64,000 nucleotides of DNA. Origin: Nitrososphaeria archaeon. GTDB taxonomy: Archaea > Thermoproteota > Nitrososphaeria > JACIWG01. Location of the stretch: positions 32,001 to 96,000 of the forward strand of contig JBEKIG010000011.1 in assembly GCA_050011875.1 (NCBI GenBank), written 5' to 3'. Shown here piece after piece: positions 1 through 64,000 of this stretch. How positions within the stretch are numbered: the first letter of the stretch is position 1; each line of letters begins with the position of its first letter. Under the pieces are notes generated by a model. It worked only from the letters and a program-made list of their open reading frames with translations, made no database searches and had not been told where the DNA came from. The position numbers and the translations under genes are program-made.

Positions 1-243
1 CGCCTTCATCTGGTCGATAATAGTGAACCCCAGCTTCTCTTTTCCTTTTGCGGTTATAGTGTAGTTTCCTCCTATCACAGAAACCAACTCTTCTTGTCTG
101 AGGGCTTGAAGATGGTCCTTCAATGTAAGAGGTTGCATACCTGTTTTATCAGATATCTGTTTTGAATTAAGAGGGTATTTGCTCTCCCACACCGTTTCCA
201 GAATTTTCTTTTTAACGTCGCTTAGGTCTGTCAATTTATCCAA
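1..243 (-). CDS. Winged helix-turn-helix protein (ArsR-like), N-terminal part; runs off the window start
   Basis: Not in the ORF track. Manual minus-strand translation from TTG at 243 gives MDKLTDLSDVKKKILETVWESKYPLNSKQISDKTGMQPLTLKDHLQALRQEELVSVIGGNYTITAKGKEKLG..., a typical wHTH with a Y-x-IT-x-KG wing. Confidence 0.75.
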   Translation of the reverse strand, partial: MDKLTDLSDVKKKILETVWESKYPLNSKQISDKTGMQPLTLKDHLQALRQEELVSVIGGNYTITAKGKEKLGFTIIDQMKA

Positions 244-360
244 ATGCCTTAAAGATGTCGGTATATATATATATTCTGTCAAAATATTTCATGAGATGCG
301 TTTCATTCGCTCTCAGATTAAGAAAATAATTTTACAAAAGATTTTATTACCGGACATATT

Positions 361-1350
361 ATGAGAGATACAATGGGATATCTAAGACTAGATGATTTAC
401 ACGTCGCCCAAATCGGCACCGGGCGAGTTGGCCGCCCTACTGCCTACACTATTCTGTGTGCTGGGCTTGCGGGAACAATGACGGTGTGCGATACTAAGCC
501 CGGGTTAGCATCTGCTTTTGCGGAGGAACTTAGGCACGTAGTTGTCAGCTTGGGGCTCGACGTTAATATAAACTCCTGCGAGAAGGATGAAGACGTTTAC
601 GATGCGGATATCATACTGGTTTCAGCGGGTAAGCCGAGGGTTCCAGGAGTGAATATGGATAGGCGAGATCTTGCTAAAGAAAATGCGGAAGTAGTGAAGC
701 AAGTTTCTGAAGCTACAGCTCCGAGAAATAGGAGAGCAAAATATGTCGTGATCACGAACCCGGTCGACTCAATGGCTATGATCTGCAAGAAATATTCTAA
801 AGCTGATGTTGTAATAAGCACCGGAACATATCTAGAATCGCTGAGGTTTAGGTCTGAGCTTGCGAAGTCGCTCGAGGTTCCAGCTTCAAAGGTTCGAGGA
901 TGGGTCGGAGGAGAACACGGCGATATGGCGGCTATTCTTTGGTCGACAGCGAAAGCCTTCGATTTCCCTGCTGAGGTTTACGCCACATCCAAAGGTAGGA
1001 CCGTCGACAAAAAAATTATAGAATCTAGGGTTAATGAAGTTTCAAGGTTCATAATAGACGAAATAGGTGGAACAGAATACGGGCCAGCAGCTTCGTTCAG
1101 GGACATAGTTAGAGCGATGATAAAAGATACACGTGAAATCTTCCCGATCGCAACACCTTTTAGATTTGAAGAACTGCCAGAACCAGTTTTTGTTAGCATA
1201 CCGACTTCTGTAGGATGGTCTATTGGAACTCCTCTCTACGAACCCCTATATTACGAAGAAAAGAAGAAGATAGCTGAAGCCGCTAGAGCAATTTATAGAA
1301 CCTACAAAGAAGCGGTTCTATCTTTAGAAGATGGGACTGCACGGAGTTAG
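361..1350 (+). CDS. mdh: Lactate/malate dehydrogenase family protein (malate-type Arg in specificity loop)
   Basis: Rossmann IGTGRVG, AGKPRVPG...RRDL loop, ITNPVD and catalytic GEHGD. Confidence 0.75.
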   Translation: MRDTMGYLRLDDLHVAQIGTGRVGRPTAYTILCAGLAGTMTVCDTKPGLASAFAEELRHVVVSLGLDVNINSCEKDEDVYDADIILVSAGKPRVPGVNMDRRDLAKENAEVVKQVSEATAPRNRRAKYVVITNPVDSMAMICKKYSKADVVISTGTYLESLRFRSELAKSLEVPASKVRGWVGGEHGDMAAILWSTAKAFDFPAEVYATSKGRTVDKKIIESRVNEVSRFIIDEIGGTEYGPAASFRDIVRAMIKDTREIFPIATPFRFEELPEPVFVSIPTSVGWSIGTPLYEPLYYEEKKKIAEAARAIYRTYKEAVLSLEDGTARS

Positions 1351-1459
1351 AAGCAGGGTTCATGTTTAGAGTATAGTTATATCATATTAAAGACTGTGCA
1401 GGTGAACTTTTTTCTGAAAAAACTTAAGAAGCCCTAAGGTTTATCGTCGAGTAAAAGTA

Positions 1460-3019
1460 GTGCCTTGGAAATTGACTGACATAGTTTTCGTATTTGAAGT
1501 TCACCAGCCCATTAGGCTAAAGAAGAATTTTTTCTGGGATCACAATATGTTCCGACGCCTGAGCAAGAAAGAATTTTATGATTTCTATTTTGACAGAGCT
1601 TTAGATAGAGAGATTTTCGAAAGGGCTTGTAGAAAGTGTTACTTCCCATCAAACGCCATCTTACTCCAGCTCATCGACGAATTTAAGGGAGAAAAGAAAA
1701 AGGTTAAAGTTTCATTCAGCATATCCGGGCTCTTTATTGAACAGTGCGAAATGTATGCACCAGACCTGCTGGATTCGTTTAGACAGTTAAGCGAAACCAA
1801 ATGCGTCGAATTCCTAGACCAGACATATTACCACTCTCTATCCGGATTGTACCCGATCAGAGACGAATTCGTTGAAGAAGTTAAAATTCACAGACAAGCA
1901 ATGAAAGACCTTCTCAACTTTGAGCCTTTGACTTTCGAAAACACGGAACTCCTGTATAACAACGCGGTAGCAAAGGCCGTAGAAAAAATGGGCTACATAG
2001 GGATATTTACCGAAGGAGTTGAAAGAATTCTGAAGGGTAAGCTGCCCAACCACCTGTATAAGGCAAAAGGTTGTGAGAAGATTAAGGTCCTCTTAAGGAA
2101 CTACAAGCTTACGGATGACATAGGCTTCAGGTTTTCTAATAGGAGTTGGAGCGAGTGGCCGCTTACGGCCGACAAGTACGCTTCATGGCTCGCGGGGACT
2201 CCAGGACAGTACGTCAACATCTTCCCAGACTACGAGACTTTCGGAGAACATCATTGGCCCGAAACCGGGATACATGAATTTTTAAAGTATCTGCCAAAGG
2301 AAATACTCAAATGGGAAAACCTTCAGATGGCAACACCCTCAGAGGTTGTCAGCGAGTATGATACGTTAGGGGAGATCGACGTGCCCGAGCTTGGTGAGAC
2401 AGTCTCTTGGGCTGACCTTGAGAGGGACACAAGCGGTTGGCTTGGGAACACGATGCAATGGGCATACTATACTGAAACGAGAGAACTCGAGCCTATCGCG
2501 AAGGAATCGAAGGATAAGGAGTTTCTAAGAATCTGGAGATACCTGCTCGCAAGCGATCACCTATACTATATGTTCACGGCAGGTGGTGCACCAGGGGAAG
2601 TGCATAATTACTTCGCTCCCTACAACTCACCAGTGGACGCTTTCATAACTGCTCAAAGTGCCGCTTTAGACTTTGAATCCAGGTTGAAGCTGTATGTCAT
2701 CGCCGCAAACGAGCCATTCCTCTTTTATACAAGTTCAGGAGAGGAAAGTTTCACAGGAATCAAGGCCTGGAGCCTTATGGGGTTGATCGATGCCCTTGAG
2801 AAGGTTACCATTAAATCTTTGGAGTTTCACAATAGTAGAGGCGATTTCGAAGAGTGGGCTCGTTTATCTCTGCGGGATGAGGAGTTATCTGCTAAGTTCG
2901 AGAATGTTCGATCTTCAAAGGTTAAGGGAGAAAGCCTTAGAATCGACCTGTGTGAAGCTACGAAAACACATCTTAAGCAGGTGAAAAAGATGATTGACAT
3001 TGGAACCCGATACTTTTAG
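1460..3019 (+). CDS. Glycoside hydrolase family 57 alpha-amylase with C-terminal DUF5752-like domain
   Basis: GH57 motifs EVHQP, QTYYHSL, NTELLY, DYETFGEH, SWAD, SDHLYYM. C-terminus PFLFYTS...SLEFHNSRGDFEEW is DUF5752-like. Confidence 0.9.
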   Translation: MPWKLTDIVFVFEVHQPIRLKKNFFWDHNMFRRLSKKEFYDFYFDRALDREIFERACRKCYFPSNAILLQLIDEFKGEKKKVKVSFSISGLFIEQCEMYAPDLLDSFRQLSETKCVEFLDQTYYHSLSGLYPIRDEFVEEVKIHRQAMKDLLNFEPLTFENTELLYNNAVAKAVEKMGYIGIFTEGVERILKGKLPNHLYKAKGCEKIKVLLRNYKLTDDIGFRFSNRSWSEWPLTADKYASWLAGTPGQYVNIFPDYETFGEHHWPETGIHEFLKYLPKEILKWENLQMATPSEVVSEYDTLGEIDVPELGETVSWADLERDTSGWLGNTMQWAYYTETRELEPIAKESKDKEFLRIWRYLLASDHLYYMFTAGGAPGEVHNYFAPYNSPVDAFITAQSAALDFESRLKLYVIAANEPFLFYTSSGEESFTGIKAWSLMGLIDALEKVTIKSLEFHNSRGDFEEWARLSLRDEELSAKFENVRSSKVKGESLRIDLCEATKTHLKQVKKMIDIGTRYF

Positions 3020-3070
3020 TGCGGAAAGTTAAAGATTTCAAGTAAAAAAGGGTAGGATACACCAACATCA

Positions 3071-3682
3071 CTATCGCGTTGAGACTACAACGGTTCCGGC
3101 ATATCTGTCACTAAATTTTTGTTTATAATCGGTTTGAGTAGCAAGTCCTATTACTACGTCCAATAATAGTAGGATCCAGTAAATTTTGCTTATGTTTCTT
3201 ATGAAAGCCTGACCTAATGTTGGCCTTTCACCATTCGACCTTGTCACTTTCAAGCCCATAATAGATTTTCCAAGTGTCGCACCCCATGTTATTTCTGAAA
3301 GGGGGAAGTACAGAATCAACCCTATGCCTACAATCAGCGGAAAAGAAAAGAAGTTAAACCAAGCTGAAAGGGTTGTAAAGAACTGTCCTGCCGCAATCTG
3401 GGAAATAAGATAGGGTATGAAAATGATTAATGCTGCTACTCCCACAATAATGGCTATTACAACCGCATCTATGACTAGGGCCACGAGTCTCCGTATCCAG
3501 TAGTTTTGCGCCTGCTGGTTTTTAACTATCGCATCAATGCCGCTGATCGGTGTATTTAGTGGTGGGGTTGAAGGAGGTGGGGTCGGAATAGCTGAAACCT
3601 TCCCAGGTACGGGGGCTCCACAGTTTGGACAGAATGTTGCTTCGTCCGGAATCAGTTTACCACATTTGGTGCAATAGGGCAT
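3071..3682 (-). CDS. Zinc-ribbon + RDD family membrane protein
   Basis: N-terminal CxxC..CxxC, RRLVALVID, GATLGKSIMGLKV, DRYAGTVVV. Confidence 0.85.
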   Translation of the reverse strand: MPYCTKCGKLIPDEATFCPNCGAPVPGKVSAIPTPPPSTPPLNTPISGIDAIVKNQQAQNYWIRRLVALVIDAVVIAIIVGVAALIIFIPYLISQIAAGQFFTTLSAWFNFFSFPLIVGIGLILYFPLSEITWGATLGKSIMGLKVTRSNGERPTLGQAFIRNISKIYWILLLLDVVIGLATQTDYKQKFSDRYAGTVVVSTR

Positions 3683-3839
3683 AATTTCTCGCGTCCCCTA
3701 TTTAGCTATTACAACTTAAAGTTTACCTTTGAAGGCAGAGGTTTCACAATTCCACGAAAAACGAACCTTACAGGCAGCTACCAAAATATAGCAAACCTCT
3801 TAAGCGCTCTAATAAAAAGAATATTGGCTGATAACAACA

Positions 3840-4520
3840 TTGGAAATTGTAGAGGGAATTCACAATATACCTGGGTTAAGGGGAGCGAACGTATACTTAG
3901 TCATAGATGAAGAGACATTGACCGTTGTCGACACGGGCATGCCAGGAAATGAAAGTAAAATCATTGATTATATTAAAAGAATTGGAATGGATCCTTCACA
4001 GGTAAAGAACATAGTGTTGACCCATTCTGATATTGATCATTCAGGCAGTGCTGCAAAGTTGAAAGAAATGACTAACGCCAAGGTGATGATTCATGAAGCT
4101 GACGCGCCCAGACTTTCTGAGGAAAAGGAACTGAAGAAGGTAAAGGGCTTCTTTGGCGTAGTCATGAAAGTTGCCGGCATCATGATAAAGTTCACCCCTG
4201 TAAAACCAGACGTGACTCTTAAGAATTTAGATAAAGTGGGCAATATGACAGTATTACATACACCTGGTCACACTGAGGGCAGCATTTGTCTATACATAAC
4301 AGGTAAAGCTATTTTTGCAGGTGATTTGGTTAGGGTAAACAATAATAAGATGCTTGAGCTTCCTCCAAAGTTCGTTAACTTGGATATGGATATGCTAAAA
4401 GTTTCCCTCAAGAAGGTGTCTGAACTTGAATACTCTGTCCTGCTACCTGGTCACGGTCCCCCTTTAACCCAGAAGGCGTCAGATGTCGTTAAAGAATTCG
4501 TAGCAAGAGAAATCAAATGA
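3840..4520 (+). CDS. MBL-fold metallo-hydrolase
   Basis: THSDIDHSG, HTPGHT, GD and PGHG motifs. Confidence 0.9.
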   Translation: MEIVEGIHNIPGLRGANVYLVIDEETLTVVDTGMPGNESKIIDYIKRIGMDPSQVKNIVLTHSDIDHSGSAAKLKEMTNAKVMIHEADAPRLSEEKELKKVKGFFGVVMKVAGIMIKFTPVKPDVTLKNLDKVGNMTVLHTPGHTEGSICLYITGKAIFAGDLVRVNNNKMLELPPKFVNLDMDMLKVSLKKVSELEYSVLLPGHGPPLTQKASDVVKEFVAREIK

Positions 4521-4629
4521 CTATATAAAGTTGAACACTAAAAAATTCCGGATGCACTTTAAATCGAACATACTTTGATAAAGCGCTATATTTAAGTTAT
4601 AAGTTAATTATATCACTGAGGGGTTAAAA

Positions 4630-5595
4630 TTGATATCGCTTGTTAGCTCGGTTTCGAACGCTAAGGGTTTGATGGCTGAAAGGTTAGAGGGTGTTGAGGT
4701 AACCCGTGGAACAACTTTGGTGAAGCGTGGTTTCGCTCACATGTTGAAGCACGGCGTCATTATGGATGTCACTAATGTGGAGCAGGCTCGGATAGCTGAG
4801 GATGCCGGAGCTGTTGCTGTGATGGTTCTGGACAAGCTCCCATACGATGTTAGGAAGGCTGGAGGCGTCGCCCGAACTGCCAGCATAGAAGTCATCCAGT
4901 CTATATTAGATCATGTTACAATTCCTGTTATGGCGAAATGCCGCATCGGACACACTTATGAGGCAAAGGTTTTAGAAGAATCGGGGGTTGACATGATCGA
5001 CGAATCCGAAGTTCTCACGCCGACCGATGAAAAGAGGCATATATGGAAGTGGGATTTCACCACACCGTTTGTTGATGGAGCTAGAAACCTCGGAGAAGCC
5101 TTGAGGAGGATTGAGGAGGGAGCCGCCATGATAAGGACCAAGGGTGAACCAGGCACCGGGAACGTTGCTGAAGCTGTTAAGCACATCCGTATCGTAAATG
5201 AAGAGATAAGGCGCGTTAGAGCCATCTACGAAGACGGGGACGAGCAGGAGCTAATCGGAATCGCTAGGGAGCTCGGCGTCTCATACGAGATAGTAGTAGA
5301 AACAGGAAGGTTGGGTAGACTACCTGTTGTGAACTTTGCAGCAGGAGGCATAGCGACATCGGCTGACGCTGCTCTTATGATGACTCTCAAGTGCGATGGA
5401 GTCTTCGTAGGCTCTGGCATCTTCAAGTCAGAAGATCCTGCCGAGAGAGCAAGAGCCATTGTTTTAGCCACAACCTTCTATAACGACCCCTCAATCGTGA
5501 CTGAGGCGCAGAAGATGATTGATGAGAGAAAGTCCATGCTGGGCTTCGACGTAGAGAACTTGGAACTGAAGATGCAGGAAAGGGGGACAGATTGA
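4630..5595 (+). CDS. pdxS: Pyridoxal 5'-phosphate synthase lyase subunit PdxS
   Basis: [59 protein letters not shown]; overlaps pdxT. Confidence 0.97.
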
Positions 5596-6209
5596 AACAT
5601 TTAACCATAGGTGTCTTCGGCCTTCAGGGCGATATAGAGGAACATGTAGCTATAACGAAAATTACTCTAGACCAGATGAGATTGGACGGTGCAGTTATCT
5701 GGGCCAAGACCGAGAAAGACATAGAAAACTTAGATGGACTTATAATACCGGGCGGCGAAAGCACAGTTATAGGAAGATTAGCAGACTACAACAAAGCACT
5801 GAAAGCCGTTAAGGAAAGGATATACGCCGGCATGCCTGTGCTTGGAACATGCGCAGGCTTCATCATGCTTGCCAAAAAAACTTCTGACCGGGTAGTGGCT
5901 GACGTTAAGCAGCCAATTCTAGGCGTTATGGATGTAGTGGTTGAACGGAACGCCTTCGGCAGACAAAAGGAATCCTTTGAGGTTGACTTAGAGATTCCGG
6001 CTCTCGGTAAAAAAACGTTTAGAGGAATATTCATCAGATCCCCCGCAATACGGGAGACTGGACCAGAAGTTGAAACCCTATGCAAACTCAAAGAAACCAT
6101 AGTCGCCGCACAACAACACAACATCATAGGCATAGCCTTCCACCCCGAACTCACAAACGACACAAGACTCCACAAATACTTCATAAAAACCATTACAAAA
6201 ATCTCATAA
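5592..6209 (+). CDS. pdxT: Pyridoxal 5'-phosphate synthase glutaminase subunit PdxT
   Basis: [35 protein letters not shown]. Confidence 0.97.
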
Positions 6210-6570
6210 CTATCTTTAGCCTAATGCCCTTCATTGGAGAAAAAGATAGGGCAAATAAAGAAAGATTCTTCGAGCAACTTAGAGGGAACGTTCCTAATAA
6301 AAAGTATAATGAATAACTATATGACTATGTAAATTAGAGAAAGGAACTCGAAGTAAGAGCATCCTAGATTTTCGAAACTACTATCATATTTTAAACACAG
6401 AATTTTTTTTCTTGTAGTCTCTTAAAGTGTCCAAGTTCTTTGTCTCTTAATATCTTCTGTTCTGGATATTAGTAGATACCTACATGTGTGTTTTAATTCT
6501 TTCTATTGAGTGATCACGAGATGTCTTATAATGAGATATTTTCTTTTAACCCTGTGCTCCTATCTTGAAT

Positions 6571-7467
6571 TTATTCTTTTTCTGCTTTCTTGGTTGCTTC
6601 CTTTGCCATATTTGCAAGGTCTTTGATTCCGTAGAGTCCATATACAGGCATACTGGTTGTTGTACCGTCTGTTGAACCGGCTGTTGAACTGGTTGTTGAA
6701 GCAGCTGTTGAAGCAGCTGTTGAACCGGCTATTGGCATATTAGCTGGCATCAGTATTATCGTATTCTTTCCCTGCAATCCAAGCTCATAGATTATGTTCA
6801 TCCACTTTAATTGGAAGGCTATATCTTGTCCCTTGTACAGGTTCGCGGCATCCACCATCTTCTGTGCCACTTCGTATTCCGCCATAGCCAATATCACTCT
6901 AGACCTCCTTTCCCTTTCAGCTTGAGCTTGTCTTGACATGGCATCCTGTAGAGCCTGCGGTAATCCGACGTCTCTAATTTCGACTGCAGTAACTTTTATT
7001 CCCCAAGCCTCCGTCTTCGAATCTATAATTCCTCTAGCGATAGCACCAACCTTTTCCCTTTCAGTTAGCAACTCATCGAATGAAGCCTGACCAATGACCT
7101 CTCTGAGTGTTGTCTGGGCGGCTAATTGCGTCGCATAATTAAAATCCTCTGCACCCAAAACGACCTTTTGTAGGTCAACAGGTTGGAAGTACATAACGGA
7201 GTCAACTACTACTGGCACGTTGTCCTTTGTCAAAGTCTGTTCAGTCTTAAACGAAACCACCTGTAGCCTGGTCGATATGACAAATGGTACCCTTGATATA
7301 AACGGTGGAACATATATTACACCAGGACCTTTGAGACCTCTGTATCGACCCAGTGTAAGAAGAGGAGCCCTCTCCCATTCTTTGAGTATCTTGATCCCGC
7401 TGAGAAATATTGCTATAACTATCAGAATTATTATTACTAGGATAGAAAGAGTAGCTACATCCATCAA
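6571..7467 (-). CDS. SPFH/stomatin-like (slipin) membrane protein
   Basis: N-terminal TM, LTKDNVPV, AQTTLREVIG, WGIKVTAVEIRDV, QAQAERERR; downstream of nfeD. Confidence 0.92.
   Translation of the reverse strand: MMDVATLSILVIIILIVIAIFLSGIKILKEWERAPLLTLGRYRGLKGPGVIYVPPFISRVPFVISTRLQVVSFKTEQTLTKDNVPVVVDSVMYFQPVDLQKVVLGAEDFNYATQLAAQTTLREVIGQASFDELLTEREKVGAIARGIIDSKTEAWGIKVTAVEIRDVGLPQALQDAMSRQAQAERERRSRVILAMAEYEVAQKMVDAANLYKGQDIAFQLKWMNIIYELGLQGKNTIILMPANMPIAGSTAASTAASTTSSTAGSTDGTTTSMPVYGLYGIKDLANMAKEATKKAEKE
6670..6729. repeat. Five tandem 12-bp units (TGTTGAAnnnGn) encoding a Ser/Thr/Ala tract in the stomatin C-terminus
   Basis: Units tgttgaaccggc, tgttgaactggt, tgttgaagcagc, tgttgaagcagc, tgttgaaccggc encode AGST AAST AAST TSST AGST. 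Confidence 0.85.
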
Positions 7468-7548
7468 CTTTCACCTTAAAAATGTGTAATTAGAACCTCC
7501 TATTAATCTTTTCTCTTCCAATCCGATGTTTACTGGATATCTAGTCGA

Positions 7549-8847
7549 TCAAGTTTTCTCAACGATGAGCTTGAGCTTTTCTATTGACTTTATCCTTACG
7601 GATTCGCCCTTTAAAACGTCTCCTGAAATTGACTTCGCTTTCCAGATTATACCTTCTACTCTTACATCACCTTCGGGGTTTAGATCTGTTATCGCGACAC
7701 CAATCTTTCCCACAACCGACTCCGGTCCTGTCAGCTTACCTCCGCGCCTTAAAGGCCCTATCACCCACCTGGAGTAGAGACCTGCGACTATGCCGATAAC
7801 TATTACCATAAAGATTTCTAGTCCCGTTACTGAAGTAATAGGTGAGGGTGAATAGGGTATTCCGTATGTCAGCAATATTATGCCTAACGCTCCAAGTACT
7901 ACGCCCCCCATAAGCGCGAAACCATGGCCAAGCTTCAATTCGAGGATAATTAGGACGGCGGCAGCTGCTAAGACGACATAGCCGAGTACTGAAGCATCTA
8001 TTACCTCGCCTCCAATGAGACCGGCTATAATCGCCACACCGCCAACTATACTGAGAAGTATGGTGGGATGGTAGACGTCTAAAACAATAGCGACTATCCC
8101 AAGCAGAATCAGTATGCCGTCGAGTGTCGAGTCACTCAGGGCACTGAGGAATTGTTGATACACATTCTCATTAAAGGTGACCTGTGGGCTTCCTGAAAGT
8201 CCAAATATGCTGATCGCTTCGCTTAATGAGCCTGCAAATCCGTTACTCACATGATAACTGAACGCTTGGTCAGCTGAGAACGCCTGGTCATATTGTACCA
8301 TGTTGTAAGCTGCGGTTGTGTTCCTTCCCCATTCCTGAGCCAGGCTGACCAAGAGTTGCAGCATCGCGGCCTGGGTGTGATTCTGCTCCAAGGCAGTGCC
8401 TCCTATCACTTCAGGCGTGCTGGGACCGATCAGGGAACCTGGACCCATCAAAATCTTGTTTGTAGCCATCGCTATATAGCTACCAGCGGACGCTGCTAGG
8501 CCATTTGGTACGACGTAGGTGTAGACCGGTATTCCTGATTGGTTAGCCTCCGTTATATAAGAAATTATGTTGATCATGTCGCTGAGAAGCCCACCTGGAG
8601 TATTCATCACAATAACTATTGCCGAGGCCTTCTGGCTTAAGGCGTAATTAATAGCTCCCTGGACGAAAGCAGATGAGCCCGGGTCAACGGCAACATCAAA
8701 ATTTATTATTACGACAGAGCCTGGAGGGGAATCAGCTGAGACAGTATGGGCACCTGCGAAGCAGTTGACCAACAATAAAAGAAAAAGTAACAGGAACATC
8801 CAATGTAAAGCATTAAACTTATTTAAGGCTCTATATCGTTTTTCCAA
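7549..8847 (-). CDS. nfeD: NfeD family (stomatin operon partner) protein with ClpP-like N-domain, TM block and OB domain
   Basis: NTPGG, AASAG, GRN, multiple TMs, C-terminal GKIGVAITDLNPEGDVRVEGIIWKA. Confidence 0.88.
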   Translation of the reverse strand: MEKRYRALNKFNALHWMFLLLFLLLLVNCFAGAHTVSADSPPGSVVIINFDVAVDPGSSAFVQGAINYALSQKASAIVIVMNTPGGLLSDMINIISYITEANQSGIPVYTYVVPNGLAASAGSYIAMATNKILMGPGSLIGPSTPEVIGGTALEQNHTQAAMLQLLVSLAQEWGRNTTAAYNMVQYDQAFSADQAFSYHVSNGFAGSLSEAISIFGLSGSPQVTFNENVYQQFLSALSDSTLDGILILLGIVAIVLDVYHPTILLSIVGGVAIIAGLIGGEVIDASVLGYVVLAAAAVLIILELKLGHGFALMGGVVLGALGIILLTYGIPYSPSPITSVTGLEIFMVIVIGIVAGLYSRWVIGPLRRGGKLTGPESVVGKIGVAITDLNPEGDVRVEGIIWKAKSISGDVLKGESVRIKSIEKLKLIVEKT

Positions 8848-8970
8848 GGAAACGCACCTTCCTCGGATAAAAACGCTGTGAACCAGCTTGATAAGGTTTT
8901 TGATATCTATTAGATTTTAATCGAAAAAATATTTAAAATGGCAAAGAACGCATCCTCTTAAAGTGAAGAT

Positions 8971-9525
8971 ATGCCTCCACACTGCGATACAATGGATGGG
9001 CCTGTTATCAAAGCGGCCAAAAAGGCGTTGGAAACAGGAAATATTAGTTTTATTCTTCCTTGGGTTCCAAAAAAAGCTGAGGAAGAATTGGAAAGGGCCT
9101 TTACACGAACTTTGTATGTGGGAACATTGAGCAAGGAAGCCGAGGAGCTTGCGGACTATTGGTTCTTCGAGACCGCCGTGCGATTGCACAGGAAGGGGGA
9201 AGGAGCACCCTATACGGGATTGAAACCTGCAGGACTCGATGAAGGTCCAGTTATACCTAAAGCCGAAAAAGCTATAGAACAAGAAAATGCAAAAGAGCTA
9301 ATAGAACTGCTTTCAAACTCTATAAAAGAAGAGCTGCAAAAAAAGTTGACACATACAGTATCTCTGAAGAACTATAAAGAAGATGATATTGATGCTGCTA
9401 GAGAATATGTAGAAGCTATGCTCGATTTCACGTTATATTCCAATAAATTGTATAATTTCATAAAGGGATCAGAAGGACATGAAGTTGAAGGATATGAACA
9501 CAAATCTGAGGATAGGACCCGATAG
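8971..9525 (+). CDS. DUF6448-like protein (HCDTMDGP N-terminus)
   Basis: HCDTMDGPV, FFETAVRLHR.GEGAPYTGLKPAG, AAREYVEAML. Confidence 0.75.
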   Translation: MPPHCDTMDGPVIKAAKKALETGNISFILPWVPKKAEEELERAFTRTLYVGTLSKEAEELADYWFFETAVRLHRKGEGAPYTGLKPAGLDEGPVIPKAEKAIEQENAKELIELLSNSIKEELQKKLTHTVSLKNYKEDDIDAAREYVEAMLDFTLYSNKLYNFIKGSEGHEVEGYEHKSEDRTR

Positions 9526-9702
9526 GAAACCGGATCCACAATATCAAGCTCCATTTAATTTAATTCGTATTATCATGTAAAGAATATTTCTAGCAAGCAA
9601 ACATCTAATAGAATTATCACGTTATTTGTCGCATCTATCTCTAAAAAATTCGATTAAACAAAAAGATTTTAAACATGAAAAATAATTTGATTTAGAACAA
9701 GA

Positions 9703-10653
9703 GTGGAATACATTAATTTGGGTAAGAGTGGAATAAAAATTTCTAGGATAGGTTTAGGTGCTTGGCAAGCAAACGTAAAACAATGGGGTCAAGACTTCAC
9801 CGAAGAAGACCTTATGAAAGCTATGAAGAAATCGTATGAGCTTGGTATCAACCTAATCGATACTGCTGAGTCCTATGCTGATGGACATTCTGAGGAAATA
9901 GTTGGTAGAGTGGCAAAGGAAATAGGGCGTGACAATCTTGTCATCGCTACAAAGGTTCATGGAGTGCATTGTCGATACGATGACGTTTTGAGAGCCGCTG
10001 AAAAAAGTCTTAAAAGACTAGATGTGAAAGAAATAGACCTGTATCAGGTTCACTGGCCTGACCCTTGGGAGCAAATTCCATTAAAAGAGACCATGGGCGC
10101 TTTAGAGAAGCTTTTCAAAGAAGGAAAGATCAGAGCTATAGGAGTAAGCAACTTTGCTGTAAGGGACTTAAAAGAAGCCCGAGGCTATCTTTCTACCACA
10201 GACATTGTTTCTAATCAACTAAGATACAATATGATTCAGAGAGAAATAGAGCAGGAAGTTCTAAAATACTGTAAAAGGGAAAAAATGACAGTCATAGCGT
10301 GGAGCCCTCTAGCGCAGGGCATCCTGACAGGAAAATATGATGTAAACAATAAACCTAAAGATTCTGCGAGATCGGATAATAGGCTGTTCTACGATCATAA
10401 CCTTAAAGAAATATCGAAACTGCTTAAGGTTCTCAAAGGGATAGCGGATTCCAAGGGAAAAACAATGGGACAGGTGGCTTTAAACTGGCTTATGAAGGAA
10501 AAAAACGTTGTTCCTATTCCGGGTGCAAAGAATCCAGATCAAGCCGTAGAAAACGCGAACGCTTGTGGCTGGAACCTGAGCAGTCAAGATCTCAAGAACA
10601 TAGATTCTATTCTTAAGACCATCTCTTTAAGCTACTACAAGTATTACGATTAG
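9703..10653 (+). CDS. Aldo/keto reductase
   Basis: IDTAESY, IATKV, DLYQVHWP, IGVSNF, AWSPLAQG, PIPGAK. Confidence 0.93.
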   Translation: MEYINLGKSGIKISRIGLGAWQANVKQWGQDFTEEDLMKAMKKSYELGINLIDTAESYADGHSEEIVGRVAKEIGRDNLVIATKVHGVHCRYDDVLRAAEKSLKRLDVKEIDLYQVHWPDPWEQIPLKETMGALEKLFKEGKIRAIGVSNFAVRDLKEARGYLSTTDIVSNQLRYNMIQREIEQEVLKYCKREKMTVIAWSPLAQGILTGKYDVNNKPKDSARSDNRLFYDHNLKEISKLLKVLKGIADSKGKTMGQVALNWLMKEKNVVPIPGAKNPDQAVENANACGWNLSSQDLKNIDSILKTISLSYYKYYD

Positions 10654-10748
10654 AGCTTTACCAGATGACATAACCTGTTAGATACACTTTTTTATGCTAA
10701 AGTAGAAGTCGAGTTGCTATCATCTGATCTAGACTTTAAAACCTTAAA

Positions 10749-11762
10749 TTGGATGACGTTACTCCCGTCTATTGGAGGATGTGTTTGATGGTGGGTCTAC
10801 TTGATCCCCTTGAAGTTGGGGAATATATTCTCCCAAATCGTATTGTCATGCCCCCTATGCTTACCAATCTAGCTACTTCATACGGAAACGTGACCGACCG
10901 GCTGGTTGAGCACTACAGCAGACGCGCTGAAATGCTAGGTCTCCTGATAGTTGAAGCTTCATATGTGTCTAAGGGTGCCAATTTAAGCGAAAAACAGTTG
11001 GGAATATTCGATGAAAGTTTAGTCTCAGGTTTACGTAGACTTTTAGAAGCCATACACGGAAAGGGTACACCGGCTATTTTACAGATAATGCATTCCGGTG
11101 CAAAAGCTTACGTTGGTTCGGGAGGACTTCAACCAGTTGCTCCCTCAGCTATCCAATGCGCACGACAACTCAAAGTTAGTGAAATTGAACCGCTGCTTGA
11201 CAGTTTTGCGGAGGCCGCAGAGAGAGCGGTTAAATCAGGGTTTGATGGTGTTGAGGTTCACGGTGCACACGGCTTCTTGGTGAACCAGTTCTTTTCACCT
11301 CTAAGTAACAGACGAAACGACAAATATGGGGGGTCCCTTGAGAATAGGATGAGGTTTCCGATAGAAGTAGTTGAAAGAGTTAAGGAGAAGGCTGGCAAAA
11401 AACTGATACTCTATCGAATAGGTGCTGAAGACCTTAACCCAGACGGCGCAAAAATAGAGGATTCTGTCGAATTGGCTAAGAGACTAGAGCAATCAGGTGT
11501 TGACATAATTGACGTTTCAGGAGGCCTTTGTGGCAGCAGTCCTCCGGAATTACAAAATGTTCAAGGATACTTTATCCCACAAGCTCATAGGATCAAAGGT
11601 GCAGTTAAGGTTCCTGTCATCGGAGTTGGGAACATTAAGGACGCGAAGTATGCCAATAAGCTAGTAGAAGATGGGACAGTAGACCTCGTAGCAATAGGAA
11701 GGGGACTTATTAAAAACCCCCATTGGGCTGCTGAGGCGGTTAAGGCGTTAAAAGATAAATAA
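10749..11762 (+). CDS. NADH:flavin oxidoreductase (old yellow enzyme family); true start probably ATG near 10788
   Basis: NRIVMPPM, GFDGVEVHGAHGFL, RNDKYGGSLENRMRF, DLVAIGR. Confidence 0.92.
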   Translation: MDDVTPVYWRMCLMVGLLDPLEVGEYILPNRIVMPPMLTNLATSYGNVTDRLVEHYSRRAEMLGLLIVEASYVSKGANLSEKQLGIFDESLVSGLRRLLEAIHGKGTPAILQIMHSGAKAYVGSGGLQPVAPSAIQCARQLKVSEIEPLLDSFAEAAERAVKSGFDGVEVHGAHGFLVNQFFSPLSNRRNDKYGGSLENRMRFPIEVVERVKEKAGKKLILYRIGAEDLNPDGAKIEDSVELAKRLEQSGVDIIDVSGGLCGSSPPELQNVQGYFIPQAHRIKGAVKVPVIGVGNIKDAKYANKLVEDGTVDLVAIGRGLIKNPHWAAEAVKALKDK

Positions 11763-11878
11763 TAATTAACAGTATTAGCTGTAGAGAAGCAAAACGGTGG
11801 CCAAAACCTAAATAAAAGATGTTTTAATTTCATTCGGTGAGATAAAGGGTATCCCGATTTCCAGACATTTGGAGGTTT

Positions 11879-12076
11879 CTACTTCGTTTCCGCGCAAGGT
11901 TCTCCTTCTTTACCCCAATTAATCTTTTCAACATCGTATATTATTACTGTGACAGCATCCGGTTTTAGGTCTAAGGTTTTACAGAGCGCCTTTGTCACTT
12001 CTTCTATTATCCTCTTTTTCTGGGCCGCGGTTCTTCCCGCCCACATACTAATTTGAACTAGTGGTATTTTAATCAC
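11879..12076 (-). CDS. 4-oxalocrotonate tautomerase family protein (probable start at ATA 12067)
   Basis: PLVQISMWAGRTAAQKKRIIEEVT...VTVIIYDVEKINWGKEG pattern. Confidence 0.85.
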   Translation of the reverse strand: MIKIPLVQISMWAGRTAAQKKRIIEEVTKALCKTLDLKPDAVTVIIYDVEKINWGKEGEPCAETK

Positions 12077-12449
12077 CTGTCATATGTCTCCATCAACTGA
12101 TATTAATTCTTATACTTCAAAAATCAATGCACATTCAGTCGAATACTTTCTCCACATCTTCTAGCAGTTTGGCAGAACATGTCGAAGAATTCCATATACA
12201 ATGTATACAGAACCTTTCATTTTTACTTAGGCAATATGATTCCATATATAACTACACACATTATTGTAGCATTAGCTATCGGAAAAAAGAGATTTCCTAA
12301 AGAAAATGGTAAACCGTACAAAAGAGAATAACCAATTTAGTCGACCTTTAAAATTACCCCTTTTCCGACTAAACGGCAAAATTAATTATTACAGCATCTA
12401 TATTACGATTCGCCCTAGTCCTTTATTTTATCTCCAGCTATCTCTGCGA

Positions 12450-12788
12450 TTATTTTGATTCGATCCTTATCTCAACCTTTTCGTACCTTAATATCAAAGA
12501 CTTTTTGATCTCTTCGGCTTCAGCCAGGTTCTCCTTCCCATAGACTTCAAAGATCCATTTTGATGTCGAACCCGAATAGAAGTCTTTCGTTGATATCTTA
12601 CCCAAAAAGATGGGCGCTTGCTCCTTCTTCCCAAAAAATCCTTTTACAGGTGGCAATATCTTCAAAATACCTATAATATCACCCCGAGGTTCCTCTATTT
12701 TTTTGCCAAAAGAATCTGTAATCTGATATCCCTTCTCCTTTAGAACTTTAGCTATCCCTACAACCAATGGTTCAGCATAGCCTACCAC
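12450..12788 (-). CDS. Hypothetical protein
   Basis: 112-aa ORF with upstream AAGG RBS and TATA-like TTTATAAA; no recognised family. Confidence 0.6.
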   Translation of the reverse strand: MVGYAEPLVVGIAKVLKEKGYQITDSFGKKIEEPRGDIIGILKILPPVKGFFGKKEQAPIFLGKISTKDFYSGSTSKWIFEVYGKENLAEAEEIKKSLILRYEKVEIRIESK

Positions 12789-13005
12789 CGATACCTTCCT
12801 TTAATTATAATGTCAGGAGCATATTTATAAACCTACTCTTATTCCAAAAAGAACACTTAGAAAAACATCCGCTCTAATAAGAACTTCCTATGCCTTTTAT
12901 TATAGGTTGGCTGAATACATTGTCCAGTTTCGGAATAATGAACTTTCCTTTGACGAATGATTCTTAGGGTACGAAAGTAAAACCATCTTTCAGAAATAGG
13001 GGGTA

Positions 13006-13893
13006 TTATAAAAATTTCCTTATCGCATCTGCTATAATAGGTGCAGCGCTGACTAAACCGACAGGGCTTGGGACCGTATCTGATCCTATAATGACTTCAG
13101 CACCTGCATCCAAGATCCTTGCGTGGGAGTCTCCGATGAGCAAGGGATGAGCGCACATTACGATTACTCTGTTTGCTCCGTAGTTTTGAAGGACCTTAAT
13201 CGTTTCAACCATAGTGCCTCCCGTGCTGATGATATCATCGATGACCACGACATTACGATCTTTGACGCTTCGGAGCCTCGTCTTTATCTCAACTTTATCA
13301 GGCCCCAGTCGAACCTTTTCAAGCGTATCGTATTCGCAGTTCAGAATTTCGGATGAAATCTTAGCCCATTGTTCTGCCTCCTCATCGGGCGCTATAACGA
13401 TAGGTTTATCTAATGTGAAGTTCTGTTTAACATACTGAGTCAAAAGGGGAACCACTGACAAGTTGTGAGCTGGAATATTGAACACTTTGGAAATATCGTT
13501 AACTCTATGAAGATGTGTATCGATCGTGAAGAGCTCATCCGTCCCTACGTTTTCTATCAACCTGGTCACCGTCTGGAAGCTTATAGCCTCCCCAGGGTTA
13601 AATCGCCTATCCTGCCTTGCGTATGCAAAATAAGGTATAACACCAATAACTCTCTTAGCCCCAAGATCTTTCAGGGCTTTGACGAGTAGAAAATATTCGA
13701 ATAAGTGCTCATCAGGTACGTGATACATGGACTGTATAACTACTACGGTATCCCCTTTTACATTATCCATTATTCTAACATATTTTTCTCCATCTGGAAA
13801 CTTTTTGGCCTGAAGCTTAGAAACAGCCATGCCAAGCTCTCGACCTACCTTCAGAGAAAGCACGTCTGAGGCCGAACCTCCGATTAGCAGCAT
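13006..13893 (-). CDS. prs: Ribose-phosphate pyrophosphokinase
   Basis: FPDGE, PYFAYARQD, VVVIDDIISTGGT PRPP loop. Confidence 0.95.
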   Translation of the reverse strand: MLLIGGSASDVLSLKVGRELGMAVSKLQAKKFPDGEKYVRIMDNVKGDTVVVIQSMYHVPDEHLFEYFLLVKALKDLGAKRVIGVIPYFAYARQDRRFNPGEAISFQTVTRLIENVGTDELFTIDTHLHRVNDISKVFNIPAHNLSVVPLLTQYVKQNFTLDKPIVIAPDEEAEQWAKISSEILNCEYDTLEKVRLGPDKVEIKTRLRSVKDRNVVVIDDIISTGGTMVETIKVLQNYGANRVIVMCAHPLLIGDSHARILDAGAEVIIGSDTVPSPVGLVSAAPIIADAIRKFL

Positions 13894-14067
13894 TAACCAA
13901 TCACAAGGTATTTACCTCTATTAAAATTTTAATTTTAGGTCGTTTAAATTAAGTCCTGCAGGGTAAAATTTACAGTTCAGGGGAAAAAAATATATGTCTA
14001 TTAGCAATAACTATCCAAGAAGATATAAAAGAACAGGCATGTAAACACTTTAGATGAAAAAGTTCGT

Positions 14068-14619
14068 ATGGCTGCTGGAGAAAAAATCTATCTAATTAAA
14101 GGGGATATAACCGATCAAGACACCGATGCTATAGTTAACGCTGCAAATCCCAGTCTTATGGGGGGAGGAGGTGTCGATGGGGCCATACATCGGACGGGAG
14201 GCCCGAAAATATTGGAGGAATGTAAACGAATAAGGGCTAAAGACTGGCCTAACGGTCTTCCGACGGGGAAGACTGTAATCACTTCTGGAGGAAACTTGAA
14301 GGCTAAGTACGTAATTCACACCGTGGGCCCTATATGGTTCGGAGGGAATAGAGATGAGCAAGAGCTTTTAGCCGACGCATATAGAAATTCACTTATGTTG
14401 GCTGTAAATAAGGGACTGAAAACGATATCTTTTCCCTCGATAAGTACAGGAGCGTACGGTTATCCCATTGAAAAAGCAAGTGAAGTTGCTCTAACTGTCG
14501 TGAAGGAGTTTCTTGATGAGCAAAAAAATCTTGGCAAAGTAGCCTTTGTTCTTTTTAGTCAGCAGGATTTCCAAGTCTATAAAGAGACAGCTAGAAGGAT
14601 TCTAGAAAAAAATCCTTAA
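14068..14619 (+). CDS. Macro domain O-acetyl-ADP-ribose deacetylase (YmdB-like)
   Basis: GDIT, AIVNAAN, GGGGVDGAIH, HTVGP, FPSISTGAYGYP. Confidence 0.93.
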   Translation: MAAGEKIYLIKGDITDQDTDAIVNAANPSLMGGGGVDGAIHRTGGPKILEECKRIRAKDWPNGLPTGKTVITSGGNLKAKYVIHTVGPIWFGGNRDEQELLADAYRNSLMLAVNKGLKTISFPSISTGAYGYPIEKASEVALTVVKEFLDEQKNLGKVAFVLFSQQDFQVYKETARRILEKNP

Positions 14620-14697
14620 CGCTTATTATTACAGCTTCTTTAGAACAGTCATGACATAATGTTTCGAACATTTTCCAAGGCTTCGTCAACTTGACTT

Positions 14698-15255
14698 TTA
14701 CACATTTTTTAGAGAAACCAGTATTAACCAAATAGAGGTCATGATTATTGATGCCGTCTCTTGTATTGCTACGCCGTGCCAGGGCCACTGTCCAAACCAA
14801 ATAATCGCGCACGTGATTCCAAATACTAGAGATAGGGCTCCTATCTTTGGAGTACCGAGAGGCCACGAGAGAAAGCTATAGACAAGCATCGTAACAACCG
14901 CCGTTAGAAAGAAAATCACCGATACCGTTCCATGAATTCCTCCGGCATCCTCGTTGAACACTCCTATCAGAAATAAACTGATAGAGGATGCAGTAAAAAG
15001 TGGTGTCCACAACAAGAATTTCCAAGAACGTTTAACATATGACAGAAGCAAGTTAAACGAAATCGTGAATAAACCAGCCATCATAACTCCCAGGTTGAAT
15101 ACATATGCGACATAACCATTGCGCGATATGCTGCCAAGGTCGCTCAAGGCGTTATTGTAAATGCTAAACCATGGTGAAAGAACAATGGAAGCTACAATAA
15201 ATAAGTATGGAAAAGTGGCTCCTATGATTCCTATAGCCTTAATCAGTTTAATCAT
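14698..15255 (-). CDS. DUF998 family membrane protein
   Basis: SPWFS..NALSDLG, LIGVFNE..G.IH..VSV.FF, multiple TMs. Confidence 0.8.
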   Translation of the reverse strand: MIKLIKAIGIIGATFPYLFIVASIVLSPWFSIYNNALSDLGSISRNGYVAYVFNLGVMMAGLFTISFNLLLSYVKRSWKFLLWTPLFTASSISLFLIGVFNEDAGGIHGTVSVIFFLTAVVTMLVYSFLSWPLGTPKIGALSLVFGITCAIIWFGQWPWHGVAIQETASIIMTSIWLILVSLKNV

Positions 15256-15340
15256 GTGACAGGTAAATGGAAAGACTGATAATTAACTATTATAGTCCCC
15301 CTCTTAGAAATTGACGATTTAGACTTATCATGAACTATTG

Positions 15341-15673
15341 TCATTCTGTAACTGTAGTTTGTGTCTGCTCGGATTTTTGTTCTTTATTTCTGAACAAATA
15401 AATTGATAGAATGACTTCTACAATGATATTTCCAACTGCAAAAAGTGTAGCAGAAACTAAGTTTATGGAAACGATATATAGAATCAGAAGGCTTATCAAG
15501 ATCCACACAAATATAAACTCTATTGCAATTTGGGATACTCCTGTTCTCTTTTGTACGCCTTCTCTACGCTTTTTCCTACTATCAAAAAAAAGAAAGATGC
15601 TAATTAAGATTATGAATATGATACTAAAGGTAATGGTTATTACGTACCAGGTGAATAAGTTAAATTCTATCAT
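15341..15673 (-). CDS. Small hypothetical membrane protein (3 TM), downstream of mgtA
   Basis: Hydrophobic 110-aa ORF 13 bp after mgtA; GGTG RBS. Confidence 0.6.
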   Translation of the reverse strand: MIEFNLFTWYVITITFSIIFIILISIFLFFDSRKKRREGVQKRTGVSQIAIEFIFVWILISLLILYIVSINLVSATLFAVGNIIVEVILSIYLFRNKEQKSEQTQTTVTE

Positions 15674-15686
15674 TTTCTATACACCA

Positions 15687-18275
15687 TTAGAACTTGCATA
15701 TCTTATAAAAGAACACCTTTCCAGCATCCACTAATAAGAGATAGGTAAGAACCATGAGAATTAGGAGAACCCAATAATATGCTGGAACTGCTATAAACCC
15801 AAGGAAACTTCCTAGGAATGTGAATGGAAGTATGGTTCCAAAAGCTACCAAGGATAATGTAAGTATCGTTAGCCATTTTCCAGGACGACTAGTTACAAAT
15901 GGTATACGTCTTGTTCTGATTACAAATATTACTAGGACCTCGGTCCAGAATGATTCTATGAACCATCCACTTTGGAATAGGGGTGCCTTGGCTACAGTTG
16001 AAGCTCCAAATATGAAAAGCATAATGCCGAATGTTAGAAAATCGTAAAGTGAACTAAAGGGACCAAAGAAGAGCGTGAACTTTCTTACGAAGCTGATATC
16101 CCATTTCTTAGGCCATTTGGTGTATTCTTCATCAACATTATCTGTTGGGAGAGTCATGTTCGACATGTCGTAAAGTAGATTCATGAAGAGTATCTGCATA
16201 GGTAGCATCGGAAGGAACGGGAGAAACACTGATGCTGCAGCTACACTAAACATATTTCCAAAGTTTGAACTTGTCCCCATCAAAATGTATTTAGTAGTAT
16301 TTCCAAAGATCTTGCGCCCCTCTTCTATTCCATTAGCAAGTGTTCCTAAATCCTTCTCAAGGAGCACTATGTCTGCTGCGTCCTTTGAGACGTCAACTGC
16401 AGTGTCTACAGAAATGCCCACATCTGCCTCATAGAGAGCTGGAGCGTCGTTAACTCCATCCCCCATAAAACCAACTACGTGACCGTTTTTCTTTAAGGCT
16501 TTAATAACATCCAGCTTCTGTTCAGGAGTGATCCTCGCAAATATCGTAGTCTCTTCTACTAACCCTTGAAATTCAACAGTACTCATCTGTGCTAGCTCTG
16601 AACCATTAACTACTTTATTGACAGAGATCTTAAGGTCCTCACAGACCTTTCTTGCAACAAGTTCGTTGTCTCCGGTTAATATTTTGACCGTAACCCCCAT
16701 CTGTTTTAATTTTTCAATAGATTCATGTGCACTCTCCTTAGGTGGGTCAGTAAATATCAGAAATCCCAAAAAAGTCATATCATTTTCATCCTCAACTGAA
16801 TACAGTTTTTTTTCTTCTATTTGGCGATAAGCGATGGCTACAATACGATATCCCTGTTGTGAAAGATTTAGGAATTTTGCGTTGATAGAATCTATCGCAT
16901 CAGTTATGGACATGTTCTTTTCGATGATGTCAACACTTTTGCATTTTGGAATGATCGATTCTGGAGCCCCTTTTGTTATGAGCATTAAGCCCCCTTCCTT
17001 TCTAACTACAACCGACATCATTCGTCTTTGATAATCGAAAGGAATTTCTTCCACTTTAGAGTATATCTCCAAACCTTTCTGATTGTTGTTCTTTATCGCG
17101 TATTCCCAAATTGAAGCATCTATAGGATTTCCAGTAACTTTCTCTCCAATGATGGCTGTGTTACAAAGTAAGGCGTATGTTAAAATTCTGGGATCCTTAT
17201 CTTCTTCAAGACTATAATAGTCTTTTAAACCGATCTTTCCATCTGTAAGTGTGCCAGTCTTGTCTGTATAAAGAATGTCCATGTTTCCAAAATCTTCAAT
17301 GGACACTAAGCGTTTTACAATGACCTTTAACTTAGCCATATTTCTAGCTCCTTGTGAAAGGCTTATGGTTACTATGGCGGGCATAAGTTCAGGAACTAGC
17401 CCAACTGCAACCGCAAGAGAGAAAAGAAGCGCGTCTACCAGCGGACGACCAACTACTATTAGAGCAGCGAAAATTCCGATGGCCAAGGCAAGGGTTAGAG
17501 TCATAAGCATGGTTCCATATCTCTTAACTCCTCTCTGGAAGTCAGTTTCCGGGTGAGATCTTGTTAAACTCTTAGATATGGACCCTAGTTCGGTGTTTTT
17601 TCCAGTTGAGAAGACAACTCCTAGTCCGCTACCGTGTTCAACTGTGGTGCCCATGAATAGGTAGTTTTTCAATTGCTGTGGTGTAGGATTTTTGATATCA
17701 ATTGGATCCTTTGTTTTTTCGACTGGAAACGATTCTCCAGTAAAGGTTGCTTCGTTAACTTCGAGGCTATTGTATTCAACTATCCTCATGTCTGCTGGAA
17801 CAATATCGCCCACATAGACTGTGACGATGTCCCCTGGAACCAAAAAACTTGAATCGATTTCAGAATTTTTTCCATCCCTTTTAACAACTGCTTTCAGAGA
17901 TACACTTTTCCTGAGGTCGTCAACAATCTTTTCCGCTTTATATTCATTGTAGAAGCCTAAAATAACGCTTATAACAATCATTGAAAGTATAGCTATAGAC
18001 TGATCGAACTCACCAAAGAAGCCCGCTATAACGGCAGCCGCAATCAGAATTGTAAATATTGGATTCTTTAATTGCCTTAAGAACACTTGGATTCTACTAA
18101 AGCCTTGTCTTGGCAGTAGGTTTTGACCATATGTTTTAAGCCGTTTCTGAGCTTCCCGTTGAGATAAACCTTCCAAATTTGTCTCAAGAGCCTTGTAAAC
18201 GTCTATCGGAGGAGATGACCAGTAATCAGTGCGTTTAAGAATAGTTTGGTCCTTCGACATTTTTATATCCTCCAA
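15687..18275 (-). CDS. mgtA: Magnesium-translocating P-type ATPase (P3B)
   Basis: TGES, VPEL, DKTGTLT, TGDN, GDGVNDAPAL and the MgtA-type GTSSNFGNMFS and LFQSGWFIES. Confidence 0.92.
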   Translation of the reverse strand: MEDIKMSKDQTILKRTDYWSSPPIDVYKALETNLEGLSQREAQKRLKTYGQNLLPRQGFSRIQVFLRQLKNPIFTILIAAAVIAGFFGEFDQSIAILSMIVISVILGFYNEYKAEKIVDDLRKSVSLKAVVKRDGKNSEIDSSFLVPGDIVTVYVGDIVPADMRIVEYNSLEVNEATFTGESFPVEKTKDPIDIKNPTPQQLKNYLFMGTTVEHGSGLGVVFSTGKNTELGSISKSLTRSHPETDFQRGVKRYGTMLMTLTLALAIGIFAALIVVGRPLVDALLFSLAVAVGLVPELMPAIVTISLSQGARNMAKLKVIVKRLVSIEDFGNMDILYTDKTGTLTDGKIGLKDYYSLEEDKDPRILTYALLCNTAIIGEKVTGNPIDASIWEYAIKNNNQKGLEIYSKVEEIPFDYQRRMMSVVVRKEGGLMLITKGAPESIIPKCKSVDIIEKNMSITDAIDSINAKFLNLSQQGYRIVAIAYRQIEEKKLYSVEDENDMTFLGFLIFTDPPKESAHESIEKLKQMGVTVKILTGDNELVARKVCEDLKISVNKVVNGSELAQMSTVEFQGLVEETTIFARITPEQKLDVIKALKKNGHVVGFMGDGVNDAPALYEADVGISVDTAVDVSKDAADIVLLEKDLGTLANGIEEGRKIFGNTTKYILMGTSSNFGNMFSVAAASVFLPFLPMLPMQILFMNLLYDMSNMTLPTDNVDEEYTKWPKKWDISFVRKFTLFFGPFSSLYDFLTFGIMLFIFGASTVAKAPLFQSGWFIESFWTEVLVIFVIRTRRIPFVTSRPGKWLTILTLSLVAFGTILPFTFLGSFLGFIAVPAYYWVLLILMVLTYLLLVDAGKVFFYKICKF

Positions 18276-18347
18276 TAAGTCTGCTCTAAAGGCCTAGAAA
18301 ATATCGCGATAAAGGTGTTTAGGAAACTTTAATTCGTAGAATTCAGC

Positions 18348-19118
18348 TTATTCAGGCTCTTCGTGTATGTCTATCCTTGAGACGTTTGGATATTCGCTTC
18401 TTACAGCTTTCTCGATTTCATTAGATATCTCATGAGCTTTTTCCAAACTGATCCCTGGATCGAAATGGCAGTGCAGGACTAAATGTAAATTGCCTCCTAT
18501 TCTGCGGACTTCAATATCGTGCACTTTCTTGACTTCCGGAAAACGTTTTGCTACATGTTCAATGTACAATTCCAGTTCCGCGTCGACCCCTATCATTTCC
18601 ATAGATATCCTATCCGATGCTGATTCAATGTGGACAGTTATATCTTCAAAACCTAGGTTTAATGCTCTTATCCTTTTCTCAACCTCTTCTGATATGTCGT
18701 GAGCCTGTTTGATAGTAATGTTAGCGCTCACTTCAAGGTGAAAGTCTACGAGCAATTTTCCATTTATCTTTTGGATATGAATATTGTGCACTCCCCTCGA
18801 GCCGGGAACTCCTTCTGCTGTTTCTTTTATGATCATCCATATATTTTCGTGAACAATTTTTAGCGGTTGTGTGTTGACCGTAACTCTTGAATTAGGAATA
18901 ATATTTTTTACTTCTCTTTCAATATTTAATGCAATTCGATGAGCCTCTTCGAGCTCTAAATTACTGTCAAGCCAAACATTTATCGAAATGTCATACCTTT
19001 TTCCTGTAATTCGAACTCTCGGTTGGTCACAGCCTCTAACCTCCTTTATCGACTCCACCCTTTTCTTAACTATTTTTGATATTTCTTCGCTAGAGCGTTC
19101 TATTAAAGGGAGTGGCAA
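18348..19118 (-). CDS. Stand-alone protein of three CDF C-terminal (ZT_dimer-like) domains
   Basis: Three repeats of V...H.I.VR..G....V..H......(L/I)..AH.I...(I/V)E..(V/I)........V.(I/V)H.EP; no TM segment. Confidence 0.8.
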   Translation of the reverse strand: MPLPLIERSSEEISKIVKKRVESIKEVRGCDQPRVRITGKRYDISINVWLDSNLELEEAHRIALNIEREVKNIIPNSRVTVNTQPLKIVHENIWMIIKETAEGVPGSRGVHNIHIQKINGKLLVDFHLEVSANITIKQAHDISEEVEKRIRALNLGFEDITVHIESASDRISMEMIGVDAELELYIEHVAKRFPEVKKVHDIEVRRIGGNLHLVLHCHFDPGISLEKAHEISNEIEKAVRSEYPNVSRIDIHEEPE

Positions 19119-19230
19119 TATTTATTCTCCGTAGAATATGTACCTTTTAGTGTATATTTAATTATATCATAAAATTTTTTTAATGTTGTAATAATGATTC
19201 AGGACTAAAAGAAAGGTTTTTCAAAGAAGG

Positions 19231-19794
19231 TTACTTCATTGCTTCTTGGAATATATCATGTATTCTTTCTCCTGTCTTAATAAGGTTGTCTCCCCTTTTT
19301 CTGTCGAACAAGATAAAGAGGATATTCAGATAATTGCAGTCATCACTGTACTCTTGCCGGTCGTCCACTAAAACGAAATTGTTTTTGTCTGATTCTTTGT
19401 CGATTATATACTTTAACTGGCGTCTTTTAGCCCCGAAGTTATCCCTGGAAAGAGCTTCTCTTAAATAAGGTCTTAAATTATATTTATCTATGAAGATATT
19501 TAGAGCTTTCTTAGACTGCATTGAGGCTATGTAAACTGGACCTTTAAAAGATTTGATCGCGGGTTTAATGTCATCAAATAATTGGGCTTTATGAATCACT
19601 TTTAATTCTTGTTCCTCTAATATTTTGCTGGATAGATCAAACATTTCTGTTCCGTAACAGTCTTCCAAAAAGGTGATCACATCTTCAATATCATGGCCTG
19701 CAATCTCAGAAGTCCTTTTATATACAAGCTTCCAGTCAACGTCTAAATCTGTTATCACACCGTCCAGGTCCAATATTAAAATCGTCTTCTTCAT
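19231..19794 (-). CDS. HAD-superfamily hydrolase
   Basis: DLDGVIT motif I and LVDD motif IV. Confidence 0.85.
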   Translation of the reverse strand: MKKTILILDLDGVITDLDVDWKLVYKRTSEIAGHDIEDVITFLEDCYGTEMFDLSSKILEEQELKVIHKAQLFDDIKPAIKSFKGPVYIASMQSKKALNIFIDKYNLRPYLREALSRDNFGAKRRQLKYIIDKESDKNNFVLVDDRQEYSDDCNYLNILFILFDRKRGDNLIKTGERIHDIFQEAMK

Positions 19795-19972
19795 TCTAAA
19801 GCTCTCCTAGTTCAAGTTTGTACAACCCCACTACTTTATGAAAGAGTCATAAATGTTTTGCTACAAAATACAATTAGAAGTACAACTTATTAAAGAGCAT
19901 TAATAATCTGTTTATGTACAATGCTTAATTGTAGGGATGAATTGCGTCGGCGCTTCTTAACCATCTTCCCTG

Positions 19973-20419
19973 CTATTGTCCTTTTGCTAAACTCTTTAAG
20001 ATATCTAGTCTTTTCTTAGCCTTTTTGTTTGAGTTTAAAAGTATCTGGTTCGCTTCTCCTGAAATATGCGAAATCTTCCCTGCAACATCAGTATATAATT
20101 GGGATATCTGTTCTTCTATAATTGTCGCCTTATCAATTGCTGTGATTTGTCTGTTTAAAGTCGTGTCATCTATTCTTTTTAAAAATTTTTCAATTTCCAT
20201 TCCTGATATCGGCTCAAGTGTGAACTCCACTATTGTTTCCCGTTTTGTCGTCTCAATCTTTGTCGCTGTGTCTTGATGCTCCTTTGAAAAAATTTGAAAA
20301 TAGTTCGATAGCTCCCCTCCAGTTCCTATTCTTGAGTTAGCGTAAAAATTCCCAGCCCGTACTTCAATATCTATGAGCTTATTCAGTAAAGAACTCATAG
20401 TATACCTTTCTTCGTCCAT
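19973..20419 (-). CDS. Ferritin-like (rubrerythrin-type helical bundle) hypothetical protein
   Basis: IEVRAGNFY...FSKEH, IEEQISQLY; 1 bp after mmsA. Confidence 0.55.
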   Translation of the reverse strand: MDEERYTMSSLLNKLIDIEVRAGNFYANSRIGTGGELSNYFQIFSKEHQDTATKIETTKRETIVEFTLEPISGMEIEKFLKRIDDTTLNRQITAIDKATIIEEQISQLYTDVAGKISHISGEANQILLNSNKKAKKRLDILKSLAKGQ

Positions 20420-20420
20420 C

Positions 20421-21899
20421 CTACCATCTTTCGATGACTACCTTTTTGTCGGTGAAGAAATCTACACAATCAATCTGTCCGTGTAATGTTCCAAAGAAGG
20501 AGTCTCTTCTTCCACCGAAGGGAAAGAACGCCATTGCTGCAGCTATACCTATATTTATTCCGATGTTTCCTGCGTTTGCCTGTCTCCTAAACTCCCTTGC
20601 GTTCTTACCGTTTTTAGTGAAGAGACACGCTGCGTTACCGTAGCTTGTCTTACAGTTTATCATGTCGAGCGCCTCACGCAGATTTTTGGCTCTGATTATT
20701 GATGCTACTGGACCAAATATTTCTTCTCTAGCGATCGTCATATCGGGTGTCACATCATCGAACACGCTGCCTCCTAGAAAGTATCCATTAGGGTAATCCG
20801 GAACTTTTGGATTTCTCCCATCAAGTGTCAGTTTAGCACCTTCGTCGACACCTTTTTGTATGTAGCTCGTTATTCGTTCCTTAGATCTTTTAGTGACTAC
20901 AGGGCCCATTTCGATGGATTCGTCAAGTCCGTATCCAAGCCTCATCTTAGCAATCGCCTGGACAAAACGATCGCTAAGTTTTTCGTGCATGCCCCCTATC
21001 AGAACCAAGTTCGATCCAGATAGACACCTTTGACCTGTGTTACCAAAGAATGAGGGCATTAGAGCTTGGATTGTCTTATCTACGTCAGCATCCTCATCAA
21101 CCACAACATAGTTCTTCGCACCCGCTTGACATATGGCCCTTTTACCATACTCTCCCGCAAGCTTGTAGACCTGTTTTGCGACAGGTGTTGAGCCGACAAA
21201 GCAGACCCCTCTAGTGTGCGGACTCGTTGTGATGGCTTCGCTTACATCTTTCCCTCCGTGAACGAGGTTAAAAACCCCCTCTGGGAATCCTACCTCATCA
21301 AAGGCATTCAGAGCCCATTGCATAGGTAACGGTGTAATTTCACTTGGCTTTACAACAACTGTGCAGCCAACTGTTAACGCTATAGGAATAAACCAGAAGG
21401 GAGCAAGTGAAGGAAAGTTGAATGGACCTAAGATGCCAAACACACCCAACGGTTCTTTAACAAGTGTTTCGTCAATTCCTGTCGCGACCTGATCCAGATG
21501 CTCGCCCTTGGCAAGCGTATAAGAAATCGAACAAGCGGTTTCAATATTCTCCGTGAGCCTCCTAGTTTCTCCCCTTGCTTCATCAATTATCTTTCCATGA
21601 TTCTGAGTTGTTATCCTTGCAATATCTTCTATTCGCTTATCTATCATCTGCTTTAGCTTATAGATGTAACCTACTCTTGTAGTAATGGGTAATTCTCTCC
21701 ACTTTTCAAAAGCTTCCTCTGCGATCTTGATTGCATCATCAACCTCTTCTTTTTTGGAGAAAGGCACTTCAGCAATCGCTATGTCAAATGCGGGATTCAC
21801 AACCTTTTGATACTGCGACGTTTTAGATTCTACATATTCACCGTTTACGTAAAGAGGCAGTTTTCCATATTCACTTTTGACTTCCTGTAATAAAGTCAT
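20421..21899 (-). CDS. mmsA: CoA-acylating (methyl)malonate-semialdehyde dehydrogenase
   Basis: PFNFP, KPSE, FVGST, AGAKN (MMSDH-specific), GQRCL, EEIFGPV, YGNAA, FFPFGG. Confidence 0.9.
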   Translation of the reverse strand: MTLLQEVKSEYGKLPLYVNGEYVESKTSQYQKVVNPAFDIAIAEVPFSKKEEVDDAIKIAEEAFEKWRELPITTRVGYIYKLKQMIDKRIEDIARITTQNHGKIIDEARGETRRLTENIETACSISYTLAKGEHLDQVATGIDETLVKEPLGVFGILGPFNFPSLAPFWFIPIALTVGCTVVVKPSEITPLPMQWALNAFDEVGFPEGVFNLVHGGKDVSEAITTSPHTRGVCFVGSTPVAKQVYKLAGEYGKRAICQAGAKNYVVVDEDADVDKTIQALMPSFFGNTGQRCLSGSNLVLIGGMHEKLSDRFVQAIAKMRLGYGLDESIEMGPVVTKRSKERITSYIQKGVDEGAKLTLDGRNPKVPDYPNGYFLGGSVFDDVTPDMTIAREEIFGPVASIIRAKNLREALDMINCKTSYGNAACLFTKNGKNAREFRRQANAGNIGINIGIAAAMAFFPFGGRRDSFFGTLHGQIDCVDFFTDKKVVIERW

Positions 21900-21987
21900 T
21901 TGTTATCCCACTTTCTGCTTTACGCTCTAATGTTAAAAACATACCTATCCGAGAATAAAAAAAGGGTAATCTGCGATATCAGATAGA

Positions 21988-23127
21988 CTATAGTGTTTCT
22001 CCGACTATTTCTAAGAGATCTTTTTCATCGAGTTCGACAATGTTGTTCTCTAGGTTTCTTTCAAATGAGAGCCCTTCTTGTACGATGATATTTTTCTCCC
22101 CCTCATTGATTCCGAGGTCTCCCAGCTTCTTAGCGATGCCGATTTGATCCAATGTCTCACGTATTTTCTTGATGAAATATTCTGCATCCTTTTGTTGGAA
22201 GCCACTAAGAAGAGCTAATTCTTCTAATCTTTTTCTGACATCTTCAATTTCATAAGATAAGATATGCGGGAGAAACATGATAGTCGCAACCCCATGAGGA
22301 ATATGATATTTTGAAGATAGGTAGTATCCTAGCGCGTGTGCCACTGTTGTTCCAGTAGTGTTTATTGCAGCACCTCCTAGACATGCAGCGTAAAGCATTT
22401 GTTCCTTGGCATCTTCTTCACCACCGTAGGCTTTGATGATGTTTTTGAAGGCGACCTTTGAAGCTTCTGCAGAGTAGAGGTCGGAGAAGGGTGAATGCTT
22501 TTTGCCTAGAAAGGATTCGACCGCGTGACAAAGAACATCGGATCCTGTTGAAGCAATCAAACTCGGAGGCAAAGGTTTTAATGTGTTCGCGTCCAATAGC
22601 GCAACCCTTGGAATAAGCGGATCACCTAGTATTGTCTTCTTCTTTTTGGAACTGTCTTCTGTTATAATTGCGTATTTTGTTACTTCACTACCTGTACCAC
22701 ACGTTGTAGGAACAGCTATTACTGGATACAATTCTTTTTCAACAACGTTTGGATAATAGTAATCTCCTATATTTCCTCCCAGCTTCGCTGCAAGGGAAAC
22801 AGCTTTAGCTGAATCGATGACGCTCCCACCACCGAAGGCTAAGATTTGATCACATCCGCTATCAAGGAAGATATCTAAAATCTTCTTCAGACCTTTTTCT
22901 GTTGGGCTTACTTCAACTTCATCGTACATGTATAGCGGAATTTCTTTTTCACTTATCTTATCTAATATATGTTCCGTAAAGCCATATTTTGTGGCAAAAT
23001 CACTCATAGTAATCAAGAAGACTTTTTTCCCGTACTGAGAGACGATTTCACCTATTTTTGATAGACCTTCTCTTCCGAAGAAGATCTTCGTTGGTAAATG
23101 ATACTGGAAGCTTTCCAAAAATATCAC
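21988..23127 (-). CDS. Iron-containing alcohol dehydrogenase
   Basis: GGGSVID, PTTCGTGSE, D..CHAVE, AHALG, HIPHG. Confidence 0.92.
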   Translation of the reverse strand: MIFLESFQYHLPTKIFFGREGLSKIGEIVSQYGKKVFLITMSDFATKYGFTEHILDKISEKEIPLYMYDEVEVSPTEKGLKKILDIFLDSGCDQILAFGGGSVIDSAKAVSLAAKLGGNIGDYYYPNVVEKELYPVIAVPTTCGTGSEVTKYAIITEDSSKKKKTILGDPLIPRVALLDANTLKPLPPSLIASTGSDVLCHAVESFLGKKHSPFSDLYSAEASKVAFKNIIKAYGGEEDAKEQMLYAACLGGAAINTTGTTVAHALGYYLSSKYHIPHGVATIMFLPHILSYEIEDVRKRLEELALLSGFQQKDAEYFIKKIRETLDQIGIAKKLGDLGINEGEKNIIVQEGLSFERNLENNIVELDEKDLLEIVGETL

Positions 23128-23329
23128 ACAGTCCTAAGTCTTTAAGTTATTCGGTTAAAAATGTTATTAAGATCAATTAGAAGATCAGCTTCTGCTTGAC
23201 ATTTAGGGCCGATTTGAAAGCTCTTTAAACACATCTTTTATAAAACTGTATTCAGGTACCTACACTGTGAATTATCTCTTCCTTAATGAGTAGACTCATT
23301 TAATCGATTTCCATCTCACAACTGTTCCA

Positions 23330-24067
23330 TCAAATCTTAGATAAGAGATCTGAATATTTATCAATTCTTATTTTTTCCCCTTCTGGTTGTACCATCCAAG
23401 TCATCCAACAAAGTTCTATGGGCCTATATCCTGTCTTTAAGGCGATTTCTTCAATCTTTTTAACGAATTGAATGTTGTCTTCAACAGGTTTTTCCCCGGC
23501 TTTTCGCAGGATACCGTTTATTACCCTCTTTACTATCTTGTCAGGCATGACGGTGTCAACCCCACCCATCATTCTCAGATATTGGAAGGTGACTATTCCA
23601 ACGCCCTGTATTGCACCAATAGGATCTTTGTCCCATGTTTCTAGGCTAGCTTGTCCTGCCCATTTTCTAAGATTGGATCTATCATCACTGCCTAGAAGTG
23701 GTAGATAGGAGGAAATACCGTTTGCGATCGCCCAAGACCTCCTGTTACTCCATACAGTTCTTAATTCTTCTAAATCTGCTTTAACAAGATCCCTGAGGAT
23801 AATTATTCTACCGTTTCCAACGAACCTGTTATCGAACTCTTTGACCTTAGGAACTACTGCAGTAAAATAATTCAAGCCTATTGACGTGAACGCTGCGTCG
23901 ACGACCATCAGAATTACGTGACCACCCCATCTTTCAGTCCTAAGACATCTATCACAATATTCTTCTATCCCAGAAACCTTCTTCATGTGACTATCAATCA
24001 ACTTTTTTAATAGGTTCATTTGGAACACACCGATTGTCGAATTACAATATAAAATGCAACCTTGCAT
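23330..24067 (-). CDS. Conserved hypothetical protein with HhH-GPD-like helix-hairpin-helix region; likely start ATG 24019
   Basis: IGAIQGVGIVTFQYLRMMGGVDTVMPDKIV resembles an HhH followed by a P-D motif. Confidence 0.55.
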   Translation of the reverse strand: MQGCILYCNSTIGVFQMNLLKKLIDSHMKKVSGIEEYCDRCLRTERWGGHVILMVVDAAFTSIGLNYFTAVVPKVKEFDNRFVGNGRIIILRDLVKADLEELRTVWSNRRSWAIANGISSYLPLLGSDDRSNLRKWAGQASLETWDKDPIGAIQGVGIVTFQYLRMMGGVDTVMPDKIVKRVINGILRKAGEKPVEDNIQFVKKIEEIALKTGYRPIELCWMTWMVQPEGEKIRIDKYSDLLSKI

Positions 24068-24139
24068 ATATTATTGTTTCGTTCCTGTAGTCAGATTTTG
24101 CAAAAAACGCTATCTATGTCTAAGGTTATTTATTGTAAC

Positions 24140-24578
24140 ATGAATTTAGAGAGAAAGATACCAGAAAGCTTCAAAGAGATAACTAGAGACTCTTGCAAGA
24201 AATTCTCAGAGGCAAAGAAATTTCTTCTACACTAAATACACTGTATTTATGTCATCTGCCAAAGGTTACGAGCTAACAGACGTTGATGGCAATTTGTATA
24301 CAGATTTCATGAACAATTTTACAGTAATGGTCCACGGCCATAATCATCCAAAGGTCGTTAAAGCCGTTATGGAACAGATACTTCTTCTGACGCTTCCTGG
24401 ACCACTAACTGAAAAACAGATTAGGTTGGCTGAAGCTATGTGTGAACGGCTTAAGACGGTTAAGAAGATCCGTTTCTGTAACTCCAGAAGTGAGACCGCC
24501 ATGATGGCCGTAAGAGCTGCTTTAGCTCTCACTGGTAGGAAAAAGGTGTTATTGCATTTTTTTACATATCCTCTTTGA
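24140..24578 (+). pseudogene. Truncated class III aminotransferase (GSA-aminomutase-like) remnant
   Basis: ATG 24140 frame stops early (KKFLLH*). A second piece, AKGYELTDVDGNLYTDF..HGHNHP..IRFCNSRSETAMMAVRAA..TGRKKV, ends long before the PLP lysine. Confidence 0.8.
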
Positions 24579-24615
24579 CTTAATGTTTATCTAATCGGCC
24601 CTAAAATTTATCTTT

Positions 24616-25413
24616 ATGCCCCATTCCATGGATGTTGAATTCATTTGTAAGGGTGGTTTTGGTAGTGAAGCAGATATAGATGTTGAACTGAGAAGGTTTT
24701 TTCCAGGTATAGGAGGCGACATCCGCACTTATCAGGCGTTACTTGTGGCTTTTAGAAAGGAGTTTAGCAGAACATTTAATGTCGGCCATAGGCTATTCCT
24801 TAGGCACACTATAATAAAGAAGTTTGAAGACTACTTTTTTAAAAAAGGTTTTTACCAGTACGCTCATATAACAAGACCTTTAGGTTCAAGCCAAGAAGGG
24901 TACATCTATGAATGGGCCTTTGGGAGCGACGTTTTCCCATGGGACGTAGTCAACGAATCCTACGAAAATGTTTCCGTGGAATTGGAGGATTGGGGAAATT
25001 TCATTGCCGCCTTCAACGAGGCAGGTATCAATTTGCAGAAGGATTGCACGAATCCAGACGATGGACGTATATCCCAGAACATCATACACCAGTTTCCCTT
25101 TGGGGTGGACTCTCACAGATCCAAATTAAACCGTTTGTGGAAGAGAATAGATTTTGGCGATAAGAGCGTTAACTTCGACTACAGCAGACTCGTTGAGTAT
25201 TTAGAAAAAAATAAAGTTGATATGAAGGAGAATCTCAGAGTAGGAAGATACGATATGATCGTGCTATCGTGTAAATATTTGATGAATGGCGAACATATGG
25301 ACCCCAAAGATTTGGGCGAACTCAATATTTTAGTGCGGGATTATAGACTTTCCACATTAGCCCATCTGAATACAAGGGGAGTCGAAAGTTCAAACGATGT
25401 GAGGTTGCTCTAA
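24616..25413 (+). CDS. Hypothetical protein, possibly divergent protein-kinase-like fold
   Basis: 265-aa ORF; YIYEW hinge-like, D...SQNII and KRIDFG motifs. The fold call is inference. Confidence 0.6.
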   Translation: MPHSMDVEFICKGGFGSEADIDVELRRFFPGIGGDIRTYQALLVAFRKEFSRTFNVGHRLFLRHTIIKKFEDYFFKKGFYQYAHITRPLGSSQEGYIYEWAFGSDVFPWDVVNESYENVSVELEDWGNFIAAFNEAGINLQKDCTNPDDGRISQNIIHQFPFGVDSHRSKLNRLWKRIDFGDKSVNFDYSRLVEYLEKNKVDMKENLRVGRYDMIVLSCKYLMNGEHMDPKDLGELNILVRDYRLSTLAHLNTRGVESSNDVRLL

Positions 25414-25584
25414 TTCTTTTTAAGGAAAAACAAGGAATTATCATGGTTCTCGGTTAATGTAAATCGGCTTCATTTGAAACTTGTTTTATAGTTACTAATC
25501 CTTTTCAATAGTTCCTTTTTTTAGTTTGTTGGTCTTCTCTACAACATTGAAAACTATAAAGAATACTGATGTTTTTCCGCAAAC

Positions 25585-26158
25585 ATGAAAAGGGCACTTG
25601 AATAATATAGGACAATCTTTCCCACACCTGCAGCACTTGTTACTTCTATAAGCGCCTCAGGAAAGCCGAATGTTGCAACTGCGGGTGAAGTCTACACGAT
25701 GTCCCTTGAACCACTTGTAACAGGGGTAGGTTTCAGACCCATTAGATATACACAAACTCTTGATAAGGGAGACTATGGAATTTGTCGTTAACCTGCCAAG
25801 CAAAAATCTTTTAGAGGCAATTGACTATTGTGGTATGGTTTCTGGAAGAAAAATTGACAAGTTCAAAAGAACTGGCCTAACGGCTGTTCCTGCTTCATAT
25901 GTGAGAGCACCTTTGATAAAGGAATGCCCTGTGAATATAGAGTGCAAGGTCAGAGCAATTTTAACCTTCGGATCACACGATATCTTTGTCGGAGACTCGC
26001 TAGCGATTCATGCGGATGATAAAATTATAGGATATGATGGCATTCCAGACATAGAGAAATTCGGAACCATATCCTTCGCCAATCAAAAATATTATCTTGT
26101 AGAAAAGTTACTCGGTAAGACTGGCTTCAGTCGTAATAAAAGATCTCTAAACACTTAA
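25585..26158 (+). pseudogene. Flavin reductase family gene with premature TAA (25603) and a frameshift near 25755
   Basis: Upstream frame reads MKRALE*YRTIFPTPAALVTS..GKPNVAT..RPIRYT, then shifts into the tracked ORF LIRETMEFVVNLP..CG..SGR..DKF..IKECPVNIEC..GSHDIFVG. Confidence 0.85.
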
Positions 26159-26211
26159 TTTGGGTCTTACTTAGGAAGATTAAAATAAAGGGTGAGGAAA
26201 TCGGTTAGTAA

Positions 26212-26955
26212 ATGCCTAAGGTTACTCTTAAGAATGTATCAAAAAGATTTGGTAAAGTGTTAGCAGTCGATAACTTGAGCTTGGATGTTGAAGACGGTGA
26301 ATTGTTTGCAATTGTCGGCCCCAACGGTTGTGGAAAGACCACAGTTCTTAGGATTATCGCAGGTCTAATTGAGCCTGATGAAGGTGACATCTATTTAGAT
26401 GATACTAGGGTCAATAACCTTCCCCCTGTTAAAAGGGGCGTTAGGATGGTCTTCCAAGATTATGCTTTATACCCCCACATGAAGGTGTATAAGGAGGACA
26501 AAAATTCAAACCTATCATTTGCGTTAAAGATAAGGAAGTACCTACCTGAAAATATTAAGAAAAGTGTTGAACAAATAAGTGCTAAAATAGGGATCAGTAA
26601 GGAACTTTATTCTAGACGACCGAAGGAACTGTCTGCAGGTCAGCAGCAGAAGGTCGCCATCGGAAGAGCCATTACCTTACCACCTAAAGTTTTCTTACTT
26701 GATGAACCATTAGCTCATTTAGACCCGCCAGCTCGACTTAAGATCAGGGACGAAATAAAATCCCTTCATAAAGAAATGAAGGTTACGACGATCTACGTTA
26801 CAAATGATCTTCCTGAAGCTTTTGCAGTAGCAGAAAGGCTTGCCGTGCTGAAGGAGGGAAAGGTAATTCAAGTGGGTGGACCCCACGAAGTCTACGAGCA
26901 TCCCGCTAACGATTTTGTTTCAGACTTCCTTAAAGCCTACGAAATATTTCGCTGA
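26212..26955 (+). CDS. ABC transporter ATP-binding protein (MalK/PotA-like, no C-terminal TOBE domain)
   Basis: Walker A GPNGCGKT, FQDYALYPHM, LSAGQQQK, LLDEP. Confidence 0.88.
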   Translation: MPKVTLKNVSKRFGKVLAVDNLSLDVEDGELFAIVGPNGCGKTTVLRIIAGLIEPDEGDIYLDDTRVNNLPPVKRGVRMVFQDYALYPHMKVYKEDKNSNLSFALKIRKYLPENIKKSVEQISAKIGISKELYSRRPKELSAGQQQKVAIGRAITLPPKVFLLDEPLAHLDPPARLKIRDEIKSLHKEMKVTTIYVTNDLPEAFAVAERLAVLKEGKVIQVGGPHEVYEHPANDFVSDFLKAYEIFR

Positions 26956-27009
26956 GTATAATATCACTTTCTAAGCCCACAGGAAACCAATATACATAAA
27001 TAACGTAAT

Positions 27010-27405
27010 GTGGAATTTGATTACATGGATCGAAATTCGATTGAAGTCGTTATTGAACCATACCATAAGATAATTGTGCACGAGATAGTAGAATATAGAC
27101 TCAGCGACTGGGTTAACATTATCATTACTGAAATAAAGTCGCTGGGCGGAAGTATGCCAACCCTCTTCTGGTGCAACGGAGTTGTGTTCCAGTCAGTGCA
27201 GTTCAATACAAACAGCGAGACGGTGATAAAGCAGCAATTGAATGGCATAATCCATTATAGTTCGGTGACATTTGCGCTTAAAGAAAAGTTCCAGAACGAA
27301 ATTAGGACGGACAAGGGAATGATACTTCTTGTAGATGTGAGCGCCAATATAAACTTGGTCAAACTCGCTGAAGTTCTGAAAGGTTATTCCAAGCTTAAAG
27401 AGTAA
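27010..27405 (+). CDS. Conserved archaeal hypothetical protein
   Basis: 131-aa ORF (HEIVEY, LFWCNGVVF, IIHYSSVTFA) with normal codon usage. Confidence 0.6.
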   Translation: MEFDYMDRNSIEVVIEPYHKIIVHEIVEYRLSDWVNIIITEIKSLGGSMPTLFWCNGVVFQSVQFNTNSETVIKQQLNGIIHYSSVTFALKEKFQNEIRTDKGMILLVDVSANINLVKLAEVLKGYSKLKE

Positions 27406-27423
27406 AAAATCTTGAGTTTCTAC

Positions 27424-27515
27424 TTACCTTCTTATAGGGAACTTGACTGCGAATATTGTTCCCTGTTCTCTTGACTTTCTACCGATATTGTTCCATTCTG
27501 AGACTCGGTAAGCCT
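27424..27515 (-). pseudogene. Histidine kinase HATPase_c C-terminal remnant
   Basis: Manual translation RLTESQNGTISVESQEN / GTIFAVKFPIRR* (one frameshift) matches the final H/N-GG-I-V-S...G-T-F-V-LP strand of sensor kinases. Confidence 0.6.
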
Positions 27516-27614
27516 TATCCTCTAACTACCCTAATATCTATAGAAGAAACGGCGGTATCCTCCCTTTCTTTCCTTACACTATTTCTATTGTTCAAAAATT
27601 TTCATCTACTCTAA

Positions 27615-28553
27615 TCATTTTAGTTCTTTGTGAACTTTGGTATGAAAAATTTTGAACCAGTTAAATCCAAACTCCTCCATTTGCTTCAAATACTTATCGT
27701 TGCCCTTTGGCATAAGGTCTGCGCGATAATGAAGACTAAAATAATACTGAGCTGCATTAATGTAACCCTGTTTTCCAATTAGATCAAGACACTTTTTAGC
27801 AAATTTATCATTTTGAACTTTTCGGCAGACTTTTTCAACGGTCTTAAGGCGTTCATCAGTTGTCTTTACCTTAATGTTCTCATATTTGTGAGCGAAGGCC
27901 TCTATAAGCTCTTTATCAGTCAATTCAACGTACTCTTCAGAGTGAACGATAACGTCAACATCAAGCTTCCTCTGTGGCAAAGGCTTGCTGCGGGGGTATC
28001 CGAGGCAGACAAGAACAACGGGAAAGACCTTATCAGGTAACTTAATCATCTCTCTTATCTGGGAAAAACATTCTAATACGGAACCGATATAGACAGAACC
28101 TAGACCCAACGAATCTGCAGCTGTACAGACGTTCTGAGCACATATTATAGTGTCTTGGAACGATACCCAGAAATGCCTAAAAGAGGACGCAGCAGTAAAG
28201 GGCGCAGCCTCAAGATCAGCCCATCTTTCAAGACGATGGAAATCAACACAAAAAATCAGCAAAACTGGTGCTTTGGCAATAAAAGCCTGCCCACACAACC
28301 TCGTCAATTCCTTCCTTTTTTCCCCCTCTATCTTTACAATAGAATAAGGTTGAAGATTGCCTGCAGAAGCAGAATGGGTTCCAGCTTTGAGAATAAGCCT
28401 CAAAATATCCTCAGGGACTTTTTTATCTAAGAAGTCACGGACACTAGCCCTCTCGAAGAGAATCTTCATGGTCCTGTTTGGATAATCATCAGCAAACTCA
28501 TCCTTATTCTGAGACAACTTTCCATCATAGCTTAAGAATGGTTTATCCGCCAT
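27615..28553 (-). CDS. Nitroreductase family protein (NfsA/FRP-like)
   Basis: RASVRDF, SASAGNLQPYS, AQNVCTAADSLGLGSVYIG, LGYP. Confidence 0.9.
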   Translation of the reverse strand: MADKPFLSYDGKLSQNKDEFADDYPNRTMKILFERASVRDFLDKKVPEDILRLILKAGTHSASAGNLQPYSIVKIEGEKRKELTRLCGQAFIAKAPVLLIFCVDFHRLERWADLEAAPFTAASSFRHFWVSFQDTIICAQNVCTAADSLGLGSVYIGSVLECFSQIREMIKLPDKVFPVVLVCLGYPRSKPLPQRKLDVDVIVHSEEYVELTDKELIEAFAHKYENIKVKTTDERLKTVEKVCRKVQNDKFAKKCLDLIGKQGYINAAQYYFSLHYRADLMPKGNDKYLKQMEEFGFNWFKIFHTKVHKELK

Positions 28554-28633
28554 TTTACCAAAATGAACGATATAATGACCGTATTTAAGGCTTGTAACCT
28601 TCTACCAATAGGGAAGACCTGCAAAGCATAATT

Positions 28634-29612
28634 TCATTTGTTTGCCTTAATATCATTTAAAAAGTGTTTCGCTGCGAAGTTCATCTTTCTTTCAACGTGT
28701 ATATTGATGTCCTCATGCGCCATACCCGGGTATATCGCCAGTTCCTTTCCTTCTGAACCCAAATGGTGGAATGCTGCGAACACCGTTGAAGGCGGACACA
28801 CGATATCTATTAGACCTACAGACATTAGGACGGGTACCTTAACTTTTGGTGCGAAGTTCATGGCATCAAAGTAAGAGAGTGTTTCCATAACTTTTTCTTC
28901 ATCTTCTGGATGGGTCTTTAGGTAATTTAAAATTTCCAAGTACGGACCTGTTTCAGCAACGTATACAGCTCGATCAAAATGGCAGAGGTATGGCACACTC
29001 GGTAACGCAAGTGAGACATTATCGTGTAACGCTGCTGTCACTACAGTCAGTCCTCCACCTTGGCTTACCCCTGAGACAGCGATCCTCTTCGTGTCAACAT
29101 CCTCCCTTGCAGTGACGTAGTCGGAGGCTCTATAGCAATCCATAAAGACATATCTATAATAGTATTTGTTTTTGTCTTGGATTCCCTTTGTCATGTTACC
29201 GGTAATATTTCCCACGTCATACATTGCGTCGTCCGGGGCTTCACCACCCTGTCCCCCTAACATCTACCGTCAAAACAGAGAAACCTAGGGCAATCCACCC
29301 TAAATAATCAGAAACCGTTCCTTTGCTGCCACTGTATCCGTGAATAAAAACCATCGCAGGCTTGGGTTCATTATCGTCTGCGGACTTTATGAAGTAGCCA
29401 GTAATTGGAGTCCTATCTTTAAAACCATCAAATATCAACTTTGAGACCTCCACTTTCTTTGAGAAGAAATCTACTTTCTTTATTTTGGCATTTAGAGGTT
29501 GATCTTTCGCCCTCCCTATATTATCCTTCCAGAACCTTTCAAAGTCCTTTGTTTTTGTTAGCTTTGGCTTGTAAACCTTAAGTTCATTTAACGGAAGATC
29601 AACTAATGGCAT
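28634..29612 (-). pseudogene. Acetyl xylan esterase / cephalosporin-C deacetylase (CE7), split by a +1 frameshift in a G5 run (29253-29257)
   Basis: N-part MPLVDLPL..DFERFW..HGY..DVRG and C-part QGG..YYYRYVFMD..GVSQGGG..YFD..DIVCPPS..H join into the CE7 RGQ motif if one G is removed. Confidence 0.88.
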
Positions 29613-29825
29613 GAATTTTTCAGATGAGATTAAGTAGATAAGCTTTTTCATCTAACCATAACTGCATAAAAAAAGATTGTTTATAACAAAAAATAAGTTA
29701 ACACATGGATTAAGTCATATGAATAGAAATTTAACGGAATACTTCGCGTTTTCCTTTTCATTAGTAATTAGTAGTTTATTTTCTAATGTGGATTTTTTAG
29801 TGTTATTAATGATTTTATGCCAATA

Positions 29826-30974
29826 TCAAACCAGGTACGATTTGAGTCTTTCTTCATTTATGTTAAGGCCTAACCCAGCTCTGTTGTAGACGTCTACGTA
29901 CCCTTTGGAAAACTTCTCGATTTGTGTATCACAAATATCTTTAGCTAGTGGGTTAGGACTTTCTTTTATATCGTAGATCTCGTAGGTTGCGAATGTTTCT
30001 TTTGGCAACGATGCGGAGAGATGAATGCTTGCCGCTCTGCACCCTACACCGGACAAGCCGATATGTGGGGTGTACTGAACATTGAAGGTTCTGGCCAAGT
30101 TAGTTATCTTAACACATTCTGTAATTCCTCCCGCTCGGGCTATGTCTGGCTGTATTATGTCCAGGGCTTCTCCGACGATCAGATCCCTAAAGTCATATCT
30201 AAGATAATGGGACTCTCCTCCACAAATCGGAATATCAAGTTTCCTCTTTAGCTGTCTGTACCCTTCTATATCGTATGGCGGCATCGGTTCCTCGAACCAT
30301 GAGATATCAAGACTTTTAAGAATCTTGCCGAGCTTCAATGCCTTACTATAGTTATAGGCTGAATTTGCGTCCACCATTATTTCGATATCGTTCCCAACCT
30401 CCTTTCTAATCGCTTTCAGGTTTTCTTTATCCCTATCTACACCCATGCCAACTTTGACTTTCATCTGATCGTGCCCTTCATCTGCCCACTCTTTAGCCCT
30501 TTTAGCCATCGTTTCAGGCTTTCCGAAGACTATTGATGACGCGTACGCCTTTAGCCTGTCTTGGAACTTTCCTCCTAAAAGGCTATAGACGGGCTGCTTG
30601 AGTATCTTACCCTTTAGATCCCACAGCGCTATATCGATGCCTGACAGAGCTTCCACGAAATAGCCTTTAAGATGCCCTCTTGTTTTAAGGGTGGAGAACA
30701 TTTCCTCCCATAGGACCTCAATATCCATAGGGTCTTTACCAACGACGATTCCTTTGAGCAGTTTATCGATTATCTGTGCTGTGGCCTGGGGCACTTCTCT
30801 GACCAGACCTTCACCGAAACCTGTTTCCCCATCGTCTGAACTTACCTTTACGAAGCATGATGCGTATCCTTTCCTAACCTTTTTCGCTAGGTCATCTTCG
30901 TATGGCAGGTATCCGCTGATTGCTGTCTTTGCTTCAGCATACACCGGATATGATTGTACATCAACTATCTTCAT
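29826..30974 (-). CDS. Mandelate racemase/muconate lactonizing enzyme family protein (acid-sugar dehydratase-like)
   Basis: GIDIALWDL.GK, KxK (KVK), MVDAN, WFEEP, GGES, QPD, PH. Confidence 0.92.
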   Translation of the reverse strand: MKIVDVQSYPVYAEAKTAISGYLPYEDDLAKKVRKGYASCFVKVSSDDGETGFGEGLVREVPQATAQIIDKLLKGIVVGKDPMDIEVLWEEMFSTLKTRGHLKGYFVEALSGIDIALWDLKGKILKQPVYSLLGGKFQDRLKAYASSIVFGKPETMAKRAKEWADEGHDQMKVKVGMGVDRDKENLKAIRKEVGNDIEIMVDANSAYNYSKALKLGKILKSLDISWFEEPMPPYDIEGYRQLKRKLDIPICGGESHYLRYDFRDLIVGEALDIIQPDIARAGGITECVKITNLARTFNVQYTPHIGLSGVGCRAASIHLSASLPKETFATYEIYDIKESPNPLAKDICDTQIEKFSKGYVDVYNRAGLGLNINEERLKSYLV

Positions 30975-31067
30975 ATCTTGCTAACTCCTTCTGCATTTAA
31001 ATGACGAATTCTTTAATCTTTCTTTAGCGACTTATAAGCCGCCGAAATAAAGAGATTTTTGGCTGTT

Positions 31068-31976
31068 TTATATTTTGTTTGCCGAACCTTTGATATGATA
31101 CACATCACATATTATTTCCCTAATCTTCTCTGAAACCTGACTTCTAGCGTTCTCAATATTGTCAGGATGAGTTTTAATAGCCCTCTCGTAGGTCTGCCTA
31201 ATATCTGTGCCGATATTTATCTTGGTTATACCATTTTTTATAGCTTCAAGGACGTATTCGGTTTTTATTCCAGACCCCCCATGTAGCACGAGAGGGACCT
31301 TGGTCTTCTGGCTTAACTTTTTTAGGTGGTCGATGTTCAATCTTGCCTGAACTTTGTCCTTGTCCTTTGCTGCGCCGCTTATGGCTCCATGAATGTTGCC
31401 GATTGCTACCGACAGCCAATCTATCTCTGTTTCATTCACGAATCGAACTGCCTCATCTATGCTAGTAAATCCTATTCCCTTTGCGTAAATTTCGTCGTAG
31501 GACATCGAAAGCTGTTTTTCATGTCCCATTACGGCACCGAGTTCAGCTTCAGCCGGCTTGTTCGCGTTATGTGCCATAACAGCCACCTGTCTAGCAACAT
31601 TAAGATTTTCGTTAAATGACAGACGTGAACCATCTATCATTACAGAATCGTACCCTGCATCTATTCCTTTCTGAATCAGACTCTTCCAGTCAACTTTTGC
31701 TCCATCTTCATCTATCACTGGGATGTGGTCCTGGTGCAGTCTAGTAAATTTTGTATTCTTATAGATGCTATATTCTTTCGCCACTGCTTCAAAGCTTTTA
31801 GCCTGAAATTTTTCAACTTCAAGTCTTGCTACTTCAACTAGACCGAAGGTCTGGTACTTTACTAAGGTTTCAACTATCGGCTTAACCATTGGAAGGTAGG
31901 CTACATTAAACGCCGGAACAAGTATTTTCTTGTCGTAGGCTCTTTTCATTATTTCGGAAACATTAAGATATTCCAT
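31068..31976 (-). CDS. Class II fructose/tagatose-bisphosphate aldolase family protein
   Basis: PAFN, HQDH, SVMIDGS, EAELG, GNIHG, VLHGGSG, KINIGT. Confidence 0.9.
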   Translation of the reverse strand: MEYLNVSEIMKRAYDKKILVPAFNVAYLPMVKPIVETLVKYQTFGLVEVARLEVEKFQAKSFEAVAKEYSIYKNTKFTRLHQDHIPVIDEDGAKVDWKSLIQKGIDAGYDSVMIDGSRLSFNENLNVARQVAVMAHNANKPAEAELGAVMGHEKQLSMSYDEIYAKGIGFTSIDEAVRFVNETEIDWLSVAIGNIHGAISGAAKDKDKVQARLNIDHLKKLSQKTKVPLVLHGGSGIKTEYVLEAIKNGITKINIGTDIRQTYERAIKTHPDNIENARSQVSEKIREIICDVYHIKGSANKI

Positions 31977-32064
31977 AATATATTCATCAAATATCCGGGC
32001 AGCTAGGATATTAGTTTAACTCAAAAATGATAACCAATTTCTTGAATCATTCAGATATGATAGT

Positions 32065-33243
32065 TTATTTTTTCAATTCTTTTACAGCTCTTTCAATTCT
32101 CGTCAAAGCCTTTGTAAGGATTGATTTTGGGCACGCGATATTCATTCTCTGAAAACCTTCTCCTCCAGGGCCGAATATTTGCCCATCATCTAAACCAACC
32201 TTCGCATTCTTAATCATAAAATCATTCAGTGCTCTCGTATTCATTTTCAAATTTTTGCAATCGAGCCACACAAGATAAGTTCCTTCCAGTTTGACTGGCC
32301 TTATTTCTGGAACCCTTTCCTTAAGATATTCTGTTAGATAATCAACGTTACCTTGTATGTATTCTAGCAGTTGTTCAAGCCACTCTTCACCATACATATA
32401 GGCTGCTTCAGATGCAACAACTCCGAACGCATTAGCAAATCCTAGGCCAACGTTCTCCACGGCCATTTTAAACTGTGAGAGAAATTTTGGATTCGATGCT
32501 ATTACAGTCGAATTAGCCAGCCCCGCCAGATTAAAAGTTTTGCTTGGAGCCTCAAAGGTTAGAGTGATGTCAGCTACATCACTAGAAGTGCTCGCTGTTG
32601 GAATATGTTTGTAGCCCTTTAAAATAAGATCGGAGTGTATCTCATCAGAAACAATTATAACGTTATTCTCGAGACAAAGTTTACCAAGTTTGGCAAGTTC
32701 TTCTCGTGCCCACACTCTACCAACCGGGTTATGAGGACTGCATAAAATAAGCATCTTCACCCTCTCATCGAACCTATCTTTAAGATCGTCAAAGTCCATC
32801 TCATATTTCCCATTTTCGTACTTAAGTTCATTTATGACAATTTGACGACCATTGTTCCTTATGGCCTTAAAGAATGGGTGGTACACCGGAGGTTGTATAA
32901 TGATTTTATCACCTGGATGAGTAAATGCTTGGATTGCTAGGTTGACAGAAGGTACAACACCAGGTGAATACTCAATCCATTCAGGTTTAATTTTCCACTG
33001 ATGTCTTTTCTCCATCCAGTCTACGATGCCGTTATAGAATGAGGGAGATCTTATCGTATAGCCGTAGATTCCGTGCTCAGCACGCTTCTTTAACGCGTCG
33101 ACGACAGGCGCAGGCGAAAGAAAGTCCATGTCAGCGACCCACATCGGTATAATATCTTTTGTACCAAACCTCAACTCTAAGCAGTCCCATTTATAGGAAT
33201 CCGTCCCCTCTCTCTTAATGTAACGGCTAAAGTCGTATTTCAT
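32065..33243 (-). CDS. MalY/PatB family PLP-dependent C-S lyase
   Basis: KWD, PMWVADMDF, CSPHNPVGR, SDEIH, PSKTFNLAG. Start placed at ATG 33243 (MKYDF). Confidence 0.92.
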   Translation of the reverse strand: MKYDFSRYIKREGTDSYKWDCLELRFGTKDIIPMWVADMDFLSPAPVVDALKKRAEHGIYGYTIRSPSFYNGIVDWMEKRHQWKIKPEWIEYSPGVVPSVNLAIQAFTHPGDKIIIQPPVYHPFFKAIRNNGRQIVINELKYENGKYEMDFDDLKDRFDERVKMLILCSPHNPVGRVWAREELAKLGKLCLENNVIIVSDEIHSDLILKGYKHIPTASTSSDVADITLTFEAPSKTFNLAGLANSTVIASNPKFLSQFKMAVENVGLGFANAFGVVASEAAYMYGEEWLEQLLEYIQGNVDYLTEYLKERVPEIRPVKLEGTYLVWLDCKNLKMNTRALNDFMIKNAKVGLDDGQIFGPGGEGFQRMNIACPKSILTKALTRIERAVKELKK

Positions 33244-33397
33244 ATAGGGAACTGCCTTTTGCTTCCAATAATTAAAGTTTTTATTCTCACAGCTGTTTTT
33301 CATAGCTTCGATTAAATAATTTAATATTATATCATTATCAACGATTTTAATCTGCAAAAGATTAAAAAAAACACATTTAAAGAAATCATTATAAATT

Positions 33398-33925
33398 ATG
33401 GAGTATTATCATAGTTTGGTTAATATGACAGCTCTAAAAGTTGAGAAAAAGAAGCGTCTTCCACGCAGTTTTCTGAAAGCGGGTGTTAAAGCACCAGACT
33501 TCAGTCTAAAGAGCACTTCCGACAAAAACGTTAGCCTGAAAGATTATCGTGGACGCATGTTGATTCTGCTTTTCTATCCAGCTGATTTTAGCCCAGTATG
33601 CAGTGATGAACTGCCACTGTATAGCGAGCTCATACCCGAATTTCGTCGATTTAATGCGGAAGTGGCGGCGATATCTGTTGATAATACATGGAGCCATCTC
33701 GCCTTTGCACGTGACAGAAACCTATCCTTCCCTCTGCTTTCCGACTTTGAGCCCAAAGGTAAAGTATCTGGAGAATACGGTGTATACCAGAAAGAAAGTG
33801 GCCACAGCGGACGAGCAATATTTGTGATCGACGGCGAGGGGATAATAAGATGGAGTTATGCAGTGCCAAATAACGTCAATCCGGGTGCTGACGGCGTGTT
33901 GAAGTTTCTAGAGGAAATAGAATAG
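33398..33925 (+). CDS. Peroxiredoxin (AhpC/TSA, 1-Cys AhpE-like)
   Basis: APDFSL, FYPADFSPVC, ISVD, LLSDF, RAIFVID. Confidence 0.9.
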   Translation: MEYYHSLVNMTALKVEKKKRLPRSFLKAGVKAPDFSLKSTSDKNVSLKDYRGRMLILLFYPADFSPVCSDELPLYSELIPEFRRFNAEVAAISVDNTWSHLAFARDRNLSFPLLSDFEPKGKVSGEYGVYQKESGHSGRAIFVIDGEGIIRWSYAVPNNVNPGADGVLKFLEEIE

Positions 33926-33947
33926 GTTAGAAGGTAGGTTCTGACTT

Positions 33948-34499
33948 ATGGATGTAAAAACCACCAAGCTTACAATACCTGTCGGAGAACGTGACCATGT
34001 AAATGGACCACCGAACGCTCCTATAACACTGGTGGAATATGGTGACTTCGAATGCCCGCACTGTGGGAGGACTTACCCCATAGTTAAGCGGTTGCAGGAG
34101 CATCTGGACGGGAAGCTGAGGTTCGTATTCCGTCACTTACCGATCTCAACTGTACATTCCCACGCTAAGAAAGCGGCTGAAGCAGCTGAAGCAGCCGGCT
34201 CTCAGGGAAAATTTTGGGAAATGCACGATCAGCTCTTTGAACACCAAGATACGCTTGATGATGAAAACCTGAGACGATATGCTATAGCTGTAGGCCTTGA
34301 TATCAAAAGATTCGATCAGGAGATGAAGTCCAATCTTTACGCGCCAAAAGTGCATGAAGATTTCATCAATGGCGTGAAGAGTGGTGTGAACGGCACTCCT
34401 ACATTCTTCATAAACGGGCTAAGGTATAACGGTCCTCCATCCTTTGAAGCTCTTCTGGAAGCAATAATGAAAGAAATTGGCACAGAAGAGAAAAAATAA
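33948..34499 (+). CDS. DsbA/Thioredoxin_4 family protein
   Basis: EYGDFECPHC, AAEAA..QGKFWEMHD, GVNGTPTFFING. Confidence 0.92.
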   Translation: MDVKTTKLTIPVGERDHVNGPPNAPITLVEYGDFECPHCGRTYPIVKRLQEHLDGKLRFVFRHLPISTVHSHAKKAAEAAEAAGSQGKFWEMHDQLFEHQDTLDDENLRRYAIAVGLDIKRFDQEMKSNLYAPKVHEDFINGVKSGVNGTPTFFINGLRYNGPPSFEALLEAIMKEIGTEEKK

Positions 34500-34511
34500 T
34501 GCTTAGATGTT

Positions 34512-34754
34512 CTAATCGACTTTTTCGACCGTTATCGCTTGTACCGGACAGACGTCAGCTCCTTCCTTAGCGCACTGGTAGAGTTCGTCGGGTACGACCC
34601 CTGTCGATAGATCCTCGGTCATTTCCTTTGAGTACTGTTCTATAACCCTATTTTTACCATTATCGTCCGCTAGGTAGAAGAGTTGTGGACATGCTACTGT
34701 AGCTGCCCCACAGGCGATGCATAGATTTCTATCTATAGTTATCTTATATGGCAT
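34512..34754 (-). CDS. Single-cluster ferredoxin (80 aa; start ATG 34754)
   Basis: MPYKITIDRNLCIACGAATVACPQLF...CAKEGADVCPVQAI. Confidence 0.88.
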   Translation of the reverse strand: MPYKITIDRNLCIACGAATVACPQLFYLADDNGKNRVIEQYSKEMTEDLSTGVVPDELYQCAKEGADVCPVQAITVEKVD

Positions 34755-34962
34755 GAATAAAAAGAAAACATCCTCGTTAATATATTTTATCTTGTTTTTT
34801 TGATGACAATCATCTAGGACAATTATAGTTGTATATGAATCTGAATAAATGCCCTTCATCTTATATGCTGACCCATAAATCAGCTTTACCGTATTGACAA
34901 TAATCTTAGCATAACTGGCAGTGGTTGAGCAGGTTGGTCCCAAGCTTTGCAGGATAGCTCAA

Positions 34963-35781
34963 TCAAGCTTTCTGAGCCAACCTCCATACAGCCATTTGTT
35001 CCACCCTTCTGTATTGAATCTTCCTTTCCGTATCCAATGATGAGCGCACTTTTTCTATTATCTTTTAGAGTACTTCATCTGGAATGTCAAGGCTATATCT
35101 GAAAGCACGCTTCTCGAAAAAAGACAATCTTTCGTCAATGGTCGTCTCAATCAGCTCGTCCTGAATTGTGATAAGCTCAGTTGGCGGGACAGCTGCCAAA
35201 AACTCGCTCTCTTTTCTGCGCCATTCACCTGCACGCCTCGGTAAAGCGTACCCCATCTCCGCCGAGACATGTTCAAAGATCTGCCTCATCACACTGTTAC
35301 CGCTGCTGTCGTTTGCGAGTGCGTCATCGCGCTTGCTGACCAGAGCGACTACCTCCTTCTTTACAACACCAACAATCTTCCCGAAAACCTCTGCAGGGTT
35401 CTCAAATATTTGAAGCACATGAGCCAAAAAAGCCGTATCAAATGACTTCTCTTTTATTGGCAAATAATTCGCATCTGCCAGAATAAGTTCCATGACTCCC
35501 TTCTCCTTCGCCTTCAGAAGCATATCTTTTGAGACGTCCAGCCCTACAATCTCAAAGCCCCTATCCTGAAGTGGCTTGGCAACGCGGCCGGTGCCCACGC
35601 CTACCTCTATGAGGCTGCTACAACCGTCTCTCAGGAGGATATTTTTGATCGTGTTCAAAGCTACTTCCTTTAGCGGTTCTCTCGTCTCGTCATAGACCTG
35701 CGATATTTTATCAAACTGCGTAGCAGTGTTAACGGTTTGACTCATAAAATCGGTTTCTTTTTCAGATTTAGGGGTCTCCAT
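34963..35781 (-). pseudogene. Class I SAM-dependent methyltransferase with probable premature TAA at 35065-35067
   Basis: EVGVGTG, GLDVS..ML, ADANYLP..SFD. The frame continues past TAA as KIIEKVRSSLDTERKIQYRRVEQMAVWRLAQKA*, resembling the terminal beta strand. Confidence 0.7.
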
Positions 35782-35943
35782 ATATGTTCATAAGATATCT
35801 TAGTGGGACAGACTTAAAAAGATAGACGGAGACTACTTCGAGCCTCTGGAATTCCACTTTAGCAACGACTGGCGACGCGCTATTCAAAATTATTACAGGT
35901 ACTTTCAAAGAAGAAAGATTACAGTCCTCAGCAGCCGTCTTAT

Positions 35944-36108
35944 ATGATTGATGGTTTCATTCAACTACCTTCTGCAACTTGGAGGAGACCAACCGTAGAA
36001 GAGGTTATCGAAGCGGCACAAGCAGCTAGAAAACATTTAAAGAACGTCCAGTACATTCACAGTCAAACTAGGCCTAGAGGCGAAGTCTTTAAAATCTATC
36101 AAGTTTGA
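35944..36108 (+). pseudogene. C-terminal remnant of a radical SAM (PFL-activase-like) gene
   Basis: Manual translation MIDGFIQLPSATWRRPTVEEVIEAAQAARKHLKNVQYIHS...; no CxxxCxxC upstream. Confidence 0.5.
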
Positions 36109-36180
36109 ATCACCTTTGAAAGAGACATTTAAACTTGGCTCTTAGATATCCTAACATATAGGATTAAACTAAATATATCG

Positions 36181-37179
36181 GTGAGAAGTGTGGGAGATAA
36201 ACATTTCACTTACGTTACGGACAACCTTGAAGAAGTTTGTTCCAAACTTCGATTTTTGTTAGAGAATGCTGTAAAGAAGGATTTGGCAGAAGGAATTCTT
36301 CTGTCCGGAGGGTTAGACACGAGTATTCTTGCAGTCATAGCATCAAAGTTCATTCCTTTGAAAGCCGTTACCGTTGCCTTTCAAAATGCACCAGCACCAG
36401 ATGTTGAATACGCGACCTTAATAGCTAATAAATTAGGACTTAAACATAACATTCACATCTTTAACGTAGATGAATTATATGATGCCATTCCAATTGTTGT
36501 AAAGTCGTTAAGGTCCTTCGATCCGATGGAAATACGTAACAGCATAACAATCTACGTCGGCTTGAGGGTGGCGAAAGAAGAGGGAATATCTACGGTTATG
36601 ACAGGAGATGGATGTGATGAGCTCTTAGCTGGATACAGCTTTCTTTTCGGTCTGGAGAAAGAGAAACTTGATTTAGAATTAGAAAAATTGTGGAGTGTGA
36701 TGTCTTTCTCATCCGTCCCGCTTGCAAAAGTTCTTGGGATGGAGGCGAAGCTTCCCTATCTTGATCCCGACTTCAAAAATTTGGCCATAAAAATGGATTC
36801 ACGATATAAGATTGGAGCAAAGAGTGGGCAGGTTTATGGCAAGTGGATTTTGCGTAAAGCATTCGAAGGGTTCTTGCCAAAAAAAATCGTGTGGAGAATC
36901 AAAACTCCAATAGAGTACGGTTCTGGAACAACCATGCTCACAAACTTCTTCAATCAGAAAATTTCTGATTTAGAGTTTGAGAGTAAGAGAAAAAAGTATC
37001 TTACCGAGGATGGGGTAACGATTCGTGATAAGGAACAACTTTTCTACTATGAGGCCTATAAGTCAGTAGCAGGTATACCACACACAACCAGTGTAGAAGG
37101 AAAGATATGTCCCCAATGCCACTCTAATATTCCTGAAAAAGCCACCTACTGCCGGACATGCGGGGCATACCCCATATAG
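36181..37179 (+). CDS. Asparagine synthase C-terminal (synthetase)-domain protein with C-terminal zinc ribbon
   Basis: LSGGLDTS PP-loop, TGDGCDEL, PYLD, KWILR, terminal CPQC..CRTC; no Ntn glutaminase domain. Confidence 0.85.
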   Translation: MRSVGDKHFTYVTDNLEEVCSKLRFLLENAVKKDLAEGILLSGGLDTSILAVIASKFIPLKAVTVAFQNAPAPDVEYATLIANKLGLKHNIHIFNVDELYDAIPIVVKSLRSFDPMEIRNSITIYVGLRVAKEEGISTVMTGDGCDELLAGYSFLFGLEKEKLDLELEKLWSVMSFSSVPLAKVLGMEAKLPYLDPDFKNLAIKMDSRYKIGAKSGQVYGKWILRKAFEGFLPKKIVWRIKTPIEYGSGTTMLTNFFNQKISDLEFESKRKKYLTEDGVTIRDKEQLFYYEAYKSVAGIPHTTSVEGKICPQCHSNIPEKATYCRTCGAYPI

Positions 37180-37836
37180 AGAAAGTTGTTCGACCTTCTC
37201 CTGCCCTATATAATCTTGCAGGTCTTTATGATTATATTAGTATTCATTTAATAAATGCTTTAAGTACGAGAATTCTTCCATTCTTATAGGGTCAATAACG
37301 CCTTTGGCATTAGGCCATCACTTTTCAGACGGACTATATGATACTATATCTAATCGTTTTGTTAACTATATCTTTTTATTATATACTTATTTATGCTCTA
37401 AAACACATGAAACGATTTTTAAAGCCTTCTAAAATACTCTATAGGATATTTACCTATCACAGTTAAAACAGTATTCTATCAAGGCACCTTATTCGATTAA
37501 AAAAGGGTGGTCTTCTAATTGGAATTTCTTTAATTCATATAGGAAAATAGCACACATGAAGGAAGTTATTAGCAGGGTTTCTATTAGACTAGGCTCCATT
37601 AAATTAATTTTATCGACTATTAAGCTATTTAGAAATAGACTATAATAAAGTCAAAGTAAAAATGAGTAGGTCTATATTTGATTTAAGGGAAAATCAACTA
37701 GCCACTTTACCCTACAGTAAATTAAAATAAAAAAAGAAAGGTCATAAAATATCAAATGAAGTATCTTTTAGCGATTTTGTTAAAGAAAATAGGCGTAGAC
37801 GTATAATTACGTAAACGCATAATTGCATTTATATTT

Positions 37837-39141
37837 ATGTTTAAATTTACATTAAGTATGGACGTAGAGAAACTTACGTGCTTTATTCCTGTTGGCGGTC
37901 AGGCTAAAAGATTAATGCCTCTGACACATGATGTATCAAAGCCCTGTGTCAGGTTCTTGAATAGGCCTTTAATTGAATTCTCGATAGCAACGTTAGCTGA
38001 GCAGGGTGTGAGGGGCTTTATTTTCGGGGAGTATGGCTATACCAACTATTCGAACCTTTTCGATCAGTATGGAGAAGGAGTAGGGTTCTCAGCAAAGTAT
38101 AAGATCGAGCCGAGGGTACACATCAGACACCAACCAAACCTAGACGACTTGGGAAACGCCGATTCTTTTAGGCTGAACATGGGATATTATAATATTCGTA
38201 ATCCAGTTATTGTCGTACAGGGGGATAATCTTTTCAACATCGATCTAAATGACTTGATTAAAAAACATGAAGAAAGGAAGGCATTGATGACCATTGCCCT
38301 AACGAAGGTGGGAAAGACTGAAGAATACGGTATAGCTGATGTAGACAAAGATCTGAAGATTAAGAATTTTATCGAAAAACCTCAAGCTGGAAGAGCACCA
38401 GGCAACTTTGCAAACGCAGGCATCTATCTGCTTTCATCAGAGATCAGAAAGATAGTTGAAGGTGAAGAAGTAAAAAAGATTAAGGATGAGAGAGGAAGGC
38501 TCGATTTCGGTTTTGACTTGATTCCTTACATGATTGATAAAGGTTTTCCAGTCTACGGATATGAACTGAAAGTATGGTATGATGTGGGAAGCCCAGAAAA
38601 GTATCTAGAAGCTATGCATGACATCCTTTATGGAAAGTTGAACATTAGAGTCTCAGAAGAAAAGCTACTGCCTAAAAGAAACGTCTGGGTACAGGGATAC
38701 AGCGAAGAATCCGTTGAAAGACGGAACCAAATAATTAGAAAATATAATGGAAACAAATTGTCAATAGAAGGGGCTGCCCTTATAGGCAGACATACTGAAA
38801 TAGGTGATTATTCTAGAATTTCTGATTCAAATATTGACAATTTCTGCACACTTGGTGAACATGTTGATGTAGAGAGAGCGGCGATCTTGGACGCTGTGAG
38901 GATTGGAGATTATGCACGTGTATCAGACAGCATTGTAGGCAGGAAAGTAATTATAGAATCAACCAGTGAAAACCCAACATATATTGAATCAAATTCAGTT
39001 ATAGGCAACACTGTCCGTATTAGGAAGGGCTGTAAACTTATAGGAACCAAAGTGAACCCTGGTTTAATAATTCCACCCCGCATGACATACGTCAATAATT
39101 TCCTGCAGGACTACCAAGACATCGCTAAATTAGCGTCTTAA
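37837..39141 (+). CDS. NDP-sugar synthase (sugar-1-phosphate nucleotidyltransferase with left-handed beta-helix tail)
   Basis: IPVGGQAKRLMPLT..SKP, VQGDN, FIEKP, NAGIY, WYDVG, hexapeptide repeats. Confidence 0.9.
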   Translation: MFKFTLSMDVEKLTCFIPVGGQAKRLMPLTHDVSKPCVRFLNRPLIEFSIATLAEQGVRGFIFGEYGYTNYSNLFDQYGEGVGFSAKYKIEPRVHIRHQPNLDDLGNADSFRLNMGYYNIRNPVIVVQGDNLFNIDLNDLIKKHEERKALMTIALTKVGKTEEYGIADVDKDLKIKNFIEKPQAGRAPGNFANAGIYLLSSEIRKIVEGEEVKKIKDERGRLDFGFDLIPYMIDKGFPVYGYELKVWYDVGSPEKYLEAMHDILYGKLNIRVSEEKLLPKRNVWVQGYSEESVERRNQIIRKYNGNKLSIEGAALIGRHTEIGDYSRISDSNIDNFCTLGEHVDVERAAILDAVRIGDYARVSDSIVGRKVIIESTSENPTYIESNSVIGNTVRIRKGCKLIGTKVNPGLIIPPRMTYVNNFLQDYQDIAKLAS

Positions 39142-39413
39142 ACTGGAAGTCTACTGTGGATAATCCGAGGAATGCATGTCATTTATCGGACCTGAATGAC
39201 AGGTATTTGTTAGTCGGTATGTGACAGCCTCTATTCTATACGGTCGAACTGGAACCTTTTTGGTTAGGTATTATTGGAATTGTGTTCTATCTGCTAACCG
39301 TCATATCTAGTATAATTAGGAGGACTCCATCAAAACCCTTTTATGTAGTGAATTGAAGATTTCAAATCTAAAATAAGATATCATTAGACTTTTAAAAGTT
39401 CTGTGCAATAAGA

Positions 39414-40010
39414 CTACTTCAGTAGTTTTATTGACATAAAAGTCGTCCAAGCTGAAATTATTAACGCTTCAATTAGTTCAGGAACGGCAAAGCCAACCCT
39501 TGCAGATAGGACGAAAAAAACTATTGGCAGCACGAAGATTGCCATGATTGCCGCTATTCCAGCGACAATGCTTACTTTTCTAGTTAAACCTTGTCTTGTG
39601 CCATAACCTATCAAAATGAAACCTATAGGAGCTAAGATAAAGTAACCTATAGCAAAAGTCGCATGTAGAGCAAGATGGTTTTCTGTAAATATACCAACTA
39701 GAGCTAGACATATACTACTTAGCATTATTGAGACGACTCCTATTTTGATCCGTCTATCCTTATCTAGATATTGACTGATCCCTAGTGCAAACAGGAAATC
39801 TATTGTACCTCCAATCAAAACGGCGCTATTAAAGATGGTTGATTCTTTGCTAATCCCCAAATCACTCAAAGCATTCGTATCCCATCTAAACCAGCCTGAG
39901 ATGAAAGTGGCAGTTAAAATCATAATTAAAGGCAGAACAGAGCTTATAATTCCGAATAACCCTGCAAACTTCATACATATAGACATTTTTCCTTTCGGTT
40001 TTACGCACAC
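39414..40010 (-). CDS. DUF998 family membrane protein (second copy in window)
   Basis: WFRWDTNALSDLG, LVGIFTE..LH, AVPE. Confidence 0.8.
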   Translation of the reverse strand: MCVKPKGKMSICMKFAGLFGIISSVLPLIMILTATFISGWFRWDTNALSDLGISKESTIFNSAVLIGGTIDFLFALGISQYLDKDRRIKIGVVSIMLSSICLALVGIFTENHLALHATFAIGYFILAPIGFILIGYGTRQGLTRKVSIVAGIAAIMAIFVLPIVFFVLSARVGFAVPELIEALIISAWTTFMSIKLLK

Positions 40011-40100
40011 TTTGGCTCCTAGATAAACTGTTTTCCTAATAGCAATATAATCTTTAGTTAATCTTACTACTGATCCTCTTATAGTAGGTGGAAAGTAACC

Positions 40101-40559
40101 CTACGTACCGATACGTAGACTTAATGTCCTAGCAAATTCTTCTGCTTTCTTCAAGTCACTTTCATTTGGTCTCCCTCTACTTATTCCGCCAATAAGTTTC
40201 AATATGCCGTATGTATCAAATCCTCTGCATGAGAATTCGCCTACAATGCGAAAACCCTTCTCCTGCAGACACTTTCTAAGAGCCTTATGCCCATTAGGCA
40301 AAATGAAACTTCCCCTTGTTGAGAAAATAAATACATCCTTCCCAAGATACGGCATCTTCTCAACGAGTTCAAATAGAGTTTTATCATGTCTACCGTAATA
40401 GTTCCCAGAACAAAAGCCTATGAGATCGTATTCTAAAAGAGTGTTTACATCTACTGCGTTTGGTTTTACTAGTTCTCCGTCCAGAATCCTTGTTATAACG
40501 TCAGCAACCTTCTTTGTGTTACCATGGTGGTAAGAACTGCAAATCACTAGAGTCTTCAA
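40101..40559 (-). CDS. Flavodoxin family protein
   Basis: SYHHGNTKKVA FMN loop, EFSCRGFDT, GRPNESDL..A..FA. Confidence 0.88.
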   Translation of the reverse strand: MKTLVICSSYHHGNTKKVADVITRILDGELVKPNAVDVNTLLEYDLIGFCSGNYYGRHDKTLFELVEKMPYLGKDVFIFSTRGSFILPNGHKALRKCLQEKGFRIVGEFSCRGFDTYGILKLIGGISRGRPNESDLKKAEEFARTLSLRIGT

Positions 40560-40629
40560 AGTTACTTTCTACTTACGATAGTTTAATGTAGTCATAGTTA
40601 TATATACATTATAAAGTTGTAAGCGAAAA

Positions 40630-41190
40630 TCAATGTTGTTGTTGTTTGTTTATGACTAAGAGCTCACCCAAATTTTCACCTATCTTCTGGAATTTCTCCT
40701 CTTCTCCCTCTCTTAGATGGGCCGATGCCCTTCTGGCTTCCTTATCACTTTCTTCCCCTTTTGAGGAAGTATAGATAATTCCTGACGAATAAGGCATAAT
40801 TATGTTCAACCCCAATTTCCTCATTTCCTTTTCGATGTATTTCGCAGCGCTTCCAGCAAAGAAACTGTCTTTTCTAGCATCGAATGCAAAGCCATATTTG
40901 TACCTGAGGTTAAAGCTCTCCAAGGTCTTAAGGAATTCCTTCGTTGGCTCAGAAGAGGTTTGGTAATGTGTTGGCGCACCTAGAGCGATCAGATCATATG
41001 ATGCTAGCTCCTGATTCCAAACTTCTCTTATACTGTAGCACATAGTTGCTATTCCATGCTTCCTTATCCCTGCTGCTAACGACTCCGCAATCTTTCGAGT
41101 ATTGCCGTATAGTGACTCATAGATTACGATTACTTTAATTTCAGGAATCTTCTTTTCTTGAGTCAACTTTCGACTTTGTAAAGAATACAA
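40630..41190 (-). CDS. Flavodoxin-domain protein
   Basis: IYESLYGNTRKIA, LGAPT, AFD..GSAA. Confidence 0.85.
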   Translation of the reverse strand: MYSLQSRKLTQEKKIPEIKVIVIYESLYGNTRKIAESLAAGIRKHGIATMCYSIREVWNQELASYDLIALGAPTHYQTSSEPTKEFLKTLESFNLRYKYGFAFDARKDSFFAGSAAKYIEKEMRKLGLNIIMPYSSGIIYTSSKGEESDKEARRASAHLREGEEEKFQKIGENLGELLVINKQQQH

Positions 41191-41346
41191 TTTAGTATTT
41201 AATAATTTCCTTTGTGGTCTTTCTTTAATGTTAGAACGAGTTAACAGAACCCTTTGTGCAATGCTATTTTCTACTTAGTCGTGTTGTATATTTACTATAA
41301 TATACAATGTATGGTTTAATGTCTGCAGGTAACAATGTATATTAGT

Positions 41347-41622
41347 CTATTCCAATCTCTTTATTATGTGCCAGCCAAATTTGGTTTTGACAGGTTGCGA
41401 AATCTGTCCCTTATTTAGAGCGAATGCAGCTACCTCAAACTCTCTAACCATCTGTCCTCTACCAAAGGTTCCTAAATCGCCTCCTCTCTTCTTCGATGGG
41501 CACATTGACTTCTCCGTTGCAAGCTTTGAAAAGCTCGCACCCTTGCTCAACTGCTCAGATACTCCTTTCGCTTCCTGTTCTGTTCTTACCAAAATGTGTG
41601 CGCAGTGCATTCTATCGGCCAT
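41347..41622 (-). CDS. Parvulin-type peptidyl-prolyl isomerase
   Basis: CAHILV, SMCPS..GGDLG, GQMV.EFE, VKTKFGWHII. Confidence 0.95.
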   Translation of the reverse strand: MADRMHCAHILVRTEQEAKGVSEQLSKGASFSKLATEKSMCPSKKRGGDLGTFGRGQMVREFEVAAFALNKGQISQPVKTKFGWHIIKRLE

Positions 41623-41670
41623 GGTTTGATAGTTAGATATTTATCTTATAAATCTTAATTTTGGGCAGAT

Positions 41671-42057
41671 TTATTTTGATTCGACGGTAAATCCGATCTT
41701 CTCTAGTGCTTTGATCGCAGAAGGTAGATCTTTCTTCTTTGACGAGTATATGATCCGTAGAGTAGGCGGAAAGTGTAAAGATACTGATATTTTGGTCCGC
41801 TAGAGCTTTGGAAATTCTTGCCAGGATTCTGACCAATTCAAAAGGCAATGTCATGTCAAATGATATTATCACATAATTTCTTTTCATCTCTATTACATCC
41901 TCTATGTTAACCTTGGACTGTTCTATAATAACTGTGATTTCATTTCTATCTTTTATGATGGCAAAAGCCTCTCGGAGAATTCTCTTCGACTTTGATAGCA
42001 AACTTCTCCTTCCAAAAGTAGATTCTACCATTCTCAAGATAATTTTCTTCTACTACA
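41671..42057 (-). pseudogene. ACT-domain (CASTOR/ACT_7-like) gene with two frameshifts
   Basis: Three frames stitch to NYLENGRIYFWKEKFAI / KSKRILREAFAIIKDRNEITVI..ISKALADQNISIFTLSAYSTDHILVKE / KDLPSAIKALEKIGFTVESK*. Confidence 0.75.
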
Positions 42058-42147
42058 CTGTAAAGATTGTATTTTATGTTATAATATCTAAGTCCTATTT
42101 TTAGAACGTTGAACTAAACCTATATAAATGACGTAGCTGTAATTCAA

Positions 42148-42606
42148 ATGATTTTTATGTCTACACTAAAGGTAGGTTCCAAGTTGCCTGAATTGGAAGG
42201 TGTTGACCAGAACGGTAACAAGGTTAACTTTAAGGATCTATACGGGAAACCCACTGTAATCTACTTCTATCCTATGGATAACACGCCAGGATGCACAAAG
42301 GAGGCTTGCTCGTTCAGAGACAACAAGAGAATGTTTGAGGGAATAAACGTCATTGGCGTAAGCGTTCAGAGCGCTGAATCTCATCAAAGGTTTTTCATAA
42401 AATATTCTCTGAACTTCACTCTTGTAGCTGATAGTGATAAGAAGATATCTAAAGCTTTCGGTGTCCTCAAGCTTACCGGACTTGACAGCAGGGTTACATT
42501 CATCTTTGATAAAGACGGTGTACTAAAATATGTCTATGATAAGGTTGATCCTGAAGGTCATGCTGAGGAAGTTCTTGTAAAGATAAAGGAACTCGGCCTT
42601 ATCTAA
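42148..42606 (+). CDS. bcp: Peroxiredoxin BCP/PrxQ
   Basis: YFYPMDNTPGCTKEACSFRD, RVTFIFD. Confidence 0.93.
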   Translation: MIFMSTLKVGSKLPELEGVDQNGNKVNFKDLYGKPTVIYFYPMDNTPGCTKEACSFRDNKRMFEGINVIGVSVQSAESHQRFFIKYSLNFTLVADSDKKISKAFGVLKLTGLDSRVTFIFDKDGVLKYVYDKVDPEGHAEEVLVKIKELGLI

Positions 42607-42741
42607 TAACTTTTATGTGAAATAAAAAGTCTAGAACCTTCGAAATAATTAACTATGCTTCTAATGAATTTGTTGATATTCTATCGAAATGCGATATGTA
42701 TAAATTTATGTAACCATTTTATTTAGACATAAGTTTAATAG

Positions 42742-43158
42742 ATGGTGAAACGCCTTTCTGTCATTGATTCTAATAGATGTACGGGTTGTCAGAGCTGTAT
42801 GTTCGCATGTTCTAGAAGGTTTGGTTCTGGAGGACTAGCTAATGCTGCAATACATGTCAAATCAGTTGGTGGCATGGAAAATGGTTTTGTGGTTGTTGTC
42901 TGTAGGGCTTGTCCTAGTCCTCCATGTGCTAAGGTTTGTCCTGTTGACGCATTATCTGTGAGAACTGGTGGAGGTGTTAGGTTGGACAATTCAAAATGCA
43001 TAGGTTGTGGCCTTTGCGCAAAATCCTGTCCATATAGTGCAATATTATGGAATGAGGAAGAAAATAAGCCCATAATATGCGTGTATTGTGGATACTGTGC
43101 CAACTATTGCCCTCATGACGTTATAGCCCTTGAAGAGTTGGAGGCAAAGACGCTATGA
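42742..43158 (+). CDS. 4Fe-4S dicluster/polyferredoxin subunit partnered with AOR
   Basis: CTGCQSCMFAC, CRAC..PPCAKVCP, CIGCGLCAKSCP, CVYCGYCANYCP; ATGA overlap with the AOR gene. Confidence 0.93.
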   Translation: MVKRLSVIDSNRCTGCQSCMFACSRRFGSGGLANAAIHVKSVGGMENGFVVVVCRACPSPPCAKVCPVDALSVRTGGGVRLDNSKCIGCGLCAKSCPYSAILWNEEENKPIICVYCGYCANYCPHDVIALEELEAKTL

Positions 43159-44915
43159 TCGAAAAAAATTCCCTTAACAATATCTTATATCTGGATCTTA
43201 CTAGGAAGCGCTTCTGGGTCGACGAGCGAAGGGATCTTTTCGAAGAATATCTGGGCGGTATAGGTGTGGCTTCAAAGCTTCTCATCGGAGAATGCGCCCA
43301 AGGGGTTGACCCGCTTTCTCCAGAAAATGTCATAGTGTTTGCTGTAGGTCCCCTTAATGGTTTGTTCCCTCTCGCATCGAAGACTGTCAGCTGCTTTAAG
43401 TCTCCTCTTACAAAAAATTATGGAGAAAGTCATGCTGGAGGAAGAAGCTCCATAGCCATCAGACTAGCGGGCTATGGTGCTATTGTGATAAAAGGTGCAA
43501 GCGACTATCCTGTCTACATATCTATTCATGGAAAGAATGTGAGCTTCAGGGACGCTTCAGCGTTATGGGGTGTTAGAAGTAGCATAACTGTTGGGAGAGT
43601 TCTAAGGAATGTGGAAGAGGGGGCGGGTATACGCACGATTATGCGAATAGGTGGAGCTGGAGAAAATCTTGTATCCTATGCTTCTGTTAATACCGAAACC
43701 TATCGCCATTTTGGGCGACTAGGTTTAGGAGCTGTTTTTGGTAGCAAGAAGTTGAAGGCGCTCGTGATTTCCGGGAAGACTACGGTTCCTGTGTCTGACA
43801 AGAGACTTTACAGGGAAGTCTATGATAAGATTTATGACGCTGCAACAAAGTCTCCTGTTATGAAAAAGTATCATGATTTAGGAACTGCCTCGAATATTAA
43901 TCCATTAAATGTTATGAAGGCTCTGCCAACAAAAAATCTTAAGGAATCTTACTTTGATTCTGCTGAAAAAATTTCTGGAGAATATTTGGCCGAAAAATAT
44001 CTTGGGCGTCGCACTGCTTGTGCACACTGTCCTGTTGCATGTATACACCTTGCTGCCTTAAGGGAGCCTTATACTAATGAACCGTACTTCTATAAGACAA
44101 CCATGACATCATATGATTACGAACTTCTTTATTCACTTGGTTCTATGTTAGGTGTTGACGATACAGAGGCTGTCCTCAAGCTCATTAATGAAGTTGAAAT
44201 ATGGGGGCTTGATGCAATGATGGTTGGGACTGTTCTTTCTTGGATAACCGAAGCCTTCGAAATAGGAATCATCAACGAAGATCAGACGATGGGACTTAAG
44301 GTAAAATGGGGTGTCTATGACGAATATGCTAAGGCAATAAGGTACATCGTCACACAGCCAAACGACTTCTACAAGATTGCTGCAAAGGGTCTACAGAGTC
44401 TAGTAGAACAATATGGTGGAGATAGTTTTGCTTTGACTTACGGTGGAAATGGAATGCCAGGATACCATACTGGGCCAGCTGCACACCTAACGTACATTAC
44501 TGGTGCCAGACATAGTCATCTTGACAGTGCAGGTTACAGTCTAGACCAAGAAGGCTTGAAGAAAGGCCTGCCTTCAGTCAAAGAACTGGCTACAAATCTG
44601 TATCTTGAAGAATCCTGGAGACAGATCTTATCAAGTCTTGTTGTTTGCTTTTTTTCACGAGGACTTTACACTCCTCAACTGGTTTCGGAAGCCCTAAAGG
44701 TTGCAGGATCAAGCCTTTCTGAAGAGGACCTAAACAAGCTCGGCAAGAAGATCCTCGGGAACAAGAACCGTTTCAAGGAACAAGAGGGCTTTAACATGTT
44801 AGCCTTAAAGTTTCCGAGAAGGATATTTGATCTACCAACACCAAACGGTATACTAGATGAAAAGCAACTCGAAGAAGCCGTAGCACTATATTACTCCCTC
44901 CTTTATAGTACGTGA
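43155..44915 (+). CDS. aor: Aldehyde:ferredoxin oxidoreductase family (tungstopterin) protein
   Basis: YLGGIG, KSPLT..GESHAGG, GRLGLGAVFGSKKLKA, CAHCPVAC, DYE, GLD. Confidence 0.9.
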   Translation: MIEKNSLNNILYLDLTRKRFWVDERRDLFEEYLGGIGVASKLLIGECAQGVDPLSPENVIVFAVGPLNGLFPLASKTVSCFKSPLTKNYGESHAGGRSSIAIRLAGYGAIVIKGASDYPVYISIHGKNVSFRDASALWGVRSSITVGRVLRNVEEGAGIRTIMRIGGAGENLVSYASVNTETYRHFGRLGLGAVFGSKKLKALVISGKTTVPVSDKRLYREVYDKIYDAATKSPVMKKYHDLGTASNINPLNVMKALPTKNLKESYFDSAEKISGEYLAEKYLGRRTACAHCPVACIHLAALREPYTNEPYFYKTTMTSYDYELLYSLGSMLGVDDTEAVLKLINEVEIWGLDAMMVGTVLSWITEAFEIGIINEDQTMGLKVKWGVYDEYAKAIRYIVTQPNDFYKIAAKGLQSLVEQYGGDSFALTYGGNGMPGYHTGPAAHLTYITGARHSHLDSAGYSLDQEGLKKGLPSVKELATNLYLEESWRQILSSLVVCFFSRGLYTPQLVSEALKVAGSSLSEEDLNKLGKKILGNKNRFKEQEGFNMLALKFPRRIFDLPTPNGILDEKQLEEAVALYYSLLYST

Positions 44916-45080
44916 ACCTTTAGACTATTAAGCAGCATCAGACGGTATATTTAGCATCCTTTGATAGAATAGTCGTGTTGCTGAAAGCATTATGTGGATG
45001 TAATTACGTACTACGAAGGAAGAAATATGTAAATTAGGATCTTAAATATATGTTGTTATTAACTAATATTGGTTAAGTGA

Positions 45081-45552
45081 GTGTCAACCATTTCAAACAG
45101 GCCAACGACCGCCTTTATTCTCTCTCTCTCTCTCTCATAGGTGGTATTTTTGTTCTACTTTAGGTCTAGTCATGGCTGTAATCGGAGCTGCTGTGTCTTT
45201 CTTTATAGGAGGCATTGGAGGAGTTTTCGGCTTATGGGGTGTAGTTTGTGGAATCATAATGATTGTAGGTGGTACTATGATGAATGGCCATCCAGATCAG
45301 CATAATATGTGGGGTACAATTGTGTTGGTTTTCCCCATTCTCAGCCTTGCAGGAGGAGGACTCATAATAGGTTTTATCCTAGGTCTAATCGGAGGTGCTT
45401 TAAGTATAGCTTGGAGACCACAAATGGTTGAACCCCCGCAAAGGTTTACGCCCACCCAAACCACGAATCTTCGTATATGCACTAACTGCGGGAACGCTGT
45501 CGAAACGAATGCGCGTTTTTGCCCTTCCTGTTGTAAAGAATTGCATGCATAA
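45081..45552 (+). pseudogene. DUF6114-like membrane protein with C-terminal zinc ribbon; N-terminus disrupted by (TC)9 expansion and a second 1-nt shift
   Basis: GTG 45081 frame SNRPTTAFILSL stops at 45138. IGGIFVLL lies in another frame. The tracked ORF from 45172 carries GGGLIIGFILGLIGGAL and CTNC..CPSC. Confidence 0.7.
45119..45136. repeat. Dinucleotide microsatellite (TC)9
   Basis: tctctctctctctctctc read directly. Confidence 0.95.
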
Positions 45553-45647
45553 TCCTCGATTAAAAGGTATCGCGATCTGTCAGTTTGTGGCATAAAGAAA
45601 CAAAATTCAAGTTAAACGTGCTTATATATCAAAAAGTTAAATAGCGA

Positions 45648-46430
45648 ATGCGTGATGATATGCTACAATTTGATGCATTCATTTCTTCTTTCGGACTTTA
45701 TAGTCTATTAAGGCTGATGGATGTCTGGTCAACCAAACTTTGCGTTGCTCGACTTGATCCTGAACTCCATGAAGTTAATCCGATTGCAGCACCATTGATC
45801 AAAAAAATCGGTTTTAATAAAACTATGATCTTAACCTGGATACCGTTTGCTTTAGTCATAGGATTTGTCGATGCATTTTTTCTTTACCCAGTGCTTGGAA
45901 TCATAGTATTATGGCTTCTCTTTGGTTTATTCCATCTGATAGCCGCTGCAAACAATCTGCAAATCTACTATCAGGTTAAAATCTTTGGTCAAGAAGCAAT
46001 AGAAGAAAGTATGAGACGAGTGATAGCTTTGTTGAAACCACTGTCAGCTTATCAGAAGTTAATCTTCGTAATAAAGACGAATTTTCTAAATCTTTTCCTT
46101 GCTATTTACGGAATTACAACTCTAGTTTTATTTTCGTTTTTAATTCCTTCACTGAGCATTCTTATCAGAACCCCTATTCCTGCATTGTTATTATTTGCTC
46201 CTCCCATAATGGTGCTGGATCTTATCATATTTTTTCCTACGTTAGTATTTGGTTCCCTAATTATTTCTATGCGAAGGGTTAGAAAAATCAAAGAACAGGT
46301 CACAACTAAAAAAGAAGATAATAGTATAACAATTCCATTAGAATTCGCAGAACAAAAAATTCAAGAAGCCAGAGAAAAAGGGGCTAATTATGTCCAGCTT
46401 CCTGTTCCTAGTGAGTTAAGGACAAGTTAA
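45648..46430 (+). CDS. Hypothetical multi-pass membrane protein (DUF5658-like D..ST....E.NP motif)
   Basis: MDVWSTKL...HEVNPIA and five hydrophobic segments. Confidence 0.6.
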   Translation: MRDDMLQFDAFISSFGLYSLLRLMDVWSTKLCVARLDPELHEVNPIAAPLIKKIGFNKTMILTWIPFALVIGFVDAFFLYPVLGIIVLWLLFGLFHLIAAANNLQIYYQVKIFGQEAIEESMRRVIALLKPLSAYQKLIFVIKTNFLNLFLAIYGITTLVLFSFLIPSLSILIRTPIPALLLFAPPIMVLDLIIFFPTLVFGSLIISMRRVRKIKEQVTTKKEDNSITIPLEFAEQKIQEAREKGANYVQLPVPSELRTS

Positions 46431-46682
46431 GAAAAGAACATCTTATCATCAATCATAACATTGGAAACTACATCCCTTTTCCCAATTAGTCCTCTTTTTC
46501 TTCGACTACTCCTTCAGCTCTAATTTTCTTAGTTAGCGGACCATTGTCCTTACCCGTCCCAGAAGGAATAAGAGCTAAACCTCTCTTGGATAGTTATCCT
46601 TGTTCTGCTCACACGCCAATAATCCCAAATGCGCCTATTACATCAATTTAATCCCCCTTAAGGTTTATCAGAACCTAGAATA

Positions 46683-46698
46683 GAAAAGGATAATTAAT
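46683..46698 (+). promoter_or_regulatory. Putative BRE/TATA promoter of tRNA-Lys
   Basis: GAAAAGGA followed by TAATTAAT about 25-30 nt upstream of the tRNA 5' end. Confidence 0.5.
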
Positions 46699-46722
46699 GG
46701 ACATTTCAGCACTTTAACTATA

Positions 46723-46796
46723 GGGCCTGTAGCTCAGCCAGGTAGAGCATCGGACTTTTAATCCGAGGGTCGAGGGTCCGAATCCCCCCAGGCCCG
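46723..46796 (+). tRNA. tRNA-Lys (anticodon UUU), intronless, CCA not encoded
   Basis: Cloverleaf GGGCCTG/CAGGCCC, D-stem GCTC/GAGC, anticodon arm TCGGA-CTTTTAA-TCCGA, T-arm GAGGG-TCCGAAT-CCCCC, discriminator G. Confidence 0.93.
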
Positions 46797-46989
46797 CCTT
46801 AATTATTAAGACTTTTATATCGGGATTTGGTATCAAACATGAGAACGAAATAATAGAATGGGTTAAGTCCATAGAAGTTGGACGTGATTGGACTTCATTG
46901 AGACAGGAACAGAATTTGATAGTAAAGAACCCAACAAAGAAGACTAAAGTTAAATTAAACTGTTTAAAAATTTGTAATTTAACACCAAT

Positions 46990-47175
46990 ATGTTCGGGAA
47001 ATTGTTTAATAAATTACCCATGCTCTTAGGTTTGGTGTCTAAATTGTCGAACAGAGAAAAGATAATTTTCGGAAGTGCGATCGCCATTGGTCTAGCGATC
47101 AGTGAAGTATTAGTATACAGAAGGTTAAAAGTAAACAAGAAAGAATGGACTGAAGAGACGATACCCCTCGACTAA
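46990..47175 (+). CDS. Small hypothetical single-TM protein
   Basis: 61 aa with a central hydrophobic stretch followed by basic residues. Confidence 0.4.
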   Translation: MFGKLFNKLPMLLGLVSKLSNREKIIFGSAIAIGLAISEVLVYRRLKVNKKEWTEETIPLD

Positions 47176-47336
47176 AGAGAAATTAACCTACAGCTAAAGA
47201 CCACCCTCCCCTTATTTTTATATTTGACTGATTCAGAGAAACAGTATTTGCATATCATATTTGGGCTATATTTTGGACATATGATAAACTTTAAAAAAGG
47301 CTCAAAGTATGGAATAATTGGAGTGACAAAGATATA

Positions 47337-47786
47337 ATGACACTCGAAGAAAAAAGAAAGAGATTAAGTTTTAGTACAGTTCGAGAGAATTGGAATGAAT
47401 ATAAACTAATTGATACAGGTTCCCTTTTAAATATTAAGGTCGTGTTAAAAGAAGTTGTTGATATTGGACAAAAAGATAAACAAGTTCTTGATTTTAAGAC
47501 AGAAGTAGAATCATTTAAAGAACCTCTCCCTGATGATAAAGGAGAACCATCAAAAGATGGTGAACCATCATTTATCCCAATGGCTAAAGATGAGCTAGAG
47601 TCCTTAAATTTTGAACGTATTAGTGAACCTTTGAACATATATGACATCCCAAATAAATTCTTGTTTTTACTTAAACCAGTATTGGATAAGGTTGAAAAAA
47701 GTAATAAATTTGATAAGGAAGGAAATAGAATCTACCTTTATGACGTCAAATGCGCTCCCATTATAGTAGAATATCCCAAAGATTAA
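47337..47786 (+). CDS. Hypothetical protein with internal two-fold repeat
   Basis: LSFSTVRENWNEYKL..LLNIKVVL versus LNFERISEPLNIYDI..LFLLKPVL; GGAGTGA RBS. Confidence 0.6.
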   Translation: MTLEEKRKRLSFSTVRENWNEYKLIDTGSLLNIKVVLKEVVDIGQKDKQVLDFKTEVESFKEPLPDDKGEPSKDGEPSFIPMAKDELESLNFERISEPLNIYDIPNKFLFLLKPVLDKVEKSNKFDKEGNRIYLYDVKCAPIIVEYPKD

Positions 47787-48135
47787 AAATCTGTAATTTC
47801 CAAGCCATCGTGTAACAGAGTTAATAGAACTTGTCAATAGGGACTAATTTTGCATATTTGAGTCAGCATCTGATCATAGATTGTTTAGGTATTCCACAAT
47901 GAGTTTTATAATCTTTAGAGTCAGGCCCGCCTATAATTAAGTGGGAATATTTTATTTATCAGATATTTGGGTAAGTTGATAGCTAAAAATTGTGGATTAA
48001 AACTTTCTGAAGGCGTGCAAATGTCGGAAGTAATACATTTCATCATCTGGCATAAAAGGTTCAATGTTAGAGAAAAAGAAGTTACTGTTTGTTATATAAA
48101 CGCTTTATTGATTATACTTCCTTATTTTTACCATA

Positions 48136-49344
48136 TTATTCTCTGATATTAAGTGTCTTAAGGGCTATTGCTTTTAATTCTTCATCAGTGAGGGACCTTT
48201 TCTTCTCCTCTCCCGTTTCCTTGACGATGTTAAGTATCTGCATCAACTGTGTCTTATCCACTTCTATCTTCATCTCATTTAGCTTATCCCATATGGCATG
48301 TTTCCCTGAATGTTTCCCTACAACAATTCTCCTGCTTGCCCCAATCTCATTGGGGGGAAAGGATTCATAGGTATAGGAGAACTTTAGGACGCCGTCCACG
48401 TGGATTCCGGATTCATGAGTAAACATGTGGCCTCCCACGATGCTCCTGTTCACGGGCACAGGTATCCCTGATGCCTTCTCTACGAATTGTGAAATTTCAA
48501 TGATCCTGCTAGTCTTGAATGTGCTGGGTTGACGATATAGCTTGACTAGGCTCATGATGACCGATTCCAGAGATGAGTTTCCAGCCCTCTCACCGAGGCC
48601 GTTGACGGTTGTTGAGACGTACTCTGATCCAGCTTCACAGGAAGCCAGCGCGTTGGCTACAGCCAATCCATAGTCGTCATGAGCATGAATCTCCACAGGC
48701 ATATCCACTTCTTTCAGTAACCTCGATGTCAGATAGAATGATGCTGCTGGTATGAGCACACCTACTGTGTCACAGATCCTCAACCTGTCTGCCCCTGCCT
48801 CCTTTCCCTTTAGGGCGAACTCTTTTAGAAAGTTGAAGTCTGTCCTCGTTGCATCCTCTGCGTTGAGGGAGACATAGAGGCCGTGGGCTTTGGCATACTC
48901 CACCATACTGACAGCACGCTCAACCACCTGTTCCTGATCCATCTTCAACTTGTGTCTTAAGTGAATATCTGATGTGGCTATGGATATGGCTACCGCATCG
49001 GCATCGGTCTTGATCACCGATTCTACATCCTCCTTAACAGCCCTAGCCCAGCCCATCACGCTTGCCTTAAATCCCTGTTTGGCGATCAAATTGACAGCTT
49101 TGGTTTCATGCGGAGACATAGCTGGTGTACCGGCCTCAATCTGTTGCACACCAATATCGTCAAGAAGCTTGGCAATCTCCAGCTTTTCCTCGATGGTGAA
49201 GACAACCCCTGGCGTTTGCTCACCATCCCTCAAAGTTGTATCATTAATCTTTACACCCTTAAACCTAAACTGCTTTACCACATCATCCTCAAAATTATAA
49301 GGACTTACAAACATCCCATTATCCGAGTGAATCGGCGCTGCCAT
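48136..49344 (-). CDS. Homocitrate synthase family (AksA/NifV-like, DRE-TIM metallolyase)
   Basis: VSPYN, DTTLRDGEQ, EDATR, HAHDDYG, GLGERAGN, HESGIHVDG, GKHSG; no LeuA regulatory domain. Confidence 0.85.
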   Translation of the reverse strand: MAAPIHSDNGMFVSPYNFEDDVVKQFRFKGVKINDTTLRDGEQTPGVVFTIEEKLEIAKLLDDIGVQQIEAGTPAMSPHETKAVNLIAKQGFKASVMGWARAVKEDVESVIKTDADAVAISIATSDIHLRHKLKMDQEQVVERAVSMVEYAKAHGLYVSLNAEDATRTDFNFLKEFALKGKEAGADRLRICDTVGVLIPAASFYLTSRLLKEVDMPVEIHAHDDYGLAVANALASCEAGSEYVSTTVNGLGERAGNSSLESVIMSLVKLYRQPSTFKTSRIIEISQFVEKASGIPVPVNRSIVGGHMFTHESGIHVDGVLKFSYTYESFPPNEIGASRRIVVGKHSGKHAIWDKLNEMKIEVDKTQLMQILNIVKETGEEKKRSLTDEELKAIALKTLNIRE

Positions 49345-49473
49345 TTTACCACCATTGTCACATTCGAAAAGGACACTACTTTATAATCATTTAAGTGATC
49401 AATCTTCAAACATCAGCTGACGCCTCTGCAGCAAACTGCTAAGTTGACTAGTTGTTTTTATTGAATCGAGGAG

Positions 49474-49893
49474 CTATGGGCAGCACTTGCCTTTTGGAAT
49501 AAGGCTACCATGGGGGCAGTACCTCGGATGCTTGAGTAACGTGCATAAGGCGTTTGTGAAATCCTCATCCATGTGGTGTTCCATACCGCAAACGGTCTGC
49601 TCCTGGATTTCGGTCTTAAGCGTTTTCTTCATCAAGACTTCGATCAACCTATGAGCTCGAATAATCCTCCTCCCTATTTCCCTCCCCTTGTCGGTGAGTT
49701 CAATTCCATGTCGGACTTCGTATATCACTAAACCTTCCTTCTCTAGTTTCTTCAGCATCTCCACGGCGCTAGGAGCTGATATGCCCAAATGCCCCGCAAC
49801 CCACTTTATATGCGCTAGTCGTTCTCCAGTTTCCTCGGATACCCAGAGCGCCTCCATGTACTCCTCCATGCTCTCAGAAACAGAAACGCTCAT
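49474..49893 (-). CDS. DtxR/MntR family metal-dependent transcriptional regulator
   Basis: EEYMEAL, SAPSAVEMLKKL, HRLIE, CGMEHH, CPHG..IP. Confidence 0.92.
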   Translation of the reverse strand: MSVSVSESMEEYMEALWVSEETGERLAHIKWVAGHLGISAPSAVEMLKKLEKEGLVIYEVRHGIELTDKGREIGRRIIRAHRLIEVLMKKTLKTEIQEQTVCGMEHHMDEDFTNALCTLLKHPRYCPHGSLIPKGKCCP

Positions 49894-49905
49894 AAACCCA
49901 TCATC

Positions 49906-50055
49906 TCAACGTGCAGAAGGGTAAGTCTCTGGCCTCGGCATTGATTGAGGCATTGGCTTCGATGGTGAAGGTATAACTCTAAGGTCTTGGCAACAATAAG
50001 GACAGAACCCTACGTCAGCCTGTATTTCTTTGCCACATTTTGGACAAAAAGGCAT
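49906..50055 (-). pseudogene. Zinc-ribbon protein N-terminal fragment with 1-nt deletion
   Basis: Restoring one A gives MPFCPKCGKEIQADVGFCPYCCQDLRVIPSPSKPMPQSMPRPETYPSAR*. Confidence 0.6.
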
Positions 50056-50327
50056 AATATTAATGATTCTGATTGACTTTATTAACTTTTAGCACAATCT
50101 TTGAATTCAAAATCTCTAATGTGGTGGTACTTAAAAGATAAATAAAATAGTATTGATTTATAATGTTTTAAAGTGTCACTTCCAACATGTCTTCAATTAT
50201 TCTAACCCCTTTGATTTTATTATGAATAATGTAATAGATAACAGTTTCAATTTTCGCTAAAGATGACAAGCTACGTCAATGGGGGAAATGTGTTTTTTGA
50301 TGGGGTAAGTTGCAGAGTTGTCGGGAG

Positions 50328-50350
50328 CGTTATGTTTTTATAGCATAACG
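50328..50350. promoter_or_regulatory. Palindromic operator CGTTATG-N9-CATAACG (ModE-box-like) upstream of the Mo/W operon
   Basis: Perfect 7-bp inverted repeat 30 nt before the ATG at 50381. The half-sites resemble the CGTTAT/ATAACG core of ModE boxes. Confidence 0.65.
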
Positions 50351-50380
50351 TTATCGCAAAGAGGCTAAGGTGAATCCTAA

Positions 50381-51871
50381 ATGAGAAAGGTTTCGAAAAC
50401 AAAAGGCATGATCAAGCCAAAATTTATCACGATCGCGGTTATCGCTATAATCGTCGTAGCAGCTATCGTCATAGGAGCCGTTGCCGTTTGGCAACTGAGT
50501 TCAAGTCCATCCAACAAAAAAAATACAGCAACCACACTCCCATCAATGAATTTAACCCTCATAGGGGCAACTGGAAATCAAATAATCTTGCATTCAAGTG
50601 ACATTGCAAAGCTTACCACTTACTCCGGGTACGGAGGCTACAAGAGCAGCGGTGGAATGCTCGGCGGCTTCGGTAATTACACCGGTGTACCACTAGTGAC
50701 CCTCCTGAACCTGGTAGGCGGCATCACTACCAACCAAACGGTCACAATAACAGGCAGCGACGGATATTCGATGGTTTACACCTATCAGCAGGTGAACGGC
50801 CAAGGTTACATCGCCTATGATCCAGTGACTGGCAGTGAATCCTCAGTTACCCGACCATTGACCGTGATACTCGCATATTACTATAACAGCACGACCCTGA
50901 CTTCTGATGTAGGACCCCTCAGACTCGTTATTCTGGGACCCCAAAGCTTACTCACTGAAGGCCATTTCTGGACTAAATTAGTGGACAAAATAGAAGTAAC
51001 TCAGAGTGTGGAGAATTGGAATCTAGTTGTCAACGGCACAACTCCTCTGAACATGGATATGCAAGCGTATACGGCAGACATCAATCACTTCCCACAAAAC
51101 TATACTGATAATACCGGCAACGTTTGGACAGGTGTAGCTCTGGATCAATTCGTATCTTACAGTGCCATCAACGGCGGCATAAGCAACGCATCTCTGGCCA
51201 AAGGTTATGTTGTGAAAGTGATAGGTGGAGATGGCTATTTCGCCATTATGAATGATACCTTTGTCAACAATAACAATAACATAATTGTCGCAGCAAAGCT
51301 AAACGGTGCCATACTCCCCAGCCCGTACTGGCCTTTGACTCTAGTCGGTTCAGACTTAACCATGAAACAAATGGTCAAGGACATAGTCCAAATCCAGATA
51401 ATGCCGATACCACACATGAACCTAACAATAGTAGGCTCCAACGGAACCCAAATAGTACTACACTCACAAGACATTGCGTCTTTTAGCTCATACACGGCAG
51501 CAGGAGGATTCAAAGGAAAGGGTGGAATCCAAGGCGTCGGCAATTATACTGGTGTACCAATTCTGACCCTCCTGAACCTGGTAGGCGGCATCACTACCAA
51601 CCAAAACGTAACAATTACGGGCAGCGATGGATATTCGATGGTTTACACCTATCAACAGCTGAATGGACAGGGGCTGAACACGTACGACCCCACGACCGGA
51701 AACCCAACGTCAGCCACCCAATCTATGACAATGATCGTAGCCTATTACCGAAATGGAGCAGCGCTGCCTTCCGGAGGACCTTTGACAATCGCGATTGTAG
51801 GGCCTCAGGGCTTGCTCACGGATGGAAACAAATGGGCGAGTATGACAGAGAAGATTCAGGTAAACCCCTAG
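50381..51871 (+). CDS. Membrane-anchored extracellular protein with three molybdopterin-oxidoreductase-like (sulfite oxidase fold) domains, no Cys
   Basis: N-terminal TM. Three repeats of (Y/W)TGV.L..L...G....V...G.DGY...I.A...NG....(G/W)PL.L........(W/M).....I.(V/I). More than 10 N-x-S/T sequons. Confidence 0.75.
   Translation: MRKVSKTKGMIKPKFITIAVIAIIVVAAIVIGAVAVWQLSSSPSNKKNTATTLPSMNLTLIGATGNQIILHSSDIAKLTTYSGYGGYKSSGGMLGGFGNYTGVPLVTLLNLVGGITTNQTVTITGSDGYSMVYTYQQVNGQGYIAYDPVTGSESSVTRPLTVILAYYYNSTTLTSDVGPLRLVILGPQSLLTEGHFWTKLVDKIEVTQSVENWNLVVNGTTPLNMDMQAYTADINHFPQNYTDNTGNVWTGVALDQFVSYSAINGGISNASLAKGYVVKVIGGDGYFAIMNDTFVNNNNNIIVAAKLNGAILPSPYWPLTLVGSDLTMKQMVKDIVQIQIMPIPHMNLTIVGSNGTQIVLHSQDIASFSSYTAAGGFKGKGGIQGVGNYTGVPILTLLNLVGGITTNQNVTITGSDGYSMVYTYQQLNGQGLNTYDPTTGNPTSATQSMTMIVAYYRNGAALPSGGPLTIAIVGPQGLLTDGNKWASMTEKIQVNP
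50697..51605 (+). repeat. Intragenic direct repeat: 42-bp identical block at 50697-50738 and 51564-51605 (domains 1 and 3)
   Basis: tgaccctcctgaacctggtaggcggcatcactaccaaccaaa is identical in both; a second identical block ggatattcgatggtttacacctatca follows each. Confidence 0.9.
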
Positions 51872-51902
51872 ATCATGAAAATAAGAGAGGAAATGAGGCT
51901 AA

Positions 51903-52985
51903 TTGAGAAAAGCTCACATCACGATAGCCTTAATCATGGTGGTCCTCGCGGTGGCCTTAATTTCCTCCACGTTTTATTTTTCCAATTATCCATCAAAGCA
52001 GACACTTACGATCTACTGCGCCACAAGCCTATTGTACCCACTTCAAAAAGTTCAAGCTGACTTCGAGAAAGCCAACCCAAATATAGATGTACAACTTCAG
52101 GCACACGGCAGCATTCAGGTCATTAGGCAAGTGACGGAGCTAGGTCAGAGCGTCGACCTCCTTATGGTCGCCGACTACTCCCTGATTCCAACAATGATGT
52201 ACAACACAAAAGTCCCAGGTACAAACCAAAGCTTCGCAGATTACTATATCAGATTTTCCACTAACAGTATCGTCTTAGCCTACACCAACCGCAGTCAATA
52301 TGCAGGCGAAATCAACTCCAGTAACTGGTATTATGTACTGACTCAGCCCAGCGTCAAAATAGGATTAGTAAATCCTGAACTGGACGCGCTCGGCTACAGA
52401 ACGCTGATCACTGTTCAACTTGCCTCAGCCTACTATAATGATTCAGAGTTATTTCATGACCTAATCACGGACAACTTCAACCCTCCTATAAATTCCGTCA
52501 TGAATGGGACAGGATATACCATCATTATTCCTACCACACAACAACCTGTAGGAAACAAGATAATCCTAAGGGCGAGCGAAGTTGACCTCATTCCGCTTCT
52601 CCAAGAAGGATATCTCGATTACTGCTTTCTCTATCTCAGCAACGCGAAACAGTACGGCTTTTCCTACATTACTCTTCCAAACGAGGTGAACCTTGGCTCC
52701 ATCCAAGACAATCAGAACTATTCGCAGGTGTACGTGTCATACGAACATCAAAGATTTGACACGGTAAGCCTAGACAGAACGGGAGAAACAATATACTACG
52801 GCATGACGATACCCACAAATGCGCCAAATCCAGCTTTAGCAATGAAGTTTATTCAATTTGTTTTGAATGGACTAGGAAGAAACGATTTTGAGCAGTCATG
52901 GCAAACCATCTTCAATCCCTCCTTCACGGACAATCCTCAAGCGCTCCCCCAAAGTCTTCAACAAATGGTTTTGAAAGAACCCTAG
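51903..52985 (+). CDS. wtpA: Tungstate/molybdate ABC transporter substrate-binding protein
   Basis: ATSLL, GSIQVIRQV, VADYSLI, NPELDALGYR (Asp ligand), RASEVDL (Glu ligand), IYYGMTIP.NAPN. Confidence 0.9.
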   Translation: MRKAHITIALIMVVLAVALISSTFYFSNYPSKQTLTIYCATSLLYPLQKVQADFEKANPNIDVQLQAHGSIQVIRQVTELGQSVDLLMVADYSLIPTMMYNTKVPGTNQSFADYYIRFSTNSIVLAYTNRSQYAGEINSSNWYYVLTQPSVKIGLVNPELDALGYRTLITVQLASAYYNDSELFHDLITDNFNPPINSVMNGTGYTIIIPTTQQPVGNKIILRASEVDLIPLLQEGYLDYCFLYLSNAKQYGFSYITLPNEVNLGSIQDNQNYSQVYVSYEHQRFDTVSLDRTGETIYYGMTIPTNAPNPALAMKFIQFVLNGLGRNDFEQSWQTIFNPSFTDNPQALPQSLQQMVLKEP

Positions 52986-53036
52986 TTCGCACTCTTAGAA
53001 CAGGAATACTTCAAACATGGTATAGGAATTACCTAG

Positions 53037-53302
53037 TTGGTTTGGCTAGGAGAGAAATCACCTTTATCATTTTGTCAACAGTCCTAGAGCCCCGTCTGAT
53101 GTTATTCTTAGTACCCTTTATTCCGATCATCAGTTCGCTGATAGGTTCAGTTCAAGGCCTATCAACCGCTTTGACCAGTTCTGAAACACTTAAAGCTATA
53201 CTAACAAGCTTCTATTGTGCCGTCTTGGCTACCGTACTCATTCTGATTGGCAACCCCAAGAAGGCCCACGACATGAAGTCTATCAGAAGCTTCTGCGCTT
53301 AG
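53037..53302 (+). pseudogene. Decayed N-terminal remnant of a wtpB permease gene
   Basis: TTG start MVWLGEKSP / FIILSTVL..IPIISSLIGS..GLSTALTS.ETLKAILTSFYCAVLAT aligns with the intact WtpB N-terminus MKWLKDKSPFII..TINAIATSFYCATLAT. Confidence 0.85.
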
Positions 53303-53399
53303 AGTAAATATAAGAACTCAAACTCGTTCAAGAAATCACCCTGTGGTTATGATTAAGGCCTATGACATTGTGCAATTTGAAAAACAGAACCACGTCTGA

Positions 53400-54323
53400 T
53401 CATGAGACTATTACCTGGCAGACAAATTTGGCCCATCTATATCCCCATTTATATTCATTAACAGGTAGAAACAATCTAAATGGTCCTCCTTGACTTAGTG
53501 GGAGATACGTGTAGTTCTCTTGAAAACCTATAAGCATTTGTGAATCTTTGATTTGTTGAATTGTGAAATTTTCTTCATAGCCATCGATTGCGACTACTGT
53601 TATCATTGTGGCTTTATTTGACATATTTGAGACTTGAAGCAGACCTAACATAGACAGACCGGTCCAGTTTGCGGTTACTTGTGGTGAATCACCAGGAGCA
53701 AATTCTGATTCAATGGTTCTTTCCTGAAAGTTTGTCATGTTTTCTCCTGTAAATGTGAGGGGGTTCGAAACAGCTCCGGAAATCGAGACGGTCCAAAGGC
53801 CAATGTTCAAATCAGCTACACTTTCTATTTGATATTGTTCCCCAAACCATGGAGTGATTAGCTCCACCGGGCCGCCTGTTTCATTTGTCATCCATTGCCC
53901 GTTCTTTACGAAGGCTAGAATTATCCTATTATTTATCTGATACCGAGGATAAGCGGTGCTGTTCCAGGCTTGAAAAACATTCAAGGTTACACTCTGTCCA
54001 TTTGCGCCGATGATGTCAATTGGTCCCGCGTCCCAGAGCATACCGCTTTGGTTGCAGAATTCTAAAAGACTTACCCCGATGTAGGTCGCGTTTTCGCCAT
54101 TAATTACAGTATTAACGCTTGTTAACGGCATCTTAGAGATTTCTTTTAATGTCCATGTTCTTTGTTGCATAACGTCGCCTGTGACAGTTATCTGCCAATC
54201 TGAAGGTTCTCCTGAGGGTAACTGATTCGTAGTTTGTAGAGTGTGATAATAGATTGCCAAAGTTGCCGTGATGAAAATGATTATTATGATGAAGGCGGAA
54301 AGGATCTTGGTTCTCTTTTCCAT
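53400..54323 (-). CDS. Membrane-anchored protein with two molybdopterin-oxidoreductase-like domains
   Basis: N-terminal TM; WQITVTGDV..TLKEI..YIGVSL..NGQ..GGPVEL and WTVSISGAVSNP..WTGLS..AIDGY..QGGPFRL..WAKFV. Confidence 0.75.
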   Translation of the reverse strand: MEKRTKILSAFIIIIIFITATLAIYYHTLQTTNQLPSGEPSDWQITVTGDVMQQRTWTLKEISKMPLTSVNTVINGENATYIGVSLLEFCNQSGMLWDAGPIDIIGANGQSVTLNVFQAWNSTAYPRYQINNRIILAFVKNGQWMTNETGGPVELITPWFGEQYQIESVADLNIGLWTVSISGAVSNPLTFTGENMTNFQERTIESEFAPGDSPQVTANWTGLSMLGLLQVSNMSNKATMITVVAIDGYEENFTIQQIKDSQMLIGFQENYTYLPLSQGGPFRLFLPVNEYKWGYRWAKFVCQVIVS

Positions 54324-54456
54324 TATGTCTCATCTTGAGATTAACGTAAGGTCGATCATCTTAATATATTTTTTTCTGAGCATGACAAGGTCATTTAGGA
54401 TTATTAGGCATTTTTACCACGGTTTCTGAATGTAGCATGTGCGTCAGTGATTCTCT

Positions 54457-54680
54457 ACGGTAAACTTAGACAGAACGGGTGAAACCATATACTACGGATT
54501 AGCCATACCTTCAAACGCGCAGAACTTTGGTTCAGCAACAAAATTTATCAGATCCATTTTGATTGGACATGAAAAAGTGATCTCGAGCAGTCTTGGCACC
54601 CCATTTTCAATCAGTCCTTCACATACAATCTTCAAGCTCTCCCACCAATTCTACAGCTACTGGTTGTGGAAGAATATTGA
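54457..54680 (+). pseudogene. Decayed copy of the wtpA 3' end
   Basis: TVNLDRTGETIYYGLAIPSNAQN...KFI / DLEQSWHPIFNQSFTYNLQALPPILQLLVVEEY* parallels the WtpA C-terminus TVSLDRTGETIYYGMTIPTNAPN..DFEQSWQTIFNPSFTDNPQALPQSLQQMVLKEP. Confidence 0.88.
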
Positions 54681-54727
54681 CGCCTCCCGTTAACTAGACG
54701 AGTAGAAAACTTGGTTCCTTCTTTTCT

Positions 54728-55780
54728 TTATTCCAAGATCTTGACGGAGTCGGCCGTGAAGGAAAGCCATACTTCCTGTTCTGGGTAGAGTTCGAGGTTT
54801 AGGTAAGTTCTTTTTGGGATTGCGGCTTTGATCATCGGTCCTGCATCGACTGTTACCATTACGGTGGGGCCAAGGTCGCTGTAGTCCTTAGTCATTCCTT
54901 TGAGGAGATTCTCCGCGTGATAAGGCTGCATTCTCGAGATGGTAATATCGCTGGGGTGAATTCCAATCAGGTTAGTGTTTTCCTTTATTTCGCCCTCAGT
55001 TATTAGTTGATGGCCAAATGGAGTTAAAGTCAACAATTTTCTCTGCTTATCAGCGACTCGTACTGGATGTATGTTTTCGTAGCCAAGGAATCTTGCGAGA
55101 AAACTGTTTTGCGGGTTTTCGAAGATTTCTCTTGTCTCTCCTATCCGTATCATTCTTCCGTCGCGAATTACTCCTATTCGTTTGGCTAGGTAGAAGGCTT
55201 CCAATTGATCATGCGTAACGTGCATTGTTGTAAATTTGAGTTCCTTGTTTATTCTTTTCAGTTCTTCCCTAAGGTTCTGTCTCGTTTCCGTATCCATTGA
55301 GCTCAACGGCTCGTCCAAAAGGACTAACTCGGGTTCTATGGCAAGGACTCGAGCTAGTGCCACCTTCTGCTTTTCTCCTCCGCTAAGTGTGGGCGGAAAT
55401 CTGTTTTCAAGTTTTTCCAAACCAAGTATCAGGGACATCTCATTCACTTTTCTTTGTCTCTCACTTTCTAGCTTCCCTTGCATCTTTAGGCCGAACTCGA
55501 TGTTCTGCCACACCGTCATATGAGGGAAAAGGGTGTCTTTCTGCGGCACGTAACCAATCTTCCTCCTTTCTGGGGGATACGACGTGACATCCTTGCCGTT
55601 AAGAAATATTTTGCCCTTGTCGGGTTTGTAGAAACCTTCTATGACTTCTAAGAGGAGGGATTTGCCTGCGCCTGTGGGGCCAAGCAGCGCAAAGTATTCG
55701 CCGTCACTTATCTCTAGATTTATGTCGGTGAGCGCGAAGCCCCGCCATGCTTTGCTGACTCCCTCGACTCTTAATCCCAA
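54728..55780 (-). CDS. wtpC: Tungstate/molybdate ABC transporter ATP-binding protein with TOBE domain
   Basis: GPTGAGKS, LSGGEKQ, LLDEP, HVTHD, C-terminal TOBE-like region. Confidence 0.88.
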   Translation of the reverse strand: MGLRVEGVSKAWRGFALTDINLEISDGEYFALLGPTGAGKSLLLEVIEGFYKPDKGKIFLNGKDVTSYPPERRKIGYVPQKDTLFPHMTVWQNIEFGLKMQGKLESERQRKVNEMSLILGLEKLENRFPPTLSGGEKQKVALARVLAIEPELVLLDEPLSSMDTETRQNLREELKRINKELKFTTMHVTHDQLEAFYLAKRIGVIRDGRMIRIGETREIFENPQNSFLARFLGYENIHPVRVADKQRKLLTLTPFGHQLITEGEIKENTNLIGIHPSDITISRMQPYHAENLLKGMTKDYSDLGPTVMVTVDAGPMIKAAIPKRTYLNLELYPEQEVWLSFTADSVKILE

Positions 55781-55796
55781 CTTGTTTCACCTTATT

Positions 55797-56591
55797 TCAG
55801 CGTAATGTATCGGTTGGCCTAATGAAAGCTTTCCTGAAAATTATTAGGAGGATTACGGAGAAGATGATCAGTATTCCTGTGATTGGCATGGCAGCGCTCA
55901 ATCCTTCGCTCACGAAGACATCGTATAGGTCCACAGCGGCGGTCTTTGGGTAGTAGGCGAGGATCACCACTGCGCCGAACTCGGCAATCGCCCTAGCCCA
56001 GGTCATGACACACCCGGCCATGATTCCCCTTGAAGCTAAGGGGAAGGTTATATTCGTAAAGACCTTCATGTTACTTGCACCCATGCTCCTCGCCGCCTTC
56101 TCCATTGAAGGATTCACGGACGAGAAAGCTTCTTGGGCGCTTCTGATAGTGAATGGAGCACTGACGAACGCCATAGCTACTACTATTCCCAGATAGGTAT
56201 CGACGACATTTATCCCCAAAGATTTGTTTAGTCCACCTATTATGGAGTATGGGCCAAGCGCGAAAAGGAGCGCTATTCCAGCAGCGTCGTGGGGAATTAG
56301 GATCGGAATATCTATGAGCGAGTTTATAACGGCTTTACCTTGGAAATCATACCTCGTCATCAAATATGCAAGGGGAACACCTGAGATGAAGGTGAAAATG
56401 GTGGCGAGGGTCGCACAGTAGAAGCTAGTTGCTATAGCGTTAATGGTTTGCACATCAGTTAAAGCTGACAGGAGGCCAGTGGAAGAGCCGGCCAAAGACG
56501 CCAGGATTGGAATTCCTAGGAACAGAACCATGACTAGGCCTAGGATTAGGGAAGTAATGATAAAGGGCGATTTATCTTTTAACCATTTCAT
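55797..56591 (-). CDS. wtpB: Tungstate/molybdate ABC transporter permease
   Basis: GVPLAY, IDIPILIPH..AGIALL, FVSAPF, EKAARSMGA (EAA loop), WARAIAEFGA..ILAYYP. Confidence 0.9.
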   Translation of the reverse strand: MKWLKDKSPFIITSLILGLVMVLFLGIPILASLAGSSTGLLSALTDVQTINAIATSFYCATLATIFTFISGVPLAYLMTRYDFQGKAVINSLIDIPILIPHDAAGIALLFALGPYSIIGGLNKSLGINVVDTYLGIVVAMAFVSAPFTIRSAQEAFSSVNPSMEKAARSMGASNMKVFTNITFPLASRGIMAGCVMTWARAIAEFGAVVILAYYPKTAAVDLYDVFVSEGLSAAMPITGILIIFSVILLIIFRKAFIRPTDTLR

Positions 56592-56601
56592 GTTATCAAT
56601 A

Positions 56602-56647
56602 TTCCGATTTTACGTTATTAAATTTTCCGATTTCACGTTATTAAAAA
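56602..56647. repeat. Tandem 23-bp duplication directly upstream of wtpB
   Basis: TTCCGATTTTACGTTATTAAATT followed by TTCCGATTTCACGTTATTAAAAA; each unit contains CGTTAT. Confidence 0.8.
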
Positions 56648-56839
56648 TTCCTGACTTAAGAGGTGAAGAGTTGGGCAGTATCTTGGGTGAATAAAGGTTT
56701 AAGTTCCTTGGTATTGCCATCAAGTTATATGTATAGGATGAGATGAAGACTGGTTGATAAGCAGCTTGAAAGATAAGTTCCAAAAAGTGAATATTTCATG
56801 AAAAACCCCTAATAAAATGGAATAGTAAGGTGGAATAAA

Positions 56840-57508
56840 ATGGAAAATAAAAGTAAAAAAGCACTTTTACTTGGAGATTATTCAAACCCGAAATATCATC
56901 CTTTGACAGAGATAGACAAAGAAATTGAAAGCATTTTTAAGGATAATTTTTCTTTAACCTGTACTGAAGATTACAATATACTTTCATCAGAACATTTTAA
57001 AGACTATGATCTTTGTATTTTATACGTAGACTGCTGGGGAAAAATAGTTGGAAAAACCCTTACCCACAACCTTTTGGATTTTATAAAAAATGGAGGTGGA
57101 CTTCTCATTATACATAACGGTATTTCTCTTGATTCGAACAAAGAATATGCTGAAATGGTAGGAGCAAAATTTTTAGGTCATCCTGCATATACAAAGCTTA
57201 CAGTAAAATCTACGGGAAATAATGATTACATAATGAATGGAATAAGTGAATTTGAAATAGAAGATGAACCTTACCATTATGAGATGTTTGATTATGCTGA
57301 AAAAAGCATATTCATGATATACTATCATGAAGGGAATACCTATCCAGCTGGATGGACAAGACAAATCGGTAATGGTAAACTTGTTTATATTATGCCTGGA
57401 CATGATATAAAATCATTTAAAAATGATACTTACAGGAAAATAATACTTAGAAGTGCCCTCTGGACCTTTTTTCAGGGTCATGCAAGACCCCTTTTAGGAT
57501 TGAGTTAA
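56840..57508 (+). CDS. ThuA-domain (class I glutamine amidotransferase-like) protein, AT-rich
   Basis: YHP, GGGLLIIHNG, GAKFLGHP, EDEPY, GWTR..GNGKLVY..PGH. Confidence 0.85.
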   Translation: MENKSKKALLLGDYSNPKYHPLTEIDKEIESIFKDNFSLTCTEDYNILSSEHFKDYDLCILYVDCWGKIVGKTLTHNLLDFIKNGGGLLIIHNGISLDSNKEYAEMVGAKFLGHPAYTKLTVKSTGNNDYIMNGISEFEIEDEPYHYEMFDYAEKSIFMIYYHEGNTYPAGWTRQIGNGKLVYIMPGHDIKSFKNDTYRKIILRSALWTFFQGHARPLLGLS

Positions 57509-57568
57509 GCAATTTGTTGATGCCACATCCTCTTTTCCTAGCTTCTTCTCCTTCCAGTTTCTTGAACG

Positions 57569-59824
57569 TTATATAATCAAACTTGCCCATTCTTGTTGGA
57601 CCTTTTTTCTTATTTCCTCTCTTAGTTCTCCTAACCAAGACCTTGATCTATGGGATGCCATAGGCTTCTCTTGAAAAACTGAAGGTTGAAAGAACCGTCT
57701 CAGCCGCATCCAATAACATATCACGATACTTTTCTTTGTCTATGTTTACGTGGGAGCTTGCTAGCTCTAATGGTATGACGCGACAGAGAGGGTTGTGGTG
57801 GTCTGAATCCATGTAGATGAAGTTAATGTCTTCGCCAGACTTTACCTGTTTACCTTTGCTTGCGAGTTGGATGGCCGCAGCCACATGTGGAAGTACGCTT
57901 CTATATTTATTCACAGTTTTCCTAAGCGTCTTAGAGACCACCAATTCTTCAAATGGTATATCTCCACCCATAATTTTGTCTATGGTTCTTGTGATGAGAA
58001 GCATGGCGCGCTCATATCCAACGTTGCACACTTCTTCAACAGTCGTACAATCGAATAGGGTTTGAATGAGCTTGGCTTGGAACTCCTTTATGAAGGACGG
58101 CGTGTCATGTCGTCTTAACTCTATTCCTCTAACGATAAGCTCTCCATCATAAAGGACGCCAAAGTAGTGTTTCTGCGCCTCCATATTCAGAGAAGGGTCT
58201 GCCTCCAACGGTAGTAGAAGAAGGAACCTGTAGTGATGATCCAAGGAAATCGGGAGACCTATGAATTTGCTTAGTTGTGCGGCTAGCTGTTCGTAATCTT
58301 CTTTTGTCGCATCATCCTTTTTGACGAAGACAGAATCTGTGTCCGCATATATCAGTTCAAAGCCCTGGCTCTGAACGTAGTCTTTTGTCCTGATCATTAC
58401 CTGCCTAGATTTTCTGTTTATTTCCTCGAAGGCCAGTACGTTGCCGAACCTGTTCCAACAACACCCTGAAGTGCCATAAATGCACACCAAAACCATCTTT
58501 AAAGCACTTTGACGCTGCTCACACCACAGCCATTCCTTGCTTTGTTTGGGAAAGCTCTTACGGAGCCTCTTGAAATATAATCGTCGCTCCAGAACCTTCC
58601 CTGTCACTAATGGGAGTATCGCGTCATCCCTTTTATCCAGTCCTTTTGGACCTACAGTTTCGAAACTTATACATTCTTTGACGATCAGGTTTGGGTACTC
58701 CGATTCATAGTCCAATTCTGCTACGTTGGCGTGCACCTCACCTATTTTGGGAGGGATGATCATACCGCCCCTATCGCGTTCAAAGATCTCCTTCATAGGC
58801 CGAATGTACTCGTAGTAGCCGGTGTTCTTTGGAATCACATAATCCCTTTGAAGTAGTTCATAACAGACGCGGCTGTCGTTGACCCTGTTAGCGGACCACC
58901 TTGCTGCTAAACCAGGTGTAAGAAACCCGAATCGTGAACGTTCGACAAGGCCAGCTATTCCCCACTTATCGTGCAATATGCCATAGGATTCATAGCCGAT
59001 AGCCACTCTTCCTCGCATACAATATGGAAGAGACCTGTTAAAACTATCAGAATCCACATCTTCTCTTCTGAGTTGCATTTTGATGTTCAGCGATCTTGCC
59101 CGTGTCTGCAGGTATGGGAAGGTGAATTTATCACAGTTCTGTGTAACTATGAAATCAGGGTCCTTTTCCTTCACAATCGATTCGAATCCCTTTAGAACCT
59201 CCTCTTCACTTCCTTCGATAAGAGTTTCTTTATCTTCAAATCTTGTTTCTATCGAAGTTATTGGATCAGTTTGAGGGTTTGGAGTTAGAGACGTTGCTCC
59301 GATGTTTATGCCAAAGTGCAGTGTCGTAAAATGTGGAGGCTCTATCTCTTTACTGTCATTAACCTTTCTGATTTCTGACAAGCACCAATTTGTGTCGTAC
59401 AGGAATTCGACTTTGCTGGTCGGTTCAATTTGGAACCTTGTAAATAAATACTGTTGCAGATGTAGAAGATCTATGTTGAAAAGCTCCATCACTTGTTCCT
59501 GCCTTTTAAGGGCCCCTACTATCTGCCTGTAGGCTAAGGCGTCTTCGACGACAACATGGATGAGCCTTTTCTTTTTCTCTTCTCTTAGGTTTGTGTATTT
59601 TTCTACCCAAGTCGTTCTTCTTATGTCCATCTGATTCTGTAGGGCGGATAGAAGCTGTTCACCATCTTCATATGTCTTAGGAAGAATGTAAGGCTTGGAT
59701 GGTAATGGTCTTGGAGCCTGACAACCTTATTGTCTTCTGTTCGAATCCAGATAAAAGCTAAGTCGTCTTCTGTGTAGACGTCAAGGACCCAGCCAACCTC
59801 AGGTACCATTTGGAGCACTTCCAT
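57569..59824 (-). pseudogene. polB2: Family B DNA polymerase, PolB2/Dpo2-type (degenerate 3'-5' exonuclease), interrupted by frameshifts near 59690 and 57651
   Basis: N-terminal GWVLDVY..IWIRT..HP / YILPK joins the 660-aa ORF with DRGG, LDYESEYPNLI, QSALK..IYG, YADTDS, RGIELRRHD. The C-tail RSRSWLGELREEIRKKVQQEWASLII* is in a shifted frame. Confidence 0.85.
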
Positions 59825-60161
59825 CTGCTGTGGTAGAGTAGTGCAGTTGAGCTTTAAGTTGGGAAAGTTCCTCTTTAATCTCTTTGATGACCTGCTCCTT
59901 CTCCTCCACCCTCTTTGCGAGAGCTTCGATGAGTTTTCTGTTATGCAGATTCGATGTCAAATTGAGCCGATCGATCACAACAGGAATATTAGAGTTAGCC
60001 ATTGCCGCTTGCTCGCTCTCCCATGCCAGTTTGAGTAGGAGGTCGAATGCCTGCCTGTGGCCTTGATCGACTAAACTGCCTCGATACTGTGATTTGAGCT
60101 CATTAACCGTTTCTTCATAAAGAGTGCGCGCGGAAGGCGTTATTCTACCCATGTTCGTCAT
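59799..60161 (-). CDS. Small PolB2-associated helical protein (MGRxxPS family, arCOG07300-like); probable start ATG 60152
   Basis: MGRITPSAR...YRGSL....RQAFDLL..AW plus a coiled-coil tail; overlaps the polB2 start. Confidence 0.75.
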   Translation of the reverse strand: MTNMGRITPSARTLYEETVNELKSQYRGSLVDQGHRQAFDLLLKLAWESEQAAMANSNIPVVIDRLNLTSNLHNRKLIEALAKRVEEKEQVIKEIKEELSQLKAQLHYSTTADGSAPNGT

Positions 60162-61296
60162 CCCTCGTGGTTACATTGATCCTGTTCCTTATTGATTCAA
60201 TGTCTTGAGCGAGCCTTTTAGTTTCATCGTCTATGGTGAGGAAGCGGTTTTGGACGGACTCAATAAGTGCACGAGTGTCCACCGATGCTGTAAGGTTCAA
60301 CCCATCCAAAAGTGTAAATTCCTTTAGGTTGCTTAATGCCTTCTGTTCCATATTCCAAGCTCCCTTAAGCAGAACATCAAACGCAGACCTGTGCCCAAGA
60401 TCTAGGAAATCGTTCTGGAAGAACCTTTTGAGGCGGTCCATCTGCTCACCGTAAAGTTGCTGGAAGGATGAAACGTTCCTTCCTGTCATTAGGTCTAAAG
60501 AACCGGCTTGACTTACATATAGCACTATGGACTCTGGAGTCCTCTTATATGGATGCTTCACAAGCGTTACCTTATAGGATGATATTGGCCCATCGCAGAA
60601 CTTTCTAAAATGAACTAAGATTGAAGCTGCTTGCCTCATGTAGATCCCACCTAACGGCTTGGGAGCCAATACTTTACCTGTATCTATGGCATCAACGGTC
60701 ATAACGAAGGCTACATGGTTTTCAGATGCCGTCCTCCAAAGGTTGCCTACAACCTTCTTCAGAACCTCCTTGGACTCCTTAGGCTTCTTCGAGTTTACAA
60801 GGAAACGTGTGATGTTATGGACTGCGAGAAGCTTAATTTCCTTTTTTTCTCTTATCAAATCTGCAACCTCTTTTGACACAAACCATTGTCTTTCTTCATT
60901 AAATGCTGCCGCTACCTCTACATTTTTGAAGACAAGGGAAGGATCTATACCCACATGCTTCGCTAGCATGCCGAGCCTTGATGGATCAATTAGAGTCTTG
61001 CCGACGTAGTAGTCGGTGTTGTTAAAGTAGACTGCTTTCGCATCAAGGCCACCTTTTTCGGCTGGCATAACACAGTTTACAAGAAGACGATGTATGAGGA
61101 GATCAAGTATCTCTGGCTCACCGTAGAACAGGTAGAAGGACCCTCCTTCAATTCCACCTATCAGGCTATCTAGGTCACCGGAGCCTGTCGTCAGCTTCAG
61201 CCTTTTCCTCTGCTCATCAAAGTCCTCCAGAGTGGTCTGAATAATTGGCATAGGTCTGTCGCCCATCCTGTGGTCGCCTCCAAGGAGAAGGTTCAC
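60145..61296 (-). CDS. Inactivated RadA/RecA-like protein fused to a C-terminal copy of the PolB2-associated small protein
   Basis: LTTGSGDLDSLIGGIE, Walker A degenerate (YGEPEILD), Walker B LLAVHN, KPLGG..M.Q.A, LVKHP; C-terminus MTGRNVSSFQ..LDLGHRSAFDVLLKGAW. Confidence 0.8.
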   Translation of the reverse strand: MNLLLGGDHRMGDRPMPIIQTTLEDFDEQRKRLKLTTGSGDLDSLIGGIEGGSFYLFYGEPEILDLLIHRLLVNCVMPAEKGGLDAKAVYFNNTDYYVGKTLIDPSRLGMLAKHVGIDPSLVFKNVEVAAAFNEERQWFVSKEVADLIREKKEIKLLAVHNITRFLVNSKKPKESKEVLKKVVGNLWRTASENHVAFVMTVDAIDTGKVLAPKPLGGIYMRQAASILVHFRKFCDGPISSYKVTLVKHPYKRTPESIVLYVSQAGSLDLMTGRNVSSFQQLYGEQMDRLKRFFQNDFLDLGHRSAFDVLLKGAWNMEQKALSNLKEFTLLDGLNLTASVDTRALIESVQNRFLTIDDETKRLAQDIESIRNRINVTTRDDEHG

Positions 61297-61322
61297 TTCG
61301 ACCTCTCCCCCCCTTAAGGTAT

Positions 61323-62315
61323 CTAACCTTCTCTGCCCTTCTTTGGCTCCGGATCCTCCACTCCCTTCTCCGATATTACAAAGCGATTTTCTGAATAGGG
61401 ATGATAAGGACTGTCGATAATTGTTGCAATCCTCTCTTGCCCAGCCTTCTTCAAGTAGACCCTGTACGTGCAGGCATGCCCTAAAATGTGTCCTCCAGCA
61501 GGCTTTGTAGGGTCCCCGAAGAACGTGTCCGGCTGTGCTTGAACCTGATTAGTAACTGCTACCGCCACGTTATAGATTTCAGCCATCCTGAGAAGGCGGT
61601 GCACGAGACCGTTCAGCTTCTGCTGTCTCTCAGCCAGCGTCCCTCTTCCCACGAACTCAGCTCTGTGCAAGGATATTATACTATCAACAATGACGAGCTT
61701 GACGTTGTACTGTTCGATGTATTTTCCGAGCCTTTTGACCGCCAGCTCGAGGTGGCTGCTGTTGTAGACCTTGCAGATTATAACGTTCTTGAGAATTTGG
61801 ATTGGGTCTAACCCTCTTGCTTCAGCTATCTGGTAAACCCTCTCTGGGCGGAAGGTGCTTTCAGTATCTATGAAGATCACATTTCCCCCGAATCCACCCT
61901 TCTCTATTGGAAGTTGTGCTGTCACGCAGAGGGTGTGGCAGAGCTGGCTCTTGCCGGAGCCAAATTCACCCCAAAACTCTGTGATAGCCTGAGTCTCAAC
62001 ACCCCCTATGAGCAGGCTGTCAAGGTTCTTCGAACCTGTCGTACACCTAATCATGGACTTTCTCTTCTCATAATTTTCTATTGCTGGAACGAACTCCTTA
62101 TCGATTAAGCCGCTTTCCATCAACGCCTTTTGAGCGACGAATATCATGGCACTCGCATTCTCCTTCGCACCACCGATCTTATCAGCCACTTCATCTGGTA
62201 GGGCGACTGCGAGATCGAGAACAGATTCTATCCCAGCGTCCTTAAGCTTCTTTTCAGTTGACGGCCCAATACCCTCCAAGTCGCGGAGCTCCATATCAAA
62301 TACGGTTACAGACAT
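61323..62315 (-). CDS. radA: DNA repair and recombination protein RadA
   Basis: N-terminal HhH (LEGIGP), FxxA (FVPA), GEFGSGKS, IDTESTFRPER, IVDS, RAEFVGRGTLAERQQ, TNQV, GGHILGH. Confidence 0.95.
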   Translation of the reverse strand: MSVTVFDMELRDLEGIGPSTEKKLKDAGIESVLDLAVALPDEVADKIGGAKENASAMIFVAQKALMESGLIDKEFVPAIENYEKRKSMIRCTTGSKNLDSLLIGGVETQAITEFWGEFGSGKSQLCHTLCVTAQLPIEKGGFGGNVIFIDTESTFRPERVYQIAEARGLDPIQILKNVIICKVYNSSHLELAVKRLGKYIEQYNVKLVIVDSIISLHRAEFVGRGTLAERQQKLNGLVHRLLRMAEIYNVAVAVTNQVQAQPDTFFGDPTKPAGGHILGHACTYRVYLKKAGQERIATIIDSPYHPYSENRFVISEKGVEDPEPKKGREG

Positions 62316-62410
62316 CTTTCTAACCCCTACAAAAAATATTCCATGGGACGATATTTATTGGATGAAGGACCTTAGGGGAGAGGGGAGGGTGGGTTTAATA
62401 CAGCTTTTCT
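62313..62410 (-). promoter_or_regulatory. Conserved promoter/leader, copy A (upstream of radA)
   Basis: The 36-nt core 62346-62381 is 35/36 identical to 63461-63496. Similarity extends to the RBS/ATG and to an upstream TTAA box. Contains the palindrome AAGGACCTT. Confidence 0.85.
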
Positions 62411-62482
62411 GGAATGTCATATAATACACGAATAATCCCTCTCTGTAGATATTCTATTATCAGCTAAAGTATATTTTTCGGA

Positions 62483-62665
62483 TTATTCCTTGAACCACTG
62501 AAAATATAGGAAGAAGCCAACGAATATAATAAGTGTCAAAAGAAAGTATCTTTGGGCTTCAGTAATGTCCTGCATTTCATATAAAATTGTGTAGAACCAA
62601 TAAGCTAACGCAACTACTATAGTAACTCCTACACCCCTTTTTGCCCAATTATCTTTTTCAGTCAA
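62483..62665 (-). CDS. Small two-TM hypothetical protein
   Basis: GGAGG RBS before TTG; two hydrophobic segments. Confidence 0.55.
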   Translation of the reverse strand: MTEKDNWAKRGVGVTIVVALAYWFYTILYEMQDITEAQRYFLLTLIIFVGFFLYFQWFKE

Positions 62666-62684
62666 AATCCTGAACCTCCATCAT

Positions 62685-62870
62685 TTAGAACCTACCTTCC
62701 CCCAATACAAAAGAGATAATGGGAATAGCAAGAATGAAAACAAATAGAATTGTGAAAATATCTGGGAGATTAGGAAGTAGAGGAAAAATCAGTAAAAATG
62801 CAAACAGAATCGCAAGTAGACTTAGCATTTTCCTTTTATTTACCCGATTTTTGGAAATTGTTTGACTCAT
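62685..62870 (-). CDS. Small two-TM hypothetical protein
   Basis: Basic N-terminus then two hydrophobic segments; TATA-like sequence upstream. Confidence 0.5.
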   Translation of the reverse strand: MSQTISKNRVNKRKMLSLLAILFAFLLIFPLLPNLPDIFTILFVFILAIPIISFVLGEGRF

Positions 62871-62941
62871 TCAAGTCGCAATATAATATTATATACATGC
62901 AACGTTGGAAAAACTTTTGTAGCATAGTACATGCAACATCG

Positions 62942-63373
62942 CTACTCCCTAACCACAAAAAGCGTTCTTCTAGTCATGGAGTATAGCAATGGACAGACTT
63001 TGCTATTCAATCTATAAAATCGTCCATCCTTTTCGACGAAACCGAATTCGAGCAGCCTCTTCAAAATCCTATAGGCTGTTGTCCTATCACACCTTAATGT
63101 TTCTACTACATCTTTTACCGTAAGATCCTTCGTCATAACCATCGTCCCAACTACGAGGATGGATTTCCACACCCTCTTTCTTCCATAAGAGGCAGCTTTT
63201 ATCAGTATTTGAATTTCATCCGTGAACTTTTTCATCTCGTATGATGGTGGGAGACGTGAATTGAGCTCCTCCCTCATAACTTTAGAAATGACTTTAGAAA
63301 TCCTGCTACTTACCCTATCGGATAAACTGTCTGCTAAACGGTCTACATCTATTTCCCCATTCACTTTCACCAT
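62942..63373 (-). CDS. Helix-turn-helix transcriptional regulator (C-terminal wHTH, N-terminal helical region)
   Basis: LTVKDVVETLRCDRTTAYRILKRLLEFGFVEKDGRFYRL. Confidence 0.8.
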   Translation of the reverse strand: MVKVNGEIDVDRLADSLSDRVSSRISKVISKVMREELNSRLPPSYEMKKFTDEIQILIKAASYGRKRVWKSILVVGTMVMTKDLTVKDVVETLRCDRTTAYRILKRLLEFGFVEKDGRFYRLNSKVCPLLYSMTRRTLFVVRE

Positions 63374-63428
63374 TTTCTAATTTCTAGAGGATGGGAGTGA
63401 TACCTGTATCATCATTCATGCTTATTGC

Positions 63429-63520
63429 CATCTTTCTGACCTCCACAAAAACATCCTAGAGGACGATATTAATTGGATGAAGGACCTTAGGGGAGAAGGT
63501 GGGGTTAACACCGTCTTTCT
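63429..63520 (-). promoter_or_regulatory. Conserved promoter/leader, copy B (upstream of the HTH regulator)
   Basis: Aligns with 62313-62410, including GGAGG..AGAAAG-ATG at 63431. Confidence 0.85.
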
Positions 63521-63803
63521 AAATATACTCCGACTCCTTGAAGAAACCGTATAGAACCCGGACTACGGGGTTGTCTAGGTTGATCTGGTACCTGAGGTGT
63601 ATGGCCCTAAGCTCCTTTACCCAGTTGATGTTGGTAAGGTGCCTGAGGTTCTCGTTCAGATCGCTTCGCTTTAGCCCTGTACCCTTTATGAGGGAATATT
63701 TGGTGAGGGATTCGTTAGGTTTCTTGGCCAACTCTGCCATAACCTTTATCCTGCCTATTGTTCCAAGGCCCTCCTCAATTTCTCTTTTACGATTGACGTA
63801 CAT
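63519..63803 (-). CDS. Small winged-helix (ArsR-like) protein
   Basis: GRIKVMAELAK...LTKYSL..GTGL.RSDL...L..L..INWV....YQINLDNP. Confidence 0.75.
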   Translation of the reverse strand: MYVNRKREIEEGLGTIGRIKVMAELAKKPNESLTKYSLIKGTGLKRSDLNENLRHLTNINWVKELRAIHLRYQINLDNPVVRVLYGFFKESEYI

Positions 63804-64000
63804 TCAGCCCAGTCTCCAACCGGTTGAACAAACTATCCAAGAAGAGTCCAAGGTTTTCTGTTGGCACACCGCTTATGCCTATCTCTTTGAGAGAACGTAT
63901 TTCGATTATCCGCCTGTCGTGTAGGTCCTGAAGGTAGTCGTCAAGGTCCTCAGTTGGCTTAAGGTGCATGTCTTCACATATCATCCCACAATTGAGACGT
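63787..64000 (-). CDS. C-terminal winged-helix end of an Orc1/Cdc6 family protein (gene continues beyond the window)
   Basis: The frame is open to the window edge: RLNCGMICEDMHLKPTEDLDDYLQDLHDRRIIEIRSLKEIGISGVPTENLGLFLDSLFNRL, resembling the Cdc6 C-terminal pattern ..CE...KP....Y(L/V)..L...GII.....I.L...P...L. Confidence 0.55.
   Translation of the reverse strand, partial: RLNCGMICEDMHLKPTEDLDDYLQDLHDRRIIEIRSLKEIGISGVPTENLGLFLDSLFNRLETGLNVRQS

Follow-up and report, generated by a model that had tools for sequence, protein, structure and literature searches.

Proteins A and B, two surface proteins encoded in a tungstate transport locus of a Bathyarchaeia archaeon, are in the reading that we favor non-catalytic, PruR-like derivatives of the sulfite oxidase (SUOX) fold. 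On balance, we think it probable that they are anchored outside the cell, N-glycosylated, and serve in accessory ligand capture for molybdenum/tungsten (Mo/W) acquisition. Their relatives are so regularly associated with genes for tungstate and molybdate uptake, by linkage or by fusion, that A, B, and these relatives probably represent an accessory component of metal acquisition not described before.

Repeated SUOX-fold domains without the Mo-ligating Cys

Both genes lie in a 64-kb stretch of DNA (the window), where an ORF check placed them at the positions given in a preliminary description of this DNA. Protein A (50381..51871, plus strand, 496 aa) has a membrane helix at its N-terminus and, after it, three SUOX-fold domains without Cys, A1 (residues 53-209, nt 50537-51007), A2 (residues 210-343, nt 51008-51409), and A3 (residues 344-496, nt 51410-51868), all on the same strand. 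Protein B (53400..54323, minus strand, 307 aa) consists of an N-terminal membrane helix and two Cys-less SUOX-fold domains, B1 (residues 39-168, nt 53820-54209) and B2 (residues 169-307, nt 53403-53819), also on the minus strand. The Pfam family PF00174 (Oxidored_molyb) was detected in A with 52.9 bits and in B with 89.1 bits, above the gathering score (cut-off 24). A1 shares 61% identity with A3 (E 5e-70), a repeat still visible in the DNA as a 239-nt direct repeat (50666-50904 vs 51533-51771, 74%); A2 is a divergent repeat, and B1 matches B2 with an E of 2.6e-6. The three and two repeats of a sulfite-oxidase-type domain that had been proposed are thus borne out.

The fold proposed earlier also held in AlphaFold models (pLDDT 85.6 for A; pLDDT 90.5 and pTM 0.82 for B). 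Indeed, Foldseek matched A and B to 1xdq, 2blf, and 1sox with a probability of 1.00, the match of B to YedY (1xdq) having an E of 1.1e-9 and an rmsd of 2.0 Å over 151 columns. The matches of the A model at probability 0.99-1.00, like the high-probability matches of the B model, were SUOX-family enzymes and PruR only. PruR was the top target-normalized match for both proteins (TM(target) 0.64-0.70 for A and 0.73-0.79 for B), with individual domains of either protein spanning nearly all of it.

As had been claimed, protein A contains no Cys (count 0) and B has none at the position preceding its W-T-G motif; its only Cys are C90 and C302. When the B-family profile was aligned with SorA (2blf, E 3.8e-14), the Mo-ligand Cys of SorA ('NQCSGNSR') fell opposite P210 of B, and 18 residues were missing relative to SorA between this position and the W-T-G motif. 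At this site B reads F-A-P-G, with the P found in 38/41 homologs and followed by G/S. No Cys-conserved column was found at the Mo-ligand site in 41 B, 29 A, and 23 small SUOX-like sequences (the latter encoded near B in many loci, see below). The sole column with at least 50% Cys in these alignments is C90 of B (30/41), located elsewhere, and Cys is absent altogether from 7/41 B, 4/29 A, and 15/23 small SUOX-like homologs. Over 265 domains from the best 150 family representatives, no profile position exceeded 11% Cys. Since the SorA alignment begins at residue 64, the B profile offers no match to the N-terminal portion of the Moco domain. Judging from these alignments, A and B are without a catalysis-competent Mo site.

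A and B share with the SUOX enzymes (SorA/SorT, sulfite oxidase, YedY/MsrP) the fold, PF00174, and the motifs W-x-G, D-G-Y, N-G, and G-P-x-R-L, but have neither the long hairpin with the Mo-ligating Cys nor the extra N-terminal segment and redox partner of these enzymes. No haem domain, cytochrome, or MsrQ-type redox partner was found among the window genes, nor any redox partner in the Pfam-scanned neighbors of six other loci (L004, L009, L014, L020, L024, and L037). Periplasmic SUOX enzymes are loaded with cofactor in the cytoplasm and then exported by the Tat route. There is no RR dipeptide anywhere in A or B and hence no Tat motif, in agreement with the preliminary description. Both N-termini are Lys-rich and continue into a single hydrophobic helix (residues 18-36 in A, 7-25 in B). 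With 12 sequons in A and 9 in B, the two proteins rank highest in sequon density among all 64 ORFs in the window (2.42 per 100 aa for A and 2.93 for B, against a median of 0.35), and both exceed composition-preserving shuffles (P=0.0185 and 0.0025, respectively); P/T/S-rich linkers are present in homologs. The anchoring and sequon richness noted before were therefore confirmed, and we infer a surface location for both proteins. They would be exported by the Sec route, held on the outer face of the membrane by the N-terminal helix, and N-glycosylated. Given the SUOX fold, the loss of the Cys, the absence of a Tat motif and redox partner, and the predicted surface exposure, a non-enzymatic extracellular binder, as first suggested, is the best reading.

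D-G-Y, G-P-x-R, and a C-terminal Trp line the pterin cleft in SUOX enzymes and PruR. The D-G-Y and Trp are conserved in A1, in B2, in the small SUOX-like protein, and in the wider family, and are lost in A2, A3, and B1. In A1, D127-G128-Y129 and R181 are kept in 29/29 homologs and W197 in 28/29, while A2 and A3 are degenerate at the conserved cleft-motif positions in the same set. In the 41 B homologs, D247 (41/41), Y249 (39/41), R283 (38/41), and W293 (38/41) are similarly retained, and B1 has lost the D-G-Y and the Trp. Each protein would therefore keep one 'canonical' domain (A1 or B2) carrying D-G-Y, G-P-x-R, and the Trp, and the degenerate repeats A2, A3, and B1 would probably be spacers or interaction surfaces. 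It should be noted that these residues are matched to N102/Y104/W160 of PruR by motif position and secondary-structure register only, and that they may be structural instead of ligand-binding.

PruR (PDB 7kos, 7kou, 7rkb, 7kom, 7kp2), which binds pterin in the periplasm of Agrobacterium and other Proteobacteria, is a characterized Cys-less secreted SUOX-fold binding protein, defined by a small SUOX fold, a truncated Cys hairpin, and the absence of the Cys (PMC11194511). Published accounts place the pterin in a sandwich of Tyr104 and Trp160, plus Asn/Asp102 (PMC11194511; PMC13259868), and the truncation is judged there to leave too little room for Moco (PMC11194511). Common to PruR and A/B are a minimal SUOX fold of about 130-150 residues, a Sec-type N-terminus, the missing Mo-ligand Cys with a truncated hairpin, and a non-enzymatic character (predicted from sequence for A/B); the conserved aromatic pair at the pterin cleft of PruR may have a counterpart in A/B, going by motif position and secondary-structure register. 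However, PruR is a bacterial single-domain protein, whereas A and B are archaeal, with two or three domains and up to 10 in relatives. A P-W motif replaces the Cys in PruR, whereas B has A-P-G and no Trp there. The PruR gene forms a two-gene operon with that of DcpA, a sensor in c-di-GMP signaling; next to the A/B genes are instead wtpABC, mobA/mobB, and genes for an S component, a phosphoesterase, and a ModE-like protein. Unlike PruR, A and B are also membrane-anchored, sequon-rich, and linked (or fused, in relatives) to Mo/W transport and mob genes. The novelty claimed earlier thus stands in part: our literature search found no paper linking Cys-less SUOX-like domains to Mo/W uptake, but Cys-less secreted SUOX binders as such are known from PruR (PMC11194511).

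Linkage to Mo/W uptake genes in the window and across Bathyarchaeia

In the window, protein A is followed by wtpA (51903..52985, plus strand), which encodes the tungstate ABC substrate-binding protein, itself N-terminally anchored (TM 6-24). This gene scored 296.4 bits with the NCBIfam model TIGR03730, above its cut-off of 242.75, and 313.8 bits with NF003196, below its cut-off of 355. It begins 31 nt after the stop codon of A, and this spacing and the conserved gene order suggest that the two are co-transcribed. After B come wtpC (54728..55780, minus strand), an ABC ATPase with a TOBE domain (PF00005, PF03459), and the permease gene wtpB (55797..56591, minus strand; PF00528). Their top NCBIfam matches are NF040840 (WtpC, 375 bits) and NF040839 (WtpB, 257 bits), below the equivalog cut-offs of 440 and 340. 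The window also holds gene remnants. One covers the N-terminal ~75 residues of wtpB (53048..53275, plus strand, within a 134-aa ORF at 52898..53302; 46% identity to residues 5-78 of the intact WtpB by tblastn, with a weak NF040839 match). The other covers the C-terminal ~75 residues of wtpA (54445..54674, plus strand; in-frame stop and frameshift; 59-63% identity to WtpA 283-359 by tblastn) and is also seen as a DNA repeat, D2 (52748-52872 vs 54444-54568, 71%).

Three ATAACG/CGTTAT hexamers overlapping a TATA-like TTTTTATAG lie at 50328..50354 (no strand assigned), 27-53 nt ahead of the start codon of A; these are the three occurrences in a 240-nt interval around that start, whereas the background rate for all loci is 0.47 per kb. 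A tandem 23-nt repeat (56598..56643, minus strand; repeat family D5), which immediately precedes the start of wtpB, has two copies, 91% identical, each with TAATAACGT. The ATAACG motif is common to the A and wtpB promoters and occurs in both corresponding places of locus L001, making it a candidate operator shared by the two promoters. A tungsten-type enzyme, AOR, is encoded in the same window (43155-44915, Pfam), and no S component, phosphoesterase, or mob gene was found in these 64 kb.

The linkage was followed through 38 B-bearing loci, all from the class Bathyarchaeia, with B identities down to 41%. Within 10 kb, 34/38 encode wtpA and wtpB or mobA/mobB, and the other four are cut by contig ends. 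The co-occurrence with Mo/W transporters put forward earlier therefore holds in this broader form, but not as a fixed link to WtpABC, to which B is tied in 12/38 loci only. Of the 13 loci that include the DNA downstream of A, 10 have wtpA there as the immediate neighbor, in the same orientation, and the order metallophosphoesterase / A / wtpABC is found in 8 loci. The metallophosphoesterase (PF00149), which is next to B in 15/38, is surface-anchored, with N- and C-terminal TM helices and 7 sequons. In 24/38 loci, B is accompanied by the small SUOX-like protein and an ECF-type S component, next to mobA/mobB; the mob genes are adjacent in 25/38. The order S component / B / small SUOX-like is contiguous in 20 loci, headed in 16 of these by a ModE-repressor-domain gene (TIGR00637 E 4e-14) and adjoined in 19 by a mobB-type gene. 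In locus L008, a ModE-like gene, modA, modB, a modC-like gene, the S component, and the small SUOX-like gene follow one another on one strand.

The S component was assigned to PF09819 (E 1e-14), and the Atlas clusters closest to it bear the name 'ECF transporter S component family protein'. The S components described so far are not known to use extracellular helper domains; they bind the substrate directly. The partners found here differ by an H-K-x-C-C-x-x-C-C motif, at least 95% conserved, and some are fused to a SUOX-like domain. Indeed, among 34 architectures scanned from the best 150 matches were two such S-component fusions (P0249 and P0283, PF09819 plus a SUOX-like domain) and one fusion of ModA with two SUOX-like domains that lack the Cys (P0271; 152 bits with TIGR01256, cut-off 62.5). 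The synteny, the L008 operon, and the fusions make the link to Mo/W transport much stronger than the preliminary description could know, and it holds for relatives of A and B well beyond the window. Part of the synteny reflects shared ancestry, since all 38 loci come from one class; three different architectures and B identities down to 41% nevertheless suggest selection.

Possible ligands and competing explanations

ModA and WtpA are established oxyanion receptors. ModA, WtpA, and TupA resemble A in being extracytoplasmic and, in archaea, membrane-anchored, and A and wtpA lie in the same putative operon, but their fold (class II SBP, PF13531) is unrelated to that of A and B. We know of no accessory extracellular protein in the Mo/W ABC importers described. 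As WtpA alone binds tungstate extremely tightly, it is not evident why it would need a helper. In our preferred reading, the modules would concentrate or present Mo/W-containing species beside the equally N-terminally anchored WtpA, and those of relatives would do so beside ModA or an ECF-type S component. Binding by A and B, and any hand-off to the transporter, are predicted on these grounds, with an oxyanion, a thiometalate, or a pterin cofactor as the candidate ligand.

The domains could instead serve cofactor salvage, binding pterin-type molecules (molybdopterin, Moco or tungsten cofactor, dinucleotide or breakdown forms) from dead cells. The co-operonic surface phosphoesterase would trim these, the S component would import the pterin, WtpABC/ModABC would recover the freed metal, and MobA/MobB would re-nucleotidylate the product in the cell. 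This would fit the proposed correspondence between the PruR pterin-sandwich residues and the D-G-Y and Trp kept in A1, B2, and the small SUOX-like protein, the S-component partner and its fusions (vitamins and cofactor precursors being the cargo of ECF S components), and the neighboring phosphoesterase and mob genes. However, the hairpin and N-terminal segment that close the Moco cleft are absent, and the comparable truncated site in PruR was judged too small for Moco (PMC11194511). Clustering of transport and mob genes is moreover common and does not require salvage, none of the S-component, phosphoesterase, and mob partners is in the window, Moco is labile, and no prokaryotic Moco uptake was found in the literature. 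We regard salvage as unlikely.

Sensing of a small excreted pterin or other signal, with regulation of a membrane partner and no delivery of substrate, appears quite improbable. PruR, the closest solved non-enzymatic relative, is indeed a periplasmic pterin binder that modulates DcpA, and shares the truncated site, Cys loss, and secretion signal; yet no DcpA-type, GGDEF/EAL, or histidine-kinase gene lies beside A or B in the window and the Pfam-scanned loci, the partner genes concern transport and cofactors, B has A-P-G in place of the P-W motif, and the multi-domain repetition is unlike PruR.

Very large surface proteins that carry SLH, PKD, CARDB, or Cu_amine_oxidN1 domains contain relatives of the domain as well, and giant SLH/PKD/cadherin-like proteins hold up to 10 SUOX-like repeats. 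The module may thus be a generic extracellular binder whose ligand varies by context. Since the synteny data come from a single class, A and B might even be generic surface glycoproteins (envelope, adhesion, or carbohydrate-binding) that sit in Mo/W islands by descent and without functional meaning. We hold this to be very unlikely, as the linkage has persisted through three gene orders and, in the lineage of the window, a rearrangement, fusions join the module to ModA and to the S component, and a ModE-like regulator heads the operon. Genuine extracellular Mo/W enzymes with a non-Cys ligand, loaded outside the cell, are extremely improbable despite the significant SUOX catalytic-domain matches and the neighborhood rich in Mo/W cofactor genes, given the missing Cys, truncated active-site hairpin, unmatched N-terminal Moco-domain part (SorA alignment from residue 64), and absent Tat motif and haem, cytochrome, or MsrQ-type partner (window and Pfam-scanned neighbors).

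A more far-reaching reading, which we consider speculative and unlikely, is that the SUOX-like domains are the capture arm of a so far unknown Mo/W route for forms beyond the reach of ModA/WtpA. In sulfidic sediment such forms could be thio-metalates; necromass could supply others as pterin-bound cofactor. The Cys-less Moco-domain relics would bind these Mo/W species, the surface metallophosphoesterase would process them, the ECF-type S component, with its membrane-embedded CC-x-x-CC motif, would import them, and MobA/MobB would rebuild the dinucleotide cofactor. If true, this would be the first ECF system with extracellular helper domains, and it could explain the supply of Mo/W in organisms without recognizable mod/wtp/tup genes.

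Sequence and predicted fold of proteins A and B

Protein A (50381-51871 (+), 496 aa) and protein B (53400-54323 (-), 307 aa) both match the Pfam family PF00174 above its gathering score, and a domain-by-domain comparison resolved three repeats in A (A1 to A3) and two in B (B1 and B2). blastp of whole A and whole B against themselves gave the diagonal only, and the repeats emerged after the domains were cut out. A1 and A3 are 61% identical, a duplication that can also be seen as a 239-nt DNA repeat. A contains no Cys, and B contains two, C90 and C302. Each protein has one N-terminal hydrophobic helix, and no RR dipeptide is present in either. Among the 64 ORFs of the window, sequon density is highest in B and second highest in A, and both values exceed those of shuffled controls. 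The preliminary description had presented A and B as N-terminally anchored, sequon-rich proteins made of three and two Moco-domain-like repeats, without an obvious twin-arginine signal and without the Mo-ligating Cys. It proved right on every point checked, including the complete lack of Cys in A.

AlphaFold2 models, predicted from family alignments, reached a pLDDT of 90.5 and a pTM of 0.82 for B and a pLDDT of 85.6 for A. When both were compared with the PDB using Foldseek, the high-probability matches were only enzymes of the sulfite-oxidase (SUOX) family and PruR proteins, which are Cys-less, pterin-binding proteins of the same fold; the relationship to the Oxidored_molyb fold that had been proposed therefore holds for the predicted structures. 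The B model matched YedY (1xdq) with an E value of 1.1e-9 and an rmsd of 2.0 Å over 151 columns, and the PruR entries with target-normalised TM scores of 0.73-0.79. The corresponding scores of the A model against PruR were 0.64-0.70. A PDB sequence search with the single A sequence returned chance-level matches only.

In a profile built from 41 B homologs, B2 (173-307) aligns to residues 64-222 of SorA with an E value of 3.8e-14. The Mo-ligating Cys of SorA falls opposite Pro210 of B, which is kept in 38/41 homologs, and the next 18 SorA residues are without a counterpart. The sole column with Cys in at least 50% of the sequences is C90 (30/41), located in a helix of B1. Sequences with no Cys at all were found among the homologs of B (7/41), of A (4/29), and of a small SUOX-like protein of 167 aa encoded by an operon partner gene (15/23). 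The loss of Cys is family-wide. In PruR, the Cys hairpin is likewise shortened, by the same kind of truncation as in B, and the PruR report (PMC11194511) considers its cleft too small to accommodate Moco.

The canonical cleft motifs are kept in one domain per protein. In A1, D127-G128-Y129 and R181 are present in 29/29 homologs and W197 in 28/29; in B2, D247 is found in 41/41, Y249 in 39/41, and both R283 and W293 in 38/41. These motifs are lost from A2, A3, and B1, the last of which has its own invariant motif, F-Q-A-W/Y-N-S. As described in two reports (PMC11194511, PMC13259868), PruR holds the pterin ring in a sandwich of Tyr104 and Trp160, with a hydrogen bond from Asn102, or from an Asp in some groups. 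Matched by motif position, Asn102, Tyr104, and Trp160 would correspond to the D-G-Y motif and the C-terminal Trp of A1 and B2. A phmmer alignment of B1 with PruR was discarded for residue mapping, as its register is probably shifted by one strand.

The locus in the window and in related genomes

In the window, A is followed by wtpA (51903-52985 (+)), which scores above the NCBIfam equivalog cut-off of TIGR03730, and by an N-terminal wtpB remnant (53048-53275 (+)) with 46% identity to intact WtpB. On the other side of B lie a C-terminal wtpA remnant (54445-54674 (+); 59-63% identity), interrupted by a stop and a frameshift, and then wtpC (54728-55780 (-)) and wtpB (55797-56591 (-)), both named after their best NCBIfam match, which is under its cut-off. 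The two remnants on either side of B are what is left of a second wtp operon. A tungsten-type aldehyde:ferredoxin oxidoreductase and its ferredoxin are encoded 5 kb upstream of the locus (42742-44915). Elsewhere in the window, adjacent ORFs of 209 and 136 aa (28637-29651 (-)) match the C- and N-terminal parts of AXE1, so that this acetyl xylan esterase gene is apparently interrupted, either by a frameshift or through an error in sequencing.

The B alignment, run once against the GTDB species genomes, identified 39 loci, all from MAGs of the Bathyarchaeia group; most are titled Bathyarchaeia or Bathyarchaeota, and three are titled Nitrososphaeria, Crenarchaeota, or uncultured archaeon. The window itself stems from an archaeon of Bathyarchaeia type, and the A and B homologs bearing organism names were all assigned to Bathyarchaeota, Bathyarchaeia, or plain 'archaeon'. 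One locus (L039) was dropped because it rested on a 30-residue match. In the remaining 38, the six-frame ORFs were compared by jackhmmer with the proteins of the window and of the loci.

The first group contains the loci whose B shares 49% identity or more with that of the window. In eight of these (L004-L007, L014-L016, L027), the genes for a metallophosphoesterase, A, wtpA, wtpB, and wtpC follow each other on one strand, with B divergent; L002 keeps the order A, wtpA, wtpB, wtpC without the phosphoesterase. The closest relative, L001 (88% identity), has the same rearranged order as the window, with wtpB, wtpC, and B on one strand and convergent with A-wtpA. As the order in this lineage differs from the collinear one found elsewhere, the linkage of A and B to the wtp genes has survived rearrangement. 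Taken together, wtpA lies directly after A in 10/13 loci with downstream DNA and does not in L008, L009, and L038. Four further loci (L003, L010, L011, L013) were left outside the 13, as their contigs end downstream of A. Some of these genes appear broken into two or three consecutive ORF pieces, namely wtpA of L001 (11172-12165 (-)) and, in L005 (5969-6945 (-) and 7077-8664 (-)), A, wtpA, wtpC, and the gene of the phosphoesterase. Either they are pseudogenes, or these MAG assemblies contain frameshift errors.

The metallophosphoesterase gene (L004:8731-9855 (-) and 14 other loci) heads the A-wtpABC operon, divergent from B, and is absent from the window. Its product matches PF00149 above the gathering score (E values of 4.5e-8 to 3.7e-9), with no meaningful match in a PDB sequence search and none in NCBIfam. 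It has a P-E-F-P-G tail, hydrophobic helices at both termini, and 7 sequons, and like A and B it is probably located at the surface. As analogues of phosphate, tungstate and molybdate are ligands of dinuclear metallophosphatases.

The second group consists of 20 loci (L017-L026, L028-L037) in which B is 41-51% identical and neither A nor wtp genes are present. Here the operon encodes an S component (PF09819), B, and the small SUOX-like protein. A gene with a ModE repressor domain (TIGR00637) stands ahead of it in 16/20 loci and a mobB-type gene after it in 19/20, often together with a second mobB and mobA. The S component is strongly conserved over 24 loci (e.g., L020:9316-9888 (+)) and is always followed by B and/or the small SUOX-like protein. 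It carries an H-K-x-C-C-x-x-C-C motif, at least 95% conserved, in a hydrophobic stretch, and the closest Atlas clusters bear the name ECF transporter S component.

Both gene sets occur together in L005, L008, L009, and L038. In L008, ModE-like, modA, modB, modC-like, S component, and small SUOX-like genes are contiguous on one strand; its modA scores 95 bits with TIGR01256 (cut-off 62.5) and its modB 199.5 (cut-off 182.6). Overall, wtpA plus wtpB or mob genes lie within 10 kb in 34/38 loci, and random genes would be expected to show such Mo/W-gene linkage in about a few percent of cases, a rough estimate that was not computed. The remaining four are on contigs of 2.9-3.6 kb (L003, L013, L036) or on one ending just past A (L011). 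The anticipated co-occurrence with Mo/W genes in archaea is therefore seen, in MAGs of the Bathyarchaeia group.

With respect to regulation, three ATAACG/CGTTAT hexamers overlap a TATA-like box in the promoter region of A (50328-50354), and two lie inside a 23-nt tandem repeat in that of wtpB (56598-56643). They occupy the same places in L001 and are mostly absent from the other loci. They are possibly an operator for a Mo/W-responsive regulator, and we treat the motif as a lineage-specific lead. A DtxR/MntR-like repressor gene (49474-49893 (-)), divergent from A, is not found beside A in L001 or in any other locus and is thus probably unrelated to the system.

The wider Cys-less family and its fusions

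A profile of the small SUOX-like protein, searched against 1.84 billion cluster representatives, retrieved 2569 at E<=1e-3 and 436 at E<=1e-10. Members of this family routinely carry a wrong annotation, either 'molybdopterin-dependent oxidoreductase' or 'YedYZ catalytic subunit'. A word-based homolog search with the same protein returned 22 close relatives, from Bathyarchaeia only. Among the best 150 representatives, 95 are single-domain proteins of at most 210 aa, of which 89 have an N-terminal hydrophobic segment and 7 an RR within the first 35 residues; 50 of the 150 contain 2-10 domains. Over the 265 domains of these 150 proteins, Cys reaches at most 11% at every profile position, and the D-G-Y/F positions are kept in 251, 218, and 229 domains, respectively.

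Pfam and NCBIfam scans of 34 longer proteins among the best 150 revealed fusions. P0271 (619 aa) combines a lipoprotein-like N-terminus, a ModA domain (TIGR01256, 152 bits, cut-off 62.5; PF13531, E value 3e-50), and two Cys-less SUOX-like domains. In P0249 (366 aa) and P0283 (364 aa), a PF09819 S component is fused to a SUOX-like domain, and P0283 retains the CC-x-x-CC motif. Such fusions offer an independent line of evidence for a module that acts on the cell surface alongside the S component and Mo/W binding proteins. Other scanned proteins carry cell-surface modules (SLH, PKD, CARDB, cadherin-like, or Cu_amine_oxidN1), and the SLH and PKD architectures warn that the SUOX-like module may serve other settings too. 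Five proteins (P0252, P0267, P0275, P0335, P0346) are 1556-2794 aa long and contain 4-10 SUOX-like repeats; SLH domains are present in each of them but P0252, some with Reg_prop or cadherin-like domains. These very large proteins suggest that the Cys-less module is widely used in bacterial cell-surface proteins.

Proposed role in Mo/W acquisition

The best-supported reading, which we hold to be rather likely, is that A and B are non-catalytic binding modules assisting Mo/W acquisition. Its computed basis is the fold, the loss of the Cys, hairpin, and Tat motif, and the glycosylation-type sequon excess, together with the linkage in three architectures, the ModA and S-component fusions, and the ModE-type regulator heading the operon. 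A and B would sit outside the cell, where A1 and B2 may bind, in the relic pterin cleft, a ligand that is or carries Mo or W and that would pass to WtpA, ModA, or the S component. The earlier interpretation, that Cys-less surface domains scavenge for WtpABC, is partly supported: a non-catalytic module is the best reading, the link to Mo/W genes is borne out by gene linkage and fusions, and the domains may feed WtpABC.

Two forms of the ligand are favored. A pterin-bound species, as in cofactor salvage, would suit the conservation of the pterin-cleft residues and the company of a vitamin-type S component, a phosphoesterase, and mobA/mobB; a small inorganic species would suit an operon shared with wtpA, the fusion to ModA, and a cleft that is truncated. 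A PruR-like signaling role, to which the structural matches might point, or a generic surface role, as in the SLH and PKD proteins, is less likely than assistance in Mo/W acquisition. True catalysis is also less likely, the Cys, the hairpin, and the Tat motif being lost.

PruR-like Cys-less SUOX-fold binders were already known; what is new is their association with Mo/W acquisition, and this association is well supported. Provisionally, as most subscription journals lay outside the search, we found no paper tying Cys-less SUOX-fold proteins to tungstate/molybdate uptake, ECF S components, or prokaryotic Moco uptake. Mo/W uptake is not known to require more than an ABC transporter and its binding protein. 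Some Mo/W-using organisms are without a recognizable transporter, according to one report (PMC9246946). Our searches reveal a large unannotated family of putatively extracellular, Cys-less relics of the Moco domain. Through the ModA and S-component fusions, recombinant proteins offer a direct test of the idea. If the family acts in metal or cofactor acquisition, it would be a new part of the machinery by which anaerobic archaea and bacteria take up trace metals, and a widespread annotation error would be put right. It would also clearly exemplify how an enzyme domain for cofactor binding can be co-opted to deal with its own metal extracellularly.

Follow-up and report, generated by a model that had tools for sequence, protein, structure and literature searches.

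The stretch of DNA analysed here (the window, 64,000 nt) comes from a soil archaeon whose genome is 97% complete (G000), and the genes at 57569..64000 all lie on the minus strand, at the positions first reported for them. An Orc1/Cdc6 paralogue (63787-65091, 434 aa) reaches into the window with its C-terminal part only (63787..64000), and a gene for a small winged-helix (wHTH) protein (63519-63803, 94 aa) overlaps its stop by 17 nt. Then come a TrmB/IclR-type wHTH gene, here termed HTH143 (62942-63373, 143 aa), two ORFs of 61 and 60 aa (62685-62870 and 62483-62665) that are probably no genes, and, behind a promoter/leader region at 62332..62393, a run consisting of a motif-intact RadA paralogue (61323-62315, 330 aa), an iRadA with a fused PPB2-like C-terminal domain (60145-61296, 383 aa), a free-standing PPB2 of the arCOG07300 type (59799-60161; recognised by its position, size and N-terminal MGR-T motif) and PolB2. 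The original prediction had described nine co-oriented genes; the named genes and their strand were right, as was the 26-nt gap between RadA and iRadA according to the ORF coordinates, but nine is an overcount, since the 60- and 61-aa ORFs are doubtful as genes, and PolB2 is made up of two ORFs. The iRadA-PPB2-PolB2 core is the published archaeal PolB2 mutasome operon.

The polymerase had been predicted to keep its catalytic aspartates and to lack the exonuclease acidic residues, and this was found for the polymerase DTD motif and for Exo I, II and III, although not in a single intact ORF. The main ORF (57648-59630, 660 aa) matches Pfam DNA_pol_B (5.8e-33), retains YADTDS and LDYESEYPN and has its own ATG, while a 67-aa ORF in another frame (59621-59824) matches the N-terminus of the intact PolB2 in 20+ relatives and in a genome of the same genus (G001), our reference for codon and indel comparison, where PolB2 is one ORF of 742 aa. 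The break is a 1-nt deletion near 59689, which DNA alignment with G001 and G003 places at one T missing from a TTT run (59689..59690). The last 19 aa present in G001 are lost through a second indel (+1) and a TAG stop; what is left of the C-terminal tail, at 57569..57647, is out of frame and shares the frame of the N-terminal fragment. The deletion is real in the strain: it is carried by contigs of sequencing runs X1 and X2 and occurs in two metagenome assemblies with depths of 7.9 and 36. A near-identical strain from run X3 has the extra base and an intact N-terminus, and does not differ from G000 by any indel over 57617-57892. Given the 1-nt deletion and the lost C-terminal tail, the polymerase is probably crippled or decaying, so that the cassette may lack function in this strain.

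Taken further, the cassette as a whole could be a decaying relic in this strain, with PolB2 a pseudogene, the other genes drifting and no mutagenesis system left. Besides the two frame-breaking indels and the recurrence of the first in both assemblies, such decay would fit the 19 non-synonymous against 22 synonymous codon differences between iRadA and its G001 counterpart and the degenerate promoter box described below. We nevertheless regard it as doubtful, if clearly possible, because purifying selection acts on the cassette RadA (6 non-synonymous and 12 synonymous differences between G000 and G001), on PPB2 (2 and 9) and on the small wHTH (2 and 8), because the 660-aa ORF has all polymerase motifs and its own start, and because the N-terminus is intact in the X3 strain. 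Moreover, no Y-family polymerase (PF00817) was found in this 97%-complete genome, and PolB2, if functional, would therefore be its only recognisable bypass polymerase.

The claim of a RecA-fold protein with destroyed ATPase motifs was confirmed for iRadA, in which Walker A reads G-EPEILD and the Walker B aspartate is replaced by histidine (LLAVHN). The protein matches Pfam Rad51 (4e-18) across residues 31-232, and in the alignment it lacks the N-terminal HhH domain. Its C-terminal ~110 aa form a second PPB2-like domain, according to the alignment and to phmmer (5e-17 to PPB2), and the junction reads MTGRN in the present genus and MGR[IV][TI]PSF in relatives without a free PPB2. The free PPB2, for which unnamed Nitrososphaerota proteins are the nearest Atlas clusters, begins with MTNMGRITPS as annotated, and the second ATG at 60152, giving MGRITPS, is likely to be its true start. 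PPB2 is thus present twice in this genus, once fused to iRadA, with a degenerate N-terminal arm, and once free, with the MGR-T arm; a duplication of this kind would fit a mixed PPB2 trimer. Published accounts of the PolB2 operon (PMC11791011, PMC4104785) describe such fusions, as well as PPB2 duplications with the MGRT arm in one copy only.

The first gene of the run encodes a RadA that scores 404.7 bits against NF003301 (cut-off 259) and 383 bits, likewise above cut-off, against TIGR02236, and that retains the HhH domain, Walker A (GEFGSGKS), Walker B (LVIVDS) and the L1/L2 regions. It is a separate paralogue lineage that has co-diversified with PolB2: all 11 cassette RadAs fell on one side of a branch and 29 other RadAs on the opposite side (support 100/98), 22 cassette RadAs were set apart from 33 others in a larger tree (98/97), and the PolB2 sub-clades mirror the RadA sub-clades. 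The second, housekeeping radA that had been proposed as a check is present at C4:76535-77524, and a second RadA gene lies elsewhere in 16 of the 17 cassette genomes of the sample and in all three further genomes. RadA stands directly upstream of iRadA in 12 sampled genomes (with one intervening ORF in G003) and, in an independent contig scan of 36 loci, in 18 of the 31 that were informative. The other 13 informative loci, and two f7 genomes, have the operon without RadA, so the family can do without the extra gene. The expected conservation of gene order thus extends to RadA-iRadA-(PPB2)-PolB2, across several families, but not to HTH143. In Nitrososphaeria and some neighbours, then, a dedicated RadA with intact motifs lengthens the operon on its 5' side; this paralogue has co-diversified with PolB2, and the ordinary host RadA is kept elsewhere. 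A motif-intact cassette RadA with its own lineage beside the host's ordinary RadA is something we did not find in print. Its putative role would be to load or assist the mutasome; a model of PolB2 with active RadA was poor in section 3.3.2 of Timinskas et al. (PMC11791011).

The wider module of nine genes did not survive comparison, as just 2 others among the 60 genomes searched contain HTH143, and the tiny ORFs look non-coding. HTH143 matches Pfam TrmB (1.1e-7) and HTH_IclR (7.7e-6), reaches just 28 bits against the Sta1 family model (cut-off 80) and has relatives in G001 and in G004, which holds 2-3 copies and no PolB2; the other 58 genomes contain none at a comparable score. When G000 is compared with G001, non-synonymous codon differences outnumber synonymous ones in both tiny ORFs (9 vs 3 for the 61-aa and 8 vs 5 for the 60-aa ORF), whereas their neighbours show the reverse ratio, ranging from 2 vs 8 to 6 vs 12. 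Model searches gave no family match for either, neither was found outside the genus, and judging from these codon patterns they are probably non-coding.

A 59-nt direct repeat (D1) links HTH143 to the operon promoter: the copy upstream of HTH143 (63447..63505, minus strand) is 85% identical to 62332-62390, and nhmmer found only these two copies in the genome. The operon copy carries a C-rich box, CCCACCCTCCCCTC, at 62380-62393 and a TATA-like AATAAATA at about 62351-62359, with an SD-like GGGGT immediately 5' of the RadA ATG; in the other copy the C-rich box is degenerate and the TATA-like sequence reads AATTAATA. HTH143 is a genus-level insertion under a duplicated cassette promoter, not a conserved part of the module, and we envisage that this unrelated HTH gene was inserted behind the promoter copy, and that the four genes are read from a single promoter whose C-rich box precedes the TATA box by ~20 nt. 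A C-rich box, CCCCCCTCCCCCC (C6TC6), precedes the operon TATA box in several families. Of 24 loci, 14 have it (<=2 errors) upstream of the cassette RadA, where 0.015 per window would be expected by chance, and four more (G023, G053, L064 and L065) have it upstream of iRadA or RadA; in the 1.3-Mb genome G038 the cassette box is the sole match. The box is degenerate in G042, L062 and the present genome (2 errors in the last), and it is absent from all 7 Caldarchaeales-type loci and was not found upstream of the unlinked Cdc6 genes. We found no account in print of CCCCCCTCCCCCC upstream of the PolB2-operon TATA box.

That the upstream ORF is an Orc1/Cdc6 protein was verified by HMM search (Pfam Cdc6_lid 7.4e-21; TIGR02928 201 bits, cut-off 181.3; Pfam AAA_22 also matched). 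It retains Walker A and B and has a WH wing 8 aa shorter than that of Orc1-1. The same genome encodes an Orc1-1-like Cdc6 on contig C10 (350 bits to 2qby_A) with four adjoining ORB-like repeats, and the 450 nt around the cassette Cdc6 start contain neither ORB-like nor other repeats; the cassette protein is a paralogue distinct from the origin-linked initiator. Orthology with Sulfolobus Orc1-2, implied by the original prediction, was not supported: the cassette protein matched chains 1fnn, 2v1u and 2qby_A with 104-122 bits, but not, at E <= 1e-3, chain 1w5s, which we take to be the Orc1-2-like Aeropyrum ORC2. At 14 of 17 distinct loci the Cdc6 paralogue is followed by the small wHTH gene, which is its conserved partner. 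The small wHTH had no match in a Pfam search; the best PDB match of its profile is an ArsR-type wHTH (E 5e-4), and its Atlas model resembles MarR_2/HTH_5 clusters (TM about 0.8). Translation of the divergent paralogue is coupled to that of this small, ArsR-like protein. A Cdc6 paralogue, not the origin-linked initiator, that is paired with a small wHTH gene and co-occurs with the cassette was not found in print by us.

Does this pair belong to the operon? The Cdc6 paralogue is present in 16 of 61 genomes, 15 of which have PolB2 and the 16th only stop-bearing fragments of it, and it adjoins the cassette in 10 genomes; in G002, G042, G023 and G053 the pair and the operon are arranged divergently around the C-box promoter. 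We therefore consider the pair the likeliest dedicated regulator of the operon, with putative action on the C-box. It is rather unlikely, given this co-occurrence, the divergent arrangement and the lack of an integrase or tRNA at the present locus, that Cdc6-wHTH is an independent two-gene module with targets of its own, brought near the PolB2 operon merely by shared horizontal transfer. That view draws on the tightness of the unit, on the 5 of 15 genomes in which it is not linked to the cassette (177 kb away in G003), on the PolB2 operons of integrated elements in Thaumarchaeota (PMC6563490) and on a Brockarchaeota-labelled cassette nested among Nitrososphaerota in both trees; the paralogue was also not found in G012, G005 and G047, all of which carry PolB2. 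An independent pair of this kind could be, for example, a general regulator or a mobile-replicon relic.

Alternatively, Cdc6 might mark or regulate secondary initiation, with RadA and PolB2 carrying out recombination-dependent synthesis rather than bypass, in a replication-restart or origin-independent module. A Walker-intact Orc1/Cdc6-family ATPase does adjoin an active recombinase and a polymerase with canonical DTD, and such a role was raised for arORC2-linked operons by Makarova 2014 (PMC4104785). We judge it improbable, as the ORB-like repeats, four of which accompany Orc1-1, are missing here, even G000 and G001 differ in the unconserved region upstream of Cdc6, the WH wing is shortened, and the genetics of PolB2 (Dpo2) reported in PMC7390963 and PMC8764526 point to damage-induced mutagenesis. 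A mobile element or defence island is highly improbable: the cassette GC content of 44.5% (genome 40.8%, 92nd percentile), a 9.8-kb strain-specific segment adjoining the Cdc6 gene and the multiple HTH143 copies in G004 would suit one, but the locus has no integrase, tRNA or att-like flank, its flanks are ordinary metabolic and transport genes syntenic with G001, and PHROG matches were confined to generic polymerase and recombinase families.

From the gene identities and motifs, the conserved gene order, the paralogue phylogeny, the promoter box and the frameshift, we give about 70% probability to a PolB2 mutasome operon with a 5' RadA paralogue, a C-box promoter and a likely Cdc6-wHTH regulator, whose PolB2 is probably crippled in this strain. 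PolB2 would serve as an exonuclease-dead family-B translesion and extender polymerase and is thought to act with one iRadA and a PPB2 trimer, a complex that we infer from the literature; damage induction of the operon is putative, and the locus was found in no RNA run.

The bacterial imuA-imuB-dnaE2 operon joins an inactive RecA-like protein and an error-prone polymerase in one damage-response unit. The present locus likewise encodes an inactive RecA-like protein with an error-prone polymerase, by analogy only, but has no ImuB or Y-family-like protein (PF00817 is absent from the genome) and no C-family polymerase. In Sulfolobales, Orc1-2 is a DNA-damage-response regulator. Like the cassette Cdc6, it is an Orc1/Cdc6 paralogue other than the main initiator, although the motif described for its targets is unlike the C6TC6 box; Orc1-2 is linked to dpo2 induction by work cited in section 3.1 of PMC11791011. 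The E. coli Pol V mutasome (UmuD'2C-RecA-ATP), an analogy drawn in the Discussion of PMC11791011, also has a RecA-family subunit alongside its error-prone polymerase, together with a small subunit that extends an N-terminal arm into the active site. Pol V, however, is a Y-family enzyme under LexA control, and the RecA it uses, the only active recombinase in the cell, comes from a filament, whereas here the bound RecA-family subunit would be a dead paralogue, with a further, active paralogue encoded alongside. In the NitGar-E5 operon (PMC6563490), from a member of the same class, the small protein occurs twice beside PolB and an inactivated RadA; this operon lies in a thaumarchaeal cryptic integrated element with an integrase, whereas no element borders were found here, and its description in that paper's account of the element does not mention the active RadA present at our locus. 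With the PolB2 mutasome operon of PMC4104785 and PMC11791011, to whose family it belongs, the locus shares three co-oriented, overlapping genes. They encode a family-B polymerase with a dead exonuclease, a RadA homologue that lacks both the ATPase motifs and the N-terminal domain, and a small protein whose N-terminal arm carries MGR-T. Also shared are the fusion of iRadA with PPB2, the duplication of PPB2 in which only one arm is good, an Orc1/Cdc6 neighbour, and an intact DxD of the kind seen in the TACK clade near PolB3. The DxD-intact TACK clade, the enrichment of orc1/cdc6 and its place beside the operon are already covered there (Makarova 2014; Timinskas 2025). The present locus departs from those accounts: the first gene of its operon is a motif-intact RadA paralogue of its own lineage, it combines fusion with duplication of PPB2, a C-rich box is conserved in its promoter, its Cdc6 paralogue and a small wHTH gene are coupled, and the strain's PolB2 is frameshifted.

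The locus at the end of the window is real and well conserved, and it is a variant of a known system rather than a new kind of system. Unless a contig or locus is named, positions are counted along the window, which spans G000:C11:32001-96000. It is built around a minus-strand operon in which, as the original prediction had it, a 26-nt spacer separates RadA from an inactive RadA (iRadA) and the genes downstream overlap, according to the ORF coordinates. The RadA of this cassette (61323-62315, minus strand, 330 aa, from the ORF listing and family models) scores beyond the curated cut-offs of both NF003301 (404.7 bits against 259) and TIGR02236 (383 against 361), possesses an HhH domain, Walker A and B motifs and L1 and L2 loops, and belongs to an alignment of 14 cassette RadAs in which the invariant motif residues are retained, which confirms that an intact RadA lies beside a dead one. 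The suggested search for a second, housekeeping radA turned up a full RadA at C4:76535-77524 of the same genome, and a second RadA elsewhere is the rule: it was found in 16 of the 17 cassette genomes of the sample, the exception being G003 (68% complete), and in 3/3 further genomes. The RecA-fold RadA relatives of the window's genome number five with two additional RadA-like ORFs: a 461-aa one on a 4-kb contig (C43:1889-3274; L044), which has an HhH domain and matches Rad51 in split form, and a 303-aa one (C4:87585-88496; L055), which has the Rad51 core only. In three relatives (G010, G044 and G065; loci L053, L054 and L109/L114) the housekeeping RadA is interrupted in its Walker A region by an intein, and the ORFs run to 590-854 aa; an intein was seen in none of the cassette RadAs examined.

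The association of RadA with the cassette was surveyed in 61 genomes, namely that of the window and 60 relatives, and conservation of gene order proved to be partial: the RadA-iRadA adjacency extends across many relatives, but RadA is missing from other loci with the operon. RadA directly precedes iRadA in twelve genomes (G000, which is the window's genome, its same-genus relative G001, and G002, G057, G042, G010, G035, G050, G044, G012, G038 and G056), and in G003 it also lies upstream, with one 573-aa ORF between the two. The operon lacks RadA in G023, in G053 and in a second operon copy of G005; this tally leaves out G005:C5, where the contig ends, G041 and G047. The divergent cassettes of the relatives with family code f7 escaped an initial iRadA search at E <= 1e-10 and were recovered solely through the Cdc6 and PolB2 searches. 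When genome contigs were scanned with an alignment of iRadAs, 36 loci were returned, 18 with RadA upstream, 13 without (each with at least 1.5 kb of upstream sequence) and 5 cut off; this set overlaps the first, several loci being on identical contigs. RadA-bearing loci are labelled Nitrososphaeria/Nitrososphaerales, Geothermarchaeales, Caldarchaeales and Brockarchaeota; loci with the label Methanomethylicia or Bathyarchaeota are without RadA.

Phylogeny sets the cassette RadAs apart. In a tree of 40 RadAs, a branch (100/98) sets off the 11 that come from cassettes, the remaining 29 being arranged by family code, and in a quick tree of 57 rows all 23 cassette RadAs group together (SH-aLRT 87). 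A more careful tree, from which the two longest branches were dropped (the f7 cassette RadA and one Methanosuratincola RadA), splits 22 cassette RadAs from 33 others at 98/97, and they form a clade when it is rooted on the remaining Methanosuratincola RadA. The sub-clades of PolB2 mirror those of RadA, and the genes have thus travelled as a unit.

The second gene, iRadA (60145-61296, minus strand, 383 aa), has a Rad51 core (Pfam 4e-18) within a RecA-fold protein whose Walker motifs are destroyed, just as had been read from the DNA: Walker A has become G-EPEILD, the Walker B aspartate is a histidine, and in 8/8 aligned iRadAs both motifs are replaced and the HhH domain is missing. The iRadAs of this clade bear an FxxA-like segment ([IFM]-x-[TS]-A) where the RadA polymerisation motif sits. 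The last ~110 residues of the protein align as a second PPB2-like domain (5e-17 to PPB2). PPB2 itself, the small MGRxxPS protein expected before PolB2, is indeed found there (59799-60161, minus strand, 120 aa); it is 117-120 aa long depending on the start, (MTN)MGRITPS, and overlaps both neighbouring genes. PPB2 homologues, as a free ORF or a fused domain, are present in all the relatives' cassette loci. The fused copy here is degenerate at the junction (MTGRN) and the free copy keeps MGRITPS, while in relatives without a free PPB2 the junction keeps MGR[IV][TI]PSF. Fusion and duplication of PPB2 together are an unusual combination. In the Atlas, PF26485 (DUF8156) occurs in 51% of one cluster and is a possible PPB2 family. 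The 573-aa ORF of G003 (L034:8188-9909) is tightly packed in its operon; it has a Cys-rich segment and its only match is a weak one to PAZ (E 0.0026, under the cut-off).

The polymerase itself had been described as a single gene with intact polymerase motifs and no exonuclease acidic residues. The motifs bear this description out: the main ORF (57648-59630, minus strand, 660 aa; Pfam DNA_pol_B 5.8e-33), aligned with the replicative PolB of the genome, keeps LDYESEYPN, KMVLVCIYG and YADTDS and has lost or deleted the positions that we take to be Exo I (DxE), Exo II (FD) and Exo III (YxxxD). Its best NCBIfam model is NF004416 (214 bits, under the cut-off of 516), clearly apart from the PolB1-type enzyme of the genome (NF004417, 1033 bits). 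As for the single gene, the N-terminus is a separate 67-aa ORF (59621-59824, minus strand) in another frame. In G001 PolB2 is one ORF of 742 aa, and DNA alignment with it places the cause near 59689, where a TTT run is one T short in the window's genome. Logan contigs of two runs, at depths of 7.9 and 36, match the window exactly over 57600-63373, and both may be its source; a soil run independent of those two holds a strain ~96% identical with the extra base at this site. Since the deletion is shared by the two matching runs and the soil strain has the base, it looks real in this population and absent from close strains. At the 3' end the window's genome has one additional nucleotide and a TAG stop at ~57648, where G001 reads 19 further residues, and this short form is common to the window's genome and the soil-run strain. 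Position 57569, where the feature had been made to begin, is where this tail, now out of frame, ends. With two indels relative to G001, PolB2 is, as judged from its frame, broken in this strain; an uninterrupted frame is required for function, not for family membership. A search of the 97%-complete assembly for PF00817, the domain of Y-family polymerases, found none, and PolB2 would thus be the sole recognisable bypass polymerase there. Two other polymerase loci came to light. One is a 625-aa family-B polymerase in the window's genome (C3:79267-81144; L095:1268-3145) that matches only the polymerase half of NF004417 (340 bits), keeps YGDTDS, has no exonuclease-domain match and adjoins neither iRadA nor PPB2. 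The other is the second operon copy of G005 (contig C9, L033:9875-13627), in which iRadA is fused to PPB2, PolB2 contains an insertion and measures 898 aa, and RadA and Cdc6 are both absent nearby.

Upstream of the operon, the ORF that is open at the window end (from 63787, minus strand) is complete when the contig is read past the window (63787-65091, 434 aa). Its matches to Cdc6_lid (7.4e-21), AAA_22 (5.6e-11) and TIGR02928 (201 bits against a cut-off of 181.3) identify it as Orc1/Cdc6, as predicted, so that the doubt about its identity falls away; Cdc6_C matches at 0.003 only. Walker A and B are kept and conserved in an alignment of 13 paralogues, and the wing of the winged helix is 8 residues shorter. 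Among PDB Orc1/Cdc6 chains it scores 104-122 bits, with 1fnn (122) best, followed by 2v1u and 2qby_A, and 1w5s unmatched. The genome has two Orc1/Cdc6 genes, this one and a copy on contig C10 that matches Sulfolobus Orc1-1 at 350 bits; a third match, on C12, was set aside as an RFC-like protein. The C10 gene, of the Orc1-1 type (L092:5832-7046), lies downstream of a 500-nt AT-rich spacer with four 21-nt ORB-like copies of the ACCCCTTTGTTTCCAYTGGAG type (L092:7047-7410), which is likely a chromosomal origin. A secondary origin beside the cassette Cdc6 was considered and rejected: repeats were looked for there and none was found, and the gene does not qualify as an initiator on that count. At a threshold of 250 bits or more, 16 of the 61 genomes have an orthologue of the cassette Cdc6; 15 of them also have PolB2, the sixteenth (G008) having fragments with stops only. 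The orthologue adjoins the cassette in 10 genomes and lies elsewhere in 5. In G012, G005 and G047, where PolB2 is present, no such Cdc6 was found at that threshold. Directly after Cdc6, and mostly overlapping it, a wHTH protein of ~95 aa is encoded in 14 of 17 distinct loci (in the window 63519-63803, minus strand, 94 aa); a PDB profile (E 5e-4) and an Atlas model make it an ArsR/MarR-type winged helix. Gene context of this kind supports the view that the Cdc6-wHTH pair is functionally tied to the cassette; the support extends neither to regulation nor to orthology with Sulfolobus Orc1-2.

The count of nine genes in the original prediction does not hold, given that two small ORFs are doubtful and that HTH143 stands outside the module. 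The small ORFs, of 61 aa (62685-62870) and 60 aa (62483-62665), both on the minus strand, show 9 non-synonymous against 3 synonymous and 8 against 5 codon differences, respectively, between the window's genome and G001, which is opposite to the pattern in their neighbours (non-synonymous/synonymous: wHTH 2/8, HTH143 3/7, RadA 6/12, PPB2 2/9). They have no family match and no copy outside the genus in the relatives' loci, and as genes they seem doubtful. HTH143, a 143-aa TrmB/IclR-type HTH protein (62942-63373, minus strand), occurs only in G001 and G004 (2-3 copies; G004 lacks PolB2), and in the window's genus it is placed behind a duplicated promoter copy; from this distribution, we take it that HTH143 is not part of the module. 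Beyond Cdc6, the gene for the ribbon-helix-helix protein RHH187 and the kdp genes fall within a segment of ~9.8 kb absent from G001, which contains an RHH protein, kdpCBA and an AsnC-type regulator. An exact 36-nt direct repeat has one copy at the HTH143 start (63344-63379) and another 10.5 kb away near the far end of this segment (C11:105855-105890), and it interrupts Logan contigs in three runs. That the locus is a mobile element was also considered and rejected, the flanks being ordinary genes with no integrase among them; no tRNA lies in the 18-kb locus, the nearest (tRNA-Lys) being 11 kb off. Rfam matched nothing in 56500-64000. In GC content the cassette ranks at the 92nd percentile within its genome.

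The promoter in question is a 59-nt direct repeat, 85% identical between its copies just upstream of RadA (62332-62390) and upstream of HTH143 (63447-63505). A profile of the corresponding 85-nt element (nhmmer, E < 1) finds two copies only in the window's genome, both in the cassette, and also matches the corresponding sites in G001 and G003. Aligned upstream regions of cassette RadAs from many relatives yield a C-rich box (C-box) with the consensus CCCCCCTCCCCCC, followed after ~20 nt by TTATAT or a TATA-like AATAAATA. With up to 2 errors the box is found in 14 of 24 RadA-upstream windows, against 0.015 expected per window. G023 and G053 have an exact match ahead of iRadA, and two further loci have the box with 2 errors, L064 upstream of iRadA and L065 upstream of RadA. 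It is absent from seven Caldarchaeales-type loci and degenerate in the window's genome, where the cassette copy has 2 errors and there are 0 matches at up to 1 error. The 1.3-Mb genome of G038 has no match at up to 1 mismatch other than the cassette box, a count whose control is uninformative because the pattern reads identically backwards. Matches elsewhere in G012, G057 and G002:C221 are inside coding regions, and neither the 85-nt element copies in the window's genome nor the C-box matches in G038 give any sign of a genome-wide regulon. A second copy in G002 (contig C316, L118:1989-2001) precedes, together with CGGTAC and a TATA-like run, a 73-aa ribbon-helix-helix gene, near an archaeal-type integrase and a tRNA-like stretch, and the C-box may serve a mobile element too. 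Between repeat copy 2 and the HTH143 start, a 15-codon ORF (MAISMNDDTGITPIL, within 63374-63446) is kept in G001 and occupies the position matching the RadA start behind copy 1; a leader peptide and a relic of the duplication are both conceivable.

Damage-induced mutagenesis in Sulfolobus is due to PolB2. The best-supported reading of the present locus is that PolB2 and its partners would make up a complex with translesion and extender functions, as the literature describes, and that they would share with a dedicated RadA paralogue one promoter under control of the box. The Cdc6-wHTH pair is a candidate regulator that might act through the box, the cassette would presumably be induced by damage, and the extra RadA may help to load or assist the mutasome. 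Here we also consider, as an unlikely elaboration, a self-contained damage-tolerance machine of six parts, comprising a RadA filament, a docking mutasome and a Cdc6-wHTH switch on a C6TC6 box. In such a machine the dedicated RadA would form a nucleoprotein filament on damaged DNA, and PolB2-iRadA-PPB2 would dock onto this filament or be activated by it, much as RecA* activates Pol V; the FxxA-like segment of iRadA could enter the RadA pocket, with PolB2 held in iRadA's own pocket, and Cdc6, deprived of its DNA-binding wing, would pair with the wHTH in an ATP-driven switch of two pieces that recognises the box and activates the operon. Whether or not it acts in this way, an operon with its own, predicted active recombinase may reveal how the mutasome and damaged DNA come together, the sharply defined promoter box offers a concrete target for binding assays, and the Cdc6 paralogue and wHTH that travel with the cassette represent a concrete candidate regulator pair. 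Many non-ammonia-oxidising Nitrososphaeria, in addition, retain two RadA genes from different lineages. For the annotation of the window's genome the practical outcome is a split PolB2, a fused iRadA and two small ORFs of doubtful status.

Judged by its genes, the core of the locus is already known and fits the published features of PolB2 operons. Makarova et al. 2014 (PMC4104785) describe an operon of PolB2, arCOG07300 and an inactivated RadA, with arORC2 nearby, and one of this kind was noted on an integrated element of Thaumarchaeota by Krupovic et al. 2019 (PMC6563490). The parts were given the names iRadA and PPB2 by Timinskas et al. 2025 (PMC11791011), who model a PolB2:iRadA:PPB2(3) pentamer, and report iRadA-PPB2 fusions, PPB2 duplications with the MGRT arm on one copy only, a TACK clade with an intact DxD and an enrichment of orc1/cdc6 near polB2. 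The main texts on these operons yielded no mention of an active RadA paralogue, and the supplementary tables of PMC11791011 may list Rad51-family neighbours. Compared with LexA-type SOS systems, the locus differs in that box searches of the window's genome and G038 found no repressor box shared by many damage genes, and it differs from imuA-imuB-dnaE2 cassettes in that no PF00817 protein of the ImuB (Y-family-like) kind was found in the 97%-complete genome and the polymerase is of family B, not a C-family DnaE2. The likeness is to the PolB2 mutasome operon, with which the locus shares an exonuclease-decayed family-B polymerase, a RadA homologue without ATPase motifs and HhH domain, and an MGRT-arm protein between the two.

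Follow-up and report, generated by a model that had tools for sequence, protein, structure and literature searches.

A putative promoter-leader module present twice, before a radA-headed PolB2-type cluster and before an inserted HTH gene, in a Nitrososphaeria archaeon

The window, a stretch of 64,000 nucleotides, contains towards its end a locus in which all genes lie on the minus strand (Table 1). In the direction of transcription, an Orc1/Cdc6 paralog gene runs into the gene for a small winged-helix protein (w94), which is followed by a first promoter and leader sequence (copy B), a short upstream ORF (uORF), a gene for a winged-helix HTH protein, two small ORFs, a second promoter and leader sequence (copy A), and a cluster of four genes headed by radA.

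Table 1. Features of the locus, in window positions.
Feature	Positions	Strand	Basis or remark
Orc1/Cdc6 paralog, 3' end	63787..64000	-	continues past the window to about contig C11:97091
w94, 94-aa ArsR/SmtB-fold winged-helix protein	63519..63803	-	start overlaps Orc1/Cdc6 gene by 17 nt
Copy B, second promoter and leader	63429..63520	-	right after w94 stop codon (63519-63521), to uORF ATG
15-codon uORF, MAISMNDDTGITPIL	63384..63431	-	opened by copy B ATG; stop 10 nt before HTH ATG
143-aa winged-helix regulator, TrmB-like HTH, weak Sta1/Lrs14 resemblance	62942..63373	-	Pfam profile
Two small hydrophobic ORFs (61 and 60 aa)	62483..62870	-	rest of insert; coding status doubtful
Copy A, full radA promoter and leader	62313..62410	-	w94-side end of ancestral intergenic region to radA ATG
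Copy A C-run, CCCACCCTCCCCTCTCCCC on gene strand (G-runs on + strand)	62375..62393	-	read from sequence
Copy A box between C-run and TATA, TAAGGTCCTTCATCCA	62359..62374	-	holds AAGG-T-CCTT dyad and presumed BRE position
Copy A TATA box, ATAAATA	62352..62358	-	36 nt before ATG
radA Shine-Dalgarno-like GGGGT	62323..62327	-	read from sequence
radA, full length, HhH domain, Walker A GEFGSGKS	61323..62315	-	Pfam Rad51 8.2e-88, HHH_5
Inactivated RadA (iRadA) fused to PPB2-like tail	60145..61296	-	Pfam Rad51 4.2e-18, partial
120-aa helical protein, PPB2-like	59799..60161	-	assigned by position and likeness to iRadA tail, not by family profile
Family B DNA polymerase, PolB2 context, intact DTD motif	57648..59824	-	Pfam DNA_pol_B 5.8e-33

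The radA gene heading the cluster is an accessory paralog; a second radA, on another contig (C4) and 50% identical, is of the type that most genomes of the family have. In the translation of the iRadA gene, the place of the Walker A motif is without GKS/T, and the PPB2-like tail matches the ORF that follows at 34% identity (E 2e-20). The polymerase is split into two ORFs here by a one-nucleotide difference, one T being missing relative to the same-genus genome G001; an intact DTD motif is known in some PolB2 proteins of the TACK group, as described in PMC11791011. The gene pattern of a PolB2 mutasome, with an inactive RadA, a small helical partner and a family B polymerase adjacent on the same strand, is found here; the cluster thus appears to be of the 'PolB2 mutasome' type, with PolB2 assigned by context. 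Operons of the type PolB2–iRadA–PPB2 are described in PMC11791011 and PMC4104785 as damage-inducible in Sulfolobales and as enriched in orc1/cdc6 neighbours; with a PolB2-type cluster and an adjoining orc1/cdc6 paralog, the genomic setting fits the view of the preliminary description that the repeat is a damage-response candidate.

On the minus strand, the copies align from about 62410 and 63520 to the ATGs at 62315-62313 and 63431-63429; they stand in direct orientation, 1115 nucleotides apart, and a repeat finder reports 59 nucleotides at 85% (family D4). The duplicated stretch and its core, identical at 35 of 36 positions, are borne out by the alignment, by a scan for the core and by a genome search. 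Within the window the 36-nucleotide core occurs exactly twice at three or fewer mismatches (0 matches expected from 100 shuffles), the sole difference lying at the W position. A 108-nucleotide query against the 2,643,350-base assembly finds two significant places (E 2.8e-51 and 2.9e-16), its six remaining rows being chance matches of 14-15 nucleotides (E >= 0.86); the repeat is therefore not dispersed. Having only two copies genome-wide and no inverted repeat at its ends, and with genome-wide scans empty, it is not the random MITE-like repeat against which the preliminary description had cautioned. By segment, copies A and B agree at 13 of 22 positions on the left, 11 of 19 in the C-run, 27 of 28 in the core and 22 of 31 in the spacer, and are mutual closest relatives in every one of these; the core is also identical at 24-25 of 28 positions to that of another genus. 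Past the repeat ends there is no detectable homology: 1117 of 2000 shuffles score as well as or better than the local alignment of the left flanks and 1940 of 2000 for the right flanks, so that an extension of the duplication into the 3' end of w94 or the first codons of radA is not significant and, as had been proposed, only regulatory sequence is common to both sites. A reading of the uORF as a relic of the radA N-terminus was dropped, flank similarity beyond the repeat not being significant. Between this genome (G000) and G001 the core shows no change in either copy and the spacer 3 of 14 in each, but at a divergence of 2-9% zero changes in 72 core positions are only marginally below the neutral expectation; the main argument for constraint thus rests on the contrast between A and B and on other genera.

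Aligned with copy B, with G001 and with 11 promoters from beyond the genus, of which 10 stand before radA, copy A fills the entire gap between the w94 side and the radA ATG in the ancestral arrangement. Its parts have the geometry of an archaeal promoter: ATAAATA in copy A and ATTAATA in copy B (63467-63473) both begin 43 nucleotides before the ATG, and in the 954 ORF upstreams of this genome TATA-like words peak at -45 to -26, so that both copies have an AT-rich TATA at the organism's usual distance from the start codon. Shine-Dalgarno-like words peak at -15 to -11 in the same set, which the radA sequence fits; in copy B the corresponding word is GGAGG (63440-63444). Directly upstream of the TATA, at the presumed BRE position, both copies read CATCCA, a hexamer that varies among orthologs. 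On the far side of the box, a G-string is present (GGGGAGAGGGGAGGGTGGG, 62375-62393), which in most orthologs takes the form of a G6-7 A G6-7 tract; in 11 of 13 radA promoters the absolute G4Hunter-type score of this template-strand G-run is at least 2.0. In copy B the C-run is degraded (CCCCACCTTCTCCCC, 63490-63504), and because its C-run is shortened and its TATA altered, copy B may be weaker than copy A or differently regulated. A G-run 3' of radA (61301-61320), considered as an inverted copy, was rejected, as it is not conserved outside the genus.

Two elements given weight in the preliminary description fare less well. The sequence does contain the AAGG-N-CCTT palindrome, but its size does not exceed what chance gives for this box (p=0.19); shuffles also match the best dyads of 15 orthologous boxes (combined p=0.82), and a conserved palindrome in the box is not supported. 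Orthologs do not keep the AGAAA..TTAA box on the left. The same anatomy bears on the proposal that the repeat is a structured RNA leader or riboswitch-like element common to both mRNAs. The C-run, which contains CCUCC, could pair with the Shine-Dalgarno sequence in read-through transcripts, and the minimum-free-energy fold of copy A draws this pairing; against it, the conserved core occupies the TATA box and the sequence upstream of it, which leaves an expected leader of only about 10-15 nucleotides, fold energies of either copy, on either strand, do not differ from those of shuffled sequences (z 0.11, 0.34, 0.42 and 1.10), Rfam gives no match at E <= 1, and several orthologs keep the C-run without a Shine-Dalgarno sequence. 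We give this proposal next to no credence.

Outside the genus, eight radA loci carry the region once: six have it in the gap between w94 and radA, directly after w94 (L051, L054, L055, L056, L058 and G057), and two before a radA that w94 does not adjoin (G003 and L052). In G003, where radA and orc1 are 177 kb apart, the element stays with radA. Across families of Nitrososphaeria the order of the module is the same, namely a C-run (CCCCCCTCCCCCC), a box of 15-19 nucleotides, the TATA (ATAAATA), about 35 nucleotides, and the ATG; it is kept across radA orthologs of 52-100% identity and in at least three families (f1, f2 and f8). The C-run lies 15-19 nucleotides before the TATA in most of 17 tabulated radA promoters, a spacing found outside the genus in 13 genomes or contigs; ATAAATA is present without change in 12 of the 17, and the distance from TATA to ATG is 30-37 nucleotides in the promoters of f1, f8 and the metagenomes. 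Conservation concerns the length of the box, 15-19 nucleotides in most orthologs, and not its sequence, which is lineage-specific. In 8 of 10 loci the C-run is the only such run on the gene strand within about 3 kb on either side. The motif thus precedes radA orthologs in related genomes, an outcome on which the preliminary description had made its proposal depend.

Searches for further sites were negative. In this genome, C4-7TC4-7 has 11 matches, none of them promoter-like; 13-nucleotide windows with at least 10 C number 102, of which copy A alone is placed before a gene as a promoter would be; and CCCCT(T)AAGG has 21 matches, against 11-21 for control words. With these scans at control level, no regulon site is found in this genome beyond the two copies, and the idea that the element might precede its other repair genes is not borne out. 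Class-wide, in 201 genomes, the pattern CCCTCCCC-N16-26-ATAAATA gives 9 matches and the reversed control 3; of the 9, four lie in radA promoters, four in unrelated contexts, and one before a 95-residue ORF divergent from orc1–w94 (G008).

The insert of about 1 kb between the copies consists of the TrmB/Sta1-like HTH gene and the two doubtful small ORFs, for which family profile searches give no match, no relatives are found beside the HTH homologs of G004, and substitutions relative to G001 (5/5/3 and 6/4/7 by codon position) show no third-position bias. With both copies, it occurs in G000 and G001, and related-strain contigs in two of four metagenome runs (X4 and X8) contain the greater part of radA, the HTH gene and w94. 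A search among RNA runs gave none containing this DNA. The X4 contigs end inside both repeat cores and those of the other runs nearby, as assemblers do at repeats. Copy B begins directly past the stop codon of w94, the ORF ending at 63519, which, in correction of the preliminary description, lies upstream of it. The ATG of copy B, taken in the preliminary description for the start of the HTH gene, opens the uORF instead, and the HTH ATG lies at 63373; the uORF keeps its length in G001 with one residue changed, and two residues are changed in related strains.

The HTH protein passes a single family cutoff, that of Pfam TrmB (1.1e-07, 32 bits; cutoff 25.6), and stays below those of NCBIfam Sta1 (28 bits against 80) and Lrs14 (20.2 against 90); compared with the w94 profile it shows generic winged-helix likeness only (probability 4.6%). 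A T5 run (62899-62903) lies 39-43 nucleotides past the stop codon of its gene. To judge from its substitutions relative to G001, which number 3/1/7 by codon position, the coding sequence is under purifying selection. This, together with the DNA-binding family indicated by the profile matches, the position of the gene behind a copy of the radA promoter and the weak likeness to Sta1, described in PMC2175319 as an activator of the promoter of a Sulfolobus radA paralogue, would suit a LexA-like circuit, the leading idea of the preliminary description, in which the inserted protein binds the shared core before its own gene and before radA and represses or activates both. The distribution of the two partners speaks against such a circuit. 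The module predates the HTH gene, standing at radA in at least three families without an adjacent HTH homolog; the HTH family is tiny, with five detectable members among 5.8 billion proteins, and of 10 genomes of the archaeal family 3 carry a member; G004 has HTH homologs (71-73%) without the motif and without this type of radA; and in G003, a genome 68% complete, the motif is present and no HTH homolog was found. The site pattern of Sta1 as given in PMC2175319 (TTATT-CANGNA-TTATT) is not in the core either. By its distribution the HTH gene is a genus-specific insert, and the motif is much older and wider; the circuit is therefore unlikely, and the analogy with recA and lexA is weak as far as the HTH gene is concerned.

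Direct repeats flanking about 1 kb of lineage-specific DNA, with an identical core and diverged arms, also form the classic pattern of attachment sites, and the copies could be attL/attR-like scars left by the site-specific integration of a small mobile cassette, the core then being a crossover site without regulatory meaning. A weak PHROG match and the three places at which G004 has HTH homologs, one of these being interrupted by an in-frame stop and another a fragment, hint at mobility. We nevertheless consider this origin of the core very unlikely: neither an integrase nor a transposase is found between the repeats or next to them, similarity extends about 30 nucleotides to either side of the core, unlike a pure crossover core, no relative of the HTH gene is found in viral contigs, an insert-free junction is not seen in the four metagenome DNA runs, and at radA this core is also conserved where the insert was never present.

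On the other side of the module, w94 (AlphaFold2 pLDDT 92.5; Foldseek matches to SmtB, CzrA and PagR with TM 0.68-0.77) follows an orc1/cdc6 gene in 27 of 29 loci. It is present in all 10 class-sample genomes in which a C-run radA promoter is seen, against 28 of 201 overall, a co-occurrence that is not independent because the genomes are related. Two iRadA loci without the radA head gene have no C-run, and their genomes no w94; in G012 (91% complete) there is a C-run about 120 nucleotides before radA, and w94 was not found with this query. The neighbourhood of orc1/cdc6 raises the reading of G-run and box as an origin recognition box (ORB), bound by the adjoining Orc1/Cdc6 for the initiation of replication and not for transcription. 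On the plus strand, ATG(A/G)AGGACC, three nucleotides and a G-run loosely recall the consensus GTTCCAGTGGAAAC-AAA----GGGGG given in PMC1868953, where the 'G-string' is said to contribute to Orc1 binding. However, the mini-ORB dyad (TTCCA..TGGAA AC) is absent, the plus-strand sequence TTGGATGAAGGACC agreeing with that consensus at about 6 of 14 positions; relatives carry the element once, not as inverted copies around an AT-rich unwinding element; the element follows radA where radA and orc1 are apart, as in G003, and is absent behind w94 at all 25 loci where another gene follows; and the contig is without a turn in skew. The likelier initiator is the second Orc1/Cdc6 of the genome, encoded on contig C10 beside two large ORFs taken for PolD subunits. 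No C- or G-runs are found upstream of orc1 in this genome. An ORB thus seems highly improbable.

The reading that best accounts for the locus, with a probability of about 0.7, is that the repeat represents two copies of a single, complete archaeal promoter-leader module: the native promoter of the radA–PolB2 cluster, duplicated with the insertion of the HTH gene, which would now be under the same control. The sequences show the anatomy of the locus, the duplication and its confinement to one genus, and the conservation and uniqueness of the module. That the module is a promoter is suggested by its geometry and conservation; its order would be C-run, box of 15-19 nucleotides, BRE/TATA, a spacer of about 24 nucleotides holding the transcription start, Shine-Dalgarno sequence and ATG. 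In an ancestor of the genus, about 1 kb carrying the TrmB/Sta1-like HTH gene would have entered between w94 and radA, the whole intergenic region being duplicated at the insertion, so that the HTH gene (through the short uORF) and the radA cluster would each have kept one copy. Both copies have kept intact the segment to which the transcription machinery, and any factor that reads the upstream element, would be recruited; as each unit has one promoter copy, we propose that the HTH gene is expressed under radA–PolB2 control. Co-regulation through the duplicated promoter is well supported by the sequences, and both copies are probably switched on together. Of the earlier idea of a shared site co-regulating a recombinase and a regulator there remains the duplicated promoter before both, but the second copy is a duplicate of a whole promoter and not an independently evolved operator. 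By analogy with the PolB2 operons of Sulfolobales, the control may be DNA-damage induction, and the reader of C-run and box that fits best would be the neighbouring Orc1/Cdc6 paralog, with or without w94; the HTH protein fits poorly.

A further-reaching reading, which we put forward tentatively and hold to be rather improbable, makes C-run and box the DNA-damage response element of an SOS-like system of Nitrososphaeria, read by Orc1/Cdc6 together with its translationally coupled ArsR-fold partner. Its regulon would have grown by copying of the promoter before a Sta1/TrmB-like regulator, giving a loop in the style of recA and lexA, and the Orc1/Cdc6–w94 pair would be a previously undescribed two-protein regulator. 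As a variant, the template-strand G-run may act through a non-B DNA structure.

To our knowledge, the regulation of the archaeal DNA-damage response has been worked out only in Sulfolobales, with Orc1-2 and the ANTTTC element. The duplication event alone is ordinary genome evolution. What the locus offers for Nitrososphaeria is a concrete candidate cis element, in the form of a conserved C-run/TATA promoter before a radA-headed PolB2 translesion cluster, and, in the natural duplicate, an internal comparison of one promoter before two unrelated genes, one copy having a degraded C-run. No published description of the motif or of the w94 partner was found in the literature on the radA promoter and Orc1-2, on RadA, Orc1 and PolB of Thaumarchaeota, on iRadA, PPB2 and PolB2, and on promoter mapping in Nitrososphaera, where only off-topic papers came up.

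Several known systems resemble parts of this arrangement. Archaeal ORBs with a G-string, as described in PMC1868953, PMC3528665 and PMC4010727, likewise have a short box followed by a G-run beside orc1/cdc6; the element here differs in having no TTCCA/TGGAA dyad, inverted pair or unwinding element, and in being tied to radA, not to orc1. In Sulfolobus solfataricus, Sta1 activates the radA paralogue sso0777 after DNA damage (PMC2175319), and here too the gene for a small winged-helix protein is associated with the promoter of a RadA-family gene; the Sta1 site, however, is AT-rich and overlaps the core promoter, as given in that paper for Sta1's action at the promoter, and the HTH protein here is far below the Sta1 family cutoff. 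The closest counterparts in gene content are the PolB2 (Dpo2)–iRadA–PPB2 operons of Sulfolobales, described in PMC11791011 and PMC6061795 as damage-inducible under the Orc1/Cdc6 paralog Orc1-2 acting through ANTTTC. They share with this locus the inactive RadA, the small helical partner, the family B polymerase, the adjoining orc1/cdc6 paralog and a short conserved element in the promoter region. The candidate element here is instead a C-run and box upstream of the TATA, and ANTTTC, as given in PMC6061795, is absent from both strands of both copies; the Orc1/Cdc6 gene forms an overlapping pair with the gene of an ArsR-like protein, and the cluster is headed by a full-length, apparently active radA. 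This last feature, a full-length RadA encoded with a PolB2 complex, parallels the requirement of bacterial Pol V for RecA, Pol V being the enzyme with which the PolB2 complex is compared in PMC11791011. From the SOS boxes of bacteria (recA, lexA, umuDC) the locus differs in having no dyad operator and no multi-gene regulon with the same operator, in that its second copy duplicates a whole promoter and is not an operator embedded in a different one, and in that the regulator behind this copy is a recent insert; it resembles them in having the same cis sequence before a unit of recombinase and translesion polymerase and before the gene of a regulator.

The two stretches before radA (copy A) and before the gene of an inserted winged-helix (HTH) regulator (copy B) are best read as a duplicated, still-constrained promoter of the radA–PolB2 cluster. 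They can be aligned down to their ATG codons; the repeat finder returns 59 nt at 85% identity, and the flanks to the left and right are no more alike than shuffled sequence, so that the limits given in the preliminary description are essentially the true ones. The near-identical 36-nt core it reported likewise stands: it occurs twice, with a single base different, where 100 shuffles give an expectation of none. No third copy exists in the 2.64-Mb assembly of 119 contigs, in which the window is C11:32001-96000, the six remaining rows of the search being chance matches of 14-15 nt. Separate scans of the genome also gave no additional sites, so that no regulon can be defined.

Every gene between 57.6 and 64 kb lies on the minus strand (see table). 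The family B polymerase gene is intact in the only other genome of the genus; here it is split by the loss of one T from a T-run, which may reflect a genuine frameshift or faulty assembly. Two relatives encode a large protein without Pfam match directly after radA; the one in genome G003 runs for 433 aa up to the locus end, between radA and iRadA, and is an uncharacterised additional member of the cluster. Elsewhere in the window, a secreted or membrane protein with an internal duplication adjoins genes resembling an ABC transporter, and an array of tandem 12-nt units, comprising six 29-nt copies that overlap, is probably a coding repeat.

Features of the radA region in gene direction, followed by features elsewhere in the window and in other sequences
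Feature	Position	Strand	Remarks
Orc1/Cdc6 paralog	runs off window	-	first in gene direction
w94 (94-aa ORF)	17-nt overlap with Orc1/Cdc6 gene	-	
Copy B	~63520 to ATG at 63431-63429	-	between w94 and HTH gene
TATA–SD spacer, copy B	63441-63454	-	14 nt
uORF	after copy B	-	15 codons
HTH gene	after uORF	-	143 aa, winged helix; Pfam TrmB above cutoff, Sta1 and Lrs14 models far below theirs
10-nt direct repeat TACATGCAAC	62884-62893 and 62918-62927	+	flanks oligo-T run past HTH stop
T5 run after HTH stop	62899-62903	-	A5 on + strand
Two small hydrophobic ORFs	62483-62870	-	between HTH gene and copy A
Copy A	~62410 to ATG at 62315-62313	-	
TATA–SD spacer, copy A	62326-62339	-	14 nt
radA	after copy A	-	full-length Rad51 domain, HhH domain, Walker A
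RadA homolog without Walker A lysine	after radA	-	final ~110 residues 34% identical to next ORF
120-aa ORF	after RadA homolog	-	
Family B polymerase	59621-59824 and 57648-59630	-	end of cluster; 67-aa and 660-aa ORFs
496-aa protein	50381-51871	+	
Direct repeat in 496-aa protein	50666-50904 and 51533-51771		239 nt, 74%
Tandem array	6646-6734		
Second Orc1/Cdc6	C10:65831-67045		
Large protein, relative L055	2735-4453		572 aa
Large protein, relative G003	L011:2684-3985		
Promoter in genome G008	C77 (L100), about 290-680		

The same order of elements recurs across 19 tabulated promoters, of which 17 stand before radA and the other two are copy B in two genomes. A C-run, usually of the form C5-7 T C5-7, comes first, ahead of a 15-19-nt box with a lineage-specific sequence, which contains AGGTCCT in the host family, ACGGTAC in some other families and CATGCRTG in family f2. 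A TATA-type element, ATAAATA or TTATAT(C/T), is next, and then the ATG, 30-37 nt from the TATA-type element in families f1 and f8 and in metagenome sequences. Upstream of 954 ORFs of the host genome, the peaks lie at -45 to -26 for TATA-like words and at -15 to -11 for SD-like words, a geometry that both copies match. Read against this layout, the core consists of the TATA box and the box, together with the presumed BRE position and the start of the C-run. Archaeal activators usually act just upstream of BRE/TATA at a fixed spacing. The alternative that the repeat is a long structured leader is excluded by the position of the core, at and upstream of the expected transcription start; the copies have no Rfam match, and their fold energies equal those of shuffles. 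The palindrome AAGG-A-CCTT, proposed earlier as part of the core, is unsupported as a conserved dyad of the module. A quite different pattern is shared by the radA upstreams of a family with complete ~1.6-Mb genomes (six loci), where TTGACAGAACC is followed by TTATAAAG and then by a GTACNNGTACCGTACCATACGGT stretch that reaches the ATG, a candidate for a further lineage-specific control region of radA.

Constraint is concentrated in the core, which is identical between copies A and B at 27 of 28 positions (other segments, 11/19 to 22/31) and to that of another genus at 24-25 of 28. Between the two genomes of the host genus its 36 nt are unchanged in both copies, while the TATA–SD spacer carries three changes per copy (21%), several-fold above the 4-7% divergence at third codon positions of flanking genes; in both copies, evolution around the presumed start site is unusually fast. 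At 8 of 10 loci, no second tract like the C-run occurs on the gene strand over about ±3 kb. Since copy B has a C-run shorter by 5 nt and ATTAATA as its TATA element, promoter strength may differ between the copies.

Outside the genus, the module precedes radA as a single copy at eight loci. At six of these (five metagenome and genome contigs and one genome, G057; RadA 64-87% identical) it occupies the interval from the w94 stop codon to the radA ATG; at the other two, in G003 and L052, other genes lie upstream. The insert with both copies is found in the host genome and in the sole other genome of its genus, and in two of four metagenome runs (X4 and X8), contigs of related strains span the greater part of radA, the HTH gene and w94. 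In every segment, the nearest relative of copy A is copy B, and vice versa. Together with the single-copy state outside the genus, this points to an event in the genus ancestor: ~1 kb of DNA entered between w94 and radA, with duplication of the whole ~95-nt intergenic region, and copy B stayed next to w94 and copy A next to radA. Copy B, via its uORF, would bring the newly inserted regulator gene under the same control as the radA–PolB2 cluster.

No integrase or transposase was found near the repeats. The HTH family is small (five matches among 5.8 billion proteins), with no relatives in viral contigs; G004, a genome of another genus of the family, has three HTH-homologous places, one with an in-frame stop and one a fragment, none of them with the motif or near radA. 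Relative to the other genome of the genus, the HTH gene shows a coding-like distribution of changes (3/1/7 by codon position), and the two small ORFs show no third-position bias (5/5/3 and 6/4/7; 13 and 17 differences) and have no homologs elsewhere; they may be non-genes, non-coding remains of the inserted DNA. Given the T5 run after its stop codon, the HTH transcript probably ends there, the run and the 10-nt repeat forming a possible terminator region.

The radA of the window is an accessory paralog. Contig C4 of the genome carries a second radA (50% identity), and five of nine other genomes of the family give only a ~51% match. The second Orc1/Cdc6 is 29% identical to that of the window and lies between two large ORFs which, from their translations, look like PolD subunits; this locus is the likelier chromosomal replication initiator. 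The predicted fold of w94 (pLDDT 92.5) is an ArsR/SmtB-type winged helix, for which Foldseek returns SmtB, CzrA and PagR at TM 0.68-0.77.

An orc1/cdc6 gene precedes w94 in 27 of 29 loci, and C-runs behind w94 are confined to loci with radA or copy B as the next feature (0 of 25 other loci); the module stays with radA where radA and orc1 separate (177 kb apart in G003). w94 is present in all ten sampled genomes with an observed C-run promoter at radA, against 28 of 201 overall, counts that are suggestive only, because the genomes are related; genome G012 is an exception, not a clear-cut one. Two iRadA loci without radA, in genomes G064 and G005, lack a C-run, and w94 was not found in either genome. 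Across the class-wide sample, the pattern CCCTCCCC-N16-26-ATAAATA has nine matches in 201 genomes, against three for the reversed control: four at radA promoters, four in unrelated contexts and one at a 95-aa ORF of unknown function in G008, where a C-run/ACGGTAC/TATA promoter diverges from orc1–w94; radA of the window type was not found in that genome. As candidate reader of the module, the Orc1/Cdc6 paralog, alone or together with w94, would rank first and the inserted HTH protein a distant second.

The literature searched holds no description of the C-run promoter, of a radA-headed operon of this kind or of the pair formed by Orc1/Cdc6 and an ArsR-like protein. Neither the ANTTTC element of Sulfolobus (PMC6061795) nor the Sta1 site (PMC2175319) is present in the module. 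Its G-run and adjacent box loosely resemble origin recognition boxes, whose G-string is said, in a passage of PMC1868953, to aid Orc1 binding; in contrast to these, the module has no ORB dyad, inverted pairing or unwinding element. The cluster downstream of radA is of the iRadA–PPB2–PolB2 'mutasome' operon type, which is described as inducible by DNA damage in Sulfolobales and as having orc1/cdc6 genes enriched around it (PMC11791011; PMC4104785); we infer that both promoters may be induced by DNA damage. Unlike that operon type, the cluster here is headed by an additional, apparently active radA.
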